Shown: positions 1 through 64,000, counted from the stretch's first letter. The stretch: DNA of 64,000 nucleotides from Entomortierella parvispora E1425 (GCA_020891255.1 BQFW01000014.1:1240001-1304000); one strand, 5' to 3'. Program-made: numbers and translations. Notes: generated by a model not told the origin, from the letters alone.

Positions 1-411
1 TTGAACCGTTTGCCCGTCGACACCAACCAGTACTCTGTTACTCAGTACAACCGAAACTTGATGGTCAAGGACGGATTCGGACGGACTGTTCAGACAAACG
101 ATGGCTTGCCTGGTAAGAAATGACATCATTTTATCTTTTTTGAGTGAGAGAGCGCGCACAGTGGATTTTGTTATGAGGTGTACTGATCGGTTTTTTTCCC
201 AACTGGTGAAATCATAGGTGTCTTCTTCAACTTTGACATCTCACCCATGTTGGTGATTCAGAAGGAGGAGCGCAAGTCCTTCTCATCCTTCCTGACTGGA
301 GTCTGCGCTATCGTGGGAGGTATCTTCACTGTGGCCAGCATCTTGGACGGCGCCATTTGGCGCGCAGAGAGATCTTTGAAGAGAAAGATGGAGCTCGGAA
401 AGGCTCTCTAA
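1..411 (+). CDS. ERV46: ER-Golgi vesicle protein Erv46/ERGIC3, 3' end (5' part outside window)
   Basis: With intron 113-217 (GTAAGA..ATAG) removed it reads ...QYSVTQY...LPGVFFNFDISPMLVIQKEERKSFSSFLTGVCAIVGGIFTVASILDGAIWRAERSLKRKMELGKAL*, the COPIIcoated_ERV C-terminus with its TM helix; stop TAA 409-411. Confidence 0.92.
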
Positions 412-709
412 AGTCATTAGATGCTGAAATGCAATAGACCTTGACATACCCCCTACTCAATATCCAACGTACTCTTCTTTGTCCCTGAAAACGATTAAAT
501 TGCAAAAATCTGCTTCCGACTAAGTGTGTGAATGTGTGTGTGTGTGTTTACGTATGTTTTACTCAAAAGAAATGCAAAGAGGTTGGCTGCGGCGATCATT
601 GTCCATTTATTTCCGGGAAACTTGACTACAAGACGTAAAGAATGAAAGTTGGAGCCAAAGGTTAGTCATTATATCATTCAGCACGTTTGTCTTCTTTCTG
701 CTTTCACTC

Positions 710-2075
710 TCATATTTCATACCGCTTCTTGGCATCTGCTTCCAGTGCTTCTTGGATCAAGGCCGTGAGTTCAGTGACCTTGACGACGGCAATCTTTGTA
801 CACTGCAAGATTTGATCCAGCTCCATGGGGATACCTCCTGCCTTTGACATGGCGCAAACCTCCTTGTGAACATTGAGCGTTAATGTCATATCGCCTTCCT
901 TGATTTGCTCCTCCAGATATGTGGGGTCTACAAGCACACGTTCACTAGATTCAAAACATAGAAATGTCAGAAATACGTCCCCTCTGTTGTGGAACAATTT
1001 CGTAAAAATCAACAAAGATGAAAACTTACCCGTTGTCAAAGAACGCAAATGAAATACAGATAGGAATGTGATGAATACTAAGGGGAACAGGGTTGCGCTG
1101 CTCCAGGGTATGCTAATAGCGTCGGAGAGAAAACAAGAGATTGTAACGTCCTGTCAGTTTACAAGGTCGTGTTTGGCTGATTCGTTTCCATGATCTTCAC
1201 AGAGATCGTGCTATTCTTCTGTAGCTTTCGCCTTCAATGTTCACACGTACAATAGTCACGTCCTCGCCAACGACTGTCACGTCGGGTCTCCTGAAATGAA
1301 GCAAAGCTGTGATGGCCGCGATACAAGCAGCATCCACCAAGTTTCCGTCGTGATCCAAGAAATGAATGTCGACACGAATCGACCAGACCTACGGCGTGAG
1401 AAACAAAAACAATCATCTGTTGAGTGGGAGAGAACACAAATGTACGAAAACTCCTCGTTAAAGCTATGGTCCCTGTTACTGTCCATACCTTCTCTCCTGC
1501 AACAATACACAATCCTTCGGTATCCAGAGCTCTGCTTCTTCTCATTGCCTTCTCGATCAGTCTGCTCACAAGAACTTCCTCATCCGTTTGTCTAAGGCAC
1601 ATCACGATCAGAAAAACGTTAATCTCGACATATTCAACCCTGTGCTATCCTGTCCATAGAACTGCCTCCTTCTCTGTCTTACCTTCCAACTTCAAATGCA
1701 GAGGAGGCCATTGGGGACAACTCGGTGTTGAAGGTAAGGAATCCCTCTGTTGGCTTGTCGGGGAAAGGCCTGATCACCTCGCATGAAACCTTGGCCAATA
1801 CTCTATTGAAAAGGGAGCGAGATAAAAGCCATCGCGTGTCAGCTGGTGAGGGCGATCTTCCATAATCAAAGTATCCAAGTATCCAGTAGGCCATCCATGC
1901 CCGTTGCTCCTGACCTAGTGTTGCCCAGCTGGACTTCGACTGCTCCATAGTCCGACCCAAAGGAAAGGCGAAGGGTTCTGAAGTCGTAAAACTTGCGTCC
2001 ATCGATACGTGCGCCCTCCTTGAGTGCGGCGAGGACGAACTCGCGTTCGTTTGTGGATGGCTCTGCTTCTCTCAT
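710..2075 (-). CDS. RRP45: Exosome complex component Rrp45 (RNase PH fold), multi-exon
   Basis: Exons read MREAEPSTNEREFVLAALKEGARIDGRKFYDFR..VQLGNTR / VLAKVSCEVIRP..PTEGFLTFNTELSPMAS / LVSRLIEKAMRRSRALDTEGLCIVAGEKVW / VDPTYLEEQIKEGDMTLTLNVHKEVCAMSKAGG; ATG at 2075, stop at 710. Confidence 0.93.
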
Positions 2076-2540
2076 GGTGCTGATGCGTTGAAATGTGGAT
2101 GAATGGACAAGGCGACGAGAGAACGAACGTCGTCCATGCACGACTGCGGGCCCATGTCTTTGCAAAAGAAATTGAGTGACTGTCATATCCAGCCAAACAT
2201 GACAAGCCACCATTTCGTGTATCCACCGCATGGGCAGCAGACGCGTTTGATTTTATTCTTGATTTTTTCTTGACTTTATTCTCGTTGCAAGAAGGAGGGA
2301 TGAAGCTCAGAACGCTATCCCTGACATCCTGCCTGCCCCTGGTTGTCGTCATGGTTTCCCTTGATCCCCAAACGTGCTCTCCTTGAACGATCTATATTCA
2401 AGTAGTGAGGCTCGGTCGGCATCGCCCCCTTTTACTTCTCTTTTTCCTTTCCACTTTTTTTTTTTTTTTTGGCTCCATCTTCCTTCTTCGATCATATTCT
2501 CTTTTTATACCTCATATTCGCTCCTCGCAGTACAAAAATC

Positions 2541-3822
2541 ATGATAGGATGTCGGTATTTTCGACGGTCAATTCTATTTCCGTTCATGCTTGGTCTGCTG
2601 GCCATGGTTGCCTGCGTCTCCATCCTCTTTCCATACGTTTGGGTGGACGTTGGATACATCACAAGGCCCATCTGGGACAAGCAATCAGAAAAGTTTGATG
2701 AAGTTCTTGTTCACTACTTCGCCGACGGCATGACGATGCAGGACCGTTGCGAAGCTCATGGATGGAAAGTCTACAACAGCAGCTTGTTCACTTCTCAAAA
2801 TCAAGTACAGACACCACGGCTAGGGCGTGCACCGACCTTGTACGACGCCGTGATCTTCAGTGTGGAACTCGACATGCTCGAGATACGAATCCGAGAAACG
2901 TGGGATGTGGTCGACTATTTCATGATTCTCGAATCCAACTCCACGTTCACGGGTTTGGCCAAGGAGACCGTTTTCGCCAACAATCGCAAGCGATTCGAGT
3001 TTGCAGAATCAAAGATCCGGTATCGCATGCTGCCCTTGTCTCCTTTGGAAAAAGGTCAGTCTGCCTGGGTCAATGAGGGTCGAATGAGAGATGGCATGAC
3101 GGATTTCTTGCTCGAGTCTGGCATTCGGGACGGGGATCTGGTGACGACGGCAGATGTTGACGAGGTGATTAGCAAACGGACGCTCGAATTGCTCAAGTAC
3201 TGTGAGGGAACACCAGAGACGATCCATCTGCAGCTCAAGAACTACCTTTACAGCTTTGAGTTTCCAGTCCAGAACAATGGCATCTGGGAAACCGGTGTGA
3301 TCAAGTGGAAACGAGGCACCAGTCGTTATCTTCACAGCCAAATATCCAACATCCTTCTCTCGGATGCAGGTAAGAACAAAGAACCAACACAAATCTTTTA
3401 ATAATCTTTTTTTGCACTTTTGGTTCAGCCCTAACCCCCTTGCATTTTGGGTGACCCCTTCCTTCTCTAACCTTTGGACTGACTTTTTTTTTTATGATAT
3501 TACCCCAGGGTGGCACTGCTCATTCTGTTTCCGGACCATTAAAGACTTTCAGTTCAAGATGCAGGCGTACTCCCATGCAGACAGAGTCCGGTATACATCG
3601 CTCATGAAAGCTCACCATATCCAAAGGACAATCTGCGAGGGCAGGGACCTCTTTGGCATGTTCCCTGAGGCGTACTCATTCAAAGACCTCGTCACCCAAC
3701 TGGGCACTATCCCCAAGTCCAGTTCTGCCGTAGGGTTGCCACTCTGGGTGCTGACAAACCGGGAACGATTCCGGTTTCTGCTCCCAGGTGGTTGTCAACG
3801 ACAGGATGCTCTTTTGTCATGA
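2541..3822 (+). CDS. Glycosyltransferase family 17 (GnT-III/MGAT3-like), type II membrane protein
   Basis: N-terminal TM anchor; YDAVIFSVELDMLEIRIRE, VDYFMILESNSTFTG, DVDE (DxD) motifs; intron 3370-3508 joins to GWHCSFCFR; stop 3820-3822. Confidence 0.88.
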
Positions 3823-4368
3823 GGAGAGAAAAAAAAAGAAAAGAAAAAAGACCATAGAATTCATTTTTGTTGGAATAAAAAATAATTTTTGCGTGAGAGC
3901 AACGGGTGGCTACCGTTTCTCGGATAGAAAAAAGAATCACACAATTCATGTCACCGAGGTTTCAGAAGAAGAGCATCGATCTGGTCTAGAGATGTCGCTG
4001 GAAATCTCACAACCAACACCGAAAGCGCAAAAACTGCACTCCAGTAAAGAGCCAAAAATTTTGGACAAGTTGCTGAATTTATAGTCCGTCTTTTGTATGT
4101 GACTTGTCTTTTTGGGACTGTGAAACGGTGCTGCGACGGACCACCAACGACAGTGCGAGGGAGTTTTCAGCTGTGCCAGACCTGGGCAGGAAAGACGCCT
4201 CAATTTCAGTCTGCGTGACGGCTTCGAATCAATGGGCTCGACTTCTCTCGACTGAGGAAGCGCGCTCGTCCTCTCGTGGCAAGTCCTTCCCTTTCTTTCA
4301 TCTCGCACACACTTGTCCCCAGCGACACATCTTTTCAAACACCCATCCATCCTCATCCATACCTCGCC

Positions 4369-6821
4369 ATGCCCGAGTACTGGTTCGTGTCTGTCCCCGC
4401 CGAGGGGAACCGTACCATCACTTTCCAGAACTTCAAAGCCAAGATCGCAAGCACTCAAAACGACCTCAGTGAAGTCGCGCCCCTGACCATTCCAGAGTTC
4501 AAGGTACAGGACGGGGCCTTTGACACCGACAGTGCCGTTACATCCTCTCTGCCTCGTCTCCTCTTCTTTTCCTCCCTCCTTCATTCCTAACGGCCAGGAC
4601 AGGATGACCTCGTTCCATGGCTGGTTGTCATTGTCGACTTTGAACATTCAGGGACTGCAAACTCCGGGCAGCGAACACGACACCACATGCATCCCATGAC
4701 CCCCCCATGTCTTGCGCCCACCTGACAATTTCACACCTTTTTCACACCTCTTTTTGACACTTTTTTCTCATTATCTATCTCTCTTCCTCTTTGCTTTGAC
4801 CTCTTTGTAGATTGGAACCTTGGACACACTTGTGCTGTTGTCGGAGGACTTGGCAAAGCAGGATACCGCCTTCGAATCCTCTGCAAACAAATTGGTTGAT
4901 GTGATCCGCTCCCTTCTGGGCTCGGAGGCTGCCACCAAACTCGCCGGCAGTCTGTCTGTGAACGAGAGTAAGGAAAAGAATAAGAACAAGGGACAGGAAA
5001 CATGGGATTGTTGCTACTTTTTCTTTCTCGATCAATTGGACAACCAGAAGGACTCTTATCTCCATTTTTTTTTCTCACGTTTGTCTTTTTGTTTCTCTTG
5101 TTCCATTGATTTAGAGACCATCGACAATTATCTCAAGACCTTCCAATGGAACACGATGAAGTACAGAACAGACAAGTCCTTGGTCGAATTGGCCGAGATC
5201 TTGAACACTGTAAGGAAGGGAGATCAAAAAGGAACAGGAAAAAGGAACAGGATGGTCGATCTTCTCACTGTCATGGGGACTGTCACCTCTTCTCTTTCTC
5301 TCTCTCTCTCTCTCTCCCCCTCTGTCTCTGTCCCCTTTCTGGAAATAGCAGGAGTGCTGGATCGCCTTTTTCTCGCCCAAACGCCTTTCACTCACCGCAG
5401 CGTGTGATCATTTTTTTGACAACTTATAGGAGGTTGCGTCAATTGATACCCTGATGAAGAACAAGATGGCCAGCTACAGTGTCGTCAAGGGCAACTTGCA
5501 AGGAATCCAGAGACGTGAAGTGTATGAAAGCTCAACTCTTGCTATACGAATCTCGAATCTTTCTCTCTGTCGCCAAAGAGATGACAAGTTCCTGAAGACC
5601 CCTCTTTTTTTCCCTAATCCACTGTGCCTATGTCATTTTCTTTCTGGAACTCTAGTGGAAACCTGGCCTCAAAGAACATTGTCCCATACGTCAAGAAGGA
5701 GCACGTGGTTCTCGATTCAGAATACTTGGAGACCTTGGTCGTTGCTGTTCCCAAGTATGTCCAACACTTTTGCTATGATTCTGTCTGCCCCAACTCTGGA
5801 CATTGCTTGGATAGAGCAGGATGGCAGGAGAATTGACAGAGCCTGACCCAATTGGGTGTTTACCGGTATTCTTTTTTTTCTTTTGTTTTTTTGCTGCCAT
5901 TAGGACCCTTTACAAGGACTGGTCTAACAAGTACGAGACCCTCACTCAGATGGTCGTTCCTCGGTCCTCTCAGTAAGTGACGATGGGTATTGAACTGGAT
6001 TCATTCTAAATATCCAATGGAATGACTTACACACACTCTGAAACCCACTCTTTCGATCTAAATAGCAAGATCGCAGAGGATGATGAATATGGATTGTACA
6101 CTGTGACATTGTTCAAGCGTATTGCAGAGGATTTCACCAACAAGTGTCGCGAGGAGAGGTAACGAGGAGAACAAGCGGATTTCTTTCTCCAGGCATGAGA
6201 ATTCTCGCAGGGCAACAATGATGTTCAATGCAAAATTATTTTTTTCTGGTTCTGTAGGTTTATTGTCCGTGATTTCAAATACAACGAGGATGCTGTCGAG
6301 GATCAAAAACGCGAATTGGAGGAGATGGATGCGTCCGAGAAGGAGCTTTGGGTAAGTCGACAAAGTGCAGGAAAAACAGAAAAAGGAAAAAAAAAAAAAA
6401 AAAAAAAAACGTAAAAAAAAACGTGAAAAAAAAGAGACGAAAATACTGAATGGGTTTATTTTTTTATGTTTTTTTTTAGGCAACAATTTTGCGTTTGGCA
6501 AAGACCAACTTTGGCGAAGTCTTCCAAGCCTGGACCCACCTCAAGTCTCTCCGCGTCTTTGTGGAATCCGTCCTCCGCTACGGTCTCCCCCCAGATTTCG
6601 TCGGCTTCACCATCAAGCCCAAGCCCAAGCAGGATAAAAAGATTCTCGACATCCTCACGACACAATATGGTTATCTTGGTGGATCGCCCAGTAGCCGTCA
6701 TGGTCAAGCAGCTCAATCGGAGGAGACCTCGGCAGAGGATGCTGCCGTCTTGGGTTTTAACGAAAAGGACTACAGACCATTCGTCTACTTTACTCTTAGA
6801 CTCGAGATCGAGAGACAATAG
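4369..6821 (+). CDS. VMA5: V-type proton ATPase subunit C, multi-exon
   Basis: Exons: MPEYWFVSVP..IPEFK / IGTLDTLVLLSEDLAK / FQWNTMKYRTDKSL / SEYLETLVVAVPK / FGEVFQAWTHLKSLRVFVESVLRYGLPPDF. Confidence 0.95.
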
Positions 6822-7232
6822 GAGAAGTAGGAGGAACAGAGAAGAACGTTTTTTTGCTGGACGAGGGTCAAGTCATCATACCATGGATCTCTTCCCCCCT
6901 TCCCTTTCCTTGAACAAAGAGAGAGAAAAAAAAATGGCGAGGCAAAGGTGAACGGGATCCAAGAGTTTCTGTCAATGACCAAAAAGAAGAAGAAAAATTC
7001 TTTTCACAAACTCTCTATAAAGAAAAAGAATGGAGGCATCCATTCTTCTATCAGACTCTGGTCAATGGTATGATTTACTTGGTAGCAATAGGCGACGCGG
7101 TAGATGAAAGAGTATGATACAAAAGAAGAGTGTGCAAGCAAAAATCTACATAGACAAGAAGAAAAAAAAGAAAAGGAAGAACTGAGGTTCAAAACGATCA
7201 GCAAAGCAATTGAGAGGACTAAGCGACCTTTT

Positions 7233-10200
7233 TTAGGAAGACGAAGGTGGCTGGTTGTTTTGAAAGTAGTAAGGGTATGTCGCGTTCTGTCCGTAGGTAG
7301 CCTGCTGTTGAGGTTGCTGGTATGTTTGCTGGTATTGCTCTTGATAATTTTGGGTCGGCTGTTGCTGCTGAGGTTGTTGAGCATGCTGCTGGAGCATTTG
7401 AAGAAGAGCCAATGTCGTTTGAGCATCTGGGAATGCTGCTGTGACCGGTGCTGTTGTGGCCTCTGCTTGCTGAGTTGGAACCACATAGGATGAGTCCTGT
7501 TGGAGCTGAGGAGTATATCCGGTGCCAGCTCCGGCATACAGATTAGCGTAAGATCCAGCGGCGGCGTTGACTGAATACTGCTGTTGTTGAGAAGCATCAG
7601 CATACTGGGCTCCATATGCTTGTCCGTACCCTTCATAAGGGTTGTAGGCTGAGGTAGGCGCAGCACTACTACTGGTGAGCTGTTCCAGCAACTTCAATGA
7701 ACCCAAAAGCACCTCCGTTCCCTGGTTTCGTGAAGGGTCAAAAGAAGAAACAATTAGAAATGAATACAAAGGGGAAAATTCCCAGCCTGGCTCATTTGAG
7801 ATACTTACGTCGTTCAGGACAATTGGCTTCACAGTTGTAGGATCCAGCGGCACTGGATCTGGGTCTGGCTCTGCAGGTGAGGGTGGGATATAGGCCACTT
7901 GGAAGTAGTTTGCCGACAAGGTCTCGAGTTCCCTCTTTTCTTGCGCTTCCTTCTCTGTGCTCAGTTCACCTCTACTTACTTGGTGATCCTCATCGACTGC
8001 AATCTCCAAGGGAGGGCTCCAATGGTCCCCTCTCAAAAGAGGCACCATTCGCGCTTCCGTCATCATGAACACCGGCCTCATGCTCGACCCTCCATACCCC
8101 AAGTAAAACATTGCGGAATCTTCATCTCCAGGGCCACCTGCAAAAGCCAGGTCCTCATCCTCGCTGTCCTCTTCTTCTTCTCCAGGAAGCGGTCGAGGAT
8201 CGATGTATCGGATGGAGACAAGCTCGTCTGGGTTCTTGAATCGAACAGTCTTCTTTGGCTTGTTTAGCTTTGTTGGTGCTGCCACTGGCGTTGCCACTGC
8301 TGGTGAATTCTCTAATTCGCTGTTTGCCGACGCCTTGCTCGCAATCATCTTTAGAACAGCTGCATTGGCAAGGATAGATGAGACCAGGTCACTGGCTGAA
8401 CTTGGCACAGTGATTGTGCTACTGGATGGACTATCCTGGGAAGGCGATGACGGCAGAGTCGAGACTAGCGCTTGGGCGGCCGTTGATGTGACAGAAGCTG
8501 GTGCTGGTGCTGATATCGTTGGCGAGGACACTGCCTGTGATGGAGACGAGACACTTTGGGAGGGTGATGAGGGTGAGTTGGCCGATCCAGTATTTGTTCG
8601 CAGGGTGAGGCCGATATCCTTAAAGAAAGCAGCATTTTCTCGAATCTGTGCTTTCTTTGTAAGCTCCACAGGACCAGTCGATTTTCCTTTGATGAACTTT
8701 GGTAGAGGCATATCCACCGCCTATGAAAGAGAGAACGAGAAAGCAATAGTACCATGTTAGGGTGGGTTTGTTGCTTCCAACAGTGCAGATCAAACAGTCA
8801 TAGGCGCGCATCCCGACATGTACCTCAAAAGGCGCGTCGCGTTTGTTTTCGGCACGCTTTCCACCGTGGTCGCGTGTTGCCTTTTCACTCAGTTTGGAGA
8901 TGTCAAAGGTTGAGGATACAAGTTGGCGCCACTGCTTTTCCAATGCGAGAGCGCTGTTCCTGAGATCTTTATAGTCGCCAAAAAAAAGCACATTGATACA
9001 CCATTAGATCCTTTTATTTTTTTTACGAGGTTTGTACTCCCCCCGGCAAAATGGTCATAACAATAGGCCATTTTACAGATACACGGTTATAACAGGCTCC
9101 ATGCCTTTGTTAGTATTATCCATCTACTATTTCTTACCTTGCTGAGCTTCATCGTCTTTGGCAAGCTGTTTTACAGTAACACCCAGCTTGCATTCCTTCA
9201 ATGCTTCAAAATCAAAAGGAAGTGCCTTTGCAATTTCAATTGTGTTCATGAGCATGTTCTTGTTGCCTGGGAGCGAGAAATCCTCTTTCCCAGCCTCGAT
9301 CCATTTGCGAAGAGCAAGCCCGCCATTTTCCTTGACAAATCTAAGGTGTTGGTTAAAGTTCAAAAAAGAACGTCAAAAGCCGATCTACGCCTCAGACTCC
9401 TGCAAATTCCTCTGCACCAACCTCTTGGAAATTTCAGCCGCTTTTGATGAACGACTCCGAACTGTCATCAACAAAGCATTCAAAGGTGATCGTCGACCTT
9501 CATTATCACGAGCCGCGTTCATGAGGGAAATGAATACCCTGACTTGCTCCGGTCCAATGATTGTTCCTCCTTGAACGAGTTGTGAAACTCTTTTCTGGAT
9601 TTCTGCCCCTCCCAGCTAAACGTTCATGAAAATAAGATGGCAAAACGGTCAACCTCGGCTACATCAAATCAGATATAGAATCTCTCGATATCTAGAACGA
9701 CCCTTACTGTTCCCGTGATAGCCTCGCTATTGGGCTTTTCAGGCCTGGTTGCTCTAGGGGCATCGCTAGCTGTCAATGATGGACGCTCATCCTTAGGCTT
9801 TGGTTCAGCAAGACTATTATATATTTCAAAATTATCAGTAAAGTGCAACTTGTGTAAATAAAAGACCCAATTTTCGACCAAACAAACCTTGGTTTCTGCC
9901 CTGAATATGCTCCTGCGCGTTCTACGAAATGAAGCGATAGCAAGGATGTTAAGTGCTGCAACTGGAATCAAGTATGCATCCTTGATAGCGAAAACAAATG
10001 TTGGTCCCTACTGGCAACTGATTCCACACGCTTCTCATCTAGAATACTCTTGTTCGCAGCGGGTTCTGCATGCTTCTCATCTGGAGTGCCTGTGGGAACG
10101 CTCGCAGATCGAATGGATGTCTTCTCCAGGACCTCCAACTTCTTTGACACGGTGTTTGTTGCTGTCGACTCACTGAGCCGTTCCTTTTCTCTCTGTCGGC

Positions 10201-11160
10201 GACGAGAGAACCAATTGACAATCTAGAATATAGATGTGGTGCTTCGTTAACCAAATGTAGAAAAGTACAAAACAGGGAGCTGTTCTACTCAGCACCAGAA
10301 CAACAGCCGCGTATCCCCTCCTACCTGGAGTTCTGTGCACCCAATCTTTTGAGCTAGCTCAACCTTGACAGACACGGCACTGTGATTGATTTGGAACGCG
10401 GTCTCCAGTATCTGGTTGTGGGTGTCCGAGAACAAGAATCTGTTCTTTTGACCTTCCACTGCAGGCACGGATGCAGATGCAAACCCAGACAAGGATAAAC
10501 ATTGAAGGAAATAAAAAAATAAAAAAAATAAAATGCAACGCGTGAGTTATTGCCGAAGCAGGTACTTTCACGACACAAGGGGTCCTTTCCTTCCCCTGTA
10601 GTGTGCGCTCCCCCCTTTTTTTCCTCTCTTTTTGATCCACTGCACAATATTGACTTGTTTTTTTTTTCTTTTTGAGTGCTATGGAGAGTTGCTTCACCTC
10701 TATTCATGTAAGTAGTCCTGGGATCGACCCCTGTACGAACAGGCTCTTCTTCAAGGGATGGCGAAGGTGATGGCAAGGGCGACGGTGACAGCGAGCGAGA
10801 GGTCGAACGCTGAGCTACATTTGGATAAGGCTTGAAGGGCTGCTTGGGAACCACGCTGCTGGCGACCACTCGCCTGCTGTGGCCAAGCGGTGGTGGTGGC
10901 AAGGTCGATTCAGCGGGACTTTGTATGACCATGGATGATTCTACGACAACAGTGTTTGCACTCATGGGCGGTGGATCAAGTGCCATCTGTTTGTCATTGT
11001 TCTCCGATGCAGTGGATGCTGCGACGAGGGCTGAGTACTTTGCATCAATGCCCACATCAGTCATGGTCACATCAGGTTTCACTGCACCTGCGTCGGCCAT
11101 GACGGTGACCTCTGGGTTGTTTTCAGTCATGAGGCCGTCAATAGGATTATGAACCATCAT
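7233..11160 (-). CDS. PNUTS/Ppn1-like PP1 regulatory subunit with an N-terminal atypical homeodomain (about 10 exons)
   Basis: Phase-compatible GT-AG exons 11160-10698, 10458-10325, 10222-10012, 9921-9888, 9813-9708, 9615-9422, 9340-~9138, ~8968-~8824, ~8723-7809, 7721-7233. They encode a homeodomain (KNRFLFS..LETAF..ELAQKIGCTELQIVNWFSRRRQREK), a TFIIS-N/LW-like domain (LRKWIEA..KALPFDFEALKECKLGVTVKQL..KQWRQLV), the PP1-docking RVxF KKTVRFK and a Q/Y-rich tail. Start codon is uncertain. Confidence 0.72.
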
Positions 11161-11517
11161 TCGACACTGCACAGTAGGAGAGGATTGCCCCACAAGAGGA
11201 CCAACAGGCAGGATGTCTTTTTTTTGTGCAGTGAAGAGTGGCGCTTAAGGATTCACGCCCAAAAAATAAGTATGAATATGAATGAGAGCCAGGCAGAGCA
11301 ACTCTAGGAGACAAGCAGAATCTATAACGTCCAGAAACAATAGGATGGGGAGGAAGGAAAGAAACAGGGGAAACAGAGAGAAGGATAGAAGGGACAGAAC
11401 GAGACTATCAAGTGGATGAATGAGGGGTCAAATGGAAGGGTTGAGAGAGAAGAAAGGACAATGATGCAACAATGCATTTCGCTTTATTAGCTTGCTCGGG
11501 TGGCTGAGCGCGATCAC

Positions 11518-12616
11518 TCACTCGTTCACGTGACACGTGTCTTTGTCTTTCTCCCTGTCCTTGCCCTTGTCCTTGTCTTTGGTCTTTGTGCTGGTGGTGC
11601 TGCTCAAGCTCGATTTCGAGCCCGTCTTTTTTTTGCGACGCAGTCGCACGACTTCCACTGTTAGTGGAGACACCGCTGCCAGCTCATCGTTGTCCTGGGC
11701 CCCTGCAGAAATTTGTGGGAACCGATCCACCGGTTCCTTGGGTGGACTGGCCGTATCCACGATTGCAGATGTAGGTGGAGGTGGTGACGGGGATGCACTG
11801 GACGGTGGTCTTGTGGTCGAGATGATAGGGAAGGCAGGTCTAGCAGGCAGTGGAAACGGAAGGGTTCGAGGAGGGGCGATTGACTCGGCCGTCAATGGCC
11901 GGGATTGGGACTGCGACGGGGACTTTGGTGAAGAACCAAGGCCGGCGTTGGGGAGTGGCGACGCTGCTGATGGCAAAGGCGAAATGGATCCTGGAGAGTG
12001 AGGCCGTGAAGTCGACGCCGATGTTGCTCCTTGAACTGCAGCAATGGTCTGATCATATGCCTGCTCCTTGGCGCGCGTCGCCAGTGCCTTGGCAGATTGT
12101 TTCTCGCGCCCAAGAACAACAAGGTCGGATCTTTTCTTTAGTTTCTTGGACAGGGCAGTGGTCGAGGCTATGGTGTTCTTCATGGCTGCCACTTTTGCAA
12201 TGTAATGTGGAAGCCTTGCAAACTATTCGAGTTGCAATCCGACAAGGTTGAATATTATTATGATCAGTCTGTGTGAATACTCTCTCTCGCCACTTGTTCT
12301 TTCAAACAACATCAGCCTTACTGTGTCGTGGACATGATCCAACTCTGCCTGAGACGCACCCAGTTCGATCGACAGTCGTGCCATCTGCTCCTGTAATATC
12401 GTCTGACCCTGTCTATATTAAGGTCTGGGTCAGTTTTTTTTTTTTTTTTTGCCTTCAGCGCTGACCAGAAAAGGATGGAACATGCATCAATGATGGGTAC
12501 GCATACCCTAAATCCCGAAGCTGGCAATCCACATTATGAATGAGAGGCTCTAGTCTCTCCAGTAATGCCTGGCTTAGTTGTTGCTCTGCTGTCGTGTCTG
12601 TTCCTGTCACGTCCAT
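11518..12616 (-). CDS. BLOC-1 subunit pallidin/snapin-like protein with a long S/P-rich C-terminal extension
   Basis: Spliced model MDVTGTDTTAEQQLSQALLERLEPLIHNVDCQLRDLGQGQTILQEQMARLSIELGASQAELDHVHDTFARLPHYIAKVAAMKNTIASTTALSKKLKKR; the pattern parallels pallidin (LAEGLL..ELTQNQ..FAEAKHYHAKL..KLKKRA). Confidence 0.6.
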
Positions 12617-12952
12617 GGTTGATGCGGTTCGGAATGCAAGCTGGCAAAAAAGGGAAAATGAAATCGAAAGTAAAATTTATTTTTTTTCTATGTGAAGTGT
12701 GCTGTGCGTGAATTTTGAGGTGAGTGGTGAGTGCGAGTGAGTGGATGTGATTGTATTGAGTCTCCCCAGAGGTAGCCCCTCTGACCCCTGTTTGCCACCG
12801 ACTCATCGTTCATGTCCCTGCTATTGACTGGGAGAAGAAATACCAGCGAGGTCGGAAAAAAAGAGATATTTTCTTGATCATGAATTGACGGTGGTGCCTG
12901 GTCGCTGCAAGTGAACGATCATTGGGAGAACATCAGGGACAAGACCAGGCGC

Positions 12953-15483
12953 TTACGAGCGCTTAAGAGCCTTGGACTGCTCAGGGTAGTCGCGTGCAAA
13001 GACAAGTTGAGAGTTGGCAGCTTCACGGAATCCAATGGCACTAGTAAGCTCTGCTTCTGTCCTGGCCATCTCAATTGACTTTTCAAAGTACTCGATAGCC
13101 TTCTCGATCTTTCCTTGCTGCAGGAACAACTGTCCGAGAGTAGCAATAGCGACGTCGCACTCAGGGTCGGCTAAACCATGAAAACAGAAAAGGTAGGGCC
13201 AGTAAGTATATCTATTAGAGGTAAAGCGAGGCAAATGCGTTCATGCAAGAGTATCATCCAGTACCTTCAAGGGACTTCAAGCAGAGTCTCTCGGCCGTTG
13301 CTGGGTCCTGCTTCCACTGGAATACCAAAAGGGCCTTGTTGATGTAGGGAAGGGGGTTCGATGGCTTCAGGTTGATGGCCTTATCAAAACGTTCCAAAGC
13401 TTGATCGTACTGCTGCTGGTCCAACAAAAGCTCTCCATAGTAGTTGTTGACATCACCAGACTCGGGGAAGTCCTTGAGCGCCTTCTTGAAAATGTTCATG
13501 GCCTCAGAGATATTACCAAGCTTATACTGGGCAACACCATATTGAATGTGGGAGAAGACGAAGAGGGGCTCGAGTTCAATGGATTTGGTGTAATCCTTGG
13601 CAGCGCTCTCATAGTCGCCAGTGATGAAGTAGACCTGACCACTGTTGCACATATCCAGAGTGGAGGGATGAGTTAGTCCCCATTGCATCAGAAATAATAA
13701 AAGTGCCTCAGATATGGATAGTTACCGGTGGTAGTAGATGTTGGGGTCGGTGGGGTCGATAGAGATTGCAGTCTCAAACTCCTGGAAAGTGTTGGCAGCG
13801 TCGCCTAAATTCAAAATAGATTTCAAAACTGTTAATAAGCATACCACCACAAGTCCTTCAGTCAAATGTCGAGCTGGGACGAACCTTGCTCCATGAAAAT
13901 GCTTCCGCGCTTGATGTAAGTCTGGACATAGTTGGGGTCCAACTCGATAGCCTTATCAAAGTCCGCCAAAGCCTTCTTTCCATCGCCCATCAAAAAGGTA
14001 AAGGTTCCACGCATGTTGAGAGCCTTGGCCATGTGGGTAGTATCCAGTTCAATGGCCTTGTTGTAGCAATCCACAGCCTGCTGGTACTTTCTGTTGGCGA
14101 GATAGTATTCTGCCAGCTGGAACTGCGCGTCGCCGGTCTCAGCCTCCTCGGGCTTTTCCTCGGGAACAGCAGTCTTTCTGAACGAATCCAGATAGGCAGA
14201 CATAAAAGTGGTCGAAGGAAGGCGCTCCTCGCGAGTCTTCAAGATTTCCTTTGCCTTGACATCAGCGACCTTCTTCAAGTTACGCTCCATGGACTGTGCG
14301 AATGACTCGTTCTTGAAACCGTCGAGGATGCAAAGTGCTGTAAAGTCGTACATAGCCTCCTGATTCTTTCCAGTGCTCTCAAGGGCATGTGCACGTCTTC
14401 CAAGGGCCTGTGTCATAGATATTTTTAAAGGTCAGGCTTCTGTTGGGAGAAATCTGGACAAAGACAAGAGTTCAAAAAAAATTGTGATTTACCTTGACGT
14501 AGACGGGGTTCATCTTCAAGGCGAGAGTGGTATCCTCAATGACCTTGTCGAACTTTCCAATGATAGAGTAGCAAGCGGCACGGTTGCTGTAGAAGACTGG
14601 ATCAGGAGTGAAGGCAATGGCCTGAGAGTACAGGCGAATAGCCTCTTCCCACTTTTTGCTAGAGTATTGGCTGTTACCACGAGTCTTCAAGGTATGAGCA
14701 TGCTCAGATCGTTCCTATATTCACAGGTAGAAAGCGGCGTGGAAAGGCGTGTGAATAATTGATCAACCACACAGGAGGTTCAATCTGGGTTCACATCAAA
14801 AAAAACATGATCCTGGTAGGGAGATCCCCAACGCTACCTTCTGGGACAGCCCAGCGATGGTCTCTGCACTCATAGTCTCGACATCCTCGTCAGAGGCCTT
14901 GGTTGCGGCCTTTTCGTCAGAAGTGGCTGTGGCTATTAAAAATGAAAGAAAGAGCAGCTCGAGTAAGAGGCCGATTCATCCCACTCGTAAAGTCAGATCA
15001 ACCAGTACGTCATGGCCCCAGCAGACACGTCTCGGTTCACAAAACATTCTTTTTGTCTGCAGGGGCCTTGTTCAGTCTCCCGTTCGATGAGGTGGTAGTC
15101 CTTGAGTGCTCCATCGTGTGTATCTGATCCGGGTGGTTCCACAGGGTCGCTGGTTCCTGAACACGCGACTGGAAGGATATTATTTTTTGCCGGTCGTTAC
15201 CTTTGGCCTCAGGAGAGGCAGGAGAGGCGGCGTCCTTGTTGGCGACCGACTTTTTCTTGTTCTTCTTCTTCTTGTTCTTGGACTTGGTCGACTTTGGCTC
15301 CTCAGCCTCAGAGGAAGGCCTTGTGAGGTAGTAGAGACCGGCGCCGGCGATCAAGCTGACCGAGGCCACAGCAGCATAGAACTTCCAATCCTTGTCCTGA
15401 ATGAACTTTTGGACCGCGCTGGGTCCGGATGTGGCGGGGACAGGGGCGGGCGCGGAAGCGGGCATGACCGGTGGAGCGGACAT
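12953..15483 (-). CDS. TOM70: Mitochondrial import receptor Tom70 (TPR protein), multi-exon
   Basis: N-terminal anchor WKFYAAVASVSLIAGAGLYYL plus a basic stretch; TPRs KTRGNSQYSSKKWEEAIRLYSQAI..FYSNRAACY, ALNMRGTFTFLMGD, NPLPYINKALL; 3' end approximate. Confidence 0.95.
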
Positions 15484-15684
15484 TGTGAAGATTCGGTCGA
15501 GGGTGGGGGAGGGGGGGAGGGAGAGAGGGAGAGAGAAGGAACGAGACGAAGGGAGGGAGAATGAAAGGGAAGAACAGAACAGAACAGGCGGAGCAATGCG
15601 AATCCGAAAAAGGTGAATCAGCGGGCAGTCCACGGAAGGGAGACGACTGGGCGGTCCTGGACGCAGGCTGTTGCAGCACACAAG

Positions 15685-15721
15685 CACACACACACACACA
15701 CACACACACCACACACACACA
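15685..15721. repeat. (CA)n microsatellite upstream of TOM70
   Basis: Interrupted CA dinucleotide run seen directly. Confidence 0.9.
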
Positions 15722-16199
15722 GGCACCGTGTTGCAGCCTGCTCCAGGGTGTGCAATGTGCAGCTTGTGCTGGAAAATCTCCTTTGGCGTCACTGTATTTG
15801 TGACTCGCTCATACTGCAGCACGCTTTTCTCGCTTTTTGCAAGAATCGAGGACATTGTTCGCTTTTGACAACAAGGTGTGTTAACGCCAGTGCAAGGAGA
15901 CTGGATTCATAACCTCTTTACTTGACATACTGAAACAAGCTGCTGCTAAGGCAGGCAAATGCATCCTCTTCGCACGAAAAAGTCGAAAGGCTTCAAGGAC
16001 CGACGGTTTGGTCGTCATTTCAAGGTAGAGTAGACGCGATCCTTTAATAAAACTCATATAGGTTGTTGACACAGGGGTAAGACTTGCGTTCGTATCAGGA
16101 GATGCTGGTAAAGGAGAGGCAACCAGAATATGAGAAATGGTGAAATTTCTGCAGTGGTTGTTTTCTTCGCAAAAACTAGGAGTCACAGATGGAATTGCT

Positions 16200-17117
16200 T
16201 CAGTAGGCTACGTATGGAGCTGCTGGTCCATCTCGCGCTGATCCATCCTGCGCTGATCCATAATACACAGGGGACGGCTCTCTTCCATACTGAACTTCAT
16301 ATGGCTGCCTATGTTGACTAGCTGAACGCAACCCTTGTGCAGGGTGCGTTATGGTTTCATCCCCCGGTTTTCTATATACCCCGCTAGCAAAAGTATGGGT
16401 CTTGTCTCCAACATCACCTGCCATGTTCTTTAAGCCATTTCCCCACACGCTAGCGATCTCGAGAGGAGCCGCTTCTCTCTGTCTTGTCGACTGATGAAGG
16501 CAAGCGGGGCTGAGTTTGTCCCAAAGCACCAGTTTGTGGCCCGTTCATCTCTGCAATTGGAGCGGCATCAACCTCAGAATTCACGTTCTTGTCATGTCAA
16601 GACTGAGAAGGGCCAAGATAACAAAGAACAGGGTGCAGGACTTGAATGGACCTGCGGCCTTTCGACTCTTGACAAGGGACATTGCGATTTCAGAGATGGA
16701 GGATGGGTAGAACTTATGAGGAGAAGACGAGTTGTGATGAGGACACAAGAAAATCGAGAATCCGACAACACATTTTATATCCAATGGCACCTTCCTTGAT
16801 TACTTCATTCATCTGCCTCTGTACCTTGCACACAGACTACGCTAAAACGATTTGAATTAGAAAGAAGGGAGTGGTGAATGCCTCCATGATAGCTATCCTA
16901 GAAGTAATGCCGAGATGAACTAAGTCCTTGAATGTACTGGGTAAGGAATCAAGAGTCAGTTAGAGGATTAGTGTGTAGTGGATGCCACAGAAAAGTCCAA
17001 GGGACAACACCAAGGGAAAAGCAAGTACGGAGATACAACTCCAAAGGAGAAGGGTTATCAAGGAAATCGGGGTTAAAGAAGCGATCTGTACGCCTCAAAT
17101 GTGGGATGGTGCTGCAT
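16200..17117 (-). other. Possible small multi-exon gene or gene relic of unknown function
   Basis: Minus strand shows an ATG at 17117, polypyrimidine tracts with branch-like CTAAC/CTAAT and AG acceptors (e.g. CCTTACCCAG), and short coding-like segments (TFKDLVHLGITSRIAIME; QPYEVQYGREPSPVYYG). No fully consistent splice model was found. Confidence 0.25.
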
Positions 17118-17501
17118 AGCACAAAGAATAATATCAAATGGAAGAGACTTCAAGAAGAACACTCGACTAAAGGGAGGGCAGATGCGATAAGGACTCAAGG
17201 AGGTAAACGTCTAGAAATCAAAAGATGGCTGACTTTCAAGGGGGCGGAAGGATGTGAATGAGATGGGTCAACGGTACAATGGAGAGGGAAGAGGCCGACG
17301 CGTTTCTAGAGGATATTGCTACACGGACAAGTTCATTTGGACCAGTGCAGGCGCCATATGGTTCACATCAAATTTGAGTACGGTGACCTAATTTTCGCGC
17401 AAAAGGTGCTGGAAGCAAGCCTCCGAGTTGCAGCTGTTCCATGAGCATGGATCGCTCCTCTGCCTCGTTCCTTCATTCCCTCCCCACTCCATCACATCGC
17501 C

Positions 17502-18229
17502 ATGTTTGCTACCCGAAGCCTCTTTTCTGTTGTTAAGAAGGTACCCTTCCCAACCCTCGCATGCTCTCTTTATCCCTGACCCGAGTCATTCATTTCCTCG
17601 CATCTGGCCCCATCCCGCCCTTCGGAGATCCCATCCGAGAGCGCGATCTGTCGCAGGAGCGAGAACCTATTCAATCCGCCATTGTCCCCTGCTTTTCGCC
17701 TGATCTTCTCATATTGACATACGCGCATGCATTGTTATCACGCTCCCTTTTTTTTTACTAGTCCACCGGCATCTACGGTCTTCCCGTCCATCCCGACCCC
17801 CGCCCTCAGCTCATCAGCATCTACAAAGATACCCTCAAGACTCTGGAGCAGATCCCCTCTCATGCTGTTTACCGTCAGGCCACCTCTGCCTTGACCACCC
17901 ACCGCTTGAACGTTGTCGAGGCCAACGAGGATATTGCCAAGATCGAGAAGACCTTGGATGCTGGACAGATCGAGGAGGTTGTCGTTCAGGCCGCCGAGGA
18001 GCTCAAGCTCGCCGGAAAGATGCTCGAGTGGAAGCCGTAAGTGCCTCTTTTTATGGTGGTCTTTGCTGACACCAGCCATTCCTCAACCTGCAGGTAAAAT
18101 ATCCTGATCTGCTCCTTTGACTTCATTTTTAATTTTTTTTTTTTTTTCTTCAACTTGAATAGTTGGGAGCCATTGGAGACCCCTGCACCAAAAGACCAGT
18201 GGAACTACAAATACAACGACCACAACTAA
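17502..18229 (+). CDS. NDUFA5: NADH:ubiquinone oxidoreductase subunit NDUFA5 (B13/29.9 kDa)
   Basis: Exons 17502-17540, 17762-18036, 18163-18229 give [78 protein letters not shown]..DQWNY. Confidence 0.95.
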
Positions 18230-18381
18230 ACCAAGAAGAGAGACAGCGCAGGATTAATCGGATGAAGTCAACTCACAAATACAGCTAGAATATTTTCACA
18301 TGGAACGGTCGCATCGCATCGCTTTTTTTTTTTTTTTTTTTTTTGTGCATGCTTTATATGGATTATTTTATTATTGCAGAG

Positions 18382-20852
18382 CTAAGATCCCCGTGAGCGC
18401 CACTGCGTTCCTGAAGACAATCCAAACTGAGAATCGGACGACACGCCACTCCGATAGTCGGTTTGTTGAAGTGGCAGATCAGAGGCCGTATGGTCGTGTT
18501 CAACCATATACTCATAGGCGGGATCTTTTGCAAGGACATTACTACTGCCGCTGGCTGTATGGACAAAGTACAGAAAGACCATGCTCACAATACCACTGAT
18601 GAGGAAAATGACATCAAACCTATTCATTTTAATTGAGCGACTTGAGGTTATTCGAGACTCACAGCAGTTATCAGGAGGAGCCAAGGAAACAAAAGGACAG
18701 CAGTGGAGAGACCACCTACCATCGATGATAGAAATCAAATTCAAGGGCGCCCAGAGAATCCGAGATGATCGATCTAGAGTTGAAGAGGAACAGCTGTCAA
18801 AGTTCTGGTTTTTTGTATTTTCAGTATGTTTCACGAACCAAGGCATATCAAGGAAGCCACAAACCTGTATTCCACGGGTAGACTCTGGCGCATCATCAAG
18901 ACTGAGCTCAAGAAATAAAGACCCATCAGATGAGCTAAAAAGAGGATGATGTTGCTGGATGAAACGCGCCTTGAGAATGCCCTGAAAAACTTTGACAACT
19001 CAGTCAAAAGGCCTCGGATGGACAAGAAGATCATCAGTCCAACAAAGAAGAAACTGAGCTGCTGGGACCAAAACTGAACGTCAATCTTCATGTTGGTCTG
19101 GGAGATGAAGCTTCCGATGATGGCTGTAATAGGGTCTGTTGAGCCACTCCTGCTAAACAATGTGTTGATCAAGGCCTAAAGGGATAGCGTAGTGGTGATG
19201 AATAGGATGTTGATACATGCAATACAGGCCACTGGAAAAGGGAATAGACAGGCATACCATTGCCAGTTTATAGACACAATACACAGAAAAGATGTATCCC
19301 ATCAAATTTCCATATTTTCCTTGCCACGTTTTTGCGTGTTTTAGTCTTGACTACAAAGTGTTGAGATTAATTGCGTTAGCCACATCAACAATCCACTCAC
19401 TACTCAAAACATGAGCCGATATTGCACGTTGATCGACAGTACCCTCTCAACATAAAGGTCGTCAATGTCTACGAACAGCTGTCTCGAGATTCCTTCTAGA
19501 GCCGCGATCTCGTGTCTAAGTGTATTCAAGTCTGATAGCAAAAAAAATCAGAAAGACAACTCGACAAACAACAACAATAGGATGGGCACAAAAATGCTTT
19601 TGGATCTGATGATTACTCTCATCTGGTCTCGCAGAGGCATTGCCAAATATCTTTCGCACAAATCCGCCGACTTTTGATGCGTTCGCCTGCTATAGTAATA
19701 TAATAGTGATGAAGGTTAGTTCCCGCGCCACTTTCCAGTTCTTCGGGTAGGATCCTTTTCACTCACATCAACAGAACGAAGTCTTGCATCCTCCATGACC
19801 ATGCGCTTTTTCTTGCTTGCAATCACGTCCAGCGTTTGTATGTACTTTTTCTCAGCTAATTGGATATCCGTGTCCGAGATTTGACTAGAATGAGGAAGCG
19901 GACCAAACTATTAAACACTCGCCAGCTTTCTTTTCCTCTTGGATACAATTAAAGACTGGCAAACCTACCGAAGGAAGAAGAATAGGTTCGAATATGGGCC
20001 ATTGACGGCACCGAATCCAGATAGAATGGCACTGATCGTCACGCCAATGACGCCCACACGGGACATTCCCCATTCCAGAGACAGAAATCCTAAACAAGAG
20101 ATCGATCTGGATGTTTAGTTGCTGGATACTGGCATCATGGCCAAGACGCAGTGTGTCTTACCGAATGAAGAGTCGATCTTTGTGCCTGTGCCAATCTTTT
20201 GAAAGAGGTAAAAGTACGCGGTCCAGATGACGGCGGCGACAGGCAGAGCTCGGTTGGTCACAAAACCTGTTGTAACGGTAGTGGCAGTATTAGTACTAAC
20301 TCTGGATCAAAAAGGCTGATCCGGCCTATTCTCAAGATTTGGCTGGATTACCTGCATTGCGCATGATGAGGATGCACTGATAATAAGGTATAATGGCAAT
20401 GACAAGGAATAACATGGCGTAAAGAGTCAGCTTCCAAAAGTACCGCCGAGATCTAGACGCAGTTGTAAATGCGGAAAGTTAGAGGTGCACAAGAACACGT
20501 TGCACCTGCAGGAGGTGGAGGATGGCTGTGTTGAACAAGGAAGGCAAGGTCAACGGTACTCTTGACTCAGGAGGCCTAGGATTTCGAGGATGATGAGCTC
20601 AAAGAGCTGACAGCTCCAGGTGAGGGTGAGGGCAAAGACGACCTGGACGAGGGCGCCGCCCTGGTACCAGCGCTGCTTGCGGCGGTAGGTGTTTGTGGGG
20701 AATGCAGAGAGGAGGAACTCTTGGTCGGAGCTGTTGGAGGCATAGTCGCGTACGAGGCCCTGGACGAGAAAAGCCCAGGCGGAGGCAAAGAAGAGGGCCT
20801 GGGACGCCAGCAGCAGGGCTGCTTCGAAGACGAGGGAGAATGAGAGGATCAT
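18382..20852 (-). CDS. GPR89: Golgi pH regulator GPHR/GPR89 (GTG-like), multi-exon
   Basis: [84 protein letters not shown] and [16 protein letters not shown] motifs. Confidence 0.9.
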
Positions 20853-21186
20853 GGAAGACTGGGCATGCTCGGTCTGATGTGCTCTGAGTGGACGATGAGA
20901 GAATGAGAGGATGGGAGAGGAGAATGGCGTGTGGGGTGGAGGTGAATGAAGGTGAAGGTGAAGAAGGTGAAGAAGGTGAAAAGAGAGAGAGAGGTGTGAA
21001 AAGAGAGACACACACAGAGACACAGTGTGTGAGAGAGAGACGCTGCTGGAAGAGGTTTTTCTTTCTTCTTTTTCGGACCTCTTTTCTTTTTTTATCTTTC
21101 TTCTCTTTCTCCTTCTTCTTCTTCCCTTCTCTTCTTCATCCATCCCTCCATCCCTCCTCTCTCCCTGTCCGCTTGCAAGGCCATTC

Positions 21187-23380
21187 ATGTCTCTGGCTGT
21201 TGACGACCGCAATCGAATCCACTCTACATCATCGCACCTCGCCTTCATCCCCGAGCAACAAAGCCCCGATCTTCGTCTCCATCCCTTTTCTCCTTCATCG
21301 CCTTCATCTCCACCATCACCCAGCATAGGAGGCTCTTCATCTACAGTCGACCCCCAGGGACCCTCTAGACTCGTCAGGCGCAACTCGCTCAGACACAGCA
21401 AGCGCATCAGCTCCAGCTCTCTCCTCCCCACCAACTACTCCAACAAGAGAAAGCCCTCCACCAGCTCCACCAGCTCCACCACTGCCAACATCCAGTCCTT
21501 CCGTCAACGGCATACTGGACCGGGATCTCTTTACCAAAGGACACTCCGACCCAACGTTATGAGCCTGAGGGAATCGATCATGGCTCGCAAAGGTTACTGG
21601 ATCCGCAATGTGGCAGTCCTCATCTTTTGCCTGACTCTCTTCTTCTTTGTGATGGTCCCCCGGCCTCAGCCCAACCTCCACAGCAAAGTCCCTGTCGGTA
21701 TGTTTGTCTCTTTCTCTCTCTTTCCTCTCTCCAAAAGCCAGGGGCTGTGGCTGGATATCTTTTCCAATGCGCAAATGGCATGGTGCAGCTTCAATTGGCC
21801 CGGCAAGGGTCCTCCACTGTACGCCCCTGCGCCCCTTTCCCTTGGTTTTTGGATTCACCATTCGCCCTGGAACGTAGCACTAGGAAATGTTTATTTTAAA
21901 TTGGCCGATTTTTAATTTATTTATATCGTTCTTCGTACAGACCATTTAGCAGAGACGGCCAACGTTGTGTGGCCAGAGTCCATCAAGTCAGACCATTGCG
22001 ACGTGGCCCATCCAGGACGGCCTCTGATCCAGTATGTGGTCATGCTCGATGCCGGCTCGTCAGGATCCCGTATTCACGCCTACAGATTCAACTATTGCAA
22101 GGCCACTCCAGAACTGGAGAATGAGCTCTTTAAGCGCATTGAATCGGGAGGTCTTTCAAAGTTTGCTGATCACCCCGAGGACGCCGCAAAGAGTCTGGAT
22201 CCCCTGTTGCAGGACGTTCTCGATGAAATCCCAGAGTTCTTGCACAAGAGCACCCCCATTGCCCTCAAGGCCACAGCTGGACTGCGACTTTTGGGAGATG
22301 AGAAATCAGAAAAGATCTTGGCGGCTGTCAGGAACCGACTCGAGACCAAGTATCCTTTCCCCATTATCAAGGAAGGAGGCGTCTCTTTGATGTCTGGTGA
22401 CGACGAAGGTACTTTGTCGCCCCTTTTGTCACTCATGTCCTGATGCGAATTTATTTTTTTCGGAACTGCATGTCTAAAGAACTTCTTTTTCCTTCCTGCG
22501 TTTAGGTGTCTATGCATGGATCACTGTCAACTATCTTTTGAGGAGATTGAGCTCGTTGACGAAGGCACCCACTGTGGCTGTGCTGGATCTCGGTGGTGGA
22601 TCAACTCAGATTGTGTTTGAACCAAAGGTCGTAAATGGACACTCAGTCGCTCAGGGCAGCCACAGAGTGGCGCAGACCTTCAACGGCAACAACTACGTTC
22701 TCTTCCAGCACTCGTACCTCGGTTATGGATTGAACGAGGCCCGCAAGGCGATCAATGCTTACTTGATTGACAACCCTATCCCAGCACCCGCAGGCGTTCA
22801 ATTGGCGGAGGGTGAATATGCTCACCCCTGCATGCCTGTTCGACTCAAGTCTTGGCTCATCCACGATGACAAGAATGTGACCATGATCGGTGTCACGGAT
22901 CATGGTGGAGACTGCAGACGGGTGGTGGAAGAGATTTTCTACAAGCACAAGACCTGTTCGCTTGCACCTTGTTCTTTCAACGGAGTTTACCAGCCCTCGC
23001 TTGAATCCGCCTTTGACTCGGATATTTATGCCTTCTCGTTTATCTTTGACCGCATTGCGCCCCTTCTTGGAGGCGTTGCCAATCCCATGCAAAAGATGAC
23101 CTTGAAGGACCTGGAGGACTTGACAGACAGAGTGTGCATCGCAGACGAGACCAATTTCAAAGAGTTTGATTCTCAGGAGGAGGCACGTCAGGAGCTCAAG
23201 GCCGTTTCAGAGATGTGCATGGATTTGAGTTATATCTATGGTCTCCTCGAGTTTGGATACGGCATTCCCAAGGAGCGGGAATTGAACTTGGCCAAGAAGA
23301 TCAACGACTATGAGACGGGTTGGTGCTTGGGAGCCAGTATCGCCGTCTTGGAGGACAGGTGGTACCCTGCCCCAGCCTAA
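21187..23380 (+). CDS. GDA1: Golgi guanosine diphosphatase (GDA1/CD39 nucleoside phosphatase)
   Basis: Type II TM anchor; apyrase conserved regions MLDAGSSGSRIH, LKATAGLRLL, DDEGVYAWITVNY, LDLGGGSTQ, GWCLGA; stop 23378-23380. Confidence 0.93.
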
Positions 23381-23655
23381 AAAAAAAGAAGGCTACCAGA
23401 GATACAACCCCTGCTTTTAGTTCGCTGTAATCGACCCTATACCGCTAGACTCAAAAAACACCATAAATAACGCATCTTTCTATTACATTACTTTTTTGTT
23501 GTTTCTTTTATTTTTTTTGCTGGGCGATGTCTCATGAAAACACATGTGCAATGTGCGTTTGGATGGGGGGTTTGAAAGGGGGTTCAAAAGAGTTGTGTTG
23601 TCAACAGAAACTAGGCTTTGTCCGAAAGGGGAGTCCGATAACCAGCCGCCTCATT

Positions 23656-24096
23656 TCACCAATAGCCTCCCCAAGGGCGACGCCAGCCGCCCTGCAGGCC
23701 AAGCCAGTTTCCCCAGTTGCCACCGTAACCATAACCGTAGCCGGTACCATAACCGGCACCCAGACCCGCACCGTAACCATAGCCTGCGCCTAGGCCAGCA
23801 CCGTAACCGTAACCGTAACCCAAGCCATAGCCGGTCCCTGTACCGTAGCCAGCAGCGTAGCCATAGTCGTCACCATAGCTGTTGTAGTCCGTGGGCAGAA
23901 CATTGACCACGGGCTGGACATTGGTGATTGGGATCACGTCCGTTTCTGGCGCAATGGTTGTCTGAGGACTCACCACCGTGTTGCCTCCATAGCCTTGAGC
24001 AGGTGCCACCCCTGCGACGCTAGCCACGATAGGTGTCGCTGCGGTCAAAGACACGATCGTGGCCAGGATGAGGAGGATGGATTTGTTCAGAGACAT
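23656..24096 (-). CDS. Small secreted Gly/Tyr-rich protein (146 aa), paralog A
   Basis: Single exon; signal peptide MSLNKSILLILATIVSLTAA; motif TTIAPETDVIPITNVQPVVNVLPT; GYGYGAGLGA repeats; Trp-rich tail. Confidence 0.8.
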   Translation of the reverse strand: MSLNKSILLILATIVSLTAATPIVASVAGVAPAQGYGGNTVVSPQTTIAPETDVIPITNVQPVVNVLPTDYNSYGDDYGYAAGYGTGTGYGLGYGYGYGAGLGAGYGYGAGLGAGYGTGYGYGYGGNWGNWLGLQGGWRRPWGGYW

Positions 24097-24525
24097 GTCT
24101 TTTTTCTTCTTTTTTTTTCGTTTTTTATGGCGCGTTAATTGGGGTCGGTTGCAAGGGGGGGGGACAAAGATGGCTTTAGAGAGATCCTTTCATCGTCCCC
24201 TTCTCTCCTTTATAGCTGAAGAGTGACTGACCCCGACGGGGAGGCAGAAACCAATTCCGAAGCGGTATCGATGATTGATGCAACCGGAGACATTTACAAG
24301 AAAAGATGAAGGCAAGTCGCGACCATCCATCACCATCATCGTACTTGTTCTTTTTTTCTTCTTTTTATCCCCGGCATGGAGTACCTTCCCTGCCCTTGCG
24401 CCTTGGAGATAACGATGGAGGAAAGAAACAAAGCGCGCCTGAAAAATGAACACTGATCGCTGATCGCTGATACCTCCATTTGAAATTAGCTTTTTTTGTA
24501 TCCGTTTTACTTCTTTTTTTTTTTT

Positions 24526-27500
24526 TTACAGAAATCGGACCTTGTCTACTCCAAGTCCTCGTCGTACTTGGGCCATCGCCACAACTTCCTTCACAACCTC
24601 CTCAAGGATCACGACGTTGGTCAACAATTGACTAAGAGGAACCGTCTTCTCAGAAGAAGGCGACAGCTCGCCCTCACCTCCCACTGCGGCCGTGGCGGAA
24701 GAAATGGACGATGTAGAGTTTTCCTGTCGAGCCTTACGTTCCTTTGCAGAACCAGAGGCACTCTTGGACTGCGTTCGCCTTCCCTCGTCCTGATGACCCT
24801 GAGATGGGTCTTCGTCTCTGGGGAGGGCTGCATTCACATCCAAATTGGAGTCGTCATCATCGCTCAACTCGGACACGCTGTCAGTATCAGAATCGTTCAC
24901 GAATCCATCCGGGAACAAGGGCTTGATCATCATTGTATCCATGGTCTTGACCAAAGCTGGGTTCACGCCCGAGTTCAGCATATTCATCGAACCCCAAGAG
25001 GACGCAACCGTACCGGGTTGAGGAGCTGGGGCGCCACCCGCGGCGGCAGCAAGTCGCGACCCGAAAGAGTTGGAAAGGGCCGAGGATGTATAAGAGGAAG
25101 ACGCTCCTGTGGTAGCGACATTCTTGGACTGATTAATAGCAATAGGAGATGATGCCGGGGTGTTGTAGCTGTTATTCATGGCGGAGACCCTACCAGCGCC
25201 ACCCATCGAAGGCATGTTGGAGGGTGCTGACAGCGCACTGGAAGGAGATCCACTCTTTCTGACCATAGGTGACGACTGGGGAGACGAAGGAGCAGAAGTT
25301 CCAGGCGTGTACATTCCACTTGCGTGCATCCTCTGGGCTGCTGCAGATGGTCCAGTTCCCGGTGCAGGTGTCATGCCTGGGAGGCTCGATGACCGAGGGT
25401 TGATCTGAGCCACCACATTCGGCGCCCCGCTATGTTGAGGCTGAGGGTGATATTGTGGAATGTGAGGGCTTGGAGCAAGGCCTGGCGTATGGTGGATAAC
25501 GCTGTTGAGCTCTGTAGCCACCAAAAGTCCGCTCCGACGGTCTGCCAAGTATTGATCAAATCCATCAATCTCGCTGCGGTAGTAATCCACCTGTTGAGTC
25601 AACGTCCTGAGCATGGTGAAGAAAGGTGGGAAAGACTTGAAGGCAGATGAACTAATCGTGGTAGCAGAGTCCAGACTTTCAGTCGTTGTCTCCTTTCCTG
25701 CTCCTTTGGTCTTGTGGTTGTTCTTGGTGAGGTAAACAGGCAAAGTATCCTCGTCGTCAGAGTCACCAAGCTCGAAACGCGCCTCAATAGCTGGGACCTG
25801 CTCGTTTTCATCCTCAGAGGCCTTGACGTCAGAGCTCTTGAACAGCAACCAGCCTTCCAGCGAGCGGTAGGGGCAGACGGCAAGAGACGTAATGACACCA
25901 GTCAGCGCCAGATTCAGCTCCACACTGTGTGCAAAGAAATGTGACAAAGTTCCCAAAAGAATCTGCAACAAGGGGTCCGAAGGCAACAGGCGATGCATTG
26001 GAATAGAATGTTGACCTGATTTTTCACAACAGGCCTCCCCAGTTTGGGCGGACTCTTCCAACGATCGGATGAAATCTTCTCCAGAGAGATCCTCGGGAAG
26101 GTCCATGCGATGACCGTACTTCATGCTGCGACGGCGCTGTTTCTTTCGATCCGCGGCCGAAAGCTGACCAGGGACAAGCTCTCCTCCTTTAATCTCTTTG
26201 CTCTGAAGAAAACACTGATGAGTTTCCACAGAAGCCTCGGCATCGCGAAGGTAAGACTCGTATCCGTTGCAGAAGATTTCGGCAGTGTTGTTGGGGTTGA
26301 TGGTGGAAATAAGAGCGTAAAAGAGGTCGAGTTCGTGAACATGGTGGTTGATCATGGGCAGGTCGTCCTGTCCTGGTCTGGAAGGGTCGCTCGTCGCGTC
26401 CCGGTACAAGGTCGTTTTGTCGTCGGGCTGAATGCTGAGAAGCTTGAGCGAGTACTTGCAGTGTCGAGTAATGATGGTGTTCAGCAGCTTGAGTGTTGCG
26501 ATCACTGTAGGCTGGGAACGTGATTTGAGCCTTGACAAGACCAGGTCCTTGAGCGTGAATCGGCCTGAAGCCATAAAGTAGGGTGAGGTCGACTGTGGAT
26601 TTTGCACCTCGGCAAACGCATCTTCCGTGTCCTGGCCTTCCTTCGGTCTGCTCTCGTCCTCATCTGAAGCCATCAGGAATCCTACGACCAAGTCCACCAA
26701 GGCCTCGTGCTCCAAGACTTGCAGGATAAGGTCAATGTAGCTAATAACCGCCACTGAGCTTCCATCTGTGTCTGAGCACTCCAAGATAGAGGGATATAGG
26801 ATGTTCTCCAAAAAGACAGACTTGAAGGTGACCAAAAGCGCCGATACAATCTCTGCGTTAGGGCATCGCATCATGATGTCCTGACAAAACTCGAGCACCT
26901 TCAAGAACGCATCAAGTCTTGATTGGAAATCCGGCGATGTTGATACTTCGATGTTCGCCCTCCGTGAAGGCGATGACTCTGTGGGTGGGGCGCGATTGTT
27001 GAGGGTGCCTACCATGCTATTGATAGTGCTTGGGCCACCACGAACAATTAGTTTACGTGGGAGCTGCGAGTACAGCCCTCCTACACCGGCAATCAAGACA
27101 GATGCAAACTGAGACTCTTGGACGTATTCACCAAGCGATCCTGTAGCGAGCTCCATGATGAATAAAAGGCCTGTCCGGGCGAAATCTCCAGCCTTGCCCT
27201 CGCGATGCACAAACTGGGAGAGGTATGCAAAGAGCAAGAACTCGTAATCGCTCTTGGACTCTGGCAATGTTGGGGCTGGGTGCTCTTTCTGCTCAGTTGC
27301 TGATGCGGCAGCCGATGAATCTCCATCTGCTGACTTGTCTTCCTCGGCAGCGATCCTAAGGTTCCTCACGAGTTCAATAGTCTCCAAGTTCTTCTGTTGG
27401 CGTGCACGTTGAGGGACGGTAAGCCATTGTTTGTCGTGGAAGAAGATGTTGAGCAAATCGGGGTATCCGTGGATTTTGGAGCACAGGATGTACATGAGAT

Positions 27501-28090
27501 CGACCAGATCCTCGTGGTAGATCTCTCCCTGGGGTTCAGAACTTGAGGCACATGTTCGCAAGAGTTTCACTGTGGGCTTATGGACTGCATTGTGAATGAG
27601 GAACTTGTCGTCCAGTAGGTTGATCATGGATGCGATAGTGCGGATGGTCTCGCCCATGATTCCGCGTGGTTGGTCACCCTCTGCGTTGTTGACAAGCTTG
27701 GTCAACACTGCATGCTTGAACAGATACTCCATGCACACGCCCGTTGTGCCTGCTTCGTCGTCCAGACTCGACTCCTCGTCCACCAACAGGTCGACCATGG
27801 TCTTGAGCTTTAGTGGAATATCCGTCTGCTGAACCTGAAGGCTACGCTTTTCAGGGGTAGAAAATCCATTCTTTGGTGATGATGAGGGCAGAGACAAGAG
27901 ATGTTAGTTAGACATGATCAGGTGTATTCATTCAGTATGCCATGAGGAATGCAAAGGAATGAATGTGCGCTGGTACCTGGATGGACGCCCAGCAGTGGTG
28001 AAAACGCGTCTGCTGCATGAGACTGGTCGGCTGCTTCTTTGGCGCGGTCATGACCGACTTGCGGATCCGGGTCCAGAAGCTCGAGTCCAT
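24526..28090 (-). CDS. FHIP: FTS/Hook-interacting protein (FHIP/FAM160, RAI16-like domain)
   Basis: First exon MDSSFWTRIRKSV..FHHCWASIQ spliced to a long ORF with CMEYLFKHAVLTKLV, LCSKIHGYPDLLNIFF, EFLLFAYLSQFVHREGKAGDFARTGLL, NLALTGVITSLA and LTNVVILEEVVKE motifs. Confidence 0.85.
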
Positions 28091-28446
28091 CCTGAAGCAA
28101 GCTGATTTTTTATATTGAGATGGATTGAGGAAGGTTGTCGGGGCAAGGATGAAATGAGATGCAACAGAGAATGAAAGAGATGGAAGAAGGGAAGAACGGC
28201 TGATGATGAGAGCACACACACCTCGGTCAAGTCACACAGCACAAAAGAGAAAAAAGAGGAGCAAACCGTTGAAGGAAACGGTCCGGGAGCATCCTTGTTT
28301 TGTCTGCTACGCTTTATTGGGTGCAACGGTGCGCGTGGCTGTGTTTGTTCATGAGAGTGATGGTTTGCTCTTGGTTCGCTGTAGACTGGCGTGTTGCCTT
28401 TATCCTTTGACCACCTGCATGCGCCATGCGGGTCTCACCAGCGTCA

Positions 28447-30693
28447 TTACCATCCGCCCGAGCCCCAGTTGCTATCAGCTTCGGTCATGTTCCAGACGGC
28501 ACCGCTTGAGCTGGGCCCTGCTCCCAGAATCTGTTCATCAGACTCTTCAACAAAGTCATCGTTGGCCTCATAAGTTCTAGACAAAGAAAGAAAGAGCCTT
28601 TTGAGCAATGGTCCCCTGCACTATCCAAGTTGGCATTAGCATCCGACTGAGCCTTACGTGTTCTCGCTCACATAAGCTTTCAGGAAGTCAGGGACCTCTT
28701 GGGAGCATTCTTGCAAGATCTTTGTAAGTTGAGGCGCGATAAGTTCGTTCCTGTCATTGTAGAATGAAGTCGCAAGTCCCTGGTTGCCTGCTCTTGCCGT
28801 ACGTCCAATTCGATGGATATAGTCGTCGATGTCCTTTGGCAGCTCATAGTTGATGACATGATTGACATCCTTAATGTCCAAGCCTCTCGAAGCTACGGCG
28901 GTTGCAATCAAAATGGGGCTCCTGCCATCTCTGTCAAGAAAAGATGGTTAGAACACTTGGATAATCTCTTGATGAGAGATCCTAGGACAATGCAACTCAC
29001 CTGAATGCCTTGAGAGCGCTTTCACGCTCATGCTGGTCACGATCTCCATGAATGGACACTGTCGGGAACTTGAGATTGAACAGGTAATCATCCAAGCTGT
29101 CAGCAGCGCGCTTGGTCTCCATGAAGATCAGGGTCCTGGTGGGCGACTGGCTCATCAAAATATCGACTAGAGTATCTCTCTTGTCTGGATCCTGGACATA
29201 GAGAATCCTCTGCTTGATGCTCTTAGTTGTGCCTCCGATTCTATAAAAGATCAACATGTTAAAAGATGAAATCCAATGTTTGCACAAAGAGTTCGCGACA
29301 AAGAGTTTGTCTCTATATTGTGCATTACCTCCCGATTCTCAAACGAACATAATCCACTTTAAGAAAGTCTTTAGCAAGAATCTGGACTTCGCGTGGAAAG
29401 GTGGCGCTGAACATGAGGGTCTGCCGACCTTCATCTTGAGGCATCGACGACTTGTTGACAATTTCACGAATGTCTGGTCCAAAGCCCATGTCAAGCATAC
29501 GATCAGCCTCGTCGAGGACAAGATGACGAACATGCGACAATGACACATGCCCTCGCTGGATCATATCCTTGAGACGTCCAGCAGTCGCAACAAGAATGTC
29601 GCAGCCGCCAGACATTTTTTGGACCTGTGCTCGAACATCAGCACCTCCATAAACAACGGCAGGCCGTAAATTGGTCTTGTAGGTGAACTGCAGGCGGCAG
29701 TATAGGGTTTTGTTAGTTCAGTAAACATTGTTATGGTCTCATTCACAGTACAAAGGCTATTGATTCCTTACCCTGCGAGCTTCGTCGAAAATCTGAATGG
29801 CCAATTCTCTGGTCGGGAGAAGAATTAGAGCCAAGGGAGATGCCTTGAAGGGCTTTCCGCCTGGGACTTGACGAATAGGTTTGACGCGACCATTTTTGAT
29901 TTTGGTCAAGAGGGTGGAGATGATAGGCACTAAGAACGCTGCCGTTTTTCCAGAGCCAGTCTGGGCGCAGGCCATCAAGTCGTAGTTGAGAGCGATCAAA
30001 GGAATCGCGTTTTTCAGTACATGTTCAAGAACGGTAAAAAGTAAGCCTTGGGTATGATTGTTTACTCCTGTGGTATCGATAAAGTGTACACGGTCCATAC
30101 CTGAATTGGGGTTGGATCTTTGTATTGCTGTTTCCGGATATTCTCCAAGACTTGAGACTGCAGACGTGCGTCTTCAAACTGTCCGCAGGACGTATTTAAA
30201 GTCGCTGATGAGTTTTGGACTCACCAAGCACCGGATCGTATGATCTCAGATACCGAGGAAGAAACCACGAGGCTATTGATATCAAAGCTGTCCATACCTG
30301 CATAGCTGGTTGGAACCCAGAAGGCCCGCCAATGACAGAGACATCCATGTCCGCGTATGACTTGAAGTGAATGCCAGAAGAGACTCGACAGTTCTCCGCA
30401 AAGAGCTCCGAGAGAAGGTCAGGGTCATCAGGAGCGTTTTCGGGGTCATATCCTTCTCTCCACTCGTACACTTTGGCATCAGACGCCCAGCCCTCAGGAC
30501 CCCTGGAATCACCAAAGTCTCGAGGAACCCATTTGCCGACAGAATCGTCCATGTTTCTGATAGCGTTAAATGTAAGTAAAGCGAAGAATGCAGGTGAAAG
30601 TGTGGGAGAGATGCAAAAAATGGTTCAAGGGAAAAGTAAAAAGTGAGGAGGAGAAGAAAGGAAAGAAAGAAAGAGAGGGTACCGTTGATTCAT
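28447..30693 (-). CDS. DEAD-box RNA helicase, DDX3/DED1/Vasa subfamily, multi-exon
   Basis: Q-motif [83 protein letters not shown]; last exon ends NWGSGGW*. Start inferred from a short exon at 30693. Confidence 0.9.
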
Positions 30694-30817
30694 CAGCGCC
30701 GCTCTTTTATGCCCATTGTCAAAGCACCATGGAAACAAAAGGCTTTTGATTCAGCATCAAAAAGACTGAAACGCGCCACGCAAAGGTCGATTTGGTCAGT
30801 GGTAACGTGGATTTTTA

Positions 30818-31906
30818 TTAAAAGTTGGTCATGTCATCCATGTTACCGCCAAGGTTGCCAATATCGCCCAGATCGAACATCGTGTCTCCAAGCTTATCCT
30901 CTTCCGACATCATTGACTCGTCCATCATGAAGGTGCTGTTACTGTCAATTGTGTTGGCTGTAAGTGTGGATCCTGATAGCAAGGATGCAGTCGAAACCTC
31001 GGCACCGCTGCTAGCAATAGGTGCTGGTGCTGCACCGATACTGCTAATTCCTAGCAAACTTGGAGGACTCATCATTTGGGCATCCACTGATGAAGGGTCG
31101 CCAACAAGGGACATGGGTGTTGAGGTAGACAGTGGGGATGCAGTCGTATGAACTGCCGGCACTTGTACCGGTGTCATGGCCTGTGAAGCAGGGGTTGCAT
31201 TTGCTGGCGTTGATATCGTTGATGTCGTTGGAAGAGTGGCCCCTGCTGTTGTTCCGGCTGCTGCTGTACTGGGTGTTGAAGGCATTTCTGTTGAAGATGA
31301 CTCTACCTTGGGTGGTAGTACCGGCTGAGGTTTTAGCTGCTGTTCCAACAGTTCCTGCTTCCGCTTTAGTTTGTACTTGGTGTTCTCCTATTTGCACGCG
31401 AGACGACGGGAAGAAAATGGTTGAGGGTGTCAGGATTCGTCCCTTCACCATTGAGCTCTATGTTTTTTGCCTCCATGTCTGGTCAATCGATGCTTACGAG
31501 GATAAAAAACACTTGGTCGCACACAGTCTCAAAGTACTCCCATTCCCGATCCAGCTTTTCCTGTTCTGTAGAGGGTATAGCAATATGAGCGGCGCCACTA
31601 GAGAATAAAAGTAAGAAAAGAGTGAATATACAAAGCGCCAGACAACAGCAGTCAGAGTATTCAAACGATCCTTACATGTTGCGAAGGGTGTCCATGTTTT
31701 TTAGAATCTCGGCTGTTTGCGAGTTCATGCTCTATGTACAATTGTTGAAGGGTAGGCGAGATTAGATCATTTTCCAAGGTGAAAGGGAAGTGCATGTCAG
31801 CATGTCGCGTCTGACGGATCCAGTAGGTCAGGGTACTCACATCAACCGATCGCCGCAGTTGGTCAATTTCGGCAATCAACGGTGGTCTTGGTGGTTGTTG
31901 CTGCAT
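30818..31906 (-). CDS. Mediator subunit MED29/Med2-like protein with a low-complexity tail
   Basis: Four phase-compatible exons: MQQQPPRPPLIAEIDQLRRSVD/SMNSQTAEILKNMDTLRN/IGAAHIAIPSTEQEKLDREWEYFETVCDQVFFIL/ENTKYKLKRKQELL. EKLDREWEYFETVCDQV resembles MED29 QRFDKCLEEFYALCDQL. Confidence 0.55.
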
Positions 31907-32764
31907 CCTCGAGGTTTATATAGTTGTATCTCTACGCCTGTCCTGTTGCACCTGTTGTCTGGTTGTCTGGTTGTTGCGAACAAGAGAGATGAAGGGAAGG
32001 GTCGATGCATTCGCCTCCAGAAGAGATTCCAAAATGAGATTCAGTCACATGACTGTCATTTTGGTGGCAAACCAAAGGCCGCACCGACCACGCTCGCTGT
32101 TCCGAGCACAAGGCAAAGTGCCTTTGAAGAGGTGGGGCAGAATGTTGCGGGGTATTTTGCAGTGGTCGGTCAATCTTGCCATGCCGTGCCTATGTGCCCT
32201 TTTGTTAGTCTGACCTTGGTTGGGTCTCTCTTCTTCTCTCTTTTCGTCCTCGTGTTGATGAGAGCGAGCATGGCACGGCCTTGCAGAAGGTTGGTAGGTA
32301 CTGCTGTTGCTGCCACTTTGCTGGCATCTTGACCGAGCAGGAACATTTCGGGATCGAGGACAGCGAACGGGCGTTCGTGCTGGTTTTGTCATGCCTCCGT
32401 AGAGCTATATTCCCGGGCGTGCAACCAAGGACATGGGCAGCCGAGAGAAGGACGGCAGAGTGAACAGAAAAGGACAGACTGACTGACATGCATGGACACA
32501 CACCCCAATCGGCCCCTGTCCCAAGGTCTCTTGTCCTCGGAACCTTCAATGGAAATAGCGGGCAAAAACCTTTTTTGTGTTTTAGCAAAAAAAAAAAAAA
32601 AAAAAAAAAAAAGTGGATCGATTCGCCCAATGCGATGGTCCATTCATTCCTCTCTCTCCTTCCTTCCTTCTTCCATTCCATCCATTCCATCCTTTCATCC
32701 GCTCTCCCCCTTACCCCCTCCGTCATCACCCTCCACCTCGTATCTCCAGCCGTCTGCACCACCC

Positions 32765-34530
32765 ATGAAAACAACGACCAAGGCTCCAAAGTGGGCTATT
32801 CTAATCGTCTTTTGTCTGGCCCAGTTCCTTGACGTGGCCAACCTCTCTGCCGTCAACATCTCGTTACCGACCATCAAGGCCGAGCTTCACTTTTCTGAAA
32901 GTCAGCTGCCTTGGATTGTCAATGCGTTCACGTTGACGTTTGGTACTTTTTTGTTGATCGGCGGCAAGCTTGGCGACAAGTTTGGCCACAAGCTGCTCTT
33001 CTTGTTCGGTCTGCTTTGGTTCTCGATCTGGTCTCTTGTCTGTGGACTCAGTCACTCGGTCATTTTGCTTTGTGTGGCAAGAGCGATGCAGGGACTCGGG
33101 GCTGCCTGCACCATCCCCAACGCCCTTGCTTTGATTCAGTTCACATACATTGAGGAAATCGAGAAATCGAGAGCGCTGTCCGTTTTCTCGAGCAGCGGTG
33201 CCCTCGGCTTTGGAATTGGTTTGGTTCTGGGTGGTGTCTTTACGGCCACCATTGGCTGGAAGTACATCTTTTTCATGTAAGCTACTACCGCATCCGAACA
33301 TCCTCTGGATTTCTGTCCTTGAGGTCTGACCATCTTGTCACTGGATACGTTATCTAACCGACCAATTGGACCCTTCTCCTAGTTCGGCTATCATGGGCGT
33401 TGTCATTGCAATCGTCGCGTATTTTGTCATTCCAGAGTCGAGTGCTGAATACCGCGCCAATGTTAAACTGGACATTGCTGGAGCTATCACCATCACCGTC
33501 GCCCTTCTCGCCATTGTCTATGGCATCTCTGACGGACAATGGAAATCCGTCCAAGTGATTGTCTGCTTGGTCTTGGGCATTCTCTTGCTGGGCGTCTTTG
33601 TCTGGATTGAGAAGCGAGTCGAGTCTCCCATGCTGCCCATGTCCATCTTCCGAACCAGGATGTTCTCAGCCATGTTGATCGTCGGTGCCCTTTATCAGAC
33701 CTGGTATCTGGTCTACAACCTGTACTGTACCCTAATCTTCCAAGAGATCATGGGCTATGGAGCTTTGAACACCGCCTATGCATTCTTCCCCTTGGCGTTC
33801 CCTGGATTAGTACTGAACCCCTTGGCTGGCTACTTGATTCCCAAAGTGGGGGCCAAACCTTTGCTAGTACTCGGCACTGGATGCATGGCCATCTCGGCTG
33901 CTCTTTTTGCGGTCGCGAATAAGGATACAACTTATTGGAAATTGCCGTTCCCATCCATGTGCATTGGTGAAATCGGAATTGCCATGACCTATACCTCAGC
34001 TATGGTGGCAGCTCTGACGATGGCAAAGTCTGGCGAGCATGGTTTGAACAGTAAGTTTTAGCTTTCCTTGTTTTTTTTTATCAGTGCAAATGTTCATAGA
34101 CTCGCGTATACTTATACATATTCTCTGCCGTGTAGGTGCCGTATTCTCTGTCGCTATGCAAGCTGGATCAGGTGTAGGCCTCGCCATCACTAACGCCATC
34201 TCGGACGCTGTCATCAACCAGACAGGATCTCACATGAAGGGTTACCAAGTTGGACTCTGGATCGGTTTTGCTGTGACCCTGCTCTGTGTTATCATCACTC
34301 TAGCCTTTGTACCTTCAAAGTCGACGTTGGAAAAGAAGAAGCTCCTGAGAGCCGAAGCCACTCAAGGAAAAGTAGCTCTGGATGCCAACGAGGCCGAGAA
34401 GGGTGTACCAACAATGGACGCGGAAGAAGACGACCGCGCCACAGCCACCAACAGTTTGACCCTTGACGAAAAGGAGAAGGATAGCGAGAAGGATGTTGCG
34501 TCCGTCTCTACTCTCTCGTCATCCGGCTAA
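32765..34530 (+). CDS. MFS transporter, DHA2/EmrB-QacA (14-TM drug:H+ antiporter) type
   Basis: LAQFLDVANLSAVNISLPTI, motif A GGKLGDKFGHK, RAMQGLGAA, GLVLGGVFTATIGWKYIF; introns after ~33276 and ~34051. Confidence 0.92.
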
Positions 34531-35124
34531 TCGAGAAATATCTTTTTTGCAGTGGGGATGATATGTTTTTTCAGGTCGCGGAAAGAATGGAGGAGTCGAA
34601 AGCAGGCGGGTCATGTACCTAATTGCTTCCACTCCTCACTCTTGTTCTTTTTGCAACCTTTTTCTCATTCTCATTTGCTGTCATTTTAATTTGCTGCGAC
34701 TCTCTTCCATACTCTTTCTTATCTTTTTTTTTCTTTCAAAGGAAAAAGTAAGAAGGGGATGGGGGAGGGAGTTCGTGGTGTTTGTATTTTTATCTGTAAA
34801 TCGACAACTTTATGTTCTCCTCGCTCACACATGAGGCTGTATAATATACTCAGATAGAAATCTGAACCAACCATCAAAAAACGATCGCTACTCTGGTGTT
34901 CAGGCTTGTCTTTGCATATCTGAACAGGTAGAAGAAAATCAAGAAAGAACAAAGGAAAATGAAGGTATGGGCCCTCGTGGTCTTCAATATTGCTGATTCA
35001 TAGAGTATGGCGGTTTTCAGTCCAGATTTTTTTTTATTGACAACTGGTAGTATACAAACATGGTCAAAAATGCAATGATTACAAAACAAAAAGAAAGGAG
35101 AGGTGATATGTTGTTCTTTTTTCC

Positions 35125-37738
35125 CTAGGACAAAAAGTAAGCAGAGGATGCCGTACGAGCCGAAGAAGGAACGAATGCGGGCGAAAACGAGGATGCTGGT
35201 GAGGCCGATGAGGATGAAGAAGAGGCGGTCGAGGAAGTGGAGCTGGACGAGATGGTCATTGAAGACATCCCTGGAGTGGCGGTACTCATGTGGCTGTTGT
35301 GGCTGGCAAAGCTGAGTGGCTGACCCGAAGGTGTGGCTCCATCCGAGTTTGCTCGAGCAAACTTCATGTGCTGTTGCTGCTGATGTTGATATGGGTCATG
35401 GAGCACCTCTTGGTACAAGGGGGGTGGCGGGCGAGAAGAACCAAACCCGCCCTGGCCGAACAATCCTGTGCTCGACAATGATGCGTTGGCTGACAAAGAA
35501 GCTGTGACTGAAGGCATCATCATACCCCCTGCCATATTCTGGTCACTGTGAGACCTAGTCATGACCGTCAACGGAGGGCGAAGGAATAGAGCCTGCTGCT
35601 GCTGAAACTGCTGTTGCTGCTGTTGTTGCTGAAACCGGGACTCAAGAGGATGCAGGGGACGCATCTGTTGTTGAGCCAGTGGACCAGCAGGCGTCACTGG
35701 AGATGGGTATGAAGCGCCTTGATGATTAAAATTGGTCATCAAAGCAGCATTGGGAATAGGACTAACGGCGCCGTTCAGGCCAGGAACGGGGATCAAGTAC
35801 TCAGCCGACGTCGCGTGAACAGTCCCTCGTCGCCCCAGGGCACCCACTGGAATCGAATGATAGCCCTCAGAATGAGGGGATGTAATGGGTGGACGGACCA
35901 TAGCTTGTTGCTGCTGTTGTTGTTGTTGCCGTTGCTGTTGTTGTTGTTGTTGCTGTTGGAACAAGCGTTGTTGCCGCTGCTGCTGCTGGTGCAAATGCTG
36001 TCGTTGCTGTTGTTCTTGTTGGAATTGTAATTGTTGTTGCCTTTGTCGGATATGTTGCTGTTGCAGCTGTATCTGCCGTTGGCGCTGCTGCTGCTGCTGC
36101 TGCTGCACCGAGAAGGGGAGGGGCTGGTTGGATGACATTACCTGTGGGAACGACATGGCCCTCTGACGTGAGAACGTCTGCTGATATGGACGAGGCGGGA
36201 GTGCTGTTCCAGACTTTGTGTGATGACCATGCACCAAAGGCGAGAGAGGGTGGTGGACCGGCGAGTATTGGTATGGAGGGAAAGCATGGAAAGGATGGTG
36301 TGAATATTGCCGACCATGACCGTGCTCACCTTTGGCCATCAGGAGGGCCTCGGCAGCCACCTTGCTTCCACCCTTGGGTCGCCCTCGGGGTTTGGGCACC
36401 GCATCGCGACAGTTCGCAGCCTTGGAGGGGTGCTTCATACAATTCTGACAGGGACGACCATGGTCACATTTGATATGGGACCGCTTGCAACTCGCGCATG
36501 CCGTCACGGGCAACGGCAGGTCGTCGTAGTTGGGTGATGGTGAGGTCGAAGACTCGATCGAGGAAGTTGGTGAGGGTGAACGAGTCGATGACCCAGATCT
36601 GGTCTGGGGCAGATACAGAGGCTGCTGCTCCTGCTGCAACGATGGCAGCAAGGATGCGCTCTTGGACTGGGATGAAAAATTGATCGGCAGATTCGATTGC
36701 AGAGTTGAAATGAATCCCGGGTGGTGCCCTCGTGACAGGTCCGTGCCTTTGTGTGTTGGCAATGGTCCAACGTTGGCCATGGACGAATCCATTCCAAGAG
36801 CAGAAGTGACGGTCGCCTTGGTAACGACTGGTTCCGGGAAGGACGCTTCCGAGTATGGAGACGATGTGGAGGGGGGCGACAGAGCATTTGACACATTGCC
36901 ACCGACGGTTGAATGAAAGGTCGGGATCGAATCATCCAGGTCAAAATCCATGTCATTCATGTCATTCATATCAAAGAATTCCAACGCTCGAAAGGACTCG
37001 GATGGGTCATGGTCAAGGGACAAGGACCGCTGCGGGAAGAGCCGGGAAAAATCCTCGTTGTTCAAGCCAGAGGTAGGGGACGAGAGTTCGGGAAAGAAAT
37101 TCTGAGTCGTATGATGCTCTTGATGTTGACGAGAGAGGCTCGCAAGTGTTTGTTGCTGAAGATCGAATTCTAGATCGGTGACGCTGGCCAGGGCCATATC
37201 GAGTTGATCCATGAAAGGTGAAGATGTCGAAGGAGGAGAGAGCGGGCGCTGACTTGCTGACAAGATTACCGTGGCGGCCATTGAAGCAGGCGATGTAGGT
37301 AGGACGGCAGGGAACAGTCTAGGGTTGTTGCTGCTAGCTAAAGTGAACCAAAGGAGGGCAAACAAAAAATAGCTCAACTGTCAGAAGAATTTGCAAGAGT
37401 AGACAGGAGGAGGTGGAGTCGAAGGGGAAAAGGCAAACTCGTATGGGAAGGACGTCATCGAGGAAAATAAGTATTTGACAGGGAGACCGCAGAGACCATG
37501 GGAGTAACATTCGATGTAAAGTCAGTGTGAGGGGTGTGGTATGGGGTGTGGAGTGTTTTCAACCATGACAATGACTCCATGGGCTTTAATGTGCTTTACC
37601 TGTGCCTGAGTCTGCCGATGCAGACAGGGGTTGCGACGAAATCGAGTCGGAGAATGACGATGATGACGAGAGTGCACCAGAGGTGGACGAGGCAAAGGTC
37701 TTTGTATGTTGAGGTGCAGCAGTGGAGTTGAGGTTCAT
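35125..37738 (-). CDS. Zn(II)2Cys6 fungal transcription factor with polyQ tracts; 5' end unresolved (may extend to ~40918)
   Basis: ACASCKRSHIKCDHGRPCQNCMKHPSKAANC cluster followed by AT-hook-like KPRGRPK. Intron 37599-37338 joins the upstream ORF (37586-38644) in frame with the 35125-37377 ORF. Confidence 0.82.
35895..36110 (-). repeat. CAG/CAA trinucleotide (polyglutamine) tracts in the Zn2Cys6 gene
   Basis: Runs of ctg/ttg on the plus strand encode QQQQ tracts on the minus strand. Confidence 0.9.
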
Positions 37739-40700
37739 GAGCGGCAGTTGCGAAAGTGGTGTCTCAACTGATAGACCGTTGATCCTTGGCTGTAATGGCC
37801 AACGATTTCGCTCGTGATCCAGTCCAAGAGCCGTGGTGTCGATGCAGGGGCAACAGGATTCGTTACTGTCGTCGACTTTGAGTCCTTGAGTTTGACACTC
37901 ACACTCTTTCTGGTGGCTCTGCCTGTAAGCTTGGCCTTGGTGCTTGTCTTTGTAGTGGTGGTGCTCTAGGGCCTGTGGCTGCACGGAAAAGGACAAGGAC
38001 GTCTGTGGTAGTGCTGCACGTGGTGGAGATGTGGAAGACGGCGTAGAAGACGGGGTCCTGTTGCAAAAATGCGACGACAGGGGCTCGATTGCTGTAGCAA
38101 ATTGTATAGTAGGATGACAAAGAGGATCAGACAAAGAGGGTGGGAAATGAAGTGGATGAGCAGAGGAAGGATGGTGGTGGTTGTTTTCGGTGAGGGTTCT
38201 TTCAGAGTGTTGCAATTCCCCGTTTGTGTCGCGTGTGAGAGTCTCCTGAGGAGGTGGCTGGAAAGGGGTTTGATTCTGGATTGAAAACGAGCTGTGGTGT
38301 TGCAGGTGTGGGTGTTGTTGGTGCCGCTGATGCTGAAGTGGCTGCGGGAAATCCTGACTGTTGGTTTGCTGTTGCGCCGTTGCTTCCGTTGGGAAAAGGT
38401 AAAAGGGCTCTGAATAATCAGCTATTGGTACTGGTTCAGGGAAAGAGGATGAAAATGGTTCCGGCTCTTGTGCAAAGTGAGGGAGTGATGTTGACGAAGA
38501 TAGAAATGGCAACGGTGTCAAAACTGATTCTAGTGCCACAGATGTGTTGCGAAATGGTTCTGCGCCTGCACTCAAAGCGGTCGAAAGAGAAGGGTCGGGC
38601 AAAAAGAAATCGGCCGAGATTTGGTCGTTCTTGTAGAAGGGCAAGAGGTATTCAGGAAGAGCAATTGAGACAGGGAGGACGCGTGAACAGCAGGCGTTGG
38701 GAGGGCAGGGAGACAGACAGATGAAAAGCAGGAAGCAGAGGAAGGGAGAAGGAGAGACATTGGCAGTTGGTCAGTGATCTTGTGTTCATTGTGTTCGTTG
38801 TGTTCACGAAAAACATTGTACAAAGACGCGTCCAAGAAAAAATGACTGGGCAAGAAGGAGATGGCGCACGGAGTGCTTCGTGCGAGGGGGGACCGAGTCG
38901 CGGGACTACTGATAGACACAATAGCTATCGTGCTGTGTCGCTGCCGCCTTTGTAAAAATCCACCCCAGACACAGCTGAAGCTGCAATGATACTCTGTGCA
39001 GTCTATTGTCTAAGCATGTTCCTCACCCCCGACATTCGTGAATTGAGCAAAGACGAGCAAGAGCAGAAGGAATGCAGGGACAGTAAAAAAGAGGAGAAAG
39101 GAAAAAAATCATCTGCAGCACAAGCACAGTGGGCGGACACGGTACAGAGCAGAGCAACAGATGGCACAGTGGAGGATCAGGAGGTGCGCCAAGAGTAAAG
39201 AAAAATACACCCCTCCTCGGAGTCTTCTCCAGCAGCCATCCTCGGGGAAGCTGGCGATCTCATCGAGGAAGTAAGGTTGGGGGTAAAGCCTCATCCAGGA
39301 ACGAGGATATGGGCCCTGGAGAGATGGCCTGGGACGAAACTTACGATTCTACTGAGAGGTGTAAGGTTTCAATGGTTGTCAAAGTTGAAACGCCAGCGGT
39401 CGATAGGTCTGCGCTTTGAGGTAATGTTGGGGTAGAGAAAGAAGAAGTGAAAACACAAAGTTGGGATGAGGGATGTGAAGTAGTGGGGCGGTATTTATGG
39501 AGAGAGGCAGGATAGGGCGATCTGTGTGAGTGGGCAACAAGATTTCGATATGAGCGGAGGAGAAAAAAGATATCACAGAAGAGAAAGAAACAAAAAATAG
39601 GTACGAAAGAAGGGTCAGAGGGTGAACGGCAGCGAGGCGGCCTTGCTCCTTTTAAGTGTCTCAATCGACACACCGCGGCGCTGTACAGTACAATGCACGA
39701 CCAAAAGGCAATGAGGGAGGCTAAGTGACACTGAGCATGTCTGCTGTGGACACACTGTCGACCATTACACAATCCGCAACCCCTTCCCAGCATGGTCACG
39801 AAAGCTCAAGGAACTCATGGCTTCATGCATCCTTTTAACGAGCAGGAGGGTGGGCAGATGGATCTGCAGGCAATTGATCGAAATGAAAGAGGAAAGAAAT
39901 AACGAAAGGAAAATATAAAAAAAAAAGCATCCATAGAATAAGCGTACTGGGATCTATTTTCTTTCATCCGGCCATCCCTCCGGCCTTCCCGCCAAAAAAA
40001 ACCAGAAACGAAAACGAGGGGATAAGGGTTGCCTGGTTGTTGACCGTGCTACCCAGTGTGTGTGACCAGGTTGCTGTTCCCCTATTGTTGAAGGAAGGGA
40101 CAACCGTCCGCGTTCTCATTCATGCAACTGTAAAATGAAATAAAAGTGGCGGGAAAAACTAGCGGTCGTACAAACAAACAAACGGCGACAACCTCGAAGT
40201 GAACTGGAGCGATTGAATAGAATGGACAGGGGTGCCATCATCATCTGGATAGGGCAAGTGATGGGTACTAAGATGATACTCAGCAGAAAACAAGGAACGA
40301 AAGGGAATACCAGAAAAGCACTGCTGGCAAGAAGCTATCTATCATCATGATCCTGAGTCGCCTCTCGTCGACTCTTTCCTCCATCGCGCGCACACCCTAT
40401 TTCCTCAAGGCCTGTTTCCTCTCCTCTCTTCCCCCTTTTCTCTCTCACGTACAGACCCTTTAAATCCGTCTCCACTCTGCCTTTTTTTTTCCCGCGGGCC
40501 TGTCATCTTTTTCCCAGAGAATAGATGCAGAGCGGATGGTATAGAATAAAGATTGTGATAGAGTAATCACAGCAAAGATGCATGCACAAAAGAAATGTTG
40601 CATGGTGCGACCATGCCCTTTTGAATTGAAGAGAGAAAGATGACACAGAGACATGAAAATGGACTTGAGGTTGCTCCTGCATATGTAGCTCTTTACCTTT

Positions 40701-41501
40701 GCCTGTTGTCCATCCCATCGATCGACTTCTCTGCAGTTCAGGTGCTGCTGAGGCAGTCGATTCTCCATCAGAGCCTCCACAGCACTTGCCGACAGGGATG
40801 ATGAGAGTGGTTGTGTTGGGCCAACATCTTCGTCGGCCAATGTGCCGTTCTGTCGATTGACGCTACCCCCACGGCCGGGAGATTGTTGCAGGGACGAAGA
40901 GGGGGACGGTGGGGACATTTGATTTGCTGCCACAGAACCAGGTGGGTAGCTACAAGAAAGGACACCCGGACATCAGAGCAAGATCTGAAGGCGAGCTGTA
41001 CATGTACACTACAGTACACTACAGGTAGATACACCGATTGTCTGCACCTCCCGTCTCTCTTCCCCACGCGCAACCCTAACCTTGTCCCAGCCGTCCCACT
41101 CATCTCCCGACAGAGCGGCCGTCGCCGACGATCCCATCGCAACCACTGTACCCAAAGCGTTGTAAAGCTGTACAGTACCTACTGTAAATCCTTACCAAAC
41201 CAGGAATATGGCATGTACACTTTGTCCGTTCTTTTGTTCTAACCTCACTCGGGAAAGCGGGCAAGGGAAGATGGACGGGCGGTGAGTGTATTTTGCAGCA
41301 AGAGAATGAACGCAAACTGGAGGATAGGGAGAAGAGCAGGAAGGGAAAAGAAGGGAAGGAAGGAAGGAACGAAAGAGAGAGGAAAGAAGAGCAAGAAGAG
41401 ACGAAATCAACACAAAGAAAGGTGAGGAGGATCGGGCACCATCCTCGCCGTGGCTTCTCTTTCCTCTCTCCCCCATTTTGTTGTCTCCTTTTGCCTTTCT
41501 G

Positions 41502-41694
41502 TCTCTCTCTCTCTCTCTCTCTCTCTGCCATGTCCCCCGTCCATTCTGGCCAGCAAGCAAGCATGCCAACAAGCAAGCAAACCCTCAAACACTGCCATCG
41601 CATCGCTGATAAAATGGACATGCCCCACTGAGACAGGAGGAAATAGGCTCGACGTTCACTGATGTGTGATGGGCGATGATGGCTCGCTTTACCC

Positions 41695-41728
<34 letters not shown>

Positions 41729-41961
41729 GCTGAAGGAGTGATCGATCAGTCACTTCTCTCCATCTCTTCCCATCCTTCTCTATCTCTCCTTCATTCCCTC
41801 ACAAATAGATCCTCCTTCCCCACCAGCCCCGTTCCCGCTTCGACGCGGGATTGAGTTGTTTTGAGAGAGCACACGTTCCGTTGGCTGAAATCATTTCGAA
41901 CCCTCCTTTCCTCGCCCTCTCTCCCTCCTCTCCCTCCTCTCCCTCCTCTCCCTCCTCTCCC
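41502..41961. repeat. Cluster of simple repeats: (CT)n 41502-41526, (ATT)n ~41704-41728, (CTCTCCCTC)n 41919-41961
   Basis: Tandem units seen directly in an intergenic region. Confidence 0.85.
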
Positions 41962-42741
41962 ACTATCTCTCCTCTCCTCTCCTCTCTCTTCTTTTTCTCC
42001 TCGAGGGGATAACGGCCAACCGTCAATTGGGTTTACATTCCTAGCGTGCACCTCACAGGAGATACAGAGCGTTTATCCGACAGGAAGTACTCCGACCGCT
42101 TCCACGCATTGGTGCACTGCTATTAATTCTCTCAAGTCAGTGCGTCGTTAAATCACCGCTGAAGCAGGGATCCCCCTTTCTGGGACACCCAGGTGGCCCC
42201 TGATCACTGATGGATGTTCGGTGGTTTTTTTTTTGTTCCTTTCCTCCCCTTGTCGGCTTAGATAGGCCGTGCCCTTCGTGTTTCCCAGCAAATATTCCAC
42301 TGAAATGGACAGACAACAACAGCAACAACAACACAAAAGAGCAATTTGAAGGCAAGGGAACGATTGCCCAAGATATCCCGACTGTTCCACCATGCGTCTG
42401 TTAATTGGTCCCTGAAGAGTCAAGTTGCGCAAGGAGGATGCAGAGATCATTCTCTTTCCATGTTCTTCCCGCGTGTGCTCTTTTTCTCTTCTTTTCTGTT
42501 TACTCTGACTTGTTATTTGTACTGTGCGGCACTCTTTCTCATATCAAAGGTACATAAAAGAAACACCTCAAGAGAAACAACGACAACCTACCGGATTTCT
42601 TACCAGACTCCTCCCCCTCTGAACTGAATGGCGCAACTCGTGCGCGCAATGACCCTTTTCTTTTTGATTCTCAAAAGAAGGCGTGGGTGGAGGTGAAGCT
42701 CCAGGACCCAAACATGCAAACAATAACTCAGGAACAAAAAC

Positions 42742-42772
<31 letters not shown>

Positions 42773-43627
42773 TCCTAGAACAAGCACAAAGATAGAAGCG
42801 CGGGAAAACAAAGTTTTTTTTTTTTTTGTTGTTTGATGAATGAAAGAGGCAGAAGGCGCTTTCTTTCGGTTGTGGTTGTTGCGCGCCAATGTTGTGTTGC
42901 GGTTGCTTTTGGTGTTGCTTTTGTTGATCATGGAAAAGAAAAAGGCGGGCGACGATGCGCTTTGGCACATACCCATGGAAATATTTTTTACCTTTCGATT
43001 GTTTTAAACTCGACATCAAGTGCAAACACGCGAAGAATTCATTTGTGGACAAAGCACCCCATCCCGCTTGACATGCTATCTGTTCGCTACAATGGGCTTG
43101 ATTGGTGTCTTTCCAGTCAACCTCGAAAGCCAGACTCCCTCTCCCTGGATACACCGGCCAAGACGTACAAGCTCATGCAATTTACCTATTGCGCATGCTT
43201 CGCGCGCCATGCCCAATTTGCAACCTCGCATGAAAGAGAAAAAGAAAAAGAAATTGGCGCGGGACCAACGCGCCCCGTTGATATATCTACAATAGTCGCT
43301 CTTGGCAACTTTTCTGTTCATGCAAGTCTGTGAGAAAACATGATCGTGGCTGGATGATTAACAAGTGCAAATGAAGTGATAAAGCGAAAGGGTAAAAAAA
43401 AAATACTGACAAAACTCGTTTATCGCGAGCTATATCATCGCTACCATGGTCGTTGCTCGCGTCCTATGACAGTCGTAAAAGTCGGCCGTCCTTGATATAA
43501 AATGACAGCGGGAACCGAGATGCCTACTAGCCTCATTGAACTCTCCAACGTCAAATACGACAGCACACAACAGCAACAAGCCCATCCTCTTCAGAAATCC
43601 CATTATCAGTTTCTTTACGCTTCCACA

Positions 43628-44071
43628 ATGACACACTGCAAACGTTTCTTTGTCTCTTTGGCCGCTGCTGTAGCAGTGGTTGCACGACTTGTCTCTGCGT
43701 CACCCTGCGTCGATGGACCTGGTGCCATTGGCTGTGTTGGTAGCTTTGGCTCCGCTATCGGTGGAATCGGGGTCGTCGGAGGCGGCATCGGAGGAGAGTG
43801 CGGAGGGGGGATCCCTGGGAATGACTGCTCTACCGATATCCCTGTCCAGCCCACTACTATAAGCCCAGAGACGGATTTTTTACCTGTGACCAATGTGTTG
43901 CCACAGGTCAACGTTCTCCCGACAGCCTTCAATGACTACTCGTGCGATGACGGATACGGAGATGACCTTGGCTATGGTGGTTGTGGTGGCTATGGTGGCT
44001 ACAGCGGCTATGGCGGCTATGGCGCAGGTGCTTTTGGCTATGGAGGCGGCATCGGAGTGATTGGCTGCTAA
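43628..44071 (+). CDS. Small secreted Gly/Tyr/Cys-rich protein (147 aa), paralog B
   Basis: Signal peptide MTHCKRFFVSLAAAVAVVARLVSA; motif TTISPETDFLPVTNVLPQVNVLPT shared with 23656-24096; GGYGGY repeats. Confidence 0.8.
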   Translation: MTHCKRFFVSLAAAVAVVARLVSASPCVDGPGAIGCVGSFGSAIGGIGVVGGGIGGECGGGIPGNDCSTDIPVQPTTISPETDFLPVTNVLPQVNVLPTAFNDYSCDDGYGDDLGYGGCGGYGGYSGYGGYGAGAFGYGGGIGVIGC

Positions 44072-45010
44072 GACGGTCTTCCTTATCAGTGGACAACTAG
44101 ACATCTGACAGAGAGGAGAGAGAGAGAGCGAGAGAGAGAGGAGAGACAAAGTGACAGAGAGACAGACAAGGGGCCATACAGGAGTAATAAAGGTCTTGTG
44201 TTGCCTCGGACAAAAAAAGAAAAAAAACATGAAAGAGGATCAAGACACCATTATGAAGGTGATGAGCAGAATTGAGCTGAGCAGAGCAGCAGAGCAGAGC
44301 AGAGCAAGACAAGAGCAGAGCAACAACAGCAAACAAAAAAAAAGAAAAAGAAAAAAAAAAGGACCAAGAACGACAGCAGGAGCAGGCACAGCGGACCCAC
44401 AAACCCAAGCCATCGAAGGACGCCCCTGCACCAACAAATCAAAGTCCTCCAGGCGAGGGTCCATCGATCCATCCCAGTCCAGCAGAGACAGGCTCTATTT
44501 TTATATATTTCCGTCCAATTGCAATAAGACCATTGCGATAATAATGTTGGATCAGCCCCTGCCCTGGCCATGGCCACAGACGCCTTGGTGGCACAACAGG
44601 CGCACTAGTGCTAATGAAGTGGTGTCTTAGTGCACAACTCCAAAGAGCGAGTGGGCGATGACAGCACCTTCATGAACCTCGTTCTTCTTTTAGTTCCAGT
44701 CCAATGATCTATCGAGCACCCCTTCCAACCTTTTTCTCTTGACTCCGTCATTGCGCTATCCTTCCCCTCTCTTCTCTCTTCTCTCTTCTATCTTCACCTC
44801 AACTTCCTTCTCCTTCTCCTCCTTCTCTTCCGTCTCTTCCTCTCCGCCCCTGTCCTCTTCCTTTTCCACGCCTGCAATTTATTATTTCTGCAGTGCAACC
44901 TTCTTCCCCTGTTGTGGTGGTCTGTTTGTTTCGCCCCTGTCCATCTCATTCATCCTTCGCTTTCTTCATCTGCACTCTTCGCGTCTCTTCATACCTCTCT
45001 CGACAATCTA

Positions 45011-46705
45011 ATGCCTTCCTCTCCAAAGACCCCAAAGCACACCCTGGGACTGCCGGCCCGCTACCCGTCGAAAGGACGACGCTGCCACTCCCAACGGCGA
45101 ATCCTCTTCCTCTTCTCACTTGTGCTTTTCGTCTCCTCAGGGTCATTACTCATCCTTCACATCACTACCTCATCCTTCTCCCGGTCGTCCGACTCTCTCT
45201 CATGTTCAGCCTCATCCTCAAGAGGTGAATGTGCCCCTGCCCCAAGACGTCAGCGCTGGCGACCCGACTATGACGAGGACAATAGCAAAGGCAGCGCAAA
45301 CGGCTATTATGACCCCGAGCCACAAGAACAAAACAATAGCCCCTTCAGGGCCCACGATCGCGGAAGGAACGCCCTCCCTCACCCTCCTGCAGAGAACAAC
45401 GTTGTCGAGAATCAGGATCCATCAGGATTGAGGATACCAGCCTCTGGTCCAAAGCAAATACAGGATCAGAACGTGGTCGCACCCTCAACCACTGAGCAGG
45501 ACGAAACGACGAGAGCTTCCTCTGAAAAGAATGAGCAATCTTCAGATGGAACATTGACGGAAACATCCAAGAACTCTGAAGAGAACCTCAGCGAGAACAA
45601 GGAAAACATGGAGCAGGCGCCCGTGGTGGATCATTATCCATCCTTCGCAGAGAGTCTTGACCCCGAGGACTCGACAAAATACCTGACCTACCTGCCATAC
45701 GCCGGCATCACCAATCAGTTTTATGGCATTCTCCGAGGCGTGGAGGTTGCCAGGGCAACAGGCCGCACGTTGATTATCCCTCCAATTACTGCCTCGAGCC
45801 ACGACAAGTCCAAGCAGAATCAGCCTTGGTCAAAATTCCTTGACCTGGAGAGGTTTTCAAAGCTCGCCAACGTCAAGGTGGTCGAGTTCCACAAGCTCCG
45901 AAACGCCGAACAGACAGAGATCCACGAACTCAAGTGCGGTATCACCTGTGGCTTTGGATCCAAGAGAACGATTGATTTCACGGCCAAGGGGTTCTTGAAG
46001 CAGTGGAAAATGAACGTTACGCTGGAGGCTCTTCCCAAGGATGCTGGTGATTTGAAGACGATCAGCTCGATGCTGAACACGCGCAGTGAAGAAAAGTACC
46101 TGTGCATCTCCAACACGTACAAGATCCTAGTCGAGGACAGATCTGAGTGGGAGCGGTTTGGCCAGCACCTGCACTTTACCGAGGAGCTGGAGGAGTTTAC
46201 ACGAGAATTCCTGGACAGACAGCTGAAGAGACCCGAGCCTGTTCTGGACCCAAAGACAAAGACCGTGGTGAGCCCACCTCATGAATACCTGGCGATCCAT
46301 GTCCGGAGGGGCGACTTTGTGCCTTACTGCCAGACCAACTTTAAGGGACCCAAGCTGATCCACTGCTTGCCCTCAACAGAGCAGGTTGCGGAAAGGATCG
46401 ATGCTGTTCAAACTCGGTTGAAGGCCGAGCGAGGAACGCCCGACATGTTGCCTCTGCCAGTCTTTGTCGCCACAAATGAAAAGGAACCAGAGGAGCTGAA
46501 AAAGTTTGCCGAGTTGGGATGGCTTACTTTGGACCATTCGACCATGGGCACGGCAGAGGCTCTGGGCGTTTTCGGACCGATGATGGTCGACCAGGTCTTA
46601 ATGGCGCACGCGCAGGCCTTGGTCGGCATTCAGATGAGCACATTCTCAAGAGTAGGAGCTCTTCGTCAAAGGGACTGGCACAAGCATCCCATCGAGTACA
46701 TGTAA
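45011..46705 (+). CDS. GDP-fucose protein O-fucosyltransferase-family (O-FucT) glycosyltransferase
   Basis: Type II TM anchor and stem; YLTYLPYAGITNQ, RTLIIPP, YLAIHVRRGDF, VFVATNE, VDQVLMAHAQALVGIQMSTFS motifs; single exon. Confidence 0.85.
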   Translation: MPSSPKTPKHTLGLPARYPSKGRRCHSQRRILFLFSLVLFVSSGSLLILHITTSSFSRSSDSLSCSASSSRGECAPAPRRQRWRPDYDEDNSKGSANGYYDPEPQEQNNSPFRAHDRGRNALPHPPAENNVVENQDPSGLRIPASGPKQIQDQNVVAPSTTEQDETTRASSEKNEQSSDGTLTETSKNSEENLSENKENMEQAPVVDHYPSFAESLDPEDSTKYLTYLPYAGITNQFYGILRGVEVARATGRTLIIPPITASSHDKSKQNQPWSKFLDLERFSKLANVKVVEFHKLRNAEQTEIHELKCGITCGFGSKRTIDFTAKGFLKQWKMNVTLEALPKDAGDLKTISSMLNTRSEEKYLCISNTYKILVEDRSEWERFGQHLHFTEELEEFTREFLDRQLKRPEPVLDPKTKTVVSPPHEYLAIHVRRGDFVPYCQTNFKGPKLIHCLPSTEQVAERIDAVQTRLKAERGTPDMLPLPVFVATNEKEPEELKKFAELGWLTLDHSTMGTAEALGVFGPMMVDQVLMAHAQALVGIQMSTFSRVGALRQRDWHKHPIEYM

Positions 46706-47180
46706 CATATTTTCTCCTTTCCCACCATTGCCAGTTCTCCATTTTTACGTACGTTCGCCATTTAGACCTCTTGCCTCTTTCAAATCTGCTTTTTGTTATG
46801 CTCGTTGTTTTCTGAAGATACCACACATCATTTATCCCCTTCCATTCCCATTTAAAATATATTTCATGACCCTTGCATTGTGTCAAGCACCCCATCTTCT
46901 GACAGCTTCAATTGATGTGTCTGATCGATCTTTTTTTTATTGAAACTGCTCTTCAACACCGCACAATGGGAGAGTGTGGTGCTTTTGTTTAATTTGCGTG
47001 GTCGCGAACAAATGTTTTCTCTGAGAACAAGAAGGTTTTATATATATTACAGGGTAAGAGAGGATTATTTTAGAAGTCTAGCAATCCAAGTTGGGGGGGA
47101 TGTTGTTACAAGCAGAAAAAAAAGAGAGTGGGGAGTGAAAGTGGAACTTGAGAGGCGTGCAAAAAAAAAGAATGCACTCT

Positions 47181-49617
47181 CTAATGGGCAATAACAGAAG
47201 CAGACTGAGCAGGCAGCTCAACTGCTTGCTCAAATGACTTGACAACAGGCTTAGAGTCTCCTTCCTCGACTGCAGTCGCGTTATCTGAGTCTGCGACGGA
47301 GCCCTCGACCGTGACCTGAGCCTGGGCCTCGTCAACAATAGGGGTGCTGTTCTGGTTCTCAACGGCAGGACGAGGTCTGGGGTGCGGGTTGGAGATCGCA
47401 TCAGGCGTGTCCCCCAAATGATGGGGGTGGTAGGGGCACATGTAATCAATCGTGCAAGCATCGATGCTCTTGACCCAGGGGTCGGCCAGGACCTCAGGCA
47501 TCAAGGCGCGCTTGCTGGGGTCCATCTCCAACATGCGTCCCAGGATGCGACGACTCTCACGGGGCATCAGCTTCAAAAGGCGAGCCTTGCCAGCACCACT
47601 GGCCTTGGCATAGGCTTCGAAGGAAGGATCGACCTCCACTCGTGGCAGGGTCCAAGGGAAGCGACGGAGGGTCATGCAGACAAAGATGATACCCAATGAC
47701 CAGACATCGGCCAGGCGAGGGTCATGTTCGTCAGCGGTAAAGACCTCAGGAGCAATGTAAGGGTCAGAGCCAGAGACGCCTAAAATAGTTTCCAAGATAA
47801 AAATTGAGCACAAAACCAGAAGGATGTTAGCAAATCAAGAAACGTGAATGACCTTCTCGTTGTTCTTTTTTTGTAGTTTGCAGGGAGGGCTGTTTACCTT
47901 TGGCCATTTCGATCTTTTTCTCAAAGGGCAGCTGGTACACCATGGAGCATCCAAAGTCGATGATTTTGACAATGCCTCGCTCGTTCATTACGCAGTTGTC
48001 CAACTTCAAATCCCTGTGGGCGACGCCCATCTCGTGGAGATAGCCCACACCTTCGGCAATGCCCTTGAAGCAGCACGCCACTTCATCACGACCCATGTGT
48101 CCGCCCATCACGGCCGTGAACAGCTCGTGCTTAGCAAACTCCATGACTTCATAAAAGTTGTCAGACTCCTGGACAATGTCCAAGGTCTCAATGATGTTTG
48201 GGTGATGCAGGGTCGAGCCTAGGCAGTACTCGGACGTGATCTTCTTGATATAAGACCGCTCCGACTCTGTGGGCTTGCGCTTCCGGAACTGTTTGATGGC
48301 AAACATCTTGTGATCCGAGTCTCTGGAAATCAGGCGAACGGTACCCCCGGCACCCTTGCCAAGGATCTTGCCCATCTTGCCGTACTTCTTGCGAAGGTCC
48401 GTCTCGATATAATTTCCATGAGCCTCCTGTTGATGACGACGCTTGTGATGATGACGATGGCCGAGCGATTGGGCCTTGGAATTGTTATCCGATGAGCTGT
48501 CACTGCTGTGGGATGACGACTTTTTCACTTTGGGCTTGACAACCTCCACGTTGACCGGCGTCAATCCGGTGGGTGAGAGCTGAGGAGAATTCAAGTTGGA
48601 GCTAGAGTTGGAACGGGCCTTGAGGAACCGCTTCAAATCATGAAAGATACCATGGGAGGTGTTGCGGGCCGTCTTCTTGTTGTCTTTGCGCTTGAAGAAG
48701 CTCGAGGAGGACTTTGGGCTGGTCTTTGGGGACTCTTGAGCGGGCTCGACGACCACAGGCACTGCTGCTACAGACGATGTCGCCACCGACTCTGAATCAG
48801 ACTCGTTCGAGTGCGAAGATATCGAGGGCGCGACCATCGTCGCCGACTCGGAGAGCTCTTCCTCCTGCGCAATTTCAATCTCATCATTCTGTTGCACAGC
48901 AGCTGAAATCTTGGAGGGCTTGGGAGGCTGTTGCAGCAAAAAGTCTTGAGGGATTGAGGCCGAGGACTGACGTGCATGGGTCGACAGGTGGTGACGATGA
49001 TGGAGATAATGGTGAGGAGTATGTGGGTGGAGAGGACGCTGCTGACGCTGCTGGTGTGAGTGCAGGTGGCCATCCTCGTCATCGTGCGAATTCTGTCTTG
49101 AGGCCTCCATAGACGCTGCCTCGGAGACCAAGACGTCAGTCGAATCCGAATGGATCCTTGCCAGGGCAAGGTCATGCAGAACCGAACTAGAAGAGTTTTG
49201 ACGGTGACCATAAGGATGATAGACACGCTCCCCTTGGATACGTGGCGACGATGACAAAGAAGAAGAGGATGAGATCGTGTCGGTGGGTGAATCCGGGCCG
49301 GCAGCAGCGGCAGCGTGTTCAGAGTCCGAGACCTGCTCAAGACTGGACACGTCTGCGTTCTTGTCGTCTGTTTCTTGCTGTTCCCGGGATAGTGACTCGC
49401 TGACAACCAACCTGGAGGAGGCGTTGTGGAGGATATGGGAAGTGCTGTAATCGAATCGACCCTGCAACTGGGCCTCGATGGTGAAGGATTGGGGCATGTC
49501 GCTGTTGCGATCATCGTCCAAAGAAAGAGACGAGCGTGCTAGAGGCGACACTGGGATGGTTCTTTTGGCAATTGGTGAGGTAGCGCTGCTGGCCTGGGTA
49601 GGATTGGAAGAGACCAT
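47181..49617 (-). CDS. Ser/Thr protein kinase, fungal HAL/NPR/HRK (Sat4/Hrk1-like) family
   Basis: [47 protein letters not shown]; intron ~47897-47782 joins to [25 protein letters not shown]. Confidence 0.92.
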
Positions 49618-51583
49618 GGTTGGGAAGGGTATGTATATGTTGAGAGGAGAGGTTGTATTGGGAGAGGATGATGGCGATCAAGGTCGACTCTAGGGTATGT
49701 ATGATTATCGATCAGGGGTGGAGAGTGCTGACGATGAAGAGGATAGAGGGGAGAGCGTAAGAGAGTGGAGAAGAGAGGCGAACGACGGACAACGCATTCA
49801 CAGGCAAGTGGAGAGAGAGGAGAAGGTATGGAAGAAGGAAAGAGTGATAAGCGCGATGGTGGTGGTGGTGACGGTGGTGACGGTGGTGGCAAGGGTCGAC
49901 TTGAAGGAGAGAAGAGAAGGTTACTGCTATCAGTCGCACAGACGCTTCTGCTGTCAACGGGAGATGCAATGGTATGTTTGTTCGATGCCAAGGTGAAGGA
50001 GAAAAGCGAGAAAAGAGGGGAAGGAGACAAACAGGAATATGCTTTTATATGCAAAGGTGGGGAATATAAAAAGAAAGAAACAAGAAAGGATGAAAGAAGC
50101 GAGAAGCAAAGAAAGAGCAGACAGAAAAAGAAAGTGATCGCAGCCCACACCGCACAAACGGGTAATCCTCGGCCAGGGCCCTCGTTTTTCCATTCCAAGG
50201 CACCATTGCGCGATTAAAACGGATGATGAAATCCGCACCCCATATTGCCGATATGGTTTGCTTCACGGGAATAAGAACTCCCATTTGTATTTTTAAGCGG
50301 GGGGGAGATACACGACTCAGTCGGACTCAAGTCACTCGATGTCAAAGACACGCTCCCACCAATCCATGCTCTTCGATGCTCTGCTCTTCTGCGCCCCGTT
50401 CCCCCTTGAGTTCCGTTAATAATCAGCCAACGGGCGACTCCGGGGTTGTCTCGTACTGTCGAAGCTGCTTAGATATGATCAACGTGCTCCATGCTCATGC
50501 TGGTTCCTGTTCAATTACTCAATTTCTGGCTTTGATGCGCTCGCGCACACACCACACATGCACCCAAGTTCCGTGACAACCCTCCTGTGCGAGTCGAGTC
50601 CTTGTGGTTTCCACTTATCGTCACCCCCTCGTCCCTACCTCCTTCAGGCGAGAGTGAATGGACGTGATCCACACCACCTGGGGGGGGGGGGGTGGTCATA
50701 TTGAGCCGCGGCCTTTCTTGTCCCTCCCTCTCTCTCTCCTTGCACATGTACGACCCCTTTCGGCAATCTGACTGTGCAGGTGCCTATCTTCGGGAAAAGT
50801 TAAAAGAGTGCAGTTCGTTTGTGTTCCTGCGTTGGCACATCTGCACATCGAGAAATAGCGCAGTACCATCCTAACGGAGCAACATCAATTGACCATGTTC
50901 TTCCTGTTGCCAAAGTGTCAGTAGGACAAGTTTAGGAATGGAAGGATATGGACGTGTGTAGCGAAAACTAGAATCCATGAATCATTTGGACTCCCCCCTT
51001 CGACCCCCAGCAGCGATAAAGATCGCCGGGAAGTTCCTTTGGCGGGTGTACAATTTTCCATACAAGATAATTCAAAGTTTTTAGAGGCGCAAACACGTTT
51101 AGAGATTCGTGTCCTTTTCTTTTTCTCCTTTCCTCTAGCTTCCGCAGGCGCTCTCACTTGCGCTGTCGAGGCACATGCCACATTCTGCCTAGCCCATAAC
51201 GAGAGGCACTGACCTGGGAAGTCGGGTGAATTTTTTTAACCTTTACTATACGACCGACTGTATCCCATCAAAATAGAATCTATTCAATGAGACTACAGAG
51301 ACAAGATGGGCTTACCAATATTTGTTACTTCTCTCTGCTCGGGAGAGCGCCGAGACTGGCAGAGCAAAAGAGAAGAGTGCGTCCAAAGACACTGAAGATG
51401 GGTCATACATTATATAGCTTTTGCGATCATGGAATTCGGTGACATTATTCGCTCGAAATATGCTACTTGGCAGCAACTGCGACAGCGGCTTCTTCCCCGG
51501 CCGGAGATCTAGAGATCATGCATTGAACATCCATCCTTGTCATCACTCTCTACTCGCCCATCCCCACCCCACTCTTTCATACC

Positions 51584-52295
51584 ATGGCCGCCACCGCTGA
51601 TAGCTGGGAGTACCCCACCCAACGCAAATTCGACGATGTTGCCCCTCTTTCGGAGGTCGATCCCGAAGACAAGGCTGGTAAGGGACAGCCTAAATCTCCT
51701 TTTCAACAGGATTCATCGCGCGAAGGAACCCTTTCGATAGTCATCTCGTCAAACCGCCGACCGGAACACGACAAGAATGGGCAATGACGAGTCAATCTAC
51801 AGGAAGGACACGGGATTTGCTACAGAGAGCCAACGGAATGAGTTCGAGGAAGTTGCCATCAGCATGCTTTTTGTCTGTCATAGACCCGAGAAAGTTATTG
51901 ACGACACTTGGCCGGAGCTTCTGTGGAAGTACTGCCGGACCTCTTATCTCTTTACGGATCAAAATGACAGCATCGTGGATATCAGGGCTTTTTTTTTCTC
52001 TCTCAATGACTCTGAGGAAGCAGGACCAACACGCTACCCCCTGGAATGGCACATGGAATAACTTTTTTTATTTATCAACTTTTTAGCTGTCCTCCGTTCC
52101 CGTGCTCTTCACGTTCGCGAGTCCTGGATCCAGGCTATGGAGGGCCGCATCATTCAGGAGGAGTTGAAGAAGTGCCATCGCACCGAGGGTGTGAACCACT
52201 ACCAGAACTGCCGCCACTTGGTTGAGCTCTACATGACCGCTCTCAAGGAGAAGAGAGTCGAGGGCTGGAGAAAGGTTGACAACAAGTCTGCATAA
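51584..52295 (+). CDS. NDUFB10: NADH:ubiquinone oxidoreductase subunit NDUFB10 (PDSW/12 kDa)
   Basis: Exon 51584-51677, intron 51678-52086, then AVLRSRALHVRESWIQAMEGRIIQEELKKCHRTEGVNHYQNCRHLVELY..*; ends TAA 52293-52295. Confidence 0.92.
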
Positions 52296-52761
52296 ATGCG
52301 ATCGACTCGACAGGCACAAGAAAGCATCAACAAACAAACAACAACAACCCAATATCCCATACACCCCCATCACCAACACAACGAATAGACAACTTTCTGT
52401 TATCAGGAGGAGACATTTTTTTTCGACCTTCGGAATAACATTCAAGATCCCAGCCATTTGATCTGAGTGAACATGTTTCTCTCTGTCTTTGTGGTCATCA
52501 TCTTGAAGCAGGAAGCAGCCAGGAACTAAATAAAATTACAGCTGCGGCCTTTAGTAATCAAACAGCAAGAGACGAAGGACTTTTTTTTCATTCAGCCTCA
52601 AGTCTAGGAAATGTTCATGATATCAGGATGCAAAGGGGGGGGAGTGCGGGTATTCATTCTGTAATGATCTGGTCAAAAAAATTGGTCGATTTCTATGATC
52701 ATGTAGGAAACAAGGAGCAGAAGCTCATGTTAGTAAAGATGAAGCTGGTCTTTGCAGTCAG

Positions 52762-55700
52762 CTAATGAGTGGTCATCCTCTTACCGCTATAGCCGACAAG
52801 TCGTGAAGTGGGTATACGCAGATATGTCAAGGAGTAAAGCCCAAAAATGCACATTGATAATCCGACTGTCAGCATGTACGGGGCACCATCGACACCTGCA
52901 TTTGTAACAGCAGAGCAATTAATAGGGATAAAACATGTAGCGGAATTCTCACTCAATTTTTTTTTCTTACCAGAGGGTCCACACCAGTTTCCGTGGGCCT
53001 GATAATTGTCTTCACAAAATTGCAAATCTTGACAGTGATATTCAGCGCAAAGGCCGCCTCCAAGGACACTAACAAGCCCTCCAATGGTGACTAGAACCAT
53101 CATCAGGCGTGACCCCCAACGTGCGTTGATCTCGTAAACGGCAACATGGCTCTTTTGCATGAACTGGTTGGACCCCTTCTCATCTTCTTCTCCTGCAACA
53201 AAATACTCGCCCTCTTCGTAATCTTCATCGTCTTTCTTTTCCTCCTCATTATCGTCTTCGACTTCGGTGGTTTCATCTTCGTTGATGCTTTCATTACCGT
53301 CGTCTGATTCTCCTTGAGAGTCATAAATGCAGGTACTGCGGTGACGATCTGAAATCCCCAAATAGCTTTCTGGAGAAATAAACGATATTGCTGGTATGGC
53401 ACGGATAGGAGAATCTGGGGCGAGCAGAGCTGGGGGGACCTCGGTCGAAACGATAATACCGGAAGGAAGCGTCGTTCCTGGAGCTAGAGCAGCTGACGAC
53501 CCCTGCGTGATATTTCTTGGGGGTCCCCCAACAATGCCACCGATTTCATAAGAGACCAAAGAATAAGGAAAGAGGATGGAAGAAGAATCGCGCTTCCAAG
53601 AAGTGGTTGTTGTGGTTGTTGCCGGAAGACTATTGCTGGTCGTTGGTGGGGTATTGGCTGCTGTTGCGGACGAAGCGAGCTGCATGGAGGGCGAGGGGGA
53701 GGTCGCCAAGGTCTGATGCGATCTGGGCCTGTGGCCAGAAAGAGGCTTTCGTGTTTGGAAATGAAGTGTGTGTCGGAAAGGGGAGGAGGAGGAAGAGGAA
53801 GGTGACATTTTTGTGCGGCCCTGCGCTCTGGAGGGTGAGGATATGGACGACGATGATGAGGTTGAATCCGACATGTCAGATATTGTAGAATCCCTACTAG
53901 AGGATCTGGACGAGATTGCAAATGCAGGCCTTGGCTTTTTGAAAAAGAAGGACGATGAGGATTCTATCAATGCAGGTAGAAATCTTGGAGGAGTATACAT
54001 AGATTGGCGGTTGTTGGAAGATGCTGGAGGTGGGGAGGATGAGATATGTCGACTAACGGGATGTGATACAAGGTTTCGTTGGTGACCTTGCTTCGAGGAT
54101 GGCAGTTGTTGCAGAAGAGGGTTGGTACTTGCAGTCTTTTCTACAACGGCATTAGTAAGAGCAGAGCACGAAGTCGATCCTTCCAGAGTCGTGCTTTGAA
54201 GCCCTCCCTTTTTTAAGACTGGGAGGGGCGCTGATGGGACCGACCCTAGTCCATGGAATGTCCTCGCATTGTCGTTGGCGCTCAAAGTCGAGAGGTGTCG
54301 CCATGGGATTGGTACCGATAACGGCTCTCTCCACATCTCCAGCTGCTGACTCTGGTGACGGCGACGCTTTGAAAACTCGACAGGCACGGGTTGCAAGGTT
54401 GGTCCTACTAATTTCGTTCCTCCTTGCGAGTTTCCCAGGTGATTTGTAGCGGCTCCAGCTGGGATGAGGACCGATTGCGGCCTCGCTGGTAAGCGCACGA
54501 GGTTTCTCTTTGTCTTTGGGGTTGAAGGTGTCGCGTTGGAAAGAAAGACTGGTTCGATGGACGCGTAAAATCCTGAACCCAGCGAGAGCCTGTTGCTTTT
54601 CTTTGAATGGCTAACCTCGCGTTTTCCTGACGAGACTGGAAATAGGGTATGATTATTGTTGAGATTGAGGTGGCCCCGGAGGTTGCTGTTGCCGCCAGAA
54701 ATGGATCTGATTCCGGTGGCGGAATGGGGTTTCGTCTGAGGCTGACGGGAGCTGTCGACTTCTGGGTCTATTTGGATGCGGACGCTTTTACTGGCGACAC
54801 GTTCTTTCGCTGTGGGGGTTGCCTGAGTGAACAAGTCCTTTGTCAGAGCTGGGTAGGCTCCAGCTGACCGAGCATCCACCGTGCATGGATTTGAGTGCTC
54901 AGCTTTGGAGGTCGAGTAGGTTGTCTGCTGGAATGACTCTATGGGCTCGCCAAGAACCGGCGACTCCCAGATGACCTGGGACCAAGGGCGAGGTCTTTGA
55001 GTGCCTCTTTTTGCTGATTCAGAACTACCGAATCCAGTCGCTGGAGGATTTAAACTGGAGCTGAATGTAGATGCGGACAGAGGATGGTCCAAAGACTGAT
55101 CTGATTTCAGCAAAGCTGCATCCGTATTGGATAGGGTAGGCAAGGATTGAGCCAAGAGGCCTTGAGATGTTACGCCTTGGAACACAGAGACACTTTCATC
55201 CTCCCGTTTGTTATCAAGCTGTTCGATATGATCAACATCGTGCTCTTTCTGAACGGACGTCGATTTCTTTGATTGGAAATCTGGCCAAAATATGGATCGG
55301 CGCGTTGTGGGTTGTGCTGCTGGCCCGGCGGAAGAATGGCTGTTCTTGATAACGGAAGGGAATCGAGGGACTATACGAATTGAGGAGGGTTGACTACTAG
55401 CAATGTTCTCAATGGCAGTCTGCCCAGCGTTGACACCATCGTCCTCGTAGTCAAGATCGTCGTCATCCTCATCTTCGTCCACATCATCAAAGTCAGCTTC
55501 GTAAGACACTGGTTTCTTTGAAGATTCAAAAAAGTTCTTGGAGAAGCGCCAGCCCTGCACTGCAACACGAGGATTCAAAATGGGATGACTGACTGTTGAA
55601 TGGCTTTCGGTCGAAAGAGAGTCGGTTGTGTTCTGCTGATGTGGCTGTGGCGATGGAGGCGATGTTGATTGAGGAGCAAACGATACCGTGGACGCAGTAA

Positions 55701-55860
55701 GAGGCAATGGTGTTATTGAATCGGCTACAAAGGAAGATGTCGAAGGATCGAGTGCAGGATGGTGTGGTCGCCGTGCTCGAGCCGAGGAGCCTCTGGTCTG
55801 TTGGCGAATGGGATTCTTTTTTCTCTTGTTGGCGGACCAAGAATCGTAATAGTCGGGCAT
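52762..55860 (-). CDS. Uncharacterised 1032-aa protein: long disordered S/P/R-rich region, then two C-terminal TM helices flanking a 6-Cys loop
   Basis: Uninterrupted 3.1-kb ORF from an ATG; hydrophobic segments LMMVLVTIGGLVSVLGGGL and YMLTVGLSMCIFGLYSLTYL. Confidence 0.75.
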   Translation of the reverse strand: MPDYYDSWSANKRKKNPIRQQTRGSSARARRPHHPALDPSTSSFVADSITPLPLTASTVSFAPQSTSPPSPQPHQQNTTDSLSTESHSTVSHPILNPRVAVQGWRFSKNFFESSKKPVSYEADFDDVDEDEDDDDLDYEDDGVNAGQTAIENIASSQPSSIRIVPRFPSVIKNSHSSAGPAAQPTTRRSIFWPDFQSKKSTSVQKEHDVDHIEQLDNKREDESVSVFQGVTSQGLLAQSLPTLSNTDAALLKSDQSLDHPLSASTFSSSLNPPATGFGSSESAKRGTQRPRPWSQVIWESPVLGEPIESFQQTTYSTSKAEHSNPCTVDARSAGAYPALTKDLFTQATPTAKERVASKSVRIQIDPEVDSSRQPQTKPHSATGIRSISGGNSNLRGHLNLNNNHTLFPVSSGKREVSHSKKSNRLSLGSGFYASIEPVFLSNATPSTPKTKRNLVRLPARPQSVLIPAGAATNHLGNSQGGTKLVGPTLQPVPVEFSKRRRHQSQQLEMWREPLSVPIPWRHLSTLSANDNARTFHGLGSVPSAPLPVLKKGGLQSTTLEGSTSCSALTNAVVEKTASTNPLLQQLPSSKQGHQRNLVSHPVSRHISSSPPPASSNNRQSMYTPPRFLPALIESSSSFFFKKPRPAFAISSRSSSRDSTISDMSDSTSSSSSISSPSRAQGRTKMSPSSSSSSPFRHTLHFQTRKPLSGHRPRSHQTLATSPSPSMQLASSATAANTPPTTSNSLPATTTTTTSWKRDSSSILFPYSLVSYEIGGIVGGPPRNITQGSSAALAPGTTLPSGIIVSTEVPPALLAPDSPIRAIPAISFISPESYLGISDRHRSTCIYDSQGESDDGNESINEDETTEVEDDNEEEKKDDEDYEEGEYFVAGEEDEKGSNQFMQKSHVAVYEINARWGSRLMMVLVTIGGLVSVLGGGLCAEYHCQDLQFCEDNYQAHGNWCGPSGKKKKLSENSATCFIPINCSAVTNAGVDGAPYMLTVGLSMCIFGLYSLTYLRIPTSRLVGYSGKRMTTH

Positions 55861-56930
55861 AGCGTTAGTAGAATGGAGGAAGTCAAGGTATCGGCGGAAA
55901 GTGTGTGTGAACAGCGGTTACGATGAATGTGAAAGAATGGTGCTTGAGAAAAAAGTAAAGCGGCCAGAGGAGGATCCATTGGGACTCGCATGGCAGATGA
56001 ATACATTGTCGTCATTGAGCCGACAGGAGAGATCAAATTGTGAGCAAATGTGTCGAAGATGATCCACTCTGGAGACGCGTCGTTTGGGAGCAACCTGGAC
56101 CCAAGGACGGGCGAGAATCTAGTCACCCAAGGACAAGGATCATTCTCTGTCAATCGAGAGAAGGGCCGAAATGGGCAAGATTGGAATATTAGAGTTTTTT
56201 CGGGTTCCTGGGACGCATCCATTCATCCTAGTTTTGTGAGGGAAGGTAGCCCATTGCAATTGTGCCCGTACCTGGACTAAGTGGACAGTCAAGGCTAAAG
56301 GGAGAGGGGTTACGAGTCGATGATGGCTCGCGCTGTCATGTCAACGTGGGTTCAATAACCGACAACAAGCCCAGAAGAGCCGACGCGCGTGGCTCTCGTG
56401 GCCAGGCCATTCCCGGCACTGAGCAACAAGACGAGCCGAGATAAGCCCTGCAGAGAAAGGAGAGCACTGCGGTTATTTCGGGCGCGCAGAAACAAAGGCA
56501 AGCGAAGGAAAGAAGGGAAAGAAAGATGGGAAGCAACTATTTTTGCATCAAGACAGACATCTTCTGGCTCTGAATTAAGCGTGGCACAGAGAGAACTCCA
56601 AAAAAAAAAAAAAAAAAAAAAAAAGGCAGATCTGCATCCATCCATTCATCCATTCATTCATTCATTCATCTATCCATCCCCTCCTTTCATCCCCTCCTCC
56701 CTCTCGCCCATACCCCCCCTTCCTTTCATTGCTTGGTCCCTCACCCCCTCGCTGCTTGCCCTTATCTCTCTGTCGTTTCATGCCCACAGCTTCCTCCTTC
56801 CCTCTCTCCTCACACCCACGGACCCAGTCTGGACCCCACTTGGACAAGCAAGTTTAAGCGCAACAGACCCTACACACCAGTCCAGTGAACTTTCGGCGCG
56901 AGTGCTCAACCTCTACACCGCGGATTTAGA

Positions 56931-59037
56931 ATGGTGCACAAGGGCATGGCCCACGACGACGATGAGCCACTGCTGCCTCTCATGGACCATGACTCTGTCC
57001 GAATGAAGGAGATTCACCAGACCCATCACAGCGATATTCTCAAGTCGACAAAGCTGTCAGGGTCAACTGCACATGATTCTATATCCTCATCAGGACCAGA
57101 AGACCCTGAGCATCCACACCACCATAATAATCATCATGACCACAGTCATGGACACAGCCATGGACACGCTGGAAGTCTTTCAAAAAGGCCTTCCAACTCT
57201 ATGGAAAGCAACGACGAGGATCAAATGTATCTTGCAGAGGATCACGACGATGACGACGAGCCACTGTCGCTTGAAGCCCTCAAGGCAGCAGCAAAGGACA
57301 AGATGAGACTCAAGATTGCCATTGGACTTTGTTCAACGTTTTTCTGCGTGGAGTTGGCTGGAGGTCTATGGTCAGAGTCACTAGCTCTTCTGAGCGACTC
57401 GTTTCATCTACTCACAGGTAACGGAGGCGAGCAGCGACGTGCTTTTAGTGCAGATGCGAACCGACAAAGTAGGCACCATACAGAGATGGACATTAATGCG
57501 CTCGCTTGCTTGCTTCCGAATAGACATCACATCGTTTATAATCTCGATGGCAGCCATCTACCTGTCTCATCAACCTCCAACAGCAACTCATACATTTGGA
57601 TACCATCGTGCCGAGGTTCTTGGAGCCCTCTTTTCTATCTTCTTGATCTGGGGCCTGACGTTACTACTTGTAATTGAGGCGTGTGATCGTGTACGACATC
57701 CAGTTGATGTGGATGGCAAAACAATGTCTGTCATTGCCGGTCTAGGAGTCTTTGTCAATGTCCTGTAAGTGGAAAACAGGAAACATGAGATGACACGGGA
57801 GCTCGGAATCTGTTTGCTGTTTTTGATATTAGAGACAAACGGGATATGGACTTACATTCCTATTTTTTTCTTCTCCCCCCCCCCCCTTAGTTTGATGTTT
57901 GTCCTTGGAGGACACCACCATCACCATGGAGACGATGACCATGAGCATGGACACGAACACGGGCATGGACATGACCATGCGCACGGACATGAACACGGGC
58001 ACGGGCACGGGCACGGCTCTGGTAGTCAGGACCATGATCCGTTACACAACGAGGAAGATAACGAACAGGATGATGACCTCGACCATGATCACAACGGACA
58101 CAAGGCTATTCCTCAGCATGATCACGACCATCATAACAGTGGCTCCTCAACACAAGCTCACAATCATCATCATCATCACCCTCATTCTCATGTCAATCTT
58201 AACATGACCGCCGCCACCCTGCATGTTCTCGGCGACCTATTGTCCTCCATCGGAGTCCTGATATCGTCCTTGGTGATCACCTTCTTTCCATCCATGACCT
58301 ATTTGGATCCAATTTGTACTTTTATCTTTTCTATCCTGGTGATATGCACAACAATTGGGGTTTTCAAGCGCTCAGTCTCGATTCTGATGGAGCGCGTCCC
58401 TCAAGGCATTAACACGGAGGAGGTCCGAGAAGCTATCTGCGATATCCCTGGCGTGCTGGAGGTCAAGACCCTGCATATCTGGAGTCTTACAATCGGCCAG
58501 TCTGCCATGGCTGGAACTTTATACCTGCAGCCAGAGATCAAGGATGTTAAAAGGGCCTCCGCCATCGTAAAAAGAGCCAGGGCGATGTTGCGGACACGAT
58601 ATAGGATCCGGGAGTCGACCCTTCAGATAGAGATGTACGCTCCACATGGCAGATCTAGGGCTACTGCAGGGACGTCTGGACCATTGTCTTCCATATCTCT
58701 ACATCGACATGCGCCAGCAAGTTCCAGAAGCTCATTCTCCGGATCTACAGCAACAACAGCCATGAATGGAAGGACGACTGCGATAGATACATTAGCACGC
58801 CATGATCAGGATATCATCTTTTCTCTAGAGGATGAAAACGACCGCGACTATGACTTGGATCGTGGCTCTCACAGTTCGCACCTGCACGCTGATATTGATC
58901 GAGCAGGCACCCCTCTTAGCCGCTATAAAGAGAACCGGAGCGTCTTGACTCCAAACGAAGAGGACGAGAGTGAGGACGAGATGGAGCAAGAGACCATCCA
59001 GCTTCACCCAGAACAGCAGCCTCACCGATGGGCGTAA
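56931..59037 (+). CDS. Cation diffusion facilitator (ZnT/SLC30, ZRC1/COT1-like) zinc transporter, His-rich
   Basis: Introns 57418-57523 and 57765-57890; SLALLSDSFHLLTD, HTFGYHRAEVLGAL, NMTAATLHVLGDLLSSIGV, YLDPICT, TLHIWSLT motifs; His-rich N-terminus and loop. Confidence 0.93.
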
Positions 59038-59039
59038 TC

Positions 59040-59300
59040 TTGTGGACCATTGTCTGCATTACAGGGCCCCCTTATGCCGCCCCCCTCGAATGAGTGAGCA
59101 CGTGACAAGAAGACCCCACAGTGGTGTGTATTTCCGGATACACGAAATTTTGGTTTGAGACCATTAAAACTCCCTCGGCTTTTTGCTGAGGTCTTGGGGA
59201 CCGTCCGAGTGGGTTCTTCTCTTACGAAATAAAGGAGGAGAGCTGATACTGGTGCTCGTCCTTGCAGAACTGCCACTGGTGCTGCCACTTGCCATTGCCG
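59040..59300 (-). ncRNA. Candidate Fanzor omegaRNA (scaffold plus flank-derived guide); boundaries unknown
   Basis: Inferred from position at the 3' end of the Fanzor gene. Hairpins at 59173-59191 (CCTCAGC-AAAAA-GCCGAGG, 6/7 paired) and 59126-59143 (GTGTAT-CCGGAA-ATACAC); AAGACC/GGTCTT complementarity between 59195-59190 and 59115-59110. Confidence 0.4.
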
Positions 59301-60898
59301 GGCTGTCATTAGTTACAGTAGCTGCGTTGTTGCTAGAGTCGCTGATTCCACTTGCGGATGAAGTGGAGCCCACAGTCTTATCCTCCCAGGGGTAACGACC
59401 ATCGGCCGCCACTGGCTGCAAGTAACGTGGTCTGCTTTGGTGCTCCAAATGTCGCTGAGCAACATTCATCATATTTTGTGCCGCCATCACGTCCCTGTGA
59501 TAAAACCGTTGACAGTGCGGGCAATACAACTGGCGTAGGGTCACTTGAGCTACAAACTTTTCGCAGTTGGGGCACTTTTTTGAGGAGTAAAACTCGTTGA
59601 TCCCGACGACAATATACCCTAATGACCTCGCCTAGATAGTATCAGCAGGAGGATAGAATACATTAGTTATAATACCACGAACAGGGATTCACATTTCAAA
59701 CCGGTATACTTACCAGAGGTATAAAAAAGTCCAGGAAGGAAGAATGCAGCGAGGACAATCTGCCGGTGCTTTTGAATTGTCCAAGTCCCACGGCAATGAG
59801 GACGTGGTTTGTTGGTTTCCGATGCTCTCCTAGACTCCCTCCGACTATACCAAGTAGTCTGGCTGCAATGGCCTGAAACTCCATTTTCTGTGCCCGCCTC
59901 AGATCCCACTGGTGCTTCTTAAACCGGTGCCTCCTTCCTCCATAGAAGTTCAACAGACGCTCTTCCACTGTCCCCTCATCTCCCTCCACAAGGTGTGGGC
60001 CAACCTCTTTAGTCTGCAGGTATTTGTGGTAGTTGGCGACACTTGCTGAATGGCCACGAAGAGGCGGAAGACTCGACTCCATATCAGTGATTGATTGGGC
60101 TTGACCTTCTACTTTTGACCTCTTTTCTTCCTCTTGCCATCGTCTATGGCGGAAGGCTGGTTGGTAAGCGGCTTTTTGATTGACTGCGAGGTTGTAATGG
60201 GCGTGGGGGTCCTCGGGCAAATAGGCATACGCGCCTACAACAAACGCCTGCCCTGCGTCCAATGTCAATATTTTGACGTCTTTGGCTTTAGCGCCGGGAA
60301 ATAGGCGCTCGACATCATCTGAAGTTCGAATGACGTTGCGAATTTCAGTCAAGAAGTAGTCTGTACCCCCTAACGTACTTGTTATCCTTTCCGGCAGAAG
60401 GTCCGGGGAGAGCCTCCGGTATCGGACAGCTTGCAGCTCCTTCAGCTTAAACACCAACAGTTGAATTCCAAAGCCATCTGTCCGCACTATACCACGTGAG
60501 ATATAGCCGTCCTCATTGTACGACTTCGGATCGAATCCTGGTTGGTCAAACTGTTCCAGGTGCTCCCTAAGAGTTGCTATGGACTTCAACTTGATTTTGG
60601 CACGAGAGCTCGACCTTGCCTTTTTGCTACTGCTTGAGCTGATGTCTGCGATATAGTTGTTGATGAAAAAGCCTGGGGTCTTGGTCCCAATCCAGATCTG
60701 GATCTCGGGCAAGGTCCTGAAAAATCCATCCTTGCCAGCCAAATCCAGCAGGTTCTTCTTCAAAAGTCCTCCTCTCTTGTAAAAGAATCCTGCCAATTCG
60801 CGCTCGCTAAAATCGAGGTTTGGCTGGTCTGATGAGGTTATTGGGACGATTCGTCTGGGATTTGTAAGATGTTTGTTGAGGGCAAGATAGTTTTCAAT
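59164..60898 (-). CDS. Fanzor1-type RNA-guided RuvC endonuclease (TnpB-like), C-terminal part downstream of the Harbinger insertion
   Basis: Exons 60898-59714 and 59631-59164 (intron 59713-59632, GTAAGT..CTAG, phase 0). RuvC-I KILTLDAGQ, IAVGLGQF, RuvC-II GINEFYSSKK, zinc finger CPNC..CPHC, RuvC-III HRDVMAAQNM; bipartite NLS-like RKRRTHSDGPQDLSKKPR. Confidence 0.88.
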
Positions 60899-60933
60899 AG
60901 ACGTTTTTCGCAACCCGAAAACCACGCCCAATT
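60899..60933 (+). repeat. Harbinger left terminal inverted repeat
   Basis: AGACGTTTTTCGCAACCCGAAAACCACGCCCAATT. Confidence 0.93.
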
Positions 60934-61090
60934 TTACGTAAATAATCAAATAAAGAGGTTGGGTCATCAATTTAGCGAGGTTGAACTCTATTTCAACGTA
61001 AATTTCTGCTCAAAAGTACGCCGAGGGACGTTCTTTCTGAAGGAAAAACCGTGTGGCTTGTATGTGAAAAAAACGCGCATCGCGTTCGAG

Positions 61091-62404
61091 ATGAAGGCAG
61101 AACGCACTGATCCTTCTCATCCTCCCACCATCATGAACCACCTCGACGACAGGAATCAAGGGAATCTGGACCACTTTGATCTCAACCAAGGAATTAGGAA
61201 CACATCAAACGATACATCGCTGTCCAACATTGATTCTGGGGTCCATGCAGACGAGGCAAATGAGGGGACAGGAAATATGCCGGACGTAGCTGACGGCCTT
61301 CTTGCAATGGAAATTGAAGCCTCCACCGACATTATGAGCGTACCCATGGATAAACAGAGGAAATCCAAGCCATCATTTCGCGGGTTCCAGAGGAACGACA
61401 GGTTGCAGATAGAGCTTCTCAAGGTGTTGGAGGTTGTGAGGCCATTTGCGGCTGGCTATGGCAAGACAGAAGAGGCTTGGGGGTTGGTCGTTGTGCAGCT
61501 TCATCGCTATGATGACGATCAAGAGAAGGCAGGACAACCAAGAGTTTTTGAGGGCGTCACAACACGGACTTGTAGGGAGAACTGGAATGCCCTGTCCAAA
61601 GCCTATCAAGAATATGAACGTCGACGCAAGACGGGTACAGGAATCAACCCTGAGCTCACTGAGGTCCTAAAGTACAGCAAATCTGTATATGAGCATGAGC
61701 TTGCAGCTCGAGAGGCAAACTCGCAACGGAGCAATCAAAGGATGTTGGCAAGGGAACGCGTGGAAACCAATAAGGCGAATGGCTTAGAACTCTTGGAACG
61801 GTCTCGAGCTGGACCTCGGTATGCCCTGTCTTCAACATCAACCCCGAACTCGTCTCGATCTGCGTCCCCAAGCTCATCTCGATCCGGAACACCAACGCCA
61901 ACAACACCACGGCAACGACCACTGGATGTCATACTTAATGAACTGGAGTCAGACATACAGGATAATTCTTCGCCTTCGCCTACACAATCTGGTCGAATTT
62001 CATCTGGAACAGAGTCAGAGTCAAGTACTGCATCGCACCAGCCACGAACGCCTGCTCTGAAGAGAAAAACTGCTCAAGCCCAGTTGGTTTTGAACATGCA
62101 AGCTGCAATGGCAAATGGAGCGAAACAAGCAGAAATGCAGGAGCAACACTTCAAATTACAGGAGCAGCATCTCAATGAATGGAAGGAAGATCGTATCGAA
62201 AAAAGGAGGAGATTCCAGGAAAAGATGGAAGCGGAAGAAAGGCGACATCTTGCCCAGAGTGCTCAACAAGCTGAACTTTCCGCCTTTTTGAAGAATCAGT
62301 CGGAAGCGACCAAGATTCAGGCGGAGGCTGCAGCTAAGACGGCAGAGGCCCTCATGCTGCAAGCTAAGGCCTTCGCTGAAATGATGGCATCCTTCAAAAA
62401 ATGA
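61091..62404 (+). CDS. Harbinger Myb/SANT-like (trihelix) DNA-binding protein
   Basis: FQRNDRLQIELLKVLEVVRPFAAGYGKTEEAWGLVVVQL..TTRTCRENWNAL followed by a coiled-coil C-terminus; start may be 61091 or a later ATG. Confidence 0.82.
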   Translation: MKAERTDPSHPPTIMNHLDDRNQGNLDHFDLNQGIRNTSNDTSLSNIDSGVHADEANEGTGNMPDVADGLLAMEIEASTDIMSVPMDKQRKSKPSFRGFQRNDRLQIELLKVLEVVRPFAAGYGKTEEAWGLVVVQLHRYDDDQEKAGQPRVFEGVTTRTCRENWNALSKAYQEYERRRKTGTGINPELTEVLKYSKSVYEHELAAREANSQRSNQRMLARERVETNKANGLELLERSRAGPRYALSSTSTPNSSRSASPSSSRSGTPTPTTPRQRPLDVILNELESDIQDNSSPSPTQSGRISSGTESESSTASHQPRTPALKRKTAQAQLVLNMQAAMANGAKQAEMQEQHFKLQEQHLNEWKEDRIEKRRRFQEKMEAEERRHLAQSAQQAELSAFLKNQSEATKIQAEAAAKTAEALMLQAKAFAEMMASFKK

Positions 62405-62445
62405 CTTTGACATGCTACAGTTCTTCATTGTAATATAATTTTATC

Positions 62446-63669
62446 TCAAAATAAAACGTTTCTCATTGCTGCTGCACTAATGTACTCTTGTACTGTGGGA
62501 GGATTGATATTGAAATATGTGTTCACCTCTCCACCATTGTAGCATGTGTGGATATTGGAAAACAACGCTGCGAATCTATAGTGACCTTCGATCCATGTGG
62601 ACAGGAGTCGATGAGTCCGAGGAAAGTCAATTCCCATGAACTGTTGCGTGATGTGTTTGAAGGTCCACTCGATCGTGACACGTAGACTGGACATGACGCG
62701 GTTGAATGCGATCTGGTCTGGAGTCAGTCCGTTTCCTCGATAGCCGATCAAAACGTGGCCATTGGCGGTGTAGGCCGAGTCTCCATATATTGCAAGAGCG
62801 ACACCGTTCTGATCATACGCAAACTGATCCAGGACTTGCTGAAATCCTGTGCCATCGAATATAGTCATATCGTGGTTGGTTCCTGAGAAGGCTGAGCTGA
62901 GGTGCAAGAGAATTCCATCCGGAGCAACAATCCCTTGATACTTAACGCAATGATGGCACTTGTGTCCACTGTACATCGCCTGCTGATTAATAGTGGGCAT
63001 TTGTATCTCTCGAGCTGTTCCATCGACGAAAGCGAAGACGTTGTTGCACTGTCCTCCGCTGGCATGGTAACAAGCATCGGCATACTCGCTCAACTTCTCC
63101 CTGGTCAAGCGATGTTCGTCCCAATACAAAAGTCGATCCCACCGCAGCATCACCCATCGAACAATCTGATTTATCAGCCGAGATATCGAGGGAGCAGATC
63201 GTCTAAACATACGCTCCATGCGGTTAAGGCGTTCCGGGAATGACAAGCGATACATCGCCATACATAGAACTGTGAGTGAGTCGACTTTGTCCCTGGATGG
63301 CGTGACAATAAATGGAGGGATCCTTAGCAGACCTATTATCTCCTGTAGTTGCGCACACGTAAAGCGGAACTCTTGGATTGAATAGGTGTCTGAATAAGCC
63401 CGAACGTCGAACGAATGGTCCAGAGGAAAAGGTCGTATTGGTCGAGGAGCATCCTGTTCCTCTGCCTCGTCATCCTGCTCGTCCTCGTCCTCTTCTTGTT
63501 GGTTGAGGATAAAATCCGGATCTAGGAGGCGATACTCAATAGCTTGGTGCGCCAATCCCATTAACAGAGCAAGGTTATACATGTAGCTTGGGTGATTGGA
63601 CGACCTTCGGTGGCCACCAGTGGCAAGTCGGGTGGGTGGACATAGATGTCTCCATGTCGAACTCGACAT
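62446..63669 (-). CDS. Harbinger DDE transposase/nuclease (DDE_Tnp_4, HARBI1-like)
   Basis: FRFTCAQL, HTH region YRLSFPERL..FRRSAPSISR, FAFVDGT, YSGHKCHHCVKYQGIVAPDG, GTNHD, IYGDSAY, FNRVMSSLRVTIEWTF; intact 407-aa ORF. Confidence 0.93.
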   Translation of the reverse strand: MSSSTWRHLCPPTRLATGGHRRSSNHPSYMYNLALLMGLAHQAIEYRLLDPDFILNQQEEDEDEQDDEAEEQDAPRPIRPFPLDHSFDVRAYSDTYSIQEFRFTCAQLQEIIGLLRIPPFIVTPSRDKVDSLTVLCMAMYRLSFPERLNRMERMFRRSAPSISRLINQIVRWVMLRWDRLLYWDEHRLTREKLSEYADACYHASGGQCNNVFAFVDGTAREIQMPTINQQAMYSGHKCHHCVKYQGIVAPDGILLHLSSAFSGTNHDMTIFDGTGFQQVLDQFAYDQNGVALAIYGDSAYTANGHVLIGYRGNGLTPDQIAFNRVMSSLRVTIEWTFKHITQQFMGIDFPRTHRLLSTWIEGHYRFAALFSNIHTCYNGGEVNTYFNINPPTVQEYISAAAMRNVLF

Positions 63670-63792
63670 CAGAACGATCAGATCGAAATCGAAGTCACGA
63701 GATATTCTTAAGGGGAGAAGACCTCCATTTATGAGAAAAAACCTTTTTAATTAGAAACAAAATCAGGCTTCTAAGCCACACCCATGCCGTTC

Positions 63793-63827
63793 AATTGGGC
63801 GTGATTTTCGGGCTGCGAAAAACATCT
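63793..63827 (-). repeat. Harbinger right terminal inverted repeat
   Basis: AATTGGGCGTGATTTTCGGGCTGCGAAAAACATCT is the reverse complement of the left TIR with 3 mismatches. Confidence 0.93.
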
Positions 63828-63830
63828 AAT

Positions 63831-64000
63831 GGCTGACACGTCCCCTCGAATTTGAATGTCCGCCATCGATACTGCCAAAAGGCCTTTGCCCAGTTGCGCC
63901 GCCAACTAAAATTAGTCAAGGATCAAGAATTAGTGGGACTGTTATCATGGTTTTTGAACAACGGAAGCCATGGTGTGCATGTATTACGCACTTGTGCACA
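63831..64000 (-). CDS. Fanzor upstream segment: exon 63905-63831, intron 63991-63906, further exon(s) outside the window
   Basis: LAAQLGKGLLAVSMADIQIRGDVSA is in frame with the TSD codon ATT (Ile) and ENYLALNKHL at 60895. It is preceded by GACTAAT-TTTAG (branch and acceptor) and a GTGCGT donor at 63991. Confidence 0.75.

Follow-up and report, generated by a model that had tools for sequence, protein, structure and literature searches.

A Fanzor1-type gene split by a Harbinger transposon in Entomortierella parvispora, a probable member of an EXO1/FEN1–Fanzor fusion family

Structure of the Fanzor Gene

The end of the window (the whole 64,000-nt stretch of DNA that was analyzed, from Entomortierella parvispora E1425, a soil fungus of the Mortierella type) contains, on the minus strand, the exons of a Fanzor-type gene, one of which is interrupted by a Harbinger/PIF element. 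The parts of the gene are as follows:

59164..59631, minus strand: last exon, TAA stop at 59164-59166 (Pfam PF07282, E=4.5e-12)
59632..59713, minus strand: 82-nt intron (GTAAGT...CTAG) at a conserved position, between RuvC-I/REC and RuvC-II/zinc ribbon/RuvC-III
59714..60898, minus strand: remainder of the interrupted exon, an open frame 393 codons long that reads IENYLALN...FLDFFIPL, up to 64% identity with homologs
63828..63905, minus strand: exon segment upstream of the insertion, encoding LAAQLGKGLLAVSMADIQIRGDVSAI; one copy of the target-site duplication forms its final codon
63906..63991, minus strand: probable 86-nt intron (GTGCGT...CTAATTTTAG) with GT..AG ends and a CTAAT branch-like site
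63992..64000, minus strand: last 9 nt of the upstream exon (Cys-Ala-Gln); the frame runs on into the next exon and the gene exits the window

In the ORF track of the window, this region appears as two minus-strand ORFs, 59696-60970 and 59164-59544. The original prediction joined them by splicing, and the window sequence bears this out: the intron has GT..AG ends (5' GTAAGT, 3' CTAG) with an ACTAAT branch-like site inside, its removal fuses ...FLDFFIPL to ARSLGYIVVGINEFYSSKKCPNC... in frame, and the unspliced frame meets a stop 5 codons into the intron. The annotated homologs P0015, P0018, and P0025 are continuous over the junction, and tblastn alignments of the loci L001, L002, L003, and L007 contain a gap at the same place. 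Judging from these alignments, the intron before RuvC-II is conserved in the gene family.

The segment 63828..63905 aligns to ...KKGLL...IQIRGDVSAIENY of homologs. An in-frame TAG lies immediately upstream of it, and the ORF of L002 is broken at the matching place; positions 63991-63906 are a probable second intron of the gene. The Cys-Ala-Gln exon end preceding this intron aligns with C-D-L-H-Q/K of P0018 and L002, and a contig from strain X3 retains TGCACAA followed by GT at the exon/intron boundary.

Exon 59714..60898 holds the WED TDG motif, the RuvC-I Asp, the long-helix region (placed by the model of homolog P0015), and the Gly at the canonical Glu site. The last exon encodes the relocated Glu, the CPNC/CPHC zinc ribbon, the RuvC-III Asp, and a Ser/Thr-rich tail, with a basic RKRR...KKPR motif near the C-terminal end (59173-59226, minus strand). 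As predicted, about 575 residues (26 + 393 + 155) can be reconstructed, and the N-terminus lies off the window, since the upstream exon ends at 64000-63992 and is followed by the probable 86-nt intron. The prediction of a single protein stands for the spliced frame and its motifs; it does not stand for 575 contiguous residues after removal of the 82-nt intron, since a further 2,929 bp of Harbinger sequence lie in the exon.

Nested Harbinger/PIF Element

The interrupting element comprises the following features:

60899..63827, unstranded: Harbinger/PIF DNA transposon, 2,929 bp (inverted repeats, AAT duplication, empty-site contigs)
60899-60938 and 63788-63827, unstranded: terminal inverted repeats (inverted repeat of 44 nt, 86%)
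60896-60898 and 63828-63830, unstranded: two copies of the AAT target duplication, junctions read
61133..62404, plus strand: second ORF, candidate Myb/SANT-like DNA-binding partner, placed as expected for a Harbinger with two genes
62446..63669, minus strand: transposase ORF, 407 aa (Pfam DDE_Tnp_4, E=1.4e-23; NCBIfam IS5-family transposase, 1e-9)

The core of the inverted repeat was found at just these two sites, with 0 expected by chance. The element possesses the hallmarks of PIF/Harbinger, namely, a DDE_Tnp_4 transposase with a further ORF in the opposite orientation, short inverted repeats at its ends, and a target-site duplication of 3 bp; it differs in that the duplication is AAT and not the commonly cited TAA/TTA. 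The search of the second ORF against Pfam was silent. In the protein atlas, this ORF gave lead-level matches to Myb_DNA-bind_4 and Myb-SANT clusters (score 0.86-0.87, below 0.9; TM 0.33-0.48), which offers a lead that it may encode a Myb-like protein.

The insertion falls within coding sequence of the Fanzor exon and divides the conserved SAIENY motif into SAI and ENY; alignment with homologs indicates that removal of the element restores this motif. Read-through from the upstream Fanzor frame into the element reaches a stop after 18 codons. Because the Harbinger splits the coding exon, the window copy is unable to make the full-length protein and is a disrupted Fanzor gene.

The original prediction called for a search for uninterrupted genomic copies, and these were found. 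In contigs from X1 and X3 (DNA, same species), exactly the Harbinger piece is missing: position 60895 is followed directly by 63828, with an overlap of 3 letters, as expected of an empty site. Both this genome and that of another strain thus contain uninterrupted Fanzor copies. In X3, nothing matches the interior of the Harbinger, whereas the Fanzor gene stands at about 4x. Five related Fanzor loci (L001, L002, L003, L004, and L007) are likewise uninterrupted at this point.

Catalytic and Fingerprint Motifs

Every motif quoted in the original prediction for the RuvC D/E/D triad and the CxxC..CxxC zinc finger was found in the spliced frame, and the codons were located:

60470-60484, minus strand: WED TDG motif, RTDGF; in 14 relatives, T, D, and G vary little or not at all
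60257-60259, minus strand: RuvC-I Asp codon, TLDAGQ (D212 of the spliced product)
59786-59788, minus strand: Gly codon at the canonical RuvC-II Glu site, AVGLGQF (Gly 369)
59593-59595, minus strand: relocated Glu codon, GINEFYSSKK (E406)
59563-59574, minus strand: zinc ribbon CPNC (first Cys, C413)
59512-59523, minus strand: zinc ribbon CPHC, second CxxC
59491-59493, minus strand: RuvC-III Asp codon, HRDVMAAQN, motif read in the spliced product

The spliced product contains the TnpB/Fanzor motif of Bao and Jurka 2013, D-x(125,275)-[TS][TS]-x-x-C4 zinc finger-x(5,50)-RD (PMC3627910), in the form D212-x196-SS-KK-CPNC-x13-CPHC-x5 (QRFYH)-RD. The relocated Glu precedes the first CxxC by six residues (E406-FYSSKK-C413), and Gly 369 lies 37 residues upstream in AVGLGQ. 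In the sequence alignment, this Glu corresponds to E467 of ApmFNuc, a residue shown by experiment to be essential (PMC10530073). In Fanzors, the RuvC-II Glu has moved to six residues before the first CxxC, and its canonical place is taken by Gly or Pro (PMC10530073, PMC10711439). The residues had been read correctly, but the rearranged Glu is not specific to Fanzor1: it marks Fanzors as a whole and also occurs in some TnpBs (PMC10530073, PMC10711439). TDG in the WED domain, present here as RTDGF, is characteristic of Fanzor1, the long helix being likewise a Fanzor1 trait (PMC10711439).

RuvC-I in Fanzors is described as "near exclusively" DPG, a wording that leaves room for exceptions (PMC10711439). 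DPG is absent at RuvC-I of the window protein, which has DAG (TLDAGQ), and the aligned relatives have DAG, DLG, or DGG; DAG is a variant of the Fanzor fingerprint.

Family Assignment and Comparison with Known Systems

According to the profile search, the last exon passes Pfam PF07282 (Cas12f1-like_TNB, 46.4 bits, gathering cutoff 26.3) and matches NCBIfam guided_TnpB (5.8e-8), while exon A has about 98 homologs (best E 1e-158, identity up to 64%). Because of these matches, the motif set is not a chance one. In the family library, 894 representatives were found, 224 of them at E<=1e-30, and relatives at 40-65% identity retain both catalytic Asp residues, the relocated Glu, and the four Cys. A metagenome scan for near copies gave three loci with 39-50% identity, informative on architecture only.

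In searches of the PDB by sequence, the zinc-ribbon/RuvC-III block alone matches (SpuFz1 only at E=0.56), and for this reason the choice between Fanzor1 and Fanzor2 was made by structure. The structure was predicted for homolog P0015 (55% identical), standing in for the spliced product of the window. In Foldseek, the top 7 PDB matches of its AF2 model (pLDDT 84.5) were all Fanzor1 structures (SpuFz, E=1e-9), and all its PDB matches were Fanzor, Cas12, or TnpB proteins sharing the RuvC/RNase H fold, zinc ribbon, WED, and REC lobes. VIA gave Z 16.2 with SpuFz (316 residues), 14.9 with PpFz, and 11.2 with Fanzor2 (192 residues aligned). The model also has a 51-residue helix at 323-373, which was compared by length only with the pair of long kinked helices forming Fanzor1 REC2. 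By this modeling, the gene is structurally closest to the solved Fanzor1 proteins. The predicted Fanzor1-type TnpB relative is thus upheld by the Bao and Jurka motif, the relocated Glu, TDG, and best structural matches to SpuFz, PpFz, and GtFz.

The solved Fanzor1 proteins are SpuFz1 of Spizellomyces punctatus (PDB 8GKH, 9CEU-9CEZ), PpFz of Parasitella parasitica, and GtFz of Guillardia theta. The fungal gene shares with them the overall fold (in the homolog model), split RuvC with relocated Glu, C4 zinc ribbon, WED TDG, a long helix (residues 323-373 in the homolog model), a eukaryotic intron, and, probably, carriage by a eukaryotic DNA transposon. However, the sequence identity is only 13-18%, RuvC-I is DAG instead of DPG, and the spacing from RuvC-I to the relocated Glu is 191 residues, which exceeds the range of 120-160 applied in PMC10711439. 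An EXO1/FEN1-like module with a long linker is a further addition in family members, and the window copy is transposon-broken.

With the mimivirus Fanzor2 ApmFz2 (PDB 9B0L), the gene shares the relocated Glu, and the RuvC-II/zinc ribbon/RuvC-III block aligns (VVNVNEYLTTKTCSNC against VVGINEFYSSKKCPNC, E 0.003; 9b0l residues 459-512). In contrast, the structural match to Fanzor2 and IS607-type TnpB (9B0L; ISDra2 TnpB 8H1J) is weaker at the Z of 11.2, and the REC/WED regions are much larger here. Unlike in IS607-type TnpB, no serine recombinase was found near the Fanzor gene.

Carrier Mobile Element and Candidate Guide RNA

Downstream of the stop codon, the following features were distinguished:

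59063..59163, minus strand: 3' untranslated end of the mobile element (depth rise, contig joints); candidate end of a guide-RNA scaffold
59063-59117, minus strand: terminal hairpin, kept in the X3 variant despite two one-sided changes
59063-59100, minus strand: terminal repeat, common to more copies than the gene body
59042..59062, minus strand: flank past the element end, 5-27 nt beyond the stop of a convergent zinc-transporter gene

Contig depth is about 2-4x that of the flank over the gene body and about 4-10x over the terminal 35 nt, with the 4-10x rise at 59065-59094. Several contigs with differing flanks converge at 59062-59064, and an X3 flank contig departs from the window sequence at 59044. 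The Fanzor gene thus sits in a multi-copy repeat with its 3' end near 59063, having a shared terminal repeat and differing flanks; the other element end lies beyond the window. The element is absent from the window site in strain X3, and the insertion is polymorphic between strains. Copies in X3 have no coding indels over 1.6 kb, and several copies in the same genome have frameshifting indels relative to the window copy. The unlabelled runs X4 and X9 of the species contained nothing of the Fanzor gene. At the joints 59062, 59063, and 59064, no common dinucleotide was found in the flanks of other copies.

The fold z-score of 59064-59330 was weak (only -1.7), an Rfam search of the 3' region gave no match, and the 3' regions of L001, L002, L006, and L007 were too diverged for alignment in a comparative guide-RNA search. 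Within the 3' region, the terminal hairpin alone is worth keeping as a guide-RNA candidate. If a guide is made, the flank 59042..59062 would by its position be the source, given that Fanzor1 RNAs reach about 15 nt beyond the transposon end (PMC10711439).

EXO1/FEN1-like Nuclease in Related Loci

Among related loci, L002 has an XPG_I ORF upstream of Fanzor, and XPG, a middle region, and Fanzor are colinear in L001, L004, and L007. At least 13 long predicted proteins contain both EXO1/FEN1-like and Fanzor modules (two are named "Rad2 nuclease" in GenBank); in family members, a module of roughly 300 residues and a long linker precede the Fanzor module. The N-terminal module of P0111 has an EXO1-like fold (TM 0.71, E=4e-12). 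Some relatives, L006 and L003, lack the module or are truncated. In the constructed tree, the window copy is sister to L002 (support 100/100), and loci on both sides of it carry a same-strand upstream EXO1/FEN1-like nuclease, often within one predicted polypeptide. Because its tree neighbors carry this nuclease, the window copy most likely belongs to the EXO1/FEN1-Fanzor fusion family, with its module beyond 64000. The off-window N-terminus probably comprises this nuclease module besides the Fanzor N-terminus.

A literature search found no paper pairing Fanzor with XPG, FEN1, or EXO1. The closest design is exoCasMINI, a T5 exonuclease-CasMINI construct (PMC12337685); there, as in the relatives, a FEN-superfamily PIN-like 5' nuclease stands N-terminal to a TnpB-type RNA-guided nuclease within a single polypeptide. 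The engineered T5 exonuclease-Cas12f fusion aims at higher editing efficiency (PMC12337685), and a 5'-exonuclease fusion has been discussed for SpuFz1 (PMC13434818). exoCasMINI is man-made, its exonuclease coming from phage T5, whereas the fusions in fungi are natural and transposon-borne and contain a eukaryotic EXO1/Rad2-like domain; in the window copy, the exonuclease module would lie off-window, as judged from relatives.

Interpretation

In our view, it is highly probable that the window contains the 3' two-thirds of a multi-copy mobile-element gene of Fanzor1 type (WED/REC, split RuvC, zinc ribbon), split by a Harbinger and probably of the fusion family. By family membership, its intact members would be omega-RNA-guided DNA endonucleases whose RNA scaffold may span the ORF 3' end and the terminal repeat, the guide being taken from the flank beyond the element end. 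Like its nearest relatives, the window copy would have an EXO1/FEN1-like 5' nuclease joined to the front of its Fanzor part; this nuclease module could resect cut ends and bias repair to homologous recombination, which may help the element to be retained or copied. A bolder version, which we consider rather unlikely, describes a recently silenced natural two-nuclease effector in which a RuvC cut passes to the fused exonuclease for resection, repair is directed to homologous recombination, and the element is thereby retained or homes; the Harbinger would be a reversible off-switch, since the frame would be regained once it excised cleanly at the AAT duplication.

That the gene is intact and expressible, and that removal of the 82-nt intron suffices for a functional nuclease, as the original prediction implied, might be argued from its 393 + 155 open codons with all catalytic and zinc residues kept; the frameshifts in other same-genome copies also suggest that the window copy was intact until recently. 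However, this has next to no probability, given the 2,929-bp insert within SAIENY and the stop 18 codons into it. A spliceable insert is ruled out, since the Harbinger ends are not GT..AG. The sole downstream in-frame start, ATG 60967, is within the Harbinger end, and a product begun there would be missing the entire N-terminal third of the Fanzor module (SpuFz residues 1-265). It is equally implausible that the Fanzor is cargo of the Harbinger in one composite, non-nested transposon, an arrangement that has been suspected in Mucor for the MCi-5 elements (PMC3627910). The Fanzor is indeed less than 3 kb from the Harbinger transposase, and Bao and Jurka described some Fanzor1 elements that contain a Harbinger transposase (PMC3627910), but both inverted repeats and the 3-bp duplication sit within the exon that encodes the Fanzor, and X1 and X3 have Harbinger-free copies of this Fanzor. 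These observations, together with the lack of any interior match in X3 and the five uninterrupted related loci, reject the Harbinger as the carrier.

Somewhat less remote, yet still improbable, is a domesticated or decaying TnpB-like relic without RNA-guided activity, its RuvC motif being due to chance or to another role, e.g., regulation. DAG/DLG in place of DPG and the frameshifts in several same-genome copies would fit such a relic. Against it stand the residues conserved at 40-65% identity, the size of the family, and the high copy number with polymorphic insertion. Together with the indel-free X3 copies, all of these point to a mobile gene that is active and selected for nuclease function.

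To our knowledge, Fanzors are the only RNA-guided DNA nucleases of eukaryotes, and they are under development as compact genome editors. Taken alone, the window content is just another Fanzor1, which is moreover broken. This gene belongs, though, to a large Mortierellomycota family outside the DPG fingerprint, many members of which are natural fusions of Fanzor with an EXO1/FEN1-like nuclease, a design that engineers build by hand. To this family, the window contributes a disrupted copy together with population-level evidence. The Harbinger-split gene in one strain and the Harbinger-free second strain, with about four clean copies, form a dated natural experiment, and the clean copies show where intact, testable alleles can be cloned.

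Structure of the Fanzor gene

The 3' part of the Fanzor gene is represented in the window by the following features:

Window edge, minus strand: final three codons of the preceding exon
63991-63906, minus strand: probable intron, 86 nt, GTGCGT...CTAATTTTAG
63905, minus strand: start of the exon segment upstream of the Harbinger insertion
59713-59632, minus strand: predicted intron, 82 nt, GTAAGT...CTAG, with an ACTAAT branch-like site
59164-59166, minus strand: stop codon of the Fanzor gene

In the ORF track, two minus-strand ORFs are present within 59164-60970. Removal of the predicted intron 59713-59632 joins ...SSFLDFFIPL in frame to ARSLGYIVVGINEFYSSKKCPNCEKFVAQVTLRQLYCPHCQRFYHRDVMAAQNM..., and its retention leads to a stop after five codons. 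The annotated homologous proteins P0015, P0018 and P0025 are continuous across this junction in the alignment, and in four other loci the tblastn matches are broken there by 80-95 nt. The intron proposed in the original prediction as uniting the two ORFs is thus borne out by the sequence, the homologs and the tblastn gaps.

The suggested profile search was positive as well. The last exon (59164-59631) matches PF07282 (Cas12f1-like TNB, formerly OrfB_Zn_ribbon; E = 4.5e-12, 46.4 bits against a Pfam cut-off of 26.3) and the NCBIfam entry 'RNA-guided endonuclease TnpB family' (5.8e-8). Exon A, the remainder of the interrupted exon (59714-60898), shows no Pfam match; about 98 homologs of it were found, which all belong to Mortierellomycota and reach at most 64% identity. 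The profile matches, the homologs crossing the junction and the tblastn gaps together indicate that the initial observation is real and not due to chance. As had been expected, the N-terminus leaves the window, through the probable intron 63991-63906 and the three codons at the edge.

Assignment to the Fanzor1 type

The spliced in-window product contains the TnpB/Fanzor motif defined by Bao and Jurka (PMC3627910) in the form D212-x196-SS-KK-CPNC-x13-CPHC-x5-RD, and the anticipated catalytic residues, rearranged Glu and C4 zinc finger are all present in it. The canonical RuvC-II Glu position is occupied by Gly (AVGLGQ), and the Glu lies exactly six residues ahead of the first CxxC. Glu at this alternative position is designated 'Ealt' (PMC10711439) and is essential in ApmFNuc, according to the E467A substitution (PMC10530073); the relocated Glu of the window aligns directly to E467. 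The rearranged site had been ascribed to Fanzor1. It is present here, but that reading is too narrow, because Fanzor2 and some TnpBs share the arrangement with Fanzor1.

Two of the traits named as specific to Fanzor1 are the 'TDG' motif of the WED domain and the long helix of REC2 (PMC10711439). The former (RTDGF) is present in the window and is nearly invariant across the family alignment. The latter is predicted at the expected place (residues 323-373) in an AlphaFold2 model of the natural homolog P0015, which is 55% identical to the window product (alignment of 98 rows, pLDDT 84.5, pTM 0.81). When this model was compared with the PDB in Foldseek, the top seven matches were Fanzor1 structures (four entries for SpuFz, two for PpFz and one for GtFz, with E values between 1e-9 and 5e-6); the mimivirus Fanzor2 came at rank 11. 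The suggested comparison with SpuFz gave the best match of the homolog model in VIA-align (Z 16.2 over 316 residues, model residues 7-491 onto SpuFz 266-633), followed by PpFz (Z 14.9) and Fanzor2 (Z 11.2). The DPG fingerprint is absent at RuvC-I, where the window has DAG and its relatives DAG, DLG or DGG. Given the Fanzor1 traits and the absence of DPG, the protein was assigned to the Fanzor1-type nucleases, within a divergent fungal lineage.

The C-terminal tail ends in a conserved pair of basic clusters, RKRR-x10-KKPREF in the window (59173-59226) and RKRR-x9-KKKVKEF in the related locus L002 (4440-4517). This pair resembles a bipartite nuclear localisation signal. Published Fanzor nuclear localisation signals are mostly N-terminal.

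Interruption by a nested Harbinger element

60895-60938 and 63788-63831: inverted repeat of 44 nt bounding the Harbinger element
60899-63827: nested Harbinger element, 2,929 bp

The 44-nt repeat occurs at these two places only in the window, with 0 occurrences expected by chance. An ORF for a 407-aa DDE_Tnp_4 transposase (Pfam, E = 1.4e-23) lies in the element, together with another ORF on the opposite strand. Its plus-strand junctions read GTTTTC-AAT-[AGACG...CATCT]-AAT-GGCTGA. The string ...IQIRGDVSAIENYLALN... is conserved and uninterrupted in the aligned homologs; in the window, DIQIRGDVSAI is encoded at 63828-63905 and ENYLALN after 60895, and the motif is exactly restored once the element and one AAT are deleted. 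The upstream Fanzor frame enters the element and meets a stop after 18 codons, and the insert of 2,932 nt is neither a multiple of three nor bordered by GT..AG ends. Removal of the 82-nt intron joins the two ORFs, but the claim that splicing yields one protein does not hold for this copy, whose exon is split by the Harbinger element.

Uninterrupted copies, the search for which had been recommended, were found in X1 and X3, two public contig sets under the same species label, where 60895 is joined straight to 63828 with three letters shared. X1 is probably derived from the source strain, since its flank contigs match the window without differences. The X1 joints come from paralogs in which indels shift the frame as compared with the window copy. 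In X3, the uninterrupted form corresponds to a contig of 3,985 nt at ~4x single-copy depth, with ~95% identity to the window and no coding indels. Hence, the window copy represents an allele that is open apart from its recent disruption, and the species also has clean alleles. It is a case of nested transposition.

The depth of the Harbinger interior is ~3-5x in X1, and no match to it at all was found among X3 contigs. Stretches of the Harbinger family in X1 are identical over 958 nt; the family looks recently active or recently acquired and appears to differ between strains. In addition, the 424-aa ORF has an in-frame TTG/ATG start within the left end of the element (60967-60970), and therefore a Harbinger-initiated transcript could encode an N-terminally truncated Fanzor, devoid of the part matching SpuFz 1-265.

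Fusion with an EXO1/FEN1-like module in relatives of the window copy

SpuFz residues ~266-633 are the counterpart of the in-window part, so the remainder of the Fanzor module has to lie upstream. L002 is 64% identical to the window copy and is its sister in the tree (support 100/100). The order in L002, all on the same strand, is as follows:

First ORF: starts MTMGLRGWFPF..., Pfam XPG_I above threshold
Middle ORF: 504 codons, includes MKQYV.KPYKEPE..., the start used by shorter gene models
Third: Fanzor exons

The same colinear order was found in the related loci L001 (Entomortierella parvispora assembly), L004 and L007; the module was not found in L006 or L003 within their available DNA. A phmmer search detected the module in 18 retrieved proteins. 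In 13 of them, gene models as long as 765-1310 aa, the Fanzor part is included too, and two of these 13 are labelled 'Rad2 nuclease' in GenBank. The acidic motifs of the FEN superfamily are kept in the alignment (MG.xGLW, YVDG..EK, TEAD, DSD.L.Y and NDY). The model (pLDDT 92) of residues 1-300 of P0111, a protein with this module, is most similar to human EXO1 (TM 0.71, E = 4e-12), then to FEN1, Rad2 and XPG. Every major clade of the tree includes module-bearing sequences, which makes the fusion look ancestral within the family; by analogy the window copy would carry an EXO1/FEN1-like module beyond the edge.

Fanzor1 genes of early-diverging fungi have been on record since 2013; taken by itself, the in-window part therefore adds one new, broken member. 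The family is distinguished by DAG at RuvC-I, very large size and the fusion with an EXO1/FEN1-like nuclease. Within the literature library searched, no paper brought Fanzor together with XPG, FEN1, EXO1 or the Mortierellomycota genera; the fused gene models, however, are already deposited in GenBank.

Proposed mode of action

The analysis establishes the anatomy of the gene, its catalytic residues, fold and interruption, and the copy number and polymorphism. By comparison with the family, intact members would bind an RNA whose transcribed region extends from the 3' end of the ORF across the terminal repeat; a further ~15-20 nt of flanking sequence would serve as the guide, and matching DNA would be cut beside a TAM (PMC10530073, PMC10711439). 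The one local feature that appears to speak for this scheme is the following:

59063-59117: terminal hairpin, candidate scaffold end

Its stem is kept despite two substitutions in X3 (C-G to U-G and G-U to A-U). The fold signal of the 3' region overall is weak, and Rfam gave no match for this region. The EXO1-like module might resect the cut, thereby favouring homologous repair and retention of the element, a role that would parallel the engineered T5-exonuclease-Cas12f fusions (PMC12337685; PMC13434818).

Limits of the carrier element

According to contig depth and contig ends, the repeated unit ends at 59063 +/- 1 nt. The unique flank contig of X1 halts 30 nt inside the repeat, several contigs that differ entirely in their flanks have their joints at 59062-59064, and the terminal 35 nt of the element have 4-10x depth, more than the gene body does. 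The X3 contig with the neighbouring putative zinc-transporter gene departs from the window sequence at 59044, and the element is apparently absent from this site in the X3 strain. Thus, the gene lies inside a mobile, polymorphic, multi-copy element. It landed ~25 nt past the point where a convergent gene for a putative CDF zinc transporter has its stop codon.

Between the X3 divergence and the start of the element, 18 nt (59045-59062) belong to neither part; they could be filler, an indel between strains or a piece of the insertion event itself. One X1 contig tracks the window to 59276 (interval 59150-59276) and continues with AGGGCGGCATAAGGACGCCCAG..., which resembles the reverse complement of the terminal repeat of the element (59063-59085). 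This contig may represent a short MITE-like derivative that arose by internal deletion and has only the Fanzor 3' end between two termini. The gene at 56931-59037 (plus strand), convergent with the Fanzor element, was judged by eye to be His-rich and cation-diffusion-facilitator-like, with a HHHHGDDDHEHGHEHGHGHDH... loop; since it is spread across several ORFs, it probably contains introns.
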